Virus record (IMG/VR): IMGVR_UViG_3300037419_000842
DNA length: 34,919 bases
Strand: one strand, 5' to 3'
Source: a virus
In this document: positions 1 to 34,919 of the stretch, piece by piece
How the letters are laid out: the number at the start of each line of letters is the position of its first letter
Numbering within the stretch: the first letter of the stretch is position 1
Made by a program: the position numbers and the translations under genes
The notes under the pieces: generated by a model
Seen by the model: the letters and a program-made list of their open reading frames with translations, nothing else
What the model was told of the DNA's origin: nothing
The model's database searches: none

Positions 1-2
1 AA

Positions 3-269
3 GTTGATGCAGAGCAAAAGCTTGAACAAGAAAAGATTAACCTTGAAAAAGAAAAAATCATGGCTGATCAAAAGCGTGTAACTGCTCAAGGTGAAGCTGA
101 CTCTGCTCTGATTGTCGCTCAAGGTCAAGCTAAGGCAAATGCACTGTTGAATCAATCCCTTACCGACAAAGTTATCCAGAATAAAACTATCGATAAATGG
201 GATGGTAAATTGCCTGCTGTAAGTGGAAGCAATTCGATGGTTCAAGTTCCTCTACCTAACTCCAAGTAA
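3..269 (+). CDS. SPFH/prohibitin (band 7) family protein, C-terminal part (5' truncated by window)
   Basis: Frame is open from the window edge (VDAEQKLEQEK...). A coiled coil with AQGEADSALIVAQGQAKAN followed by IDKWDGKLP is typical of phage SPFH C-termini. Confidence 0.8.
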   Translation, partial: VDAEQKLEQEKINLEKEKIMADQKRVTAQGEADSALIVAQGQAKANALLNQSLTDKVIQNKTIDKWDGKLPAVSGSNSMVQVPLPNSK

Positions 270-277
270 TTGCATCT

Positions 278-306
278 TTGACAAGAGGATATAAGTGTGA
301 TATAAT
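278..306 (+). promoter_or_regulatory. SigA-type promoter for nrdA
   Basis: TTGACA-17 nt-TATAAT with TGn extended -10. Confidence 0.85.
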
Positions 307-337
307 ATAAGTTACCATTAGAGAATATGGTATTCTT

Positions 338-375
338 ATAAACGTGTCATCTCCAAAGTGAGGTGGCACGTTTAT
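338..375 (+). other. 16-bp stem-loop in nrdA leader
   Basis: ATAAACGTGTCATCTC-CAAAGT-GAGGTGGCACGTTTAT, with two G-U pairs. Confidence 0.7.
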
Positions 376-419
376 TCATCTTATAGTACATATTACACAA
401 ATGACAAGAAGGGAATGGA

Positions 420-2699
420 TTGACAATGGAAGTTATCAAGAGAAGTGGTCAGAAAGAATCTTTCAATTTCGATAAAATTATGAAGGTTCTAAAATACGCA
501 ATTCAAGATGAGGATATGTATAATGAATTTGCAGATGATTTGCAAATGAATGTTAAAAAAGATATGACTACTACGGAGATTCAGAATATCTTAATTAAAA
601 TTGCCGCAGAAAAAACTAGTGTTGAAAATACCAAATGGCAATTTGTAGCATCTAGACTATTGGCATATAATTTATATAAAGAAGCTAGTCGTAATAGAGG
701 GCATAAAAAGAAATTTGGTTATCATGGATATCCCAAAATGGTCAAAGAACTTGTTGCAAGCGGCTTATATGGTTCATACATGACAAAATCTTACACTCAC
801 TCTGAGTTAGAAGAATTGGGTAAATATATTAAACCTGAACGTGATGAGCTTTTAAACTATGGTGGAATTGATATGCTTTATCAAAAATACTTGGTCAAAA
901 GTAGAAAAGGTGATGTCATTGAACTTCCACAAGAACGCTTCATGGCTGTTGCAATGACTCTGGCTACTGTTGAGAAGAAGGGTGAACGTGTATACTGGGC
1001 TAAAAAGTTCTATGATGTAATTTCCAAGCTTGACGTTATGGTAGCTACACCAACACTTTTGAATGCTGGTAGACCGCTTACACAAATGAGTAGTTGTTTC
1101 ATTCTTACAGCAGGAGATAATCTTTGGAGTATTAAAGATGTTGATCAAAATGCCGCACAACTTTCTAAATACTCTGGTGGTATTGGAATTTATGTGGGCA
1201 AAATCAGAAGTCGAGGGGCTAAAATTCAAGGTATCAAAGGCTTAAGCAATGGTATCATTCCTTGGTTGAAAGGATATGGAATTACAGCTAAATCTGTTGA
1301 CCAACTTGGTTCTCGTAGTGGTGCAATCGCTGTTTATGTTGATTGCTGGCATCCAGACATTTTTGAAGTTCTTGGTATGAGTAAACCAAATGGTGATGAG
1401 AGAACACGTGTTCTTGACTTGTTCCCTGCAATGTGTGCATCTGATTACTTTATGGAACAAGTAAGAGCGCGTGGCAAATGGTGGCTTATTGATCCTCACG
1501 AAGTATATGACAAGAGGGGTTATTATCTTGCTGACTTCTACGGAGAAGAGTGGACTGAAATTTATAAATCTCTTGTTGAAGACGAGACAATTGAAAAAAC
1601 AGAAGTTAACGCAATTGATGTAATGCGAAAATTCCTTGAGAGCGCTTCAGAAACTGGTAAGCCATTCATGTTCTATCGTGATACAGTAAACAAAATGAAT
1701 CCCAATAAACATGCTGGAATGATTTATTCATCCAATCTATGCACAGAGATTAAACAAAATATGAGTGAGACTACATTTGATGAGCAATATGTTGATAGAC
1801 ATGGTAAATTGCATACGGTTAAAAATGTTGGTGATACAGTAGTTTGTAATCTATCTTCTTTTAACATGGACAGAGCAAATCATCTGACAGAAGAAGAATT
1901 TGAAGAAACATTATATCTACAAATGCGTATGCTTGACAATGTTATTGATGTAAACTTCTATCCTATCAAAGAAGCAGAAGTGACGAATAAGAAATATCGT
2001 GCTGTTGGTGCTGGTATTATGAACTATCACGCTTACATGGCTAATAAGGGTATTGTTTGGGAATCTGAAGCACATATTGCAGAAGCAGACAGGTTCTTTG
2101 CAAAGTGGAATTACTATATCGTAAAAGCAAGTTATCTTTTGGCTCAAGAACGTGGAGCTTACTCTGTATTTGAAGGCTCTGACTATAATACTGGAGATTA
2201 TTTCGTTATTCGTGGACTCTGTACACGTGATGAAGAAGGGAATTTGCAACCAGTCGAAGGCAATGAACACTGGTACGATCTTGCGGTTAATATTGTGGAA
2301 AATGGTGTACGTAACGGCTGGATGGAAGCGATTGCTCCAACTGCAAGCATTTCTGTAATCTCTGGAACAACGGCTGGAACTGACCCAATCTTCAGCAAAT
2401 TCTTCTTTGAAGAAAAGAAGTATGGTATGATTCCGCAAGTTGCTCCTAATCTTAACGAAGACAATTTCTTTTACTATAAAGAAGCTAATACAATTAATCA
2501 AACTTACTCTATTAGAGCGCAAGGAGCTAGACAAAAGCATATTGATCAAGGAAATTCTTTCAATCTTTATGTTAATCAAAATACGACTCCTAAAGAAATG
2601 CTTGACTTCTATGATCTTGCATGGCAAGAAGGTTTGAAATCTGTTTACTACATGCGTACAAAGACACTAAGCGTTGAAGAGTGCTTGAGTTGCCAATAA
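420..2699 (+). CDS. nrdA: Ribonucleoside-diphosphate reductase class Ia alpha subunit
   Basis: N-terminal ATP cone (VIKRSGQKESFNFDKI), ATPTLLNAG, SSCF, SNLCTEI, CNLSS, APTASIS, GLKSVYY and C-terminal CLSC. Start is TTG 420 or ATG 426. Uninterrupted. Confidence 0.97.
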   Translation: MTMEVIKRSGQKESFNFDKIMKVLKYAIQDEDMYNEFADDLQMNVKKDMTTTEIQNILIKIAAEKTSVENTKWQFVASRLLAYNLYKEASRNRGHKKKFGYHGYPKMVKELVASGLYGSYMTKSYTHSELEELGKYIKPERDELLNYGGIDMLYQKYLVKSRKGDVIELPQERFMAVAMTLATVEKKGERVYWAKKFYDVISKLDVMVATPTLLNAGRPLTQMSSCFILTAGDNLWSIKDVDQNAAQLSKYSGGIGIYVGKIRSRGAKIQGIKGLSNGIIPWLKGYGITAKSVDQLGSRSGAIAVYVDCWHPDIFEVLGMSKPNGDERTRVLDLFPAMCASDYFMEQVRARGKWWLIDPHEVYDKRGYYLADFYGEEWTEIYKSLVEDETIEKTEVNAIDVMRKFLESASETGKPFMFYRDTVNKMNPNKHAGMIYSSNLCTEIKQNMSETTFDEQYVDRHGKLHTVKNVGDTVVCNLSSFNMDRANHLTEEEFEETLYLQMRMLDNVIDVNFYPIKEAEVTNKKYRAVGAGIMNYHAYMANKGIVWESEAHIAEADRFFAKWNYYIVKASYLLAQERGAYSVFEGSDYNTGDYFVIRGLCTRDEEGNLQPVEGNEHWYDLAVNIVENGVRNGWMEAIAPTASISVISGTTAGTDPIFSKFFFEEKKYGMIPQVAPNLNEDNFFYYKEANTINQTYSIRAQGARQKHIDQGNSFNLYVNQNTTPKEMLDFYDLAWQEGLKSVYYMRTKTLSVEECLSCQ

Positions 2700-2747
2700 A
2701 CAATTTAAAAGTTTCGTGGTATCGTTTTTAATAATCTAAGAATAAAT

Positions 2748-2773
2748 AGTGTGGCGTTTAATAGCGCCACACT
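2748..2773 (+). other. Stem-loop between nrdA and nrdB, no U-tract
   Basis: AGTGTGGCG-TTTAATAG-CGCCACACT, directly after a copy of the 16-bp motif at 2732-2747. Confidence 0.6.
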
Positions 2774-2787
2774 GACATAAAAGGAGA

Positions 2788-3828
2788 ATGAACATGAATT
2801 TAGATAAAAAGAAACTATTTAATGAGAATGGTGATCGTGGCACAAAACGTATGATTGGTGGCTCCACTACAAATATTCGTGAATGGAATCGTGCCAAATA
2901 TCCTTGGGCTAATCAACTTAGAGTAGTTATGGAGAAAAACTTTTGGGTAGCTGATAACGTTTCTATGACTCAGGACAAGACTGACTTTAAAATGTTAAGT
3001 ACTGCTGAACGTAGAGCATTTGACAAGTTTATTTCATTCCTCAATTTCCTTGATTCATTGCAATGTGAGAACCTTGACTTCCTTAAGTCTTATATCACAG
3101 CACCAGAAGTATCTAGTTTGCTTACACGACAAGCATTCCAAGAAGAGGTTCATGCCCAAAGTTATTCTGTTGTAATTGACACTGTTTGCGATTGGGAAAC
3201 ACAGGAGAAGATTTATGATGAGTGGCGTAACGATCCCCTTATGTTTGAGCGCAATAAGATGATTGCTGATCTGTATCAGAATTTCATTGATGATCCAACT
3301 GATGCAAACTTTGTCAAATCCTGTATGGCTAACTATTTACTTGAAGGAATCTATTTCTATTCTGCATTCACGTTCTTTTATTCTCTTGCTAGGAATAAGA
3401 AGATGATTAATACTGCTAGTATGATTAAAGAGATTCAAAAAGATGAGATTACTCATGTTGTTATGTTCGAAAACATTTTGAAAGAGCTTCAAAAAGAAAA
3501 TCCTGAACTGTTTACTCCTGAGTTTATTGAAGAGTTGCGTGAAATGGCACGTACTGCTGTCAAATGGGAAGTTGCATTTGGATTCCATGTTATGAATGAT
3601 GAAATTGACGGAATCACAAATGTACAACTTGAAGCGTACATTAAATTCCTTGCAAACAATCGTATGAAGCGTATTGGATGGGAAGACTTGTATCCAGAAG
3701 TAGGACATAAGAATCCTATGAAATGGGTAGAGAGTTATGAAGATCAAAACAATACTAAACAGGACTACTTTCAAACGACTGTTACAAATTACCAGAAGAC
3801 TCATGATAAAAATTGGGGAGACCTGTAA
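2788..3828 (+). CDS. nrdB: Ribonucleotide reductase class I beta subunit
   Basis: Di-metal ligands and radical Tyr are present: FLDSLQ, QEEVHAQSY, LLEGIYF, KDEITH. RBS AAGGAG; start may be ATG 2794. Confidence 0.96.
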   Translation: MNMNLDKKKLFNENGDRGTKRMIGGSTTNIREWNRAKYPWANQLRVVMEKNFWVADNVSMTQDKTDFKMLSTAERRAFDKFISFLNFLDSLQCENLDFLKSYITAPEVSSLLTRQAFQEEVHAQSYSVVIDTVCDWETQEKIYDEWRNDPLMFERNKMIADLYQNFIDDPTDANFVKSCMANYLLEGIYFYSAFTFFYSLARNKKMINTASMIKEIQKDEITHVVMFENILKELQKENPELFTPEFIEELREMARTAVKWEVAFGFHVMNDEIDGITNVQLEAYIKFLANNRMKRIGWEDLYPEVGHKNPMKWVESYEDQNNTKQDYFQTTVTNYQKTHDKNWGDL

Positions 3829-3840
3829 GGAGAGATTTAA

Positions 3841-4146
3841 ATGATTATTAATATTAAAGATAAAGATGAATTTATGAAATTGAAAAAAGGCGAGACTATC
3901 GTTAAATTCGGTGCTCCGTGGTGTGGTCCATGTAAATCTGTTGATGGGTTACTGGATACACTTTCTTTGGATACTATTGCCAATATTCTGAAGGTTAATG
4001 TTGATGAAAATCCAGATATTGCAGGAGATTTTAAAATTATGTCTATCCCTGTCGTAATTCTGTTTGATGCTGAAGGAAATGAAATAAGGCGATCAAATGG
4101 ATTTAAGCCGGGAGAGCTTCAAGAAATTATCGATCTTACAAAATAA
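3841..4146 (+). CDS. trxA: Thioredoxin
   Basis: WCGPC active site, SIP cis-Pro motif, position after nrdAB. Confidence 0.95.
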   Translation: MIINIKDKDEFMKLKKGETIVKFGAPWCGPCKSVDGLLDTLSLDTIANILKVNVDENPDIAGDFKIMSIPVVILFDAEGNEIRRSNGFKPGELQEIIDLTK

Positions 4147-4149
4147 TCA

Positions 4150-4178
4150 TTGACAGATGCAAGAATAAATGATATAAT
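4150..4178 (+). promoter_or_regulatory. SigA-type promoter for dut cluster
   Basis: TTGACA-17-TATAAT with TGn. The spacer contains the 16-bp motif (4155-4170). Confidence 0.85.
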
Positions 4179-4200
4179 AACTTATGTAATTGAGAAACAA

Positions 4201-4215
4201 AGAAAGCGCTTTCAT
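4201..4215. promoter_or_regulatory. cre-like (CcpA/LacI-type) palindromic operator
   Basis: AGAAAGCGCTTTCAT; the reverse strand ATGAAAGCGCTTTCT fits WTGNAANCGNWNNCW. Lies just downstream of the promoter. Confidence 0.4.
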
Positions 4216-4260
4216 AAGCTTATCTTATATAAACCACATACTAAAGGAGATGCATTTAAC

Positions 4261-4911
4261 ATGGCTAAACGCTACTACAAATTGCAAGAAACGATCTGGA
4301 TCAAAGAACTTAAGAAAACTGGTGTTGTTCAAAAACTTGACATTCCTAACCTTCAAGCAGAAGTTACTTATGTTGCAAGCCGCGAAGGTGGCAATACGGT
4401 AATTAATCGTCAAACATTCAAATTTGAACAGATTGACAAGCTGAAGCGTAAAGATGAGGTAGCTAAGACTGATGAGAAACCGCTTACAATTCTCGTTAAA
4501 TACTTTGATGGGGACTCAGAAGAAATTACGAAAATTCCTAATGGAGACTGGATTGATCTTCGTTCTGCTGTGTCAATGGAATATAAAGCAGGAGAATCTA
4601 TTAAATTACCTCTTGGAGTTGCGATGTCTCTTCCATTCACTTACGAAGCCCATGTTGCTCCGCGTGGTAGCACATTTAAGAATTACGGAGTTATTCAAAC
4701 AAACTCTGTTGGTATTGTAGATGAGAGTTATAAAGGGCCAGATGATCAATGGTTCTTGCCATTGTACGCATTGCGCGATGGAAAGATTGAGAAAGGTGAT
4801 CGCGTTTGTCAATTCCGTATTATGAAGAAAATGGAAAAAGTTAACCTTGTTAGAGTAGAAGAACTGAAGAGTCCTAATAGAAATGGTTATGGCTCTACTG
4901 GAACAAAATAA
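4261..4911 (+). CDS. dut: Trimeric dUTPase with about 70-aa N-terminal extension
   Basis: Motifs [35 protein letters not shown]. Start reassigned to ATG 4261 behind AAAGGAG, because the ORF-track TTG 4150 is the -35 box. Confidence 0.93.
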
Positions 4912-5637
4912 ATGAAGGAAATAGAAACAAAGAAAGGATATGTACTCGTAGATGACCATGTTTATGAGTACATATCTCAATGGAGATGGCAAATAGGTAA
5001 AAACGGCTATGCTTGCAGAGACTTTTATGAAAGAGGAAAAAGAAAAACAGTAAACTTGCATAGACTTATTTGGGAAAAATTTGTTGGTACAATTTCTGAC
5101 GGCCTTTATGTAGATCATATTAATAGGGATAGGCTAGATAATACGTTAGATAATTTAAGACTTGTGACTCCTCATCAAAACAGTCTGAATTCTAGCAAGC
5201 AATCAAACAACTTGTCTTCTAAATATAAAGGTGTAACAAAAAATAAGCAAACTGGTAATTGGGTAGCCTATATAACAAAGCACAAGAAAAGGAATTGTAT
5301 TGGCTCCTTTACAAATGAAGAAGCCGCCGCCAATGCCTACAACTATCATGCAGAAAAAGAATTTGGAGATTTTTCTAGTCTTAATGAAGTTGAAATTGTG
5401 ATGAGTTACAGTGAGTGGAATAAATTTATGTTACCAAAAAGAGGTTTAAATAATTACTCTGGCATATCTTTTAGAAAAGATAATGGCAAATGGAGGGTTT
5501 TATTGTACGATCTTCAAAAAAATAAAATCAATGTTGGTCATTATAACTCTGAAAGAGAAGCATTGATTGCAAGAAATAATTATGTAACAAATCATCTAGA
5601 GCTTGCTGATAAATATCCAATTGAAGAGTATGAGTAA
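4912..5637 (+). CDS. Free-standing HNH homing endonuclease with two AP2-like DNA-binding domains
   Basis: LHRLIW...VDHINRDRLDNTLDNLR, SKYKGV...W...IGSFTNEEAAANAYN, and a second repeat YSGISF...KW...VGHYNSEREALIARN. Confidence 0.9.
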   Translation: MKEIETKKGYVLVDDHVYEYISQWRWQIGKNGYACRDFYERGKRKTVNLHRLIWEKFVGTISDGLYVDHINRDRLDNTLDNLRLVTPHQNSLNSSKQSNNLSSKYKGVTKNKQTGNWVAYITKHKKRNCIGSFTNEEAAANAYNYHAEKEFGDFSSLNEVEIVMSYSEWNKFMLPKRGLNNYSGISFRKDNGKWRVLLYDLQKNKINVGHYNSEREALIARNNYVTNHLELADKYPIEEYE

Positions 5638-5651
5638 ATGTAAGATAAAAT
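5636..5651 (+). repeat. Dispersed 16-bp motif AAATGTAAGATAAAAT (exact copies also at 11306 and 13242; variants elsewhere)
   Basis: Variant copies at 2732, 4155, 10662, 14263, 17175, 18988, 24030 and 27035. All are on the + strand at gene boundaries or promoters. Confidence 0.8.
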
Positions 5652-5704
5652 AAGGCTAAGAGGTCATGAACTTCTTAGCCAAACTTTTTCTAAGGAGTGA
5701 TAAT

Positions 5705-5980
5705 ATGGAACTTAAATTTACAGAAAAAGAACTTAAAGATATTATGTGGAGTGATTCAGATCATGAACTTGTTTATGAGGGCGACTGGGAGGATCAGGGC
5801 AAATATCAGATTTCCGAAGTAGTATTTCGTCATGCAGAAGATGGAAAGTTTTATATGTTCGCACCAGTCAGAACGGGAAATCATTATAGTGGTTATGAGC
5901 TAGAGTTTTGGGACACTGACGTATGGGAAGTTGAACAAAAAGAAATTGTAGTTACAAAATGGGTTGAAGTAAATGGCTAA
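5705..5980 (+). CDS. Hypothetical acidic phage protein
   Basis: ATG 5705 behind AAGGAG; 91 aa. Confidence 0.7.
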   Translation: MELKFTEKELKDIMWSDSDHELVYEGDWEDQGKYQISEVVFRHAEDGKFYMFAPVRTGNHYSGYELEFWDTDVWEVEQKEIVVTKWVEVNG

Positions 5981-6152
5981 AATGTGCGAGAACGGATGTC
6001 ATATTATTTGTGATTTTTGTATTTATTATAAAGATAATTATGAAGATAATGAATTTTGTGGAGAAGGAATTTGTACAAAAACAAATACAGAAACAAGCTT
6101 CTCAGGAGCATGTGAAGAATTTGAGTGTTTTAATTATAGAAAAGGTGAGTGA
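5973..6152 (+). CDS. Small Cys-rich protein (59 aa, below the ORF-track cutoff)
   Basis: MAKMCENGCHIICDFCIYY...CGEGIC...CEEFECF; fills the gap and overlaps the upstream stop. Confidence 0.65.
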   Translation: MAKMCENGCHIICDFCIYYKDNYEDNEFCGEGICTKTNTETSFSGACEEFECFNYRKGE

Positions 6153-6157
6153 ACAAA

Positions 6158-6820
6158 ATGGCAAATTATAGTTTTATTAAAGACAATGGTATTGTGTTGA
6201 ACGTAATCAAAGCATCTCCAAACAATATTATCCTTAAAGCAATTAACAGCAACGTTCTGTCTACAACTGATTTTGGAATAAATGGTGGATTTTTTTACAA
6301 TACTGATTTGTTATCCATTGCAGTAAACAACGACGTTCCAGTTAAAGGGGTAGCTGATGGCTATGGTTCTGGTTGGTTTAATGAAAAATATAAGCGTGGA
6401 ACACTTGTTTGGGATAAATCTGCAAGCAAATATAGTGTGCAAGTTGTAAGTTCTGCAAGTGATATTCAAGTTACTAGTCGTATTTCCTATTGGGCACAAG
6501 GTGGCATTAGTATGGGGCTTCAAAATGAGTCTGGTTGGTATGATCAAGCGTCTGCTGAAGGCATGCCAAATATCGACGGCAAAACGACTCGTACAGCGTT
6601 GGTTTACAACAGTGGTCTTAACATCTGGCTGGTAGTTACAGAGACGCCATGTACAGCAGAAGCGTTTAGGAGCGCTATCAAAGGTCAAATTGGTTCGGGA
6701 ACATTGGTTGACGGCGTATTTCTCGACTCTGGTGGAAGTTCTCAGATGAGATGTGCTGAAGTAAGCATTGATGGAGATGGGAGAACTGTTAGGCAAATGA
6801 TTGCGCTTATTAATAAATAA
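6158..6820 (+). CDS. Phosphodiester glycosidase (NAGPA-like) family protein
   Basis: GINGGFF, RTAL, FLDSGGSSQM and GRTV motifs. No signal peptide evident. Confidence 0.8.
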   Translation: MANYSFIKDNGIVLNVIKASPNNIILKAINSNVLSTTDFGINGGFFYNTDLLSIAVNNDVPVKGVADGYGSGWFNEKYKRGTLVWDKSASKYSVQVVSSASDIQVTSRISYWAQGGISMGLQNESGWYDQASAEGMPNIDGKTTRTALVYNSGLNIWLVVTETPCTAEAFRSAIKGQIGSGTLVDGVFLDSGGSSQMRCAEVSIDGDGRTVRQMIALINK

Positions 6821-6832
6821 GGTGGAGATAAA

Positions 6833-7126
6833 ATGGGTGTAGATTGGTATTCTTGTAGAAATTGTGGAGACACGTTCCCTGACTGTGGCCCACATGAAAG
6901 TTGTGAATGTGGAGAACATTGGTGCTGTAGCAGTTGTGCTGAAGAAGATGGAATAAATTATAAATACGATGAAGAAGATGACTATGAAACAATCAGTTGC
7001 AATTATTGTCGCGAAGAAGATTTCGAAGATTATGAACTTCTATATTTTCTTTTTGAAAAGCATAACACTTCCAGACAAAAAGTAATTGAGCAATATAAGC
7101 AATGGAAGGAAGATGACAATGAGTAA
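6833..7126 (+). CDS. Cys-rich putative zinc-binding protein
   Basis: CRNC, CECG, WCCSSC, CNYC; RBS AAGGTGG. Confidence 0.7.
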   Translation: MGVDWYSCRNCGDTFPDCGPHESCECGEHWCCSSCAEEDGINYKYDEEDDYETISCNYCREEDFEDYELLYFLFEKHNTSRQKVIEQYKQWKEDDNE

Positions 7127-7631
7127 ATTATACGAACTTTCAGAATCATTTCGTAAGCTATACGAAATATTTGAAGATGCTCTTGACAATGATGAACTTG
7201 ATGCTGATTCTGAAGAAATGTTTCTAGATACGCTCGAAAGTCTTGAAGGTGAAATCAGTTTCAAAGTAGAAAATATCTGTAAATTTATAAAAAATATTGA
7301 TGGTGACATTAAGGCTCTTAAGGCTGAAGAAGATCGTCTAAGCAAAAAACGTAAGGCAATGGAAAACAAAGTTGAATCTCTTAAGAAATATATGTCTGAT
7401 ATGCTTATCAATGCCAAAATCAAGGAAGTTAAAGCTGGAAATTTCAAAGTAAAATTTCAAGCAAGTCCTCCAAGCGTTGAAATTCTTAATCCTGAGCTTA
7501 TTCCTGCTCAATATCGTGAGCCACAAGAAGATAAAATTCTAAAGTCTGAAATTATGAAAGAATTGAAAGACAAAAAAGAAGTTGCTGGTGCTAAACTAGT
7601 AGATGACAAAGTTCATTTACGCATCACTTAA
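7119..7631 (+). CDS. Siphovirus Gp157 family protein
   Basis: MSKLYEL...DTLESLEGE...K.ENI..FIKN...KAEEDRL...LKKY...PPSVEI...IP..Y...K..I...LK...V.GAKL. Start after AAGGAAG. Confidence 0.88.
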   Translation: MSKLYELSESFRKLYEIFEDALDNDELDADSEEMFLDTLESLEGEISFKVENICKFIKNIDGDIKALKAEEDRLSKKRKAMENKVESLKKYMSDMLINAKIKEVKAGNFKVKFQASPPSVEILNPELIPAQYREPQEDKILKSEIMKELKDKKEVAGAKLVDDKVHLRIT

Positions 7632-7643
7632 GGAGGCTAAAAC

Positions 7644-7979
7644 ATGAGTGTAGAACGCAAGGATTATATTGTTCTTGGCACAAACATTAGAGATCACTAT
7701 GATGCTAACTATGACGAGTGGTGGGAAGATGACGAAATGGTTCTCTATCTTGAAGGTTCTTCAGAGGTAGAATTTCAAATTATTCCATCTTGTTATGATA
7801 GTAGTTATGCTATTGCTGGCAAAATTCTAGGAGAATATGATTACCATGAAGGATTGCCAATGATTAATCTTGCTAATTTTAATTTTGATGCTGAAGACTA
7901 TTTCAAAGTTGAAAAGTTTTTGCATAAGTTTAGTTTAAATCTAAAGCCAGAGCTTTTAATTTTCACACATTGGTACTAA
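7644..7979 (+). CDS. Hypothetical phage protein
   Basis: RBS AAGGAGG, 111 aa, in an operon. Confidence 0.7.
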   Translation: MSVERKDYIVLGTNIRDHYDANYDEWWEDDEMVLYLEGSSEVEFQIIPSCYDSSYAIAGKILGEYDYHEGLPMINLANFNFDAEDYFKVEKFLHKFSLNLKPELLIFTHWY

Positions 7980-7995
7980 TCGTAGGAGGTCAGAT

Positions 7996-8199
7996 ATGAA
8001 AGAATATTTTGTTGTAGTAGTAAATGCTCAATTTAACATAAAAACTTCTGATTATTCTGTAGGTAATTTTGACAATTATCCAACACTTGACCAAATTAAA
8101 GATGCCATACTAAGTATTGACGGAACAGGAACTGAACATTCGAAATTTAGAGCTAATTATGCAAGAGTTGAAAAACGATATAACTTACAGGAGGAATAA
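7996..8199 (+). CDS. Hypothetical phage protein
   Basis: RBS AGGAGG, 67 aa. Confidence 0.65.
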   Translation: MKEYFVVVVNAQFNIKTSDYSVGNFDNYPTLDQIKDAILSIDGTGTEHSKFRANYARVEKRYNLQEE

Positions 8200-8202
8200 A
8201 AA

Positions 8203-8460
8203 ATGATAGATAAATCTAATTATGGCAAAGTTGGAGACGCACTTTATGTTAAAATGACAGAAAAAACTTTTTCTGATAAAGCAAGCAGAGGATTTCATTT
8301 AATTAAAGATATGACCGTCTTTACGCCAGAACAAATTAATTCTGGATTTTTTGGAGCTATTGCCACTGGTATTCCTATTTGTATTGACAATAATACTCAG
8401 GGTGATTATGAAGTTGTTTGTGAATACGGAATTGAAATTCATGAATGGGATGATAAATAA
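8203..8460 (+). CDS. Hypothetical phage protein
   Basis: RBS AGGAGG, 85 aa. Confidence 0.65.
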   Translation: MIDKSNYGKVGDALYVKMTEKTFSDKASRGFHLIKDMTVFTPEQINSGFFGAIATGIPICIDNNTQGDYEVVCEYGIEIHEWDDK

Positions 8461-8461
8461 A

Positions 8462-8758
8462 ATGAAAAAATACGCTATTTATTATGGTCTTGGTGGAGGA
8501 TTTGGTGGAGCACGGTTCAGCCATATCGAAAGTTTTTATAATTATGACTCTGCAATGGATTACGCTTATGAGTATGCTTTAGAAGAGTATATTAATTACA
8601 CAGGACTTCATGGACTACGTAGTTATGAAGAGATTATGGAAGAAGAAGGCGTAGATCAATTCGATGCAGAAGAAATTATGCTTCAAGATGCTGAATCATG
8701 GCTTGACTACTATGTAAAAGAAGTATTAGATGATCAAACAGAAGAGGATTTTGAATAA
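8462..8758 (+). CDS. Hypothetical acidic phage protein
   Basis: Start reassigned to ATG 8462 right after the upstream stop; YGLGGGFGGA motif. Confidence 0.65.
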   Translation: MKKYAIYYGLGGGFGGARFSHIESFYNYDSAMDYAYEYALEEYINYTGLHGLRSYEEIMEEEGVDQFDAEEIMLQDAESWLDYYVKEVLDDQTEEDFE

Positions 8759-8770
8759 GGGTGATTAGAG

Positions 8771-9337
8771 ATGGGTAGTATTTATGCCATTGTAAATAAA
8801 ATAAATGGAAGAATGTATATTGGTAGAACAAAAAAATTTAAATCCAGATTGGCTCAACATAATCATATGTTGAGCCAAGGAGAGCATGAAAATAGATTGA
8901 TTAATGAGGATTTACAAAAATACGGAAAAATAAGTTTTGAAATATATGAAATAGAAAATGTATCTGATAATAACAAATTATATCAATTAGAAATAGATTA
9001 TATAAAAAAGCATAATACCTGTGTGTCTGATGGAGGATTTGGTTATAACATTTCTTCTGGAGGTGAATTTTCTTCGGGCGGAGTTAAATTATCTGATGAA
9101 ATAAAAAATGAAATTAGTAAAAAAATGAAGGGTAGAAAATTCTCTAAAGAACACTCTAGAAAAAAATCTGAAGCACAAATTGGAAGCAGTAATCCTATTG
9201 CTAAAAGAGTTAGCGTAAATGGTAAAATATATGAATGTATTAAGTATGTCTCTGTTGAATTAAGCTTAAAGCATAATACTGTTATTTACAGGCTCAATTC
9301 TAAAAGTGAAAGATTTAAAGATTGGTTTTATTTGTAG
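8771..9337 (+). CDS. Free-standing GIY-YIG homing endonuclease (I-TevI/I-BmoI-like architecture)
   Basis: GSIY...MYIG...R...E...GYN catalytic domain, NUMOD3-like KGRKFSKEHSRKKSEA, and C-terminal HTH-like V.VNGKIY...TVIYRLNS...DWFY. Very AT-rich. Confidence 0.88.
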   Translation: MGSIYAIVNKINGRMYIGRTKKFKSRLAQHNHMLSQGEHENRLINEDLQKYGKISFEIYEIENVSDNNKLYQLEIDYIKKHNTCVSDGGFGYNISSGGEFSSGGVKLSDEIKNEISKKMKGRKFSKEHSRKKSEAQIGSSNPIAKRVSVNGKIYECIKYVSVELSLKHNTVIYRLNSKSERFKDWFYL

Positions 9338-9349
9338 GAGGAATAATTT

Positions 9350-10171
9350 ATGAATAGCAATGAACAACAATACCTTAATGCTTTGAGAGATATTTTAAAT
9401 AATGGACTTGATACTGGAGACAGAACTGGCACAGGGATGCGTAGTAAATTTGGTGTGACAATGACATTTGACTTGTCAGATGGGAGATTTCCATTGTTGA
9501 CTACTAAGAAAATGTTTACACGTGGAGTGTTTGGAGAGTTGATTTGGTTTTTATCTGGCTCTACATCCAATACAGAACTTGAAGAGAAGTACAATGTTAA
9601 GTTCTGGAGAGAATGGGCAAATGAAGCTGGAATGCTACCAAATATATATGGAAAACAATGGGTTAGATGGGAAGATTCAAAAGGAAATATTTTTAATCAA
9701 ATTAAATATGTGATTAACGAGATTAAAACCAATCCTCATAGCAGACGAATTCTATTCACTGGATGGAATGCTCCTGAAATGCAATATGAAGATACTGCAT
9801 TGCCCTGTTGCCATAGTACAGTTGTACAATTCTATGTGCGTGGTGAGTATCTTGACATGTATCATTATCAACGCAGTGGAGACTTCTTCTTAGGCGTTCC
9901 AGTTAATATTGCCTCATATGCGGCACTGCTTCAAATGATTGCTGATCAAACTGGGTACAAGGCTGGAGTTATGACTCATACAGTTGGTGTAGCTCATATT
10001 TATCACAATCATATAGATCAAGTCATTGAACAACTATCAAGAGAGCCCTATGAAGCTCCAAAGTTAATTATAATGAATAAACCTGAGACTATTTTTGAAT
10101 ATGAGGTATCTGATTTCGCGCTGATTGAATACGAACACCATCCACTTATCAAGGGAGATGTTGCAGTGTGA
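9350..10171 (+). CDS. thyA: Thymidylate synthase
   Basis: DRTGTG, FPLLTTKK, ELIWFL, SRR, ALPCCH, YQRSGDFFLGVPVNIASY, AHIY. Intronless. Confidence 0.97.
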   Translation: MNSNEQQYLNALRDILNNGLDTGDRTGTGMRSKFGVTMTFDLSDGRFPLLTTKKMFTRGVFGELIWFLSGSTSNTELEEKYNVKFWREWANEAGMLPNIYGKQWVRWEDSKGNIFNQIKYVINEIKTNPHSRRILFTGWNAPEMQYEDTALPCCHSTVVQFYVRGEYLDMYHYQRSGDFFLGVPVNIASYAALLQMIADQTGYKAGVMTHTVGVAHIYHNHIDQVIEQLSREPYEAPKLIIMNKPETIFEYEVSDFALIEYEHHPLIKGDVAV

Positions 10172-10674
10172 CAATTAATATCATTGTGGCAATGGATAAG
10201 AACGGTTTGATTGGAGCGAATAATAAACTACCTTTCCATCTTCCTGCTGATCTTTCTTATTTCAAGCGTATGACCAGTGACAATGTTGTTATCATGGGCA
10301 GAAAGACTTATGAATCTATTGGAAAGCCTTTACCAAATAGAACAAACGTTGTATTGACGAGACAGCATATTTATCATGAAGGATATCACTTTATTCATTC
10401 CATTGACGATGCTCTTGAAATGGATGCTATATCTTCATATGAGAGAGATATCTTCATAATTGGCGGAGAGGATATTTACAGACAATTTCTACCCTATGCA
10501 GAGAACCTTTTCATTACTGAAATTGATCATGAATTTGAGGGAGATTCATATTTTCCAAAATTTGACAAAAATGATTGGGATTTGATCGGTCAAAAAAACG
10601 GTGTAAAAAATGATGCCAATCCATATAATTATTGTTTCAAAATATATACAAGAAGCTTGACAGATGAAAGATAA
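10168..10674 (+). CDS. dfrA: Dihydrofolate reductase
   Basis: IGANNKLPF...DL.YFK..T, VIMGRKTYESIGKPLPNR, IIGG, GDSYFP. GTGA overlap with thyA. Confidence 0.97.
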   Translation: MTINIIVAMDKNGLIGANNKLPFHLPADLSYFKRMTSDNVVIMGRKTYESIGKPLPNRTNVVLTRQHIYHEGYHFIHSIDDALEMDAISSYERDIFIIGGEDIYRQFLPYAENLFITEIDHEFEGDSYFPKFDKNDWDLIGQKNGVKNDANPYNYCFKIYTRSLTDER

Positions 10675-10685
10675 AGTAGTATACT
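10657..10685 (+). promoter_or_regulatory. SigA-type promoter overlapping the dfrA end
   Basis: TTGACA-17-TATACT; motif copy at 10662-10677. Confidence 0.75.
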
Positions 10686-10687
10686 AT

Positions 10688-10718
10688 AGGTAGCGGTGGA
10701 GAACTGCTACCTCTTTTT
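10688..10718 (+). terminator. Intrinsic terminator after dfrA
   Basis: AGGTAGCGGT-GGAGA-ACTGCTACCT followed by CTTTTT. Confidence 0.75.
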
Positions 10719-10747
10719 ATAACTCAAACAAAAGGGAGATAAAACGA

Positions 10748-10885
10748 ATGAAGAATCAACTGAATGTAATTGTTACAGATGAATTGATTGATTATTGTGC
10801 TGAAAGATTTCTTAAATCTCCATATCAAAATCAAATGACATTTCAAGCTTATTTCGACAAGATGGTTCAGGAGGAATTGAAATGA
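10748..10885 (+). CDS. Small hypothetical protein (45 aa, not in ORF track)
   Basis: RBS AAGGGAG; MKNQLNVIVTDELIDYCAERFLKSPY...; ATGA overlap with the next gene. Confidence 0.6.
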   Translation: MKNQLNVIVTDELIDYCAERFLKSPYQNQMTFQAYFDKMVQEELK

Positions 10886-11307
10886 AACTCTATCTTGACG
10901 ATCTTCGTCCATGTCCTGAAGGATTTACAATTGCCAGAACAGTAGAAGAGGCAATTGATATTTATAAAAAGCATGCATTATCAGAAGAGTCTAAGATTAT
11001 CTCTCTTGATCATGATCTTGGAGGACTTGACGGAACTTATAAACGTACTGGCTATGATTTTTGCAAATGGCTTGTAGAAGAATACTATAATCATTCTGAA
11101 GATGGATGGCTTTTTCCTGATATTATTTACTTGCATACAAGCAATCCTGTCGGCAGAAATAATATGTTTCAATTGTTAGAAAGATATGCTCCAAGTTACA
11201 CTTTTATTAGCAGAGCACCTATGCCGCACTATGAATCTGATGGTTCAGTATACAAAGAAGATATTGGTATTGCAAAACTAGAAGAAGACGATGAGTTCTT
11301 TAAATAA
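10882..11307 (+). CDS. Cyclic-phosphate-processing receiver-like domain protein
   Basis: LYLDDLRPCP, ART.EEAI, ISLDHDLG, TGYDFCKWL, HTSNPVGR. Confidence 0.8.
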   Translation: MKLYLDDLRPCPEGFTIARTVEEAIDIYKKHALSEESKIISLDHDLGGLDGTYKRTGYDFCKWLVEEYYNHSEDGWLFPDIIYLHTSNPVGRNNMFQLLERYAPSYTFISRAPMPHYESDGSVYKEDIGIAKLEEDDEFFK

Positions 11308-11343
11308 ATGTAAGATAAAATAAATTAACTAAACAAAAGGAGA

Positions 11344-11625
11344 ATGCCAAAAATGAAAAAAATCTTTAAGTATAAACTTGTAGCCGATGGTGAGCAATCT
11401 ATCCTTATGCCTAGACATGCTGAAGTAACATCTGTTATTGAGCAAAATGGTGATATTATTGTCTATGCCATTGTTGATGTTAACAATCAGGAAGTTCCTC
11501 ATAAGTTTTGTGTTCTTGGCACTGGTTGGGATGCTAGTATTATTGCTGAGAAACGATATGCTTTCCTTCAGACGGTTAAAGTTGGGACATATGTTTGGCA
11601 TGTGTTTGTTGGTACAAATGTATAA
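11344..11625 (+). CDS. Conserved small phage protein (DUF7352-like)
   Basis: IFKY.L...MP..AEV.SV..Q...YAIVD...GTG...VWHVF pattern; the family name is from recall. Confidence 0.6.
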   Translation: MPKMKKIFKYKLVADGEQSILMPRHAEVTSVIEQNGDIIVYAIVDVNNQEVPHKFCVLGTGWDASIIAEKRYAFLQTVKVGTYVWHVFVGTNV

Positions 11626-11654
11626 AATAATAACTTTTAAAGAGGTTGATTACA

Positions 11655-11927
11655 ATGGGGTTGTTTAATATCGACGATTATTCGTCATTGATTTGGGCTA
11701 AAGACAAACAAGAGGCTATTGATATCTTTCATGGCCTTTACGATGAAGTGCTTGGTAAAGTTACGCAAATTCATGAAAATGAAATTGTGTACTTTGTACA
11801 AGATGAAAGTACTGGAGACATTGAGTGGAGTATTCAACAAGGAGCAAAATTTCAGTCACCTAAGCCTAAAGCCTTAACAGTGTCTAAGTTTGAAAATAGA
11901 ATACTGTCTTCACTTGGCAAGGTGTAA
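11655..11927 (+). CDS. Hypothetical phage protein
   Basis: RBS AGAGGT; 90 aa. Confidence 0.6.
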   Translation: MGLFNIDDYSSLIWAKDKQEAIDIFHGLYDEVLGKVTQIHENEIVYFVQDESTGDIEWSIQQGAKFQSPKPKALTVSKFENRILSSLGKV

Positions 11928-11940
11928 ACCTTGCTTTTTT
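11916..11940 (+). terminator. Intrinsic terminator
   Basis: GGCAAGGT-GTAA-ACCTTGCT followed by TTTTT. Confidence 0.7.
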
Positions 11941-11969
11941 AGCATAATTAAAAATACAAATAATGGTAG

Positions 11970-12350
11970 GTGAGTGTCATGAAAAATATTGAAGTTAAGT
12001 TTGCTGTTGGTGACAAAGTAAGAGTTAAAGATTATAAAGGTGTATTTACAGTTTTTTCTGTAGTTGCTGAAATGACTGGCGATGATATTATTTGTAGTTA
12101 TACGCTTGTACAAGGAACTAGCTTTATGATTGACATTATGGATGAAGAAGATATTGAAGGCGTAGATGTCGATGAACTGGATGAACTGCTTGTTGATGAC
12201 AAGAAGCTATCTAAAAAGGATGTAAATTTCCTACTTGACACTTACAATAAATACAAAGACTTGGAAACTCTCTACGCTTCACTTGGTCATAAAACTGAAT
12301 ATTCTGAAAAATGCGAAAAGATTGTGTCGTACTTGAAAACGCATACATGA
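11970..12350 (+). CDS. Hypothetical protein with N-terminal SH3/KOW-like motif
   Basis: KFAVGDKVRVK...G.F.V pattern followed by a helical C-terminus. Confidence 0.6.
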   Translation: MSVMKNIEVKFAVGDKVRVKDYKGVFTVFSVVAEMTGDDIICSYTLVQGTSFMIDIMDEEDIEGVDVDELDELLVDDKKLSKKDVNFLLDTYNKYKDLETLYASLGHKTEYSEKCEKIVSYLKTHT

Positions 12351-12438
12351 AAGGTTGTGATTATCAAATAAGATTATAATTAGTTGTTGCTTTTCGGTCA
12401 GTCAACTTAGAAAATACATCATGAAAAGAGGAATTTGT

Positions 12439-13110
12439 ATGTTACAACAATTTGAGAATTTTATTAAAATTAAAGATGGTCACAATGTCAATTTTAGAAC
12501 ACAACCTGTAGTTGGTGATAATGTTATTGCTGTTGCTAAAAGTGGAGAAGTATTCCAAACATTTTCTGTTACTGGAACTTGGTGTGTAGCTAGAAGAGAG
12601 TCCACTGGACAGCTTGGTTATATTACTACACTCGAACAATACGTTGAGCCATTTGAGCCTGAATGGTTGAAGAAGGCTAAAAGACTTATTAATTATGGTG
12701 AAAAATATCTTGGAACACCATACGTGTTTAGCTCTAGTAGATCAAATGATAATAGCTTCGACTGTTCTGATTTTGTAAAGTGGTGTTATGGCGAAGAGCT
12801 TGGAATTACACTTCATTCCGATAGCAGATCGCAATTTGCTAATGATGGAGTTGCTATTGGTAATGGTTACGACATCCTGAGAACTGGTGATGTAATTTTC
12901 TTTGACACGAATCATGACGGAATCGTTAATCATGTTGGTATTTATGTTGGAGCTTATAAGATTCTTCATACTTATAATACTACATGCGATATATTTGACA
13001 AGAACATGGTTAAGATTAAAGATAATTGCGGTGGAGTAACTTACTCTGAATATAAAGATGGTACAAGCTGGAGAAAAAATACCGTTGGTGTAAAAAGAAT
13101 ACTGCTGTAA
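12439..13110 (+). CDS. SH3b + NlpC/P60 cell-wall peptidase
   Basis: VNFRTQP...W...GYI SH3b-like N-terminus; YLGTPY, FDCSDFV, GDVIFF, NHVGIY, ILH catalytic motifs. RBS AGAGGA. Confidence 0.9.
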   Translation: MLQQFENFIKIKDGHNVNFRTQPVVGDNVIAVAKSGEVFQTFSVTGTWCVARRESTGQLGYITTLEQYVEPFEPEWLKKAKRLINYGEKYLGTPYVFSSSRSNDNSFDCSDFVKWCYGEELGITLHSDSRSQFANDGVAIGNGYDILRTGDVIFFDTNHDGIVNHVGIYVGAYKILHTYNTTCDIFDKNMVKIKDNCGGVTYSEYKDGTSWRKNTVGVKRILL

Positions 13111-13118
13111 ACATTGGG

Positions 13119-13150
13119 TCTGCTAGATTAATTTCTAGCAGATTTTTTAT
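13119..13150 (+). terminator. Intrinsic terminator
   Basis: TCTGCTAGA-TTAATT-TCTAGCAGA followed by TTTTTT. Confidence 0.8.
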
Positions 13151-13157
13151 TTTATGC

Positions 13158-13257
13158 TTGACTTACTGGATAATATAGGTTATAATTCTATTTGTGGTTA
13201 AGAAAACCGGATTAATAGAAAATAATGCTTGACTTATTGGTAAATGTAAGATAAAAT
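13158..13257 (+). promoter_or_regulatory. Tandem SigA-type promoters
   Basis: TTGACT-17-TATAAT (13158-13186) and TTGACT-17-TAAAAT (13229-13257); both share ATGCTTGACTTAyTGG. Confidence 0.75.
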
Positions 13258-13287
13258 AAAAACATAACAAACAAGGGAGATGTTGAA

Positions 13288-13737
13288 ATGAATAAGTTTA
13301 AAGTTGGAGATATTGTAACTGGACTAACTAATTACGAGTGTCATGGAGAAGAGAATCCATATGGAATTACTGATCATAAAATGACCAAGGGAAAAGTCAT
13401 TGATTTAGAAGAAGAAGGCTGTATTAAAATTGAAATTTTAGAGCATGAAAGTAGCGCATACGTTGGAAAATATTTTTATGTCCGAGAAAAATACTTTAAA
13501 CTGGTGAAAGGGGAACCAAGTAAACCAGTAGAAAAAGTAGAAGTCTCTGCTAATCCATCTGGTGGACGAATTAAAGTTATAGAAGAAGTTGGCAAAACAT
13601 TCTTGATCATCGACAAGAAATATACTATCTGCCTTGAAGGTAATTTCTCTATTAGCATCCTGAACAAAGACGAAGATGTATACAATGAAGAAATTGGAAA
13701 AGCTCTGGCTTACCTCCGTTTCGAACAAAACAAATAA
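13288..13737 (+). CDS. Hypothetical protein, SH3-like N-domain (paralog 1)
   Basis: RBS AAGGGAG; NKFKVGDIVTG N-domain shared with the next gene. Confidence 0.7.
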   Translation: MNKFKVGDIVTGLTNYECHGEENPYGITDHKMTKGKVIDLEEEGCIKIEILEHESSAYVGKYFYVREKYFKLVKGEPSKPVEKVEVSANPSGGRIKVIEEVGKTFLIIDKKYTICLEGNFSISILNKDEDVYNEEIGKALAYLRFEQNK

Positions 13738-13766
13738 AAGAAGATAAAACTAAAGGAGAATGTAAA

Positions 13767-14264
13767 ATGGAGAACAAATTTAAAGTTGGAGATATTGTAA
13801 CTGGCAACGAATTGAGTAATGGGGAATATGGAATAATATCAACAGATATGCTAAAAGGGGAAGTTGTTGACATTCTTGGTCGTGAAATGACTATTCGGGT
13901 TTTAGAGCATAATTGCCCTCAGTATTACGGCGATGAATATGTTGTTAAACAAGAATGCTTTGATCTTGTAGAAGATAAAAAAGAAGTTAATTCATCAAAA
14001 GATAAAGAAGATATTAAAGCAGAAACACCGAAGAGTGATGCCAAAATTACTCTTGAAGATATGATTATTGTTGCGGCAGTTGGCGAATTCCTTGAACGGA
14101 ATTATGAAGATTCTGTTGCAGAAGTGGCAGGCGTTAGAGAACTTATTCTATTCACAATGGAGTCTATTAAAGCTACCAAAAGAATTCAAGAAGAAGATAA
14201 AAACTTTAACGAAGTTGAAGAAATTAGAAAAATCCTTCGTAAGTATGTAAAAAAAGCTCTATAA
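13767..14264 (+). CDS. Hypothetical protein, SH3-like N-domain (paralog 2)
   Basis: RBS AAGGAG; same N-domain, unrelated helical C-terminus. Confidence 0.7.
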   Translation: MENKFKVGDIVTGNELSNGEYGIISTDMLKGEVVDILGREMTIRVLEHNCPQYYGDEYVVKQECFDLVEDKKEVNSSKDKEDIKAETPKSDAKITLEDMIIVAAVGEFLERNYEDSVAEVAGVRELILFTMESIKATKRIQEEDKNFNEVEEIRKILRKYVKKAL

Positions 14265-14329
14265 GTGAAAGATAAAATAAATGGGGTGCGGATTGATTTC
14301 TGCACTCCAAAAACGAAAGGATGAACTGA

Positions 14330-15709
14330 ATGTTAAAAGATTTATTTTCTAATCCTCTTATTTTGACTGATACGTACAATCTATCTCATCAATTTCTCAA
14401 GTTCAATAATGACTGGGAAGTTAGCCATGTTTATAATAGAAAGCGTCCAATGGTACTTTATGGGGTTTCTGAAGCTGTAAATCGTGTTCTTTCTATTAAA
14501 ATTGAAATGTGGATGGTTGACGAAGCTGAACAATATGCAAAAGAAAAAAGTATGCCATTCCCAAGAGAGTTGTGGGAACGAGTTGTAAATGAATTCAATG
14601 GCTATGCACCAATCATGATTGAATCTCTTCCTGAAGGATCATATATTCCTGCTGGTACACCATTCATGCAGATTCGTAATACCGTTGAAGGATTTGGCGA
14701 ATTAAAGGATTGGTGGGAAGGTATTATTCTTCAAAATGCTTTTGCCTCTGGTTGCGCTACACGTGCATATGAAATGGCAAAGTATCTTAAAGACAACGAT
14801 CTTCCAATGATTCGTTTTCATAGTTTTGGATGGCGTGGGCATCAATGTCCAGAAAGTGGATATTGGGCTGGTACTGCTTGGAATCTATTCCTTGTAGGAA
14901 CTGATGATTTCCATACTAAAAAGCATACACCAAAAGCCAAGATTGGTAGCATTCCTGCACTTGCACATAAGGTAACTCAGCAATTCGATAAAGAATATGA
15001 TTGTTATATTCGTGCAATTGATTTTGCTGTCAATACGCCACTTCGAACTGTGGCATTAGTTATTGATACTTATGATGCTAATCGTTTTATTAATCAGTAT
15101 CTTATTGGCCTTGCTCGCTATGCACTTGACAAAGGTGTCCATATTGTTTGCCGTCCTGACAGTGGAGATGTTCTTGATCAAGCTATTGAGATTTACAAAG
15201 TATGTATTGAAAACAATCTTGCAAACGTCTCTGTGATCATTGGAGAAGGCATTACGTTTGAGGTGGTCAAAGCATATGATGCAAAGCTTAAAGATGCTGG
15301 AGTGCCATTGGCGTTCGTCTCTTATGGTATTGGTGCTGGATTCTACAAGGACATTGACCGTGACTACCTTGGATTTGCAATGAAGGTTGCATTCTCTAAT
15401 GGTAAGCCACGTATGAAATTTGGAATGACAGCGTTGAAGCGCAGTATTCCCGGCAAGGTTTCTATCATTAAAAAAGACGGAGATTTGCTCGTCATTCCTG
15501 AAGGAAGTCTTATGTCCTATACGTACAATGATCTTTATGAGATTATTTATGTTCATGATGACACTACTGAAGAGCCAATTATCAAAACAACTGAATGGAA
15601 TGAAATTTATGATCGTGTTCAAGAAGTTGATGATCATCAAAAAGTAATCTACATTTCTCAGGAAATTGAAAATATGATTGCTGAATTCAAAGAACAATAT
15701 AAAGGGTGA
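14330..15709 (+). CDS. nadV: Nicotinamide phosphoribosyltransferase (Nampt/NadV family), divergent
   Basis: LTDTY, HSFGWRG, GTD, SIPALAH, VIDTYD, RPDSGD, IIGEGI, YGIGAG, RDYLGFAMK, KRSIPG. Confidence 0.88.
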   Translation: MLKDLFSNPLILTDTYNLSHQFLKFNNDWEVSHVYNRKRPMVLYGVSEAVNRVLSIKIEMWMVDEAEQYAKEKSMPFPRELWERVVNEFNGYAPIMIESLPEGSYIPAGTPFMQIRNTVEGFGELKDWWEGIILQNAFASGCATRAYEMAKYLKDNDLPMIRFHSFGWRGHQCPESGYWAGTAWNLFLVGTDDFHTKKHTPKAKIGSIPALAHKVTQQFDKEYDCYIRAIDFAVNTPLRTVALVIDTYDANRFINQYLIGLARYALDKGVHIVCRPDSGDVLDQAIEIYKVCIENNLANVSVIIGEGITFEVVKAYDAKLKDAGVPLAFVSYGIGAGFYKDIDRDYLGFAMKVAFSNGKPRMKFGMTALKRSIPGKVSIIKKDGDLLVIPEGSLMSYTYNDLYEIIYVHDDTTEEPIIKTTEWNEIYDRVQEVDDHQKVIYISQEIENMIAEFKEQYKG

Positions 15710-15714
15710 TATGT

Positions 15715-16488
15715 ATGGAAATGAATATGAACAATAAAGATGCAAATGGAGATATTATTAGCGCAACACCGCCTAGGCCTTGGACAATTGGCGATCCTCC
15801 ACCATATAATCATGAAAAAAATAACACAATCTGGACTGGGCCATCAACTTTCCCATATCTTACACCTATGCCTAAAAAACCATTTAAATTTGGTTTTTTG
15901 CTTGGACGATTCCAGCATATTCATATTGGTCATGAACAAATGATTGATAGAGCGCTTGATGTTTGCGAGAAGGTTTTGGTCATTGTTGGCTCTGCACAAG
16001 ATGATGCACGAATTACCAATCCAATTCGCAATCCGTTTGAAACTCATTTTCGCATTAGGCTTATCAATGAGATTTATAAAGACAAGCCAAATCTCTTTGT
16101 AACGTCTATGCCTGATTTGACTCACGAAAATGATCATAGCTGGGCATGGGGCAACTTTGTTCTTCAAAATGTTGCACTGCGAGCTAATCAGTATGATATC
16201 AAAGAAAGTCCTGATATTATGGTTTTTGGTAATGACGAAGAAAGAATGTCGTGGTTTAATCCAGACGATATCAAGACAGTTAATCAACTGATTGTTGCGC
16301 GTGGAAACATTGACATTAGTGCTACTCAAATGCGCAATTATCTTGTTGAAAATAATTTTTGGAAATGGCGGCAGTATGTAAACTTGAAACTTTCACCATT
16401 GTTCCCTGTAATTCGTGAAGAACTTTTCAAAGTAGAACACTACAGAAAGTTGGCTGAAGAAAATGGAACAATCAATGCCCACAAGTAA
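15715..16488 (+). CDS. nadM: Nicotinamide-nucleotide adenylyltransferase (NadM-like) with Pro-rich N-terminal extension
   Basis: GRFQHIHIGH, VGSAQ, RNPF...R, ISATQMR. Start ATG 15715 or GTG 15706. Confidence 0.9.
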   Translation: MEMNMNNKDANGDIISATPPRPWTIGDPPPYNHEKNNTIWTGPSTFPYLTPMPKKPFKFGFLLGRFQHIHIGHEQMIDRALDVCEKVLVIVGSAQDDARITNPIRNPFETHFRIRLINEIYKDKPNLFVTSMPDLTHENDHSWAWGNFVLQNVALRANQYDIKESPDIMVFGNDEERMSWFNPDDIKTVNQLIVARGNIDISATQMRNYLVENNFWKWRQYVNLKLSPLFPVIREELFKVEHYRKLAEENGTINAHK

Positions 16489-17020
16489 ACTTTGCAAGGA
16501 AAATTATAAAGGTGCCATTTACACTGATCGAACTGAAGAAATTTCATTTCCAGACGGAAAGAAAATTACTAGAGATGTTATTGTAAAAAATGAAGTGGCG
16601 GTCGCACTGGTTCATAATATTGACACTGATACTGTAGTTCTTATTAGAGAATTTAGAGTTGGTTCTATGAAGTATGAACTTGGTGGCGTTGCTGGCATTG
16701 TTGAAGTTGGTGAATATCCCATGAATGCAATTGTTAGAGAACTTGTTGAAGAAACTGGGTATAGTGATACAGTTATTGTACAATCCCTTGGAACAACTAT
16801 GACTTCCTCTGGCTTTACCAATGAAAAAGTTCATCACTTTTACATTAAAGTGAGGGGCTTGAGAGGCGATCAGAATCTTGATGCAGATGAATCTATTGAA
16901 GTTATTGAGCGTCCTTTTGAAGATATTGCTATTATGATGGCAAATGGTGAAATTACTTCTAATCATTTACACGCTTGCTTGTTAAAACTTATGATGAATA
17001 ATGGATATGAATTGGTATGA
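16463..17020 (+). CDS. nudF: Nudix hydrolase, ADP-ribose pyrophosphatase (NudF)-like
   Basis: Nudix box GIVEVGEYPMNAIVRELVEETGY; ADPRase-like LIREFR, SSGFTNE and LDADESIEV. Confidence 0.85.
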   Translation: MEQSMPTSKLCKENYKGAIYTDRTEEISFPDGKKITRDVIVKNEVAVALVHNIDTDTVVLIREFRVGSMKYELGGVAGIVEVGEYPMNAIVRELVEETGYSDTVIVQSLGTTMTSSGFTNEKVHHFYIKVRGLRGDQNLDADESIEVIERPFEDIAIMMANGEITSNHLHACLLKLMMNNGYELV

Positions 17021-17029
17021 TGAATGGGA

Positions 17030-17188
17030 ATGATTAAATTTGAATATAAAGAAGTACCTTTTCATTCACTGTCGCCTCATCATGGGCAACTTAGTATAAA
17101 ATTATTAAATGAATTAGGTGCCCAAGGTTGGGAACTTGTAACTATTATCAGTGGAGAATGTATCTTTAAACGACAAATAAAAGAATAA
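17030..17188 (+). CDS. DUF4177-like small protein (52 aa, not in ORF track)
   Basis: MIKFEYKEV...LNELGAQGWELV...IFKR signature. Confidence 0.75.
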   Translation: MIKFEYKEVPFHSLSPHHGQLSIKLLNELGAQGWELVTIISGECIFKRQIKE

Positions 17189-17195
17189 ACAACTA

Positions 17196-17224
17196 TTGAC
17201 ATTTGGCACTCTATATGGTAAAAT
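17196..17224 (+). promoter_or_regulatory. SigA-type promoter
   Basis: TTGACA-17-TAAAAT with TGn. Confidence 0.75.
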
Positions 17225-17255
17225 GGATTTTACTTGCTAGAGTGCCATTTATTTT
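17204..17255 (+). terminator. Long palindrome, probable terminator of the NAD operon
   Basis: TGGCACTCTA-TATG-GTAAAAT-GG-ATTTTAC-TTGC-TAGAGTGCCA followed by TTTATTTT. Confidence 0.6.
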
Positions 17256-17269
17256 AAGGAGGTTAAAAG

Positions 17270-17653
17270 ATGTTTTGGAACAAAGATGATAATGCAGAAA
17301 AAGTTAAAGGTAGAAGTGTAAAATATTTTATTGATGATGTTATTAAAAATATTGGAATTGATAAGACTATTACAATTAACAATGTTAAATTTCATGTAGC
17401 GAATGATCCTTGGTATCGTATTAGCGGAAAATCTGCATCTGAATCTATATCCATTATAATTACTCTGATCAATGATGATGATGAACTTGTTGTATTTAAA
17501 GATGATGAATGGCTCTATCAAGGATCATGGTGCGATAAGATTTACAAGATCATTGACGATATTAAAGAACAAAAGCAAAGAGCAAAAGTAAGGAAAGATA
17601 AAGAATTTGCAGATAAATTAGAGAGATTTGAAAAAGCGTTTGGTGATGAGTAA
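17270..17653 (+). CDS. Hypothetical phage protein
   Basis: RBS AAGGAGG; 127 aa. Confidence 0.7.
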   Translation: MFWNKDDNAEKVKGRSVKYFIDDVIKNIGIDKTITINNVKFHVANDPWYRISGKSASESISIIITLINDDDELVVFKDDEWLYQGSWCDKIYKIIDDIKEQKQRAKVRKDKEFADKLERFEKAFGDE

Positions 17654-17910
17654 TGAGTGATTTCTACAATTGGAAATTAGTTAAAAAGACAAGAAAGGAT
17701 CATAATTGCTTTGGTTGTTGTGAAAAAATCCCTTCTGGTTCATCTGCACATTATTATGCTGGAGTATTCGAAGGATATTTTTCAACTTCTTATTATTGTA
17801 TTCCATGTAAAAAATACGTTGATGAGAATCCTGAAGATTGGTCAGAAGGATTTTATTATGGGGACATTGGTGAGTCAAGAAGAAGGTTGGAAAAAATGAA
17901 TGGAAGATAA
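17653..17910 (+). CDS. Zinc-ribbon-like phage protein
   Basis: TRKDHNCFGC.EKI..G...Y...YCIPC. Confidence 0.7.
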   Translation: MSDFYNWKLVKKTRKDHNCFGCCEKIPSGSSAHYYAGVFEGYFSTSYYCIPCKKYVDENPEDWSEGFYYGDIGESRRRLEKMNGR

Positions 17911-18355
17911 AATAATTATATATACAGACGGAAGTGTAGATCACAAAGATAGAGTTGGCGGAATTGGTATTGTAATGTCTTACAAAGGAAATGTAAAAGA
18001 AGTCTATGAAGGTTATGAAGATACCACAATCAGCCGAATGGAATTGCAAGCTTGCATTAGTGCAATTAAGCAACTTAAACGAAATGACATTCCTGTTGAA
18101 ATATATTCGGACAGTGCCTATGTAGTAAATTGTTTTAAAGATAAGTGGTATGTGAATTGGCGTTCAAACGGTTGGAAGAATGCAAAGAAGAAGCCAGTTG
18201 AAAATCAGGATTTATGGGTTGAATTGCTTGATCTTTATGAGAAGCATGGGAATGTTAGTCTTTGTAAGGTGAAAGGACACATTGGTGTTCCTGAGAACGA
18301 AAGAGCAGATGTTCTTGCTAATATGGGAAGGAGATTGATTTTGGATGCAAAATAA
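17900..18355 (+). CDS. rnhA: Ribonuclease HI
   Basis: IYTDGS, RMELQA, YSDSAYV, W..NGWK...V.NQDLW, VKGH, NERAD. Confidence 0.96.
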   Translation: MEDKIIIYTDGSVDHKDRVGGIGIVMSYKGNVKEVYEGYEDTTISRMELQACISAIKQLKRNDIPVEIYSDSAYVVNCFKDKWYVNWRSNGWKNAKKKPVENQDLWVELLDLYEKHGNVSLCKVKGHIGVPENERADVLANMGRRLILDAK

Positions 18356-18533
18356 TTGTGAATGTAATAGAAGTTTTTACATTGACTCTATGTGCAAACC
18401 ATGCCTTGAACGAGTTAGAAAGAGCGCCTTAGAGAAAATTGAGCAACTAGAAGAAGAAATACTTGATATTGATGCCGTTCTTGATGAAATCAACTTCTAT
18501 TTATACGATGAAGATGATGAGGGGGAAGAATAA
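18345..18533 (+). CDS. Small hypothetical protein (Cys pairs plus coiled coil)
   Basis: CEC...CKPC; overlaps the rnhA stop; RBS AAGGAG. Confidence 0.6.
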   Translation: MQNNCECNRSFYIDSMCKPCLERVRKSALEKIEQLEEEILDIDAVLDEINFYLYDEDDEGEE

Positions 18534-18743
18534 ATGGAATTAAATGGGTGGTATGTTGTAATATTCAAGAAACCCTACTCAATCTATAATAGTACAATAA
18601 AAACTGGGAATACCATGCAATTCGTAGGTAAATGTGAAAACTTTAATCCTACTGGATTGTGTGCATTCAGTAATGATAAAAATGAAATGTTGTTAGTTCA
18701 TTATATTGATATATTACAAATGATTCCTACAGAAAAACAATAA
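18534..18743 (+). CDS. Hypothetical phage protein
   Basis: RBS GAGGGG; abuts the upstream gene. Confidence 0.6.
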   Translation: MELNGWYVVIFKKPYSIYNSTIKTGNTMQFVGKCENFNPTGLCAFSNDKNEMLLVHYIDILQMIPTEKQ

Positions 18744-18758
18744 GGGAGAAGTGATAAA

Positions 18759-18986
18759 ATGAAATCATTGTTGTCTATTCTTGGAGTATTGATTGTTATC
18801 GGAGGATTTTGTGCTGGATTCTATATTGACATCTACATGCTGATCAAAGCAATCATTGACATTGTACATGGTGGGAATATTGCATGGGATGTATTCATGA
18901 TTATTATTAGAGAAGTTGTTGGATTTCTGGTAATTGTCTTCTGTTGGTTTGTTGGCATTGCACTGCTTGCGGCGGCGAATGATTAA
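18759..18986 (+). CDS. Small membrane protein (2 TM)
   Basis: Two long hydrophobic stretches; RBS AAGGGAG. Confidence 0.7.
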   Translation: MKSLLSILGVLIVIGGFCAGFYIDIYMLIKAIIDIVHGGNIAWDVFMIIIREVVGFLVIVFCWFVGIALLAAAND

Positions 18987-19078
18987 GTGATGAAAGAATA
19001 AATTAGAGATAACAAATTAGTCAATCTGATTGCAATAAAGTGACAACTTGATTTGCCAGAAGACAAGGGAGAGATTCT

Positions 19079-21385
19079 ATGGAATTAAATGTAATTGATA
19101 ATTGTGCTTGTTGTGCAACTGAAGATGGATTTGTAAATCTCCATTTACACACAGCATATTCGCTTCTCGATGCACTTAGTAAGCCAGAAGATATTATAGC
19201 AAAAGTAAAAGGTTTAAATCAAAGAGGATTTGCTTGTACGGAACACGGCAACGTTCATAGTTCTGTAAAAGCTTATAAATTGGCTAAAGAAAATTCTTTG
19301 AAGTTTATTTATGGATTAGAGGCATATATCACTGAAGATAGATTTATCAAAGATAAAACAAATAAATACTATCATCTAACTATCCTAGCAAAAAATGAAC
19401 AGGGTAGACAGAACATCAATAAGCTTGTAACAATCTCCAATCTTGAAGGATTTTATTTTAAACCTCGTATTGACTTTAAATTGCTTGAAGAATTTGGTGA
19501 TGGCTTAATCATCATGTCAGGATGTATGGCCTCTGAATTGCAACAAGCATTAGCTGGAGGAAAGATTGGTAATGGTGATGTTGAAATAACATCTGGCAAC
19601 ATTGAGAGAGCCAAAGAAATTGCAAGACGTTATCGTAATGCATTTGGTGAGGATTATTATCTTGAAGTTCAATCACACAGAGATAAGCGTCAACAGCAAT
19701 TAAATCGTGCGATAGTTGACATTGCAAAAGACTTAGGCATTCAATGGGTTGCTACTGCTGACAGTCATTTTGTCAATGAAGAAGATTTAGATTTGCACAG
19801 GGTTTTCATTGGTATCAACCGTAACAAAGACGATTTTGAATCTGACGAAACATATCAAGACACACAGATTCAAAGTGAAAAAGAGGCATGGAATCTTCTT
19901 ATGTCTTTGACTGAAGATGAGCGTAATGTTGCAATTAGGAATACTCTGAACATAATGGATAAATGCAATGCTCCATTGCCACTTTCAGCACCTTTAATTC
20001 CTCATGTTAAAGTTCCAGAAGGTTTTGAAACTGAGGAAGATTACTTGCAACATTTGTGTAACGAGGGATGGAAGTTTAGGAAGATTGGATATAAATCAAA
20101 GAAGCTTCAACAAGAATATAGGGACAGACTTATTTATGAATTTAATGCGATCAAGGATATGGGATTCACAGGATACTATCTCCTTGTTTATGGATACGCA
20201 ACATCTGTTCGCAGAAGAGGTATTGCACGTGGTTCTGGTGGAGGTTCGCTTGTAGCTTATCTGATTAATATTGTAGATATTGATCCAATTGAACATGGAT
20301 TGTATTTTGAGCGCTTTATTGATGTTGCCCAACTTGATTTAATCAAGAGTGGAGAGCTTAAGCCTGAAGAGATTAAAATACCAGATTTTGATTTGGATTT
20401 CGGCACAAAAGAACGCGATCTTGTCTATAACAATATCGTTACTGAACATGGGTATGAGCATGTTGTAGCTCTTGGTCAATTTGGTTACATCTGGACCAAG
20501 AGCGCTATCAAGGATGTTGGTAGAGTGCTTGGAGTGCCATTTGAAGTAACGAATGAGATAACGAAGCTACTAGGAGAGGATACGATTGCAGAAGGGCTTA
20601 CAAGTGGCATTCTGAAGCCCTATCAGCGTCAATATCCAAGACTGTTTGAGTATGCAATGAAACTAGAAGGATTACCCCGCTCATATGGAATGCATCCATG
20701 CGGTAAGGTAGTAACGATTGATCCTGCTGTTTATTATACAGGATTATCACAGAAGGAAGGTCAGCTTGTCTTACAAGTTGACATGAAAGATGCAGAAGCA
20801 CTTGGTTTAGTTAAGGTAGATTTACTTGGACTTCGTACAGTTGATGTAATCTATGACACACTAGATATGATTGGCAAGGACACTGAATATATCCGTAACA
20901 TCACATACGATTGTGCTGAGATGTTAGAAATCTTTAAAAATGGATTTACTGACGGAGTTTTCCAGTTCGAGAGCGAAGGTATGAAGCAAACATTGATAAA
21001 TATGATTCCTACCCATTTAGATGATCTAGGAGTTGTAAATGCTCTGTATAGGCCAGGAAGTTTGAAATATATCAAAAACTACATTGATAGGAAGCACGGA
21101 AGAGAACAATTTGAATATCTTCACCCTGATCTTGAACGTATTCTTAAAATCTCTTATGGCATTATTGTATATCAAGAACAACTGATTGAGATTGGACGAA
21201 TGGCTGGCATGCGTAATCCAGACCTTTTACGTCAAGCTACAGGTAAAAAAGATATGAAGAAACTTGCGAAAGCTGAGCCTGAACTTCGTGATGGCTTGTA
21301 CAAAAGAGGTTGGACAAAGGAGCAGGTAGATCAATTGTGGGAAGATATGCTGAACTTCGCCAAATATTCATTTAATAAAGCCCAT
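19079..21385 (+). CDS. dnaE: DNA polymerase III alpha (family C), exon 1 (769 codons)
   Basis: PHP domain HLHTAYSLLD, RGSGGGSLVAY, PDFDLDF, K.DLLGL, GVFQFES, ALYRPG, YQEQ; ends in YSFNKAH. Confidence 0.95.
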
Positions 21386-21560
21386 AAAATGTGTGTGGCT
21401 TAGTGTGGCGACATACTAAGAAAATCCTTCTAATTGCGGGGAACTCCTAAAGACTTCAATACCAACTTAATATGGTGACATGATTAAGGGCGTTGCTAAC
21501 TACAACGATATGGTAAAAAGTTGAAGTATAAATAATATGGACAATCCGCATCGAGACTTC

Positions 21561-21589
21561 TTGAAATAATTTACATCCCATGATACAAT
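21561..21589 (+). promoter_or_regulatory. Intron-internal SigA-type promoter for the endonuclease
   Basis: TTGAAA-17-TACAAT with TGn, followed by AAAGGAGG and ATG 21613. Confidence 0.65.
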
Positions 21590-21612
21590 AGAAAGAAAGG
21601 AGGTTATAAATT

Positions 21613-22617
21613 ATGGCAAAAAAATATACTCAAAAACAAAAAGAACTTATTTTAAAATTATATCAAGAGGCACAAGACTTGGATGAGGCTATATTAAGAT
21701 TAAAAGAACAAGGAATAGTCATGACTAGGCAGGCAATGGCTGATATGGCTCACGATAATGGTATAAAAAGAAAAAGAATTTATACAAAACAAAACAAATT
21801 ATCAGTCATAGAGATAAGGCAATTAGTTTCAGATTATGAGTCTGGTATTTTTACTATGGAAGAATTGATAAAAAAGTATGGTTTTAAAACAAGAAAATCA
21901 ATAACAGATAAAGTTAAACTTTATAATGGCAAAATGAGAACGCAAGATGAAGCTAATAAAATGAGAAAAACTTATGAAGAAACAATGTTTAATAAGCTTG
22001 ATGCGGAATGGAAAGCTTATATGGTTGGACTGCTTCTTACCGATGGTTATATTACCAATGATCAAATAGGACTTGATTTAACCGATGAAGATGCAATAAG
22101 TTATCTTGCAGAAATGACTGGAAAGGGTAATTACACGACAATTGTTGATAGTTGTAAAAGTAAAAAGGCAAAATATAGACTAACTCTTAATTCTAAAACA
22201 ATTATAGATGATTTGACTAGATTTGGGGTTGTGCCAAGAAAATCTCTAACATTAAAGGGGCCGTTGCTCAATGAAGATGAAAGAAATTATATTCCACATA
22301 TCTTTAAAGGAATTATTGATGGAGACGGCTGGATTAGAAGTGATGGCAAAGAATTTTTTATCGTTTCTGCTTCAAGAGATTTTCTTGAGTGGTGCATAAA
22401 AGAGTTAATTCTATTAGGAATGAGTAATTTAAAAATTACTCAAAAAACATTTGATAATGAAAAGTGGAATGACTGTTTTCTTGTTAGGACTGCTCTTAAA
22501 TCAAATATAACTATTTTAAAAGAGAAAATATACGTCTATGACTTAGGGATGGGTCGTAAACGTGAAAAATTATTTCAAGAAGGGCGTTCAGAGACTACCA
22601 CAAGGAAATCTCAATAA
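21613..22617 (+). CDS. Intron-encoded double-motif LAGLIDADG homing endonuclease
   Basis: AYMVGLLLTDGYI and HIFKGIIDGDGWI, basic HTH-like N-terminus. Located in the P6a loop; its 3' end runs through P7 and P3 into P8. Confidence 0.93.
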   Translation: MAKKYTQKQKELILKLYQEAQDLDEAILRLKEQGIVMTRQAMADMAHDNGIKRKRIYTKQNKLSVIEIRQLVSDYESGIFTMEELIKKYGFKTRKSITDKVKLYNGKMRTQDEANKMRKTYEETMFNKLDAEWKAYMVGLLLTDGYITNDQIGLDLTDEDAISYLAEMTGKGNYTTIVDSCKSKKAKYRLTLNSKTIIDDLTRFGVVPRKSLTLKGPLLNEDERNYIPHIFKGIIDGDGWIRSDGKEFFIVSASRDFLEWCIKELILLGMSNLKITQKTFDNEKWNDCFLVRTALKSNITILKEKIYVYDLGMGRKREKLFQEGRSETTTRKSQ

Positions 22618-22690
22618 ACTTTGAGATTATGGTATAGTCCAGACCACAACGTATATATAATGCGACTAAGGAAATCTTAGTGTGGTAAAG

Positions 22691-23581
22691 TCACAAGCTT
22701 ATGCAATTATTGCAATGATCTGTGCATATCTGAAAGCATTCCACCCAACTGAGTTTATGTGTGCATGGCTTAACTCCTTAGTAGATCATCACGATAAAAT
22801 TGAAACTGCTTTCAAAGAGGCTAAACGAATGGGAGTTAAAATAAAGCCATTAAATTTCAAAGATGCAAATGCTTTATGTAAAGTGGTTGATGGAGAGCTT
22901 GTCTACGGAATCTCTTTGATTAAACACTGTAACGCTCAGATTGCAGAAGATATTGCAAAGCTTCAGCCAGCAAATCGTTTTGTTGATATGATCATTCAAA
23001 TCAAAGAACTTACTTCAATCAACTCTAAACAACTTGATATCCTTATCAAACTTGATTTCTTCTCTGAGTATGGAAGCAAAGAACTATTGCTTACAATCCT
23101 TAAAGAAGTCAACGATGGCAAGAGCAGATATAACAAGACGCACAAGGAGGCAACTAAGCTCAAACGAATTGCGGCACTTCATGAATATGAGGACGAGCTT
23201 AGACAGGGACAAGTTGACTTGTCCATTAAACCATATGAACAAATTGCATTTGAACTTGATCATTATGGTTTCATCAAAACAACTTTTAAAGAAATTCCTA
23301 AAACAATACTAGCTGTAATGGATATCGACATGAAGCCTAAAACAGCTTATATTGCAGTTAAGTCATTCTGCTATAAAACTGGAGACACGTTTGAGTTCAG
23401 AGTCAAGAAGGATAAGTTTTATGGCAAAAAAGATATTGAATCTTTTGAAGTTGGAGATTCCATTAAGATCAAAAATCTTTCTGAAAAAGCTAGAGTACGT
23501 AAAGATGAAACTACTGGCAAATGGATTGAAACTGGAGTAAATGATTATTATCTTGAGAAAGCAATAAAAATAAAACTATAA
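22691..23581 (+). CDS. dnaE: DNA polymerase III alpha, exon 2 (296 codons)
   Basis: SQAYAIIAMICAYLKAFHPTEF matches the DnaE AYA...AYLKAHYP.EF motif; YGISLIK. Spliced product is 1065 aa. Confidence 0.93.
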   Translation, partial: SQAYAIIAMICAYLKAFHPTEFMCAWLNSLVDHHDKIETAFKEAKRMGVKIKPLNFKDANALCKVVDGELVYGISLIKHCNAQIAEDIAKLQPANRFVDMIIQIKELTSINSKQLDILIKLDFFSEYGSKELLLTILKEVNDGKSRYNKTHKEATKLKRIAALHEYEDELRQGQVDLSIKPYEQIAFELDHYGFIKTTFKEIPKTILAVMDIDMKPKTAYIAVKSFCYKTGDTFEFRVKKDKFYGKKDIESFEVGDSIKIKNLSEKARVRKDETTGKWIETGVNDYYLEKAIKIKL

Positions 23582-23597
23582 AAGGGAGATATTTTGA

Positions 23598-24008
23598 ATG
23601 GTATGGTATCCTTATAAAGACCGCTTTAATGTTGATGTTGAAGAATTGCTTGGAAAGATTATTGTTAATATTGAATTGCGTGACGATGGTGAAGATGATT
23701 ATATTATTTTCACAACTTCAGAAGATGATAAATATGTTATGTTTCATGATCAAAATTGTTGTGAATCTGTTTCAATTGAAGATATCTCTGGAGATTTGAA
23801 TGATTTGATTGGGACTCCTATTCTGATGGCAGAAGAGATTAGCGAAGACGGAAGCATAAATGACGAATATAGTTATGAAAGTTCTACTTGGACGTTCTAT
23901 AAGTTCGCTACAATTAAAGGATATGTAACCATTCGTTGGTACGGCTATTCCAATGGCTACTATTCGGAATCGGTTGACTTTATTCGCCTCCTTAACCAAG
24001 ATAATTAA
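23598..24008 (+). CDS. Conserved phage protein (DUF7448-like)
   Basis: H.Q.CCESV.IEDI.GDL.DLIG.PIL.AEE...TWTFY...TIKGYVTIRWYG.SNGYYSE; the family name is from recall. Confidence 0.7.
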   Translation: MVWYPYKDRFNVDVEELLGKIIVNIELRDDGEDDYIIFTTSEDDKYVMFHDQNCCESVSIEDISGDLNDLIGTPILMAEEISEDGSINDEYSYESSTWTFYKFATIKGYVTIRWYGYSNGYYSESVDFIRLLNQDN

Positions 24009-24016
24009 AAAAGTTC

Positions 24017-24045
24017 TTGACATTTTAACAAATATAAGATAAAAT
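24017..24045 (+). promoter_or_regulatory. SigA-type promoter
   Basis: TTGACA-17-TAAAAT; motif copy at 24030-24045. Confidence 0.8.
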
Positions 24046-24079
24046 AGATTTACATTGAAAAACAGGGGAGATGTAAATT

Positions 24080-24346
24080 ATGGATTCTTATTATGATTCT
24101 TATAATGATGTTTACTATAAAATTTATCAAATGAGGAATGGCTTGTTAACAGTCGCATGCGTGCAATGGTTTGATGAATACGATTATGATCAAGAAAGAT
24201 TTTTTACAGATGATTTGGATAATCAACTTCAATTCAAGACAGAAAGAGAAGCTGATATTTGGCTTAATAACAATATTAAGCCAGAACTTATTGATCCTGA
24301 ACATCGTAGAATAACAAAAATGACAAAAAGAGATTATTTTATTTAA
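24080..24346 (+). CDS. Hypothetical phage protein
   Basis: RBS GGGGAG; 88 aa. Confidence 0.65.
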   Translation: MDSYYDSYNDVYYKIYQMRNGLLTVACVQWFDEYDYDQERFFTDDLDNQLQFKTEREADIWLNNNIKPELIDPEHRRITKMTKRDYFI

Positions 24347-24368
24347 AATTTGGGAGGCATTAAACCTA

Positions 24369-24635
24369 ATGCAAAGAGAAGAAGCTAAAAAACTGCTAGA
24401 AAAAATTAATGAGTTGTCAAGTCGTGATTTATTCATTGAAACTTATCTTAAGCTTGCAATTGTGCAAGCAAAAGAAGAACTTGGCTCTGGTAATGCTAGT
24501 CAAGAATTCATTGATGACGTAATTATAAATAAATATCTTCTTAATTTGGCAAAGGATTTGCTCTTTATTCAAACAGCAAGGGTAGAAGCATTACAAAGTG
24601 AATTGGCTATATACAAATCGAATGGAGGTTGTTGA
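24369..24635 (+). CDS. Hypothetical helical protein
   Basis: RBS GGGAGG; 88 aa. Confidence 0.65.
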   Translation: MQREEAKKLLEKINELSSRDLFIETYLKLAIVQAKEELGSGNASQEFIDDVIINKYLLNLAKDLLFIQTARVEALQSELAIYKSNGGC

Positions 24636-24638
24636 TTG

Positions 24639-24848
24639 ATGATTAGAGTTAGTGGAGATGCAAGATTTATGGTTTACTTTAATGTTGAAATCGACATGAC
24701 CGAAGAAGAGTGGGAAGGGTTGTCATACGGATATCAAGAGGCAATTATTGATCAACATATTGGCTACGAAGAAATGAAGAATGCCGAAATGACTGATTGT
24801 GACGTTGATGATGTTATTGAAGTAGATGATGAAAATAGAAACTTTTAA
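24639..24848 (+). CDS. Hypothetical acidic protein
   Basis: RBS GGAGG; start ATG 24639 or TTG 24636. Confidence 0.6.
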   Translation: MIRVSGDARFMVYFNVEIDMTEEEWEGLSYGYQEAIIDQHIGYEEMKNAEMTDCDVDDVIEVDDENRNF

Positions 24849-25194
24849 AGTTGTAATTGCTGGCTCAAGAGGATTTAATGATTATAATCTTTTAAAAAAG
24901 AAACTTGATTTAATCCTAAATGATATCTCAATTCCCATTGAAATTGTTTCAGGTGGAGCAAGGGGAGCAGATAAATTAGGAGAAAGATATGCTAAAGAAA
25001 AAAGGTATTTGATCAAAAGATTTATTCCTGATTGGAATATTGGTAAACATGCTGGACTTATTCGAAATGAAGAAATGGCTAAATATGCTGATGCTTGTAT
25101 ATGCTTTTATGATGGTGAAAGTAATGGGACTGGACACATGATAAAAATGGCTAAAAAATACAATTTAAAACTAAGGGTGATAAACTATGGATGA
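24826..25194 (+). CDS. SLOG superfamily (YspA/DUF2493-like) protein
   Basis: VVIAGSRGF.DY, IVSGGARGAD, AGLIRNEEM, FYDGES.GTGHMI. Confidence 0.85.
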   Translation: MMKIETFKVVIAGSRGFNDYNLLKKKLDLILNDISIPIEIVSGGARGADKLGERYAKEKRYLIKRFIPDWNIGKHAGLIRNEEMAKYADACICFYDGESNGTGHMIKMAKKYNLKLRVINYG

Positions 25195-25432
25195 TAAAAT
25201 TACTATTAATGGTGTAACATATGTCCGTGAAGATTCTATTGAAAAAGAATTTTCAAGTGATGATGTTATTAAATATTTGAGAGAATTGCCAAGTTGGGAG
25301 TACATCAACATTGTTGAAGACTCTATTGCTCAAATTGTAAAAAAAGGATGGTATGACAACTCTGATATTGCCAATGGAGATATTGATCTTCATGAAAGAC
25401 AAATTCTTGCAATTTACCTTGCCGTAAACTAA
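25187..25432 (+). CDS. Hypothetical phage protein
   Basis: ITINGVTYV N-terminal motif; RBS AAGGGTG. Confidence 0.65.
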   Translation: MDDKITINGVTYVREDSIEKEFSSDDVIKYLRELPSWEYINIVEDSIAQIVKKGWYDNSDIANGDIDLHERQILAIYLAVN

Positions 25433-25461
25433 TAAAAACACTTACTAAGGAGACTGTACAA

Positions 25462-25728
25462 ATGAAATATAAAATCGTCAGCGTTATCAATCTTGAAACA
25501 CTTGAACCTTGTGAAGTAGCAATTCATCGTAATCGAATTGGCAGAGAAGTAGAATTGATGTTTGCACCAGAAGAGGGAAGCGTAATCATTTTTGTTAATC
25601 CTGATTATAGCACTACGCAAACTACCAAAGTTCAAGAGATTATTATTAACGACGAAGATTATTTAATTTTCGAAACTAAAAATTCCCGCTATACCTTGGA
25701 GGTATTGAAAGATGGAGAATCTAAATAA
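25462..25728 (+). CDS. Hypothetical phage protein
   Basis: RBS AAGGAG; T..VQ.I...IFETKNSRY.L. Confidence 0.65.
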   Translation: MKYKIVSVINLETLEPCEVAIHRNRIGREVELMFAPEEGSVIIFVNPDYSTTQTTKVQEIIINDEDYLIFETKNSRYTLEVLKDGESK

Positions 25729-25879
25729 AAATATTGTCAAAGAAGTATTAAGAGAAATGTTCAGCACTGGCGAAATCACAATTGACATTAGTGAAGTATA
25801 TGCTTGGTATGATTCTGATCCTGATCATATTTTGTCAGTTCGAATTGATGGAGAAGTAGTTCATAACGTATATTTTTAA
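25712..25879 (+). CDS. Small hypothetical protein (55 aa, not in ORF track)
   Basis: RBS GGAGG; MENLNKNIVKEVLREMFSTGEITIDI... Confidence 0.6.
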   Translation: MENLNKNIVKEVLREMFSTGEITIDISEVYAWYDSDPDHILSVRIDGEVVHNVYF

Positions 25880-25913
25880 TATCACATACAAAAATAGAGA
25901 GAAGGAATTTACT

Positions 25914-26480
25914 ATGGCAGTTACAACATCTGGAAATAGACTCCTTATACTTGGAGAATACGTAAATAACAGCACTGTTAACAGTCTGGTGAAAAGTATT
26001 ATCGAATATAATATGGAAGATGATGCTTATGAGAAAGATGCTAAAAACTTTGAACGTAAACCTATTGTAATTATCATTAACTGCTACGGTGGTGTTGTAT
26101 ATGATGGGTGGGCACTTATTGCGGCTATTGAAATGTCTGGAACACCAATTGTCGGATTGGCTATTGGAAGTGTTATGAGTATGGCCCTCCCAATTTTCTT
26201 GTCTTGCCATACGCGACTTGCACACAAGCGAGCTACTTTTATGTATCATGAAGTTATTACTGGTGCTCAAGGATCAATCACAGAAGTTAAAGAGGGACTT
26301 GAGAATGCAGAAGTTCTTCAAGACAGAAATGATGCTTACATTCTTGAGAAGACTACAGTTTTAAGAGATAAACTTCTTTCTGTCCGCGAACGTAAAATCA
26401 ATTGGTTTATTCCTGCCGAGGAAGCAGTTAAATACGGAATCATTGACGAAGTTATTACTGAGCCTGTAGCTTGGATATAA
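25914..26480 (+). CDS. clpP: ClpP-like peptidase (S14 family)
   Basis: INCYGG.VYDG, G.VMSMA (catalytic Ser), FMYHE (catalytic His), AEEAVKYGIIDEV. Confidence 0.9.
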   Translation: MAVTTSGNRLLILGEYVNNSTVNSLVKSIIEYNMEDDAYEKDAKNFERKPIVIIINCYGGVVYDGWALIAAIEMSGTPIVGLAIGSVMSMALPIFLSCHTRLAHKRATFMYHEVITGAQGSITEVKEGLENAEVLQDRNDAYILEKTTVLRDKLLSVRERKINWFIPAEEAVKYGIIDEVITEPVAWI

Positions 26481-26493
26481 AGGGGGAATTAAC

Positions 26494-27033
26494 TTGAACA
26501 ATCTGTTCCTTATCGTTGGGCCTTCTGGCAGTGGAAAAACCACTGTCATGAGGTCTGTAATGAAAAATGAGATCGTATCCTGTACAACTAGAGAACAACG
26601 AGAAGGCGAAGTTAATGGAGTAGATTACGTGTTTGTTACTGAGGATGAATTCAAATCTGCTTTTGACGATGGTCTTCTTATAGAACATACTAAATATTCT
26701 GGAAACTACTACGGCCTATCATACCATGAAATTGAATCAAAGCTTAAAAAAGATCATGCATTTGCTATTGTTGACATTAATGGACTTCAACAGCTTAAAG
26801 CTATTTATCCTTACTGTACTTCTATCTTCATCAAGACAACCAAAGAACATTGCACAAGAGCTATGATTGAAAGAGGCGATTCTTTAATCAAAGTTCACCA
26901 GCGTTTAGAGACTTTCGAAGACGAACAATATGATGCATTAGAAAATTGCGATTATGTTGTTAAGAATGAATATGGCGACATAAGTAAGGCAATCTGTGTC
27001 ATCACATCAATCATTGAAGTGCATACTGTTTGA
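26494..27033 (+). CDS. gmk: Guanylate kinase
   Basis: GPSGSGKTT, SCTTR..REGEVNGVDYVFV, YSGNYYG. Confidence 0.93.
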   Translation: MNNLFLIVGPSGSGKTTVMRSVMKNEIVSCTTREQREGEVNGVDYVFVTEDEFKSAFDDGLLIEHTKYSGNYYGLSYHEIESKLKKDHAFAIVDINGLQQLKAIYPYCTSIFIKTTKEHCTRAMIERGDSLIKVHQRLETFEDEQYDALENCDYVVKNEYGDISKAICVITSIIEVHTV

Positions 27034-27058
27034 CAAATATAAGAATAAATGATATAAT
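27030..27058 (+). promoter_or_regulatory. SigA-type promoter for rusA, followed by a leader hairpin at 27073-27102
   Basis: TTGACA-17-TATAAT with TGn; motif copy at 27035-27050; AAGCGAAC...GTTCGCTT. Confidence 0.85.
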
Positions 27059-27132
27059 ATAGTTATAAATTAAAGCGAACTATCCTGAAAGGGGGTTCGC
27101 TTATTTTCATTTCAGAGAAAAAGGTGATTATC

Positions 27133-27726
27133 ATGGAATTAAAATTAGTACTGCCCTTGCCTGTTAGCCTTAACCAATTATATATTAATAAATATTCGTA
27201 CAATCCCAAGACGAAAAGAAGTGAGCCTACAGGTGCAAGAATATTAAGCAAGGCTGGAATGATGTCCAAGAAGCTTATTCAAAAAGCTGCTAATAAGCAA
27301 ATAACTAAACAAACTTGGGATTATGAATGGACTAAAAATAATTTCCTGTACATGGATGCTACCATATATTTCAATCGTACCAACAGAGACGATAATAATA
27401 TCTATAAGTTACTCTGTGACGCTCTGGAGAAGATTGTATACGACAATGACTCACGCATCCTGATTAGGACTCAGCGTATCTACTACACGACTACAGAGCC
27501 GCGTGTAGAGCTTTATATCCACGCTGTAGACTACATTGGTATCTTCGATGACGAGGCTCAGTTACACTCATTTGAAAGCGTTTGCAAATCATGCAAGAGA
27601 TATGGAAATAATTGCTCTATCTTATCGAAGGCCAAAGAAGGAAGAATACAAGAAGAGATTGTTGATATGGTATGTGGTAAATATACAAAGAAATCAGAAA
27701 CAAAGAAAGCCACTAAATCTAAATGA
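27133..27726 (+). CDS. rusA: RusA-family Holliday junction resolvase with C-terminal Cys cluster
   Basis: LP.SLN.LY, RDDNNIYKLLCDAL...YDND, PRVE; CKSC...C...C tail. Confidence 0.88.
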   Translation: MELKLVLPLPVSLNQLYINKYSYNPKTKRSEPTGARILSKAGMMSKKLIQKAANKQITKQTWDYEWTKNNFLYMDATIYFNRTNRDDNNIYKLLCDALEKIVYDNDSRILIRTQRIYYTTTEPRVELYIHAVDYIGIFDDEAQLHSFESVCKSCKRYGNNCSILSKAKEGRIQEEIVDMVCGKYTKKSETKKATKSK

Positions 27727-27744
27727 TTTAGTGGCTTTTTATTT
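27706..27744. terminator. Bidirectional intrinsic terminator between the convergent arms
   Basis: AAAGCCACTAAATC-TAAAT-GATTTAGTGGCTTT followed by TTATTT. Confidence 0.85.
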
Positions 27745-27748
27745 ATAA

Positions 27749-29935
27749 TTAAACCTCTGCTCTCCAATTTAGCGTTACATTATTTGTTCCTGCAATTGGT
27801 GCAGTTGCAAATGTTATCGTTAGATTTGTTGAATCAGCAGTTACACGCTTAACTACAGCATTGCCAGCATCAATACTAACAGCTTGTACAAAGTACGCGG
27901 TAGGCGTAGCTGAAAGTCCATGAGCAATTGTTTTTGTTGTACTTGAACCATCTCCATTATAAACCAATTGACCTGATCTTTGTTGTTTGACGGAGCCAAA
28001 TTCAACCCATGTTCCAACTTTTCCACTAGCAGTACATACCCAACCAATAGAACCTCCTTGAGATGGAGCAGTATTAAAAATAATGTCTCCCCTGTAATAT
28101 TGTTTAACAGTTCCTGTTGGAACTGCTGAAGCATACATAATACGTTTGCCAAAAATACTATTGCCAGAAATTGTTGTAAATTGTGGTTTATCATCGTTGT
28201 TCAATGATGCAAATTGTCCTCCGTAAGCAAGCTCATTACCAGTAATGACGCAGTTAACAACGTAATCAACAGTAGAAGGAAGGTTCATGGCGTTTTGACC
28301 AACTTTTTTACCAAGTGGAAGTCCAGTAGAAATGATAATAGTATTGTCAGTATCTTGATAAACGCTATTACCCACAGCGGTTAAAGATTGAATTCTAGTG
28401 TTTGAACCAAAATCAATACCACTATACAATGTATAGCTTGAACCATCAGCGTAATTATAACCAGTTTGATAATTATTAATAACGTTTTCACTCAAAGTTA
28501 CTTGATTTATTCTTGTTAGAAGATTTGCATTAATATATATACCTTGTCTGTGAACCTGATAAATATTGTTTCCTTGTAAAGTCAGGTTGTTCATAGTCTC
28601 GCCAAGATCACCCATTTTCCAAATGTCCACATTAATACCAAGCTTCCCGCCGCCAATAATTGTATTATCCTGAATTGTGCAAGTATAGGCTCTAGCTACA
28701 CTAATACCACTTCCTGTTGATGTTCCTCCATTGCTTGGAATGTTGAAATCATAAATTGGAGCATGGATATAATTATCGGAAATCTTTACATAATGTCCAG
28801 TAATTGAAATTGCATGATAATTTGTTCCGTCGCCAGCAACCTCAGTTCCATAGTTATAAATGATATTTTCAGTTACAACCATAGATGACTTGTCATTCTG
28901 TTCAAGGAATACCCCATATTGCCCACAGTTACGAATTACATTGTTACTAACTTTGATTTTAGCCATGTTTGATGAAGAGTGAGTAATAGCACTATGAGGA
29001 TGATCATAGATAAAGTTTGAAATAATGCTGATATCGCCGGGAATGTCATTCCCAACATTATCATCTTGAGTATCAGTTGTTGTATACCCAATATCTCCTT
29101 CAATACCTTTATCTCCATTGTTATGTACTGTATTGCCAATGATAAGAAGTCTTTTTTGATATGAATACATAATTCCTTCGTCAATATTGTCGTGTACAAT
29201 ATTATTTGAAACAGTATAATCATATGAATAAGGCTTTTCTTGAATACTTTGAACGCCTAAGTATCCGCCAGCTAATGAAATACCATTACGATTGACTCCA
29301 TTTGCATATGTGTATCCATTGAATCCATTGTATACAAATTGTCCATTGTGATGAACATGATTTTTATCAATTGTTACTTGGGTACATCCAAAAGTATATA
29401 TTCCTGATCCAATAAAATTTCTTGCTTCACAATTTGTAATACTCAATTTTTTAACATACAAACATTTAAATCCAAAGCTATTTGCTTCTTTCAAAAAACC
29501 AGTTTGATCAATCATGCTATAATTCCCATCAAGAACTAATCCATCAAAATGAATATTGTAGCCAAATGCATCCTTTGTAAAAGCATTTTTATTGTTATAT
29601 GTCCCGGGGACAAATATTGAATTTATTCCTTTATAAAAATAATTTGGATCATTCTTAACAGTTGTTGGAATAATTTTAATTACACTTAATCCCTTGTTGC
29701 CAAAAAGCTTCATGTTAGACGGAACAATTATTGGCTTACTTACATCTACCATATATGCTACTGATGGAGTAGGAAAATAAACAGCATTAATTCCCTTCTT
29801 ATTTGCTTCGATGATTGCATCTTGGATTGCATTAGTGTCATCTGCTATTCCATTACCTATAGCGCCATGAAGTGTAACACTAATTATATTTTCATTCTCT
29901 TTGATAGTATCAAACTTTTTTGAAAACAATCCCAT
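27749..29935 (-). CDS. Right-handed beta-helix (pectate-lyase-like) depolymerase/tailspike-type protein
   Basis: SV..HGAIGNGIADDTNAIQDAI...VYFP; many I..N.I beta-helix rungs; GD..FN..P..GG.IGWVC C-terminal motif. Start reassigned to ATG 29935 behind GAGGAGG (728 aa). Confidence 0.85.
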   Translation of the reverse strand: MGLFSKKFDTIKENENIISVTLHGAIGNGIADDTNAIQDAIIEANKKGINAVYFPTPSVAYMVDVSKPIIVPSNMKLFGNKGLSVIKIIPTTVKNDPNYFYKGINSIFVPGTYNNKNAFTKDAFGYNIHFDGLVLDGNYSMIDQTGFLKEANSFGFKCLYVKKLSITNCEARNFIGSGIYTFGCTQVTIDKNHVHHNGQFVYNGFNGYTYANGVNRNGISLAGGYLGVQSIQEKPYSYDYTVSNNIVHDNIDEGIMYSYQKRLLIIGNTVHNNGDKGIEGDIGYTTTDTQDDNVGNDIPGDISIISNFIYDHPHSAITHSSSNMAKIKVSNNVIRNCGQYGVFLEQNDKSSMVVTENIIYNYGTEVAGDGTNYHAISITGHYVKISDNYIHAPIYDFNIPSNGGTSTGSGISVARAYTCTIQDNTIIGGGKLGINVDIWKMGDLGETMNNLTLQGNNIYQVHRQGIYINANLLTRINQVTLSENVINNYQTGYNYADGSSYTLYSGIDFGSNTRIQSLTAVGNSVYQDTDNTIIISTGLPLGKKVGQNAMNLPSTVDYVVNCVITGNELAYGGQFASLNNDDKPQFTTISGNSIFGKRIMYASAVPTGTVKQYYRGDIIFNTAPSQGGSIGWVCTASGKVGTWVEFGSVKQQRSGQLVYNGDGSSTTKTIAHGLSATPTAYFVQAVSIDAGNAVVKRVTADSTNLTITFATAPIAGTNNVTLNWRAEV

Positions 29936-29955
29936 TTTAAATTCCTCCTCATGAT

Positions 29956-29996
29956 GTATAAAAAGAGGATGAATAATAAAATTCATCCTCTTTTAT
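29956..29996 (-). terminator. Intrinsic terminator-like hairpin upstream of the depolymerase gene
   Basis: AAAAGAGGATGAAT-AATAAA-ATTCATCCTCTTTT, with A/T tracts on both sides. Confidence 0.75.
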
Positions 29997-30004
29997 TTAT
30001 TTTA

Positions 30005-30265
30005 TTAGTGTGCGCCAATCCAGTTGTAGTCGATGCCAGATTCAACAATAATGAAAGATTTAATCTTTGCATCTTCAACTCCACTTTCAAATCCTTGACC
30101 AGCACGGAGAGGAATTGCACCAGAGCCATTAATTTTCACAGTACAAGCCTGCTCATTGTAAAAAGAAAATTTGTAGAATACTACAGGGGACCAACCAGTA
30201 GGAGCTACCACCAATTCAAGATTTGCCGTGCTTGTTCCACCATTACCAAGATATCCATTTGCCAT
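30005..30265 (-). CDS. Small beta-rich phage protein
   Basis: RBS AGGAGG; 86 aa; FSFYNEQACTVKING...LRAGQGF. Confidence 0.75.
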   Translation of the reverse strand: MANGYLGNGGTSTANLELVVAPTGWSPVVFYKFSFYNEQACTVKINGSGAIPLRAGQGFESGVEDAKIKSFIIVESGIDYNWIGAH

Positions 30266-30292
30266 TATAAAAACCTCCTAATATTATTTAAA

Positions 30293-30700
30293 TTATTTAT
30301 TTGTAGCAGGAAGACTATTTACAGCGCTTTCAATTCCAACTTCAATCAAGTGCTTAATTTCATCTGTAAGCTCAATATTGAGTTGTGCAAGAATTTGCTC
30401 AACAGTACTAACTGCATACTCCTTTTTCTTACTATTGTCTTCAGTAGTCATTGTCTGCTCAACATACTTTACAGAAGTTTCAGTAATTTCAAAAATAAGA
30501 TTTACTTTATCTTGCAAATTCTTATTATTAAAATCAACATTTTTAAGAATTGCACCAATAAGCTCCATCAGTTGTGTCGTACCTTTTGCATCTTCAGTAC
30601 TGAACCATCCCTTTCTTTTCAGGAAAGGAATTAAGAAATACCCTATTCCAAGAACAGCAATTACAATCAAGGCAATAAGTCCAATTGTCATCAGTTCCAT
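30293..30700 (-). CDS. Putative holin (LL-H-like)
   Basis: N-terminal TM; VKYVEQ...KKEYA...IE..IESAV; adjacent to the endolysin. Confidence 0.75.
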   Translation of the reverse strand: MELMTIGLIALIVIAVLGIGYFLIPFLKRKGWFSTEDAKGTTQLMELIGAILKNVDFNNKNLQDKVNLIFEITETSVKYVEQTMTTEDNSKKKEYAVSTVEQILAQLNIELTDEIKHLIEVGIESAVNSLPATNK

Positions 30701-30701
30701 A

Positions 30702-31586
30702 TTATTTATCCACCTTTTCAATTACTCGTTTCATAAGCTCCAACATCAGCCAGACTGGAGCATTGTCATTAAGCTTATCTTTCCAAGTATCGTAATCAAT
30801 CATCGCTTCACCACTTACTTGCTTATAACTTGCGAGCTTCTTCAACGTGTCAAGTTTCCACTGTTCCATTTTTACCGCCTCAACTTTCAATATACTTTTC
30901 CCTTTAGAGTCAATGTACTTCATTAGAAGTGTAATATCTGATTTGAATTTGGACCAAAGATTTTCACCCTGAATACCATCAATCTTTAAGTTATTTTGAA
31001 TCCATACTCTATCAGTATCAGACCATCCAACACCTTTAAAATGGTTGTTGTCATAGACCATATCAAGCATTGGCATAGGACAATCTTTGTGTGTTACATC
31101 GTAATGTCTAAGAATATCTTCATTTGGACTAAACCCATATACTTTACACAAGTAAGCCATTGTCCAAACTGCTCTTTTATAAGACTCTCTGAAATTGCCA
31201 TCTTTATTTACACACATTTCATATCCAATACTTCCATCATTAGGATAACTACCAAATTGCTTTGTATAATATGTATTAGCACCTACATGATAAGCCTGTT
31301 CTACATCATTTGGCATATATGGCAATGCGGCAATAATCTCTCTGGAGTCTCCAACTAAGTGAGCGGAACCATAAGTTCCTGTCCTGTTATTGAAGAAATT
31401 TCTATTGGCTTGTGCCGTAGCACCAGAACTTGTATTTGCTGTCCAATGAATTACGAGTCCTTTTGGAACAATTCTTTTTTGCGTTCTAGTCCATTGTGAC
31501 GGTTTGATAAAATCATTTCTAACAAAATAGTTGTTATAAGCTAGAATCTCATCAACAATTAAATTCCCTGTAGTCATATCTAGCAT
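30702..31586 (-). CDS. Endolysin, N-acetylmuramoyl-L-alanine amidase (Amidase_2)
   Basis: VIHWTAN, SAH, AYHVG, SIGYEMC, RHYDVTHKDCP. Confidence 0.93.
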   Translation of the reverse strand: MLDMTTGNLIVDEILAYNNYFVRNDFIKPSQWTRTQKRIVPKGLVIHWTANTSSGATAQANRNFFNNRTGTYGSAHLVGDSREIIAALPYMPNDVEQAYHVGANTYYTKQFGSYPNDGSIGYEMCVNKDGNFRESYKRAVWTMAYLCKVYGFSPNEDILRHYDVTHKDCPMPMLDMVYDNNHFKGVGWSDTDRVWIQNNLKIDGIQGENLWSKFKSDITLLMKYIDSKGKSILKVEAVKMEQWKLDTLKKLASYKQVSGEAMIDYDTWKDKLNDNAPVWLMLELMKRVIEKVDK

Positions 31587-31594
31587 CTCCTTTC

Positions 31595-31873
31595 TTAGAT
31601 TACTGGCTTTTGTTCGTCCTCTGTTTCTACTGGAATATCACCAGTTGTAGTAGTATTTGAACTGTTGCCAGAAATAATAGTTTTAATTCCATTGACAGCG
31701 GTAACTCCGCCTACAGTGTACACAAGTCCTTCTGCTAAAGTTAAAAGATTTCCATTTATATCTCCAAGCAAGAAACAAGAAACAAGACAAGCTGTAACAA
31801 CAGCAATCAAACAAATAACAAGTGCTGAAACTCTCATTTCATCAACACTGAACAGTCTTTCAAACCAATTCAT
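31595..31873 (-). CDS. Two-TM membrane protein, putative holin/antiholin
   Basis: Two hydrophobic segments, directly upstream of the endolysin; RBS AAGGTGG. Confidence 0.65.
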   Translation of the reverse strand: MNWFERLFSVDEMRVSALVICLIAVVTACLVSCFLLGDINGNLLTLAEGLVYTVGGVTAVNGIKTIISGNSSNTTTTGDIPVETEDEQKPVI

Positions 31874-31900
31874 TTTATCCACCTTCTTTCAAAGGTTATT

Positions 31901-32185
31901 TTACTTAAGTCCAAAGTAAGCACTGATTATTCCAATTGCCAAAGTAATAACGAAGCCCCAAGCCCATTTATTATTTGCCTTAATTGCCTTAATATCTTCT
32001 TCATTTTTTTTAGCAATTGCCATTGCATCTTCTGCCTTGTCTTTTGCGTCTTGAGCTTTGTCAATAGCTAATTCAACTTTATCTTCCATCTTTTCAGCAC
32101 GATTCAGTTTTTCTTCTATTCTTGTTACCCTATCTCTTACTTCGTAAATAGCTTCAAGCAATTCTTTATTTGTATAATCTGACAT
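31901..32185 (-). CDS. XhlA-like lysis protein
   Basis: Coiled coil (RVTRIEEKL) plus C-terminal KWAWG TM helix; first gene of the lysis cassette. Confidence 0.75.
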   Translation of the reverse strand: MSDYTNKELLEAIYEVRDRVTRIEEKLNRAEKMEDKVELAIDKAQDAKDKAEDAMAIAKKNEEDIKAIKANNKWAWGFVITLAIGIISAYFGLK

Positions 32186-32217
32186 TAAGCAGACCGCCTT
32201 TCCTTTTCGATATAATG

Positions 32218-32248
32218 AAAAAATAGGAGAGCCAATTTCTCGCCCTCC
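32218..32248 (-). terminator. Intrinsic terminator just downstream of the lysis-cassette promoter
   Basis: On - strand: GGAGGGC-GAGAAATTG-GCTCTCC followed by TATTTTTT. Confidence 0.65.
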
Positions 32249-32259
32249 ATTCTATTGAT

Positions 32260-32288
32260 ATTATACCATTATATACTATATTTGTCAA
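32260..32288 (-). promoter_or_regulatory. Consensus SigA-type promoter upstream of the lysis cassette
   Basis: On - strand: TTGACA-17-TATAAT with TGG extended -10. Confidence 0.8.
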
Positions 32289-32289
32289 T

Positions 32290-32787
32290 CTAAGTATTGT
32301 TTAGAACTCGCACTGTGTTTCCATTGTTTATTAAAAATTCAAACAACTCATTGGGTGTTTTGTCTCCAAAGTTTTTATCTATAGGTATTGCACCAATTAA
32401 TCCAATAACTAATTCAATAAGCTCTGAACATAAGAAGTGGTAGTTTGAATCAAGATAATGACTTTTCTTGAACTTAAAAATCTTCTCTATCGCATATCCA
32501 ATAAACTTCTTATAATCATATCCAAAATCACAAAACCTAATTGCAACTTCGCGAAGCTTCTCTTTTTGTTGTGAATTTAGATTCATACTTACAAAATCAA
32601 GATCAGTATATTTTAAAGAGCAAATCCTTGATTTTACAAATCTTTGCGACTCCAATATTCTTGTGCCACAGTCTGAAACAACTATGGCACAATGAGAATA
32701 TTCGCCGTCAAAATATTTAATTAAACTTGATATTGGAGAGTGTCCGCGAATAAATAAAATATCTCCAGTTTGTAAATTACCATACAT
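32290..32787 (-). CDS. Permuted papain-like (YaeF/YiiX-type NlpC/P60) amidase
   Basis: LQTGDILF, YSHCAIV (His before Cys), YDY, FLCSELI, TPNEL. Confidence 0.85.
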   Translation of the reverse strand: MYGNLQTGDILFIRGHSPISSLIKYFDGEYSHCAIVVSDCGTRILESQRFVKSRICSLKYTDLDFVSMNLNSQQKEKLREVAIRFCDFGYDYKKFIGYAIEKIFKFKKSHYLDSNYHFLCSELIELVIGLIGAIPIDKNFGDKTPNELFEFLINNGNTVRVLNNT

Positions 32788-33448
32788 ACGATATCACTTC
32801 ATTGTTATCTACAGCATTCTCAACTTGGGTTTTCAATCCCCAGTATTTTGCAATTAAAGATTGTTTATGAGAAAATGAATCTTGACATAGCGCAACAAAT
32901 TGCTCTCTCGTGTGAAGTAGTGGCCCTGAATCAATTGTCTTCCATGTAACAGAACTCATTGTAGGAACACTATTCATTAGTGTCAGCGTTCCTGTGAGAT
33001 TTGTTTGATCCAAAGCATCAAAACCATATGTATGCTCTGACCCTAAAGCGGAAGATTTGAATCCAGCATATATTTCTTGACCACATAAGTAGTTTAGTTG
33101 GTCAATTTTCTTCGCTTTTAAAGTTGTTAAATCTGTATTTTCTACATCTAATGAAAGAAATGCCTCATCAGGTGAAAGCGGATTAACTTGTGCCCTTAAT
33201 TCGTCTATCTGTTCCGCCATCTCATTTTTTGGGGCGTTGTATCCCGGATTGACTACGAATCCGTCAACCTCTGTGTAGCAATGTGTTTGAACGGTTACTC
33301 CATCAGGAATGGAGTCAACCTCGAACACATCTACGCTTTGGGAAGGGAATATAAGACCCCCTACATCGATGCCATTTTCCGCAATATCGGCGACATTGCT
33401 AATAAATACGATTACACTGTCAGACTTACTAACGATAAGTTTTTTCAT
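32777..33448 (-). CDS. Tail fibre assembly-type protein (DUF4376-like C-terminus)
   Basis: KAKKIDQLN..C...IYAGF.SSALG..H.Y....DQ.NL...W...HTREQF...LK.QV.NA....V...W; follows the fibre gene. Confidence 0.75.
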   Translation of the reverse strand: MKKLIVSKSDSVIVFISNVADIAENGIDVGGLIFPSQSVDVFEVDSIPDGVTVQTHCYTEVDGFVVNPGYNAPKNEMAEQIDELRAQVNPLSPDEAFLSLDVENTDLTTLKAKKIDQLNYLCGQEIYAGFKSSALGSEHTYGFDALDQTNLTGTLTLMNSVPTMSSVTWKTIDSGPLLHTREQFVALCQDSFSHKQSLIAKYWGLKTQVENAVDNNEVISYVW

Positions 33449-33461
33449 TGTTTATTTCCTC

Positions 33462-34919
33462 CTATACGTAAATGTAGTCTTTCATAAGAATCTCTGACGA
33501 CGATAAGCCCAGCCCAAGTCTTGGATGACTAGCGGGGTCAAATGTTAGTTGACCACCTGTAACACCAGCACCACCCGTCAGGTAATAGTAAGCTTGCCCG
33601 GGCTTAATCCCTGTTAGGCCGGATATTAAACCTCTCATGTACACGCGTCCGTCAGTAGGATGATAATAGCCAATGACAGATGGCGTTGATGTATTGACAT
33701 AATACTCTTGACACATCAAGTCAGTTCTAAAAGCCTTAGTTGTTACAGCCCCAGTAGTGAATACATAGTTAATGATATATACAATATTTCCGATAACCAC
33801 GCTTCTAGGTGTATATGATGTGGCTGTTTCTTGCCCCGCGATTGATCTGAAGCCCATGTTAGCTATGAATCCTGTACCAGCCGCATTGAAACCTATCACA
33901 GCCCCCCAGAGAACCGTCCCGCCGCTGACTGGAACTACGAAGATTACGAATTGATTTGTAGCTACATCGAACGTAATGTTATGTGCGTTCTGCGACAGAG
34001 AAGTAGTCAAATTTGCGCCAAATTGTGCATCACCTCTCGTATACGTTCCAGTATTGGGGTCTACCCTCCAAGCAGCAATATCGTAGTTGTAACTTGTGGA
34101 TGCTGGCGTGAACCCTACAGCGATGTAGTGATAGCCATCACTTCCTACGTAATGAAATGGCCTACTTACTAGGGTGTAGTTAGTATTGTAGTTACTTAAG
34201 AAAGTAGCTGTTTGCATATTGGTTACGGTTGATATTGTTGTACCAGAAATGCTGAGGCTGGTACTGATAATCTGATACTGTGTAGCTGAGTTACACAAGA
34301 TAATCAACGCTTTTGTAGCACCTATCGCGATAGCATTCATCCTAATAAATGTCCCCGAGGCTGAACCAAAGGAACCAGCAGATGGCGTAAATGTAGCTCC
34401 AGCAGAAGGTACATTACCCGCAGTTGTAATCACATTCGAGGTGATATTAAGCGTTTGAGTCGAAAGTTGGTAAACAACTATAGCCTTGTCTGTTGTCAGT
34501 TGATCTATACTGATATCACCTGTGCATACTGTGGCCGTGACGGTTAGGTCTGTACCTACAGTTACCGTAGAACCCGATACAGAGAATGCGATAACATGAG
34601 GGTAGTTTGTGGAGTTATCAATATAAGCCAGCGCAAACTTACCTGCGGCCATAAGGCATAGGTCAAAGTTGTTACCTACATTGGTTCCTAACGCATAAAC
34701 TGTGCCCACAGTAATGGTTGTTCCTGAGATAGTAAGGACAACGGCTCTAGCTTGTGTACCGTTTGCAAATACCAACAAGGCGTGCGTGGAATCCAACAAG
34801 CGCAAGTAATTGTTCTCAGGTCTAGTAACCGTTGGTAGGTAGAATGTTGAAGACCAGACAACCACCTCTGTACCCATACCAGAACTTGTAGTCGTAGGTG
34901 TCAGTATCGATGCCCTTAT
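33462..34919 (-). CDS. Tail fibre / receptor-binding protein, C-terminal part (5' truncated by window)
   Basis: Frame is open to the window edge. Thr/Ser/Gly-rich with repeated blade-like units (VLTISGTTITVGT, AFSVSGSTVTVGT, SLSISGTTISTV); GLTGIKPGQAYY end motif. Confidence 0.75.
   Translation of the reverse strand: MRASILTPTTTSSGMGTEVVVWSSTFYLPTVTRPENNYLRLLDSTHALLVFANGTQARAVVLTISGTTITVGTVYALGTNVGNNFDLCLMAAGKFALAYIDNSTNYPHVIAFSVSGSTVTVGTDLTVTATVCTGDISIDQLTTDKAIVVYQLSTQTLNITSNVITTAGNVPSAGATFTPSAGSFGSASGTFIRMNAIAIGATKALIILCNSATQYQIISTSLSISGTTISTVTNMQTATFLSNYNTNYTLVSRPFHYVGSDGYHYIAVGFTPASTSYNYDIAAWRVDPNTGTYTRGDAQFGANLTTSLSQNAHNITFDVATNQFVIFVVPVSGGTVLWGAVIGFNAAGTGFIANMGFRSIAGQETATSYTPRSVVIGNIVYIINYVFTTGAVTTKAFRTDLMCQEYYVNTSTPSVIGYYHPTDGRVYMRGLISGLTGIKPGQAYYYLTGGAGVTGGQLTFDPASHPRLGLGLSSSEILMKDYIYV

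Follow-up and report, generated by a model that had tools for sequence, protein, structure and literature searches.

A stretch of phage DNA of 34,919 nucleotides (the window), belonging to a phage genome of 169 kb, carries on its + strand what is probably a NARP2-type NAD+ salvage cassette with an ADPRase-like Nudix hydrolase, in a phage whose hosts are probably Bacillus-like bacteria (Bacillales). The conserved unit is composed of three enzyme genes, and the cassette is of a known kind (NARP2-type) in a new arrangement. Bacterial defence against phages commonly ends in the loss of NAD+, as with Thoeris, DSR, SIR2-HerA and further systems, and a role of the cassette in countering such systems may be proposed. 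When Nampt and Nmnat of Vibrio phage KVP40 act in B. subtilis, NAD+ rises and these three named systems are overcome (Osterman et al. 2024, 10.1101/2024.02.11.579819). The features of the locus are as follows:

14263..14279, + strand: promoter-like motif AAGTGAAAGATAAAATA, without a -35 hexamer at the usual spacing
14282..14309, + strand: leader hairpin of 11 bp, between the motif and the RBS
14330..15709, + strand: Nampt (NadV-like nicotinamide phosphoribosyltransferase), 459 aa; PF04095, phrog_448, PRK09198
15715..16488, + strand: NadM-type NMN adenylyltransferase (NMNAT), 257 aa (260 aa from the GTG at 15706); PF01467, NCBIfam NMNAT models
16463..17020, + strand: stand-alone Nudix hydrolase of the ADPRase/NDP-sugar hydrolase subfamily, 185 aa; intact Nudix box
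17024..17188, + strand: DUF4177 small protein, 54 aa; PF13783
17196..17224, + strand: near-consensus SigA-type promoter, TTGACA-17-TGgTAAAAT, 11/12 matches with TG extension
17204..17256, + strand: two-tier hairpin (17204-17248) followed by UUUAUUUU, from fold energy

The salvage enzymes and the organization of the cassette

Four tightly packed + strand genes (Nampt, NMNAT, Nudix and DUF4177) are real open reading frames in the ORF listing, with all the catalytic motifs of the enzymes intact, and they lie in a + strand block together with ribonucleotide reductase, thymidylate synthase, RNase H and DNA polymerase III alpha genes. An earlier note, made from this DNA by itself, had described overlapping or abutting genes and had named them Nampt, NMNAT, a NudF-like Nudix and DUF4177; family matches bear these identities out, and the junctions are indeed formed by overlaps of 4 and 26 nt or by short gaps. 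Exact specificities are not assured, since none of the four proteins comes near the curated cut-offs of NCBIfam in score. No near-identical DNA was found among the records of the phage collection open to the search, which may leave out close ones.

The first enzyme is assigned to the Nampt family by PF04095 (E 2e-12), phrog_448 (E 3e-51) and PRK09198 (E 7e-47; 160 bits vs a cut-off of 405), and its best PDB matches are Nampt structures without exception. The alignment shows equivalents of human Nampt residues F193, R196, D219, H247, R311 and D313. The protein shares 49-59% identity with NadV of Bacillales and less than 30% with every Nampt of cultured phages; in a quick maximum-likelihood tree it is placed with Bacillales NadV in a clade of 100% support, and long branches part it from Vibrio D480 NadV and from the Namats of NARP1. 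By tree and by identity it thus falls outside the KVP40-type clade of phage Nampts, and its lineage is, as far as such comparisons reach, independent of the KVP40-type one, with biochemistry predicted to be the same.

The gene that follows could start at GTG 15706, overlapping the Nampt stop by 4 nt, but the more likely start is ATG 15715, placed 6 nt past this stop behind AAAGGGTGA. The NMNAT is recognized by PF01467 (E 3e-12) and by the NadM, NadR and archaeal NMNAT models of NCBIfam, with the NadM-Nudix protein 2qjo and 1f9a among its PDB matches. It keeps both GRFQxxHxGH and SATxxR intact, and neither motif varies among 10 relatives; a Pro-rich N-terminal extension of roughly 55 aa is found in some relatives only and is poorly conserved. 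In the cultured-phage collection no Firmicute phage encodes the NMNAT of the cassette at E <= 1e-5, and every match at this threshold belongs to a phage whose host is Gram-negative or a cyanobacterium.

Among 19 distinct related viral loci, 12 have Nampt, NMNAT and Nudix genes in an unbroken row in this order, and 2 more have them separated by small inserts; a Nudix gene adjoins Nampt or NMNAT in 15 of the 19, and 4 lack one near Nampt. The lineage is represented so far by metagenome contigs and, in bacterial assemblies, by unclassified contigs of some 130-145 kb. The earlier note saw no PRPP-synthetase-like (Adps) gene in the window, and this absence extends to the whole 169-kb genome, in which the Prs/Adps domains PF13793 and PF14572 are missing (control profiles matched in 14/14 genomes). 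A search for further NAD/ADPR genes of the phage returned no PnuC, NAD+-dependent ligase or Macro domain. Since the genome has no Prs/Adps-like gene, the route is assigned from its gene content to NARP2 (Nampt with NMNAT) and not to NARP1, which agrees with the route proposed before and, besides the genome-wide lack of Adps, with the conserved Nampt residues and the adjacent NMNAT.

In the proposed mechanism Nampt would convert nicotinamide and PRPP to NMN, from which the NadM-type NMNAT would form NAD+ with ATP. The Nudix hydrolase would most likely split ADP-ribose to AMP and ribose-5-phosphate, clearing ADP-ribose at the same time, and host Prs could return ribose-5-phosphate to PRPP, easing the PRPP drain of the route. 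The three enzyme genes are presumably coupled in translation and probably stand under their own phage-type promoter, with the DUF4177 gene riding on the same transcript.

It seems unlikely that the cassette is instead a general metabolic booster, which provides NAD+ for replication in any host and has no specific counter-defence role. Such a role would fit the location of the cassette among nucleotide-metabolism and DNA polymerase genes on the + strand, as well as the finding that NARP2 of KVP40 raises NAD+ even when no defence system is present (10.1101/2024.02.11.579819). However, the phage lacks an NAD+-dependent ligase of its own, and NARP2 was shown to beat NAD+-depleting defences (10.1101/2024.02.11.579819); the two roles are, moreover, not mutually exclusive.

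The stand-alone Nudix hydrolase and its likely substrate

The Nudix gene overlaps the NMNAT gene by 26 nt. As the earlier note had it, the protein is NudF-like and separate from NadM: there are two open reading frames, with neither a PRK05379 match nor a 2qjo-type chain, and no second Nudix is encoded in the phage genome. It is matched by PF00293 (E 2e-10) and by NudE, YffH, NudK and NudF models, with scores below the curated cut-offs (NudE 57.7 vs 169, TIGR00052 44.7 vs 79.55, NudF 25.2 vs 248). The Nudix box GX5EX7REUXEEXGU is complete (GIVEVGEYPMNAIVRELVEETGY), and R65, R92, E93, E96, E97 and the downstream catalytic E143 are invariant in the alignment. The best PDB match to an ADPRase reaches E 1e-11. 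In the AF2 model (pLDDT 93.9) strands of residues 7-42 form an N-terminal beta domain before the Nudix fold, and Foldseek aligns the model with TM about 0.8 to Bdellovibrio NDPSase with ADPR (5c7t), NudK (3o61), Klebsiella ADPRase (9b22) and NUDT5. The best matches, by sequence and by fold, are thus ADPRase/NDP-sugar hydrolases, the GDP-mannose hydrolase NudK being a structural match equal to the ADPRases, and ADP-ribose, cleaved to AMP and ribose-5-phosphate, is the most likely substrate on this resemblance.

The hallmark of ADPRases is a proline that follows the Nudix box at a distance of about 15-16 residues, a rule reportedly set out by Dunn et al. in 1999. The phage protein departs from it, with TSSGF where Bacillus ADPRase has TSPGF. 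This position is occupied by Ser or Ala in all nine members of the phage clade and by Pro in 7 of 9 aligned cellular relatives, and a clade-specific SSGFTNE stands in for SPGF. The proteins in this gene slot are of two types, A and B, between which BLAST recognizes the Nudix box only; a profile comparison joins them with 96% probability over 114 columns, N-terminal domain included. Non-orthologous replacement of the Nudix was rejected on this comparison, and the two types are regarded as very divergent homologues.

One may ask if the Nudix works mainly outside salvage as a mere neighbour of the other genes, destroying a gcADPR or His-ADPR signal, hydrolyzing other NDP-X, or acting on NADH or Ap3A like NudE. 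This is considered improbable. In Lysinibacillus phage LysYB1 a Nudix of the same clade, 38.6% identical, is flanked by a sigma factor and a DHH phosphohydrolase and has no Nampt or NMNAT alongside, and a further locus (L010) has the same flanks; the SSGFTNE signature, the very fast divergence of the slot protein and the link of types A and B by profile comparison only point in the same direction. Against this, the Nudix stands beside Nampt or NMNAT in most related loci (the 15 of 19 above), the protein retains the ADPRase residues for catalysis and for binding of ribose-phosphate, and the pairing of NadM with ADPRase domains is known.

In a wider version of the same thought, the Nudix would be a second counter-defence arm that cleaves an ADPR-derived messenger (gcADPR or His-ADPR) or an NDP-X signal, DUF4177 would perhaps bind a defence protein, and the cassette would combine signal destruction with NAD+ rebuilding. 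It would explain why some SPO1-like phages have the Nudix but no salvage genes, why the ADPRase proline was lost and why divergence within one gene slot goes beyond BLAST recognition, but it is very unlikely to hold as a whole. Recycling of ADP-ribose within NAD+ salvage is kept as the preferred reading of the Nudix; the earlier note had also named the stripping of ADP-ribosylation as something the enzyme might do.

The flanking elements and the DUF4177 gene

The motif and the hairpin that had been noticed upstream of Nampt are both present. At 14267-14279 stands GAAAGATAAAATA, and the motif RWAAGATAAAATA to which it belongs is matched 8 times in the window, with 1.46 matches expected by chance; the genome has 6 exact copies, 6/6 on the + strand, and several copies of the motif form the -10 part of TTGACN-17 promoters. 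The motif also precedes Nampt in two relatives (L009 and L013) and may be regarded as a recurring promoter-like element that is conserved at this place. The leader hairpin folds with -20 kcal/mol (z -5.3; 0/200 shuffles fold equally well) and is directly followed on its 3' side by AAAAA, with no U-tract. Since relatives have no hairpin upstream of Nampt, it is lineage-specific, and a conserved leader hairpin was rejected. A known leader RNA element (NAD+ riboswitch or other) was rejected as well: Rfam matches nothing in the window at gathering level, and at E <= 1 it yields only noise in 13000-17400.

Downstream of the cassette, the terminator-like palindrome of the earlier description proved to be the two-tier hairpin with UUUAUUUU (90-nt fold of -25.8 kcal/mol, z -4.7), which is likely the terminator of the cassette. 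The -10 box of the SigA-type promoter that serves the next gene (17270-17653) lies inside this hairpin. The hairpin is identical in the near-identical contig L012.

DUF4177 starts 3 nt after the Nudix gene. The PF13783 match is just over the gathering cut-off (26.6 vs 25 bits), phrog_18269 is matched at E 6e-14 and the family signature FEYK...LNxLGxxGWELV...FKR is present. The family counts 41 representatives, most of them of phage origin and about 50 aa long, and the literature searched offers no role for it. A function was sought in the fold; the AF2 model is confident (pLDDT 92, beta-alpha-beta-beta), yet it has no PDB match at E <= 0.001. Codons 10-34 form a divergent patch when compared with L012. 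A diversity-generating retroelement as its source was rejected, as the genome has no reverse transcriptase and no template-like repeat; if the cassette had the signal-destroying arm considered above, this hypervariable patch might hint at a small defence-binding protein.

No support was obtained for a functional four-gene unit, since DUF4177 lies beside the Nudix in no locus other than those of this phage and L012. Unrelated small ORFs occupy its place in related cassettes, and elsewhere DUF4177 genes are surrounded by unrelated small phage genes, with no NAD genes. A true four-component system, with DUF4177 serving the pathway as a subunit for regulation or binding, would suit the 3-nt gap, the lack of a promoter or terminator between the two genes and the retention of DUF4177 in the near-twin, but it is highly improbable given that all other related cassettes do without this gene, that its homologues sit among unrelated small phage genes and that no fold match was obtained. 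DUF4177 looks like a lineage-specific, co-transcribed passenger outside the pathway.

Comparison with known systems

NARP2 of KVP40, which consists of NadV (Nampt) and NatV (NMNAT-Nudix) and whose biochemistry was reportedly described by Lee et al. in 2017 (cited in PMC7139368), performs the same two salvage reactions, and it likewise has a Nudix activity attached, no Adps and a large phage genome. The Nampt of the cassette differs by belonging to a separate deep clade with Bacillales NadV. NatV joins NMNAT and Nudix in one polypeptide, whereas here they are two reading frames with the 26-nt overlap, and the Nudix of NatV is of the NadM-fused clade, in contrast to the NudF/NDP-sugar hydrolase subfamily found here. 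Phage NadV with NadM-Nudix was surveyed before (PMC9503650).

The closest cellular counterpart is a Paenibacillus operon of the NrtR-NadV-NadM type (locus L008; Nampt 52% and NMNAT 35% identity), in which NadV is followed by an NMNAT-like NadM in the same order as in the cassette. This operon opens with an NrtR-like Nudix-plus-winged-helix gene (NUDIX, with a faint match only to WHD_NrtR), while the phage Nudix, with its intact catalytic box, is placed after NadM, and the cassette has its own promoter-like motif. The NrtR regulon itself was described by Rodionov et al. (2008), as cited in PMC13464706. The fold of the phage Nudix is shared with ADP-ribose/NDP-sugar pyrophosphatases (B. methanolicus Nudix 8wv3/9jax, 5c7t, E. 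coli NudK 3o61, 9b22 and NUDT5), with which it has in common the N-terminal beta domain, the Nudix box, the conserved Arg and the downstream Glu; identity is only 19-28%, and their SPGF/SPGW is replaced by SSGFTNE.

NARP1 (Adps and Namat) is encoded by phages of Firmicute hosts, and the two Nampt-family loci of Firmicute phages examined in the cultured collection (Bacillus phage PJN02 and Staphylococcus phage HSA30) are both NARP1 pairs. Namat is of the same phosphoribosyltransferase superfamily as Nampt, but its sequences are far from that of the cassette in the tree, and Adps lies beside Namat in the reference loci L039 and L040, unlike in the Adps-free genome studied here. The cassette points to a second NARP2 lineage, host-derived from Bacillales NadV/NadM, in large phages that probably infect Bacillales, and in this Bacillales-NadV-type lineage the salvage genes are repeatedly accompanied by a separate ADPRase-like Nudix. 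Should the Nudix feed ADP-ribose back via ribose-5-phosphate, an incremental claim, the loop would offer an explanation of how the PRPP cost that has been reported for NARP2 could be tolerated by phages. The overall goal, conversion of ADPR and nicotinamide to NAD+, would then be shared with NARP1; NARP1 reaches it by pyrophosphorylation, whereas the cassette would go through hydrolysis and host Prs, and its three genes would be the equivalent of NARP1 built of ordinary enzymes.

Genome setting and boundaries of the cassette

The window corresponds to bases 52768-87686 of a 169,219-bp IMG/VR virus record, rated complete by CheckV, with a GC content of ~34%. From its start to ~27.7 kb every sizeable gene lies on the + strand, and the products of this block include ribonucleotide reductase, thymidylate synthase, an NlpC/P60 peptidase, RNase H and a DnaE-type polymerase. 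Four + strand ORFs, encoding Nampt, NMNAT, a Nudix protein and a DUF4177 protein, take up 14330-17188 with hardly any spacing. The Nampt stop codon TGA overlaps a GTG at 15706, but NMNAT more likely starts at the in-frame ATG at 15715, which is preceded by AAAGGGTGA. The Nudix ATG (16463) lies 26 nt within the NMNAT gene, and 3 nt separate the Nudix stop from the DUF4177 ATG (17024). The identities of all four proteins were concordant between Pfam, PHROG and NCBIfam, with scores far under the curated equivalog cut-offs, thus the four proteins are divergent members of their families.

Features flanking the cassette
14267-14279, + strand: promoter-like motif GAAAGATAAAATA (8 matches in the window, 1.46 expected)
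14282-14309: stable leader hairpin, without U-tract
17204-17248: two-tier hairpin followed by UUUAUUUU, predicted by folding

The promoter-like element AAATG[TA]AAGATAAAAT precedes many + strand genes between 4140 and 27060, and all six exact copies of RWAAGATAAAATA in the genome are on the + strand, five of them inside the window. In several copies the motif is the -10 element of a TTGACN-17 promoter; no -35 was found for the copy at 14267-14279. The same motif is present ahead of Nampt in two related loci, L009 and L013. Their proteins share only ~44-54% identity with the window proteins, and the retained motif speaks for a genuine promoter element serving the cassette. At four positions (5640, 10666, 14267 and 27047) a hairpin comes within ~25 nt after the motif or after a full SigA-type promoter, with a U-tract in two cases. 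Downstream, the two-tier hairpin with UUUAUUUU can serve as the cassette terminator. Within this hairpin lies the -10 box of a TTGACA-17-TGgTAAAAT promoter close to consensus; transcripts begun there would presumably lack the 5' arm of the hairpin and escape termination. The earlier note had bounded the cassette by a motif and hairpin upstream and a terminator-like palindrome downstream; these elements were found in place. The leader hairpin, besides having no U-tract, is not conserved upstream of Nampt in relatives and matches no Rfam family; stabilisation of the 5' end is a purely speculative role for it.

Immediately upstream of the cassette lie two tandem paralogous genes (13288-13737 and 13767-14264; 149 and 165 aa), which share ~38% identity and similar 5' ends, match nothing in Pfam or PHROG, and are preceded by a clean terminator (13116-13145) and two tandem TTGACT-17 promoters (13158, 13229). 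Further downstream, the DnaE-type DNA polymerase III alpha (19079-23581) is encoded in two ORFs, of 774 aa (PHP, NTPase and finger domains) and 299 aa (HHH_6), with an ORF for a LAGLIDADG endonuclease (21613-22617) between them. In L013 and L009 the polymerase is one ORF of ~1,070 aa, and no group I intron was matched in the window by Rfam at gathering level.

The encoded enzymes

In an alignment with human Nampt, the window protein keeps the equivalents of F193, R196, D219, H247, R311 and D313, of which D219 is the determinant of nicotinamide versus nicotinate use, and all 32 of its PDB matches are Nampt. In NMNAT both GRFQHIHIGH and ISATQMR are intact, without variation among ten relatives, the best solved relatives being Synechocystis NadM-Nudix and archaeal NMNAT. 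About 55 N-terminal residues rich in Pro and Gly (15715-15880) precede the NMNAT domain. This extension is not conserved and is limited to some relatives; extensions are present in L009 and L013, both with the same Nudix form as the window, and absent from locus L010 and from loci with the other form. A TGGACA-18-TATAAT promoter-like site inside the extension region (15781-15810) is probably due to chance.

The Nudix box GIVEVGEYPMNAIVRELVEETGY is complete. Aligned with cellular ADPRases, the protein shows no variation at R65, R92, E93, E96, E97 or, further downstream, E143; the SPGF of the cellular enzymes is SSGF in the window, the position being Ser or Ala throughout the phage clade. The confident AlphaFold model (pLDDT 93.9) matches at TM ~0.8 the ADP-ribose-bound Bdellovibrio NDP-sugar hydrolase, E. 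coli NudK, Klebsiella and M. tuberculosis ADPRases and NUDT5, with a GDP-mannose hydrolase equalling the ADPRases as a structural match. Two very divergent forms occupy the slot after NMNAT, type A (window, L009, L010, L013) and type B (L002, L006, L011 and others). Their similarity by BLAST is limited to the Nudix box, whereas profile comparison aligned them with 96% probability over 114 columns, the N-terminal domain included. The nearest Nudix in the cultured-phage collection (38.6%) is of type A and stands alone in Lysinibacillus phage vB_LfM_LysYB1 (OP628075.1, 119596-121311), preceded by a phage sigma factor and followed by an annotated DHH-superfamily phosphohydrolase. The type-A Nudix of L010 (6949-8587) has similar flanks, but with Nampt-NMNAT ahead of it and a 333-aa ORF without Pfam hit in the phosphohydrolase position. 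Such flanks place the Nudix in a setting that does not depend on NAD+ salvage.

Conservation of gene order and the DUF4177 gene

Nampt homologues of 49-57% identity number more than 120; they come from Bacillus, Paenibacillus and Brevibacillus as well as from many metagenome contigs 130-170 kb long. The Paenibacillus homologue is chromosomal and is flanked on one side by a Nudix-plus-winged-helix (NrtR-like) gene and on the other by an NMNAT-like gene. The window Nampt grouped, in a quick maximum-likelihood tree, with chromosomal Bacillales NadV in a fully supported clade, within which the sequences from viral and other unclassified contigs (~50-250 kb) formed a 97%-supported subclade. Very long branches separate this clade from the NadV of one KVP40-like Vibrio phage and from two NARP1 Namats, both of which adjoin a Prs-like gene. 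The cultured-phage collection held no Nampt above 30% identity to that of the window and no Firmicute phage with this NMNAT at E <= 1e-5.

Downstream genes were scored at 19 distinct viral and assembly loci. Nampt-NMNAT-Nudix is contiguous in 12, and the same genes occur with small inserts in two; in one, Nampt is followed by PnuC and a Nudix lies farther along, and in the remaining 4/19 no Nudix is nearby, the neighbours being a metallophosphatase, a SLOG protein or an unknown protein. Other partners of this Nampt clade in IMG/VR loci are PnuC (L023), a calcineurin-like metallophosphatase (L025-L029) and a SLOG/YAcAr protein (L035), which suggests further NAD/ADPR module variants in large phages whose hosts are probably Bacillales.

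Of the four genes joined into one operon in the earlier note, DUF4177 follows the Nudix only in the window and in L012, a 2.3-kb contig 98% identical to it; other cassettes carry unrelated small ORFs in this position. An exhaustive search gave 41 DUF4177 representatives, mostly phage-like and of ~50 residues, with FEYK...LNELGxEGWELV...FKRE in common, some being tandem-repeat proteins. Two of their loci were examined and contained no NAD genes, the neighbours being small unknown genes in arrays, or YopX and a transposase. DUF4177 is modelled with confidence as a beta-alpha-beta-beta unit, and nothing in the PDB matches it significantly. Of the 44 mismatches between the window and L012, 35 cluster, together with a 3-nt indel, at 17051-17123, in codons 10-34 of the 54-aa protein, and a further eight are at the Nudix 3' end; otherwise the 2,320 nt compared are ~99.9% identical. 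Judged from these two sequences, the patch looks like a local exchange of alleles in the loop under least constraint, or like a loop that diversifies rapidly; neither a reverse transcriptase nor a template repeat was found in the genome. Overall, DUF4177 is treated as a co-transcribed passenger.

Proposed pathway and relation to known systems

By established enzymology, Nampt converts nicotinamide and PRPP to NMN, NMNAT forms NAD+ from NMN and ATP, and ADPRases split ADP-ribose into AMP and ribose-5-phosphate. The absence of a PRPP-synthetase-like gene, stated earlier for the window, holds genome-wide: profile searches detected neither the N- nor the C-terminal Prs/Adps domain (controls positive in 14/14 genomes). 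With NMNAT next to Nampt and no Adps, the cassette is NARP2 as defined (Nampt plus Nmnat) and not NARP1. The genome has a single Nudix and no PnuC. Together with host Prs, Nampt, NMNAT and Nudix would close a loop from both NADase products to NAD+, at a higher ATP cost than NARP1. A drain of PRPP was suggested as the cost of NARP2 by Osterman et al. (10.1101/2024.02.11.579819), and the Nudix/Prs loop would ease it. ADP-ribose as the Nudix substrate and a role against defence are both putative.

The cassette is predicted to work in the same way as NARP2, with a Nudix activity like that of NatV. Three things set it apart: its Nampt/NMNAT lineage is independently derived, NMNAT and Nudix are separate genes, and the Nudix comes from a different subfamily.
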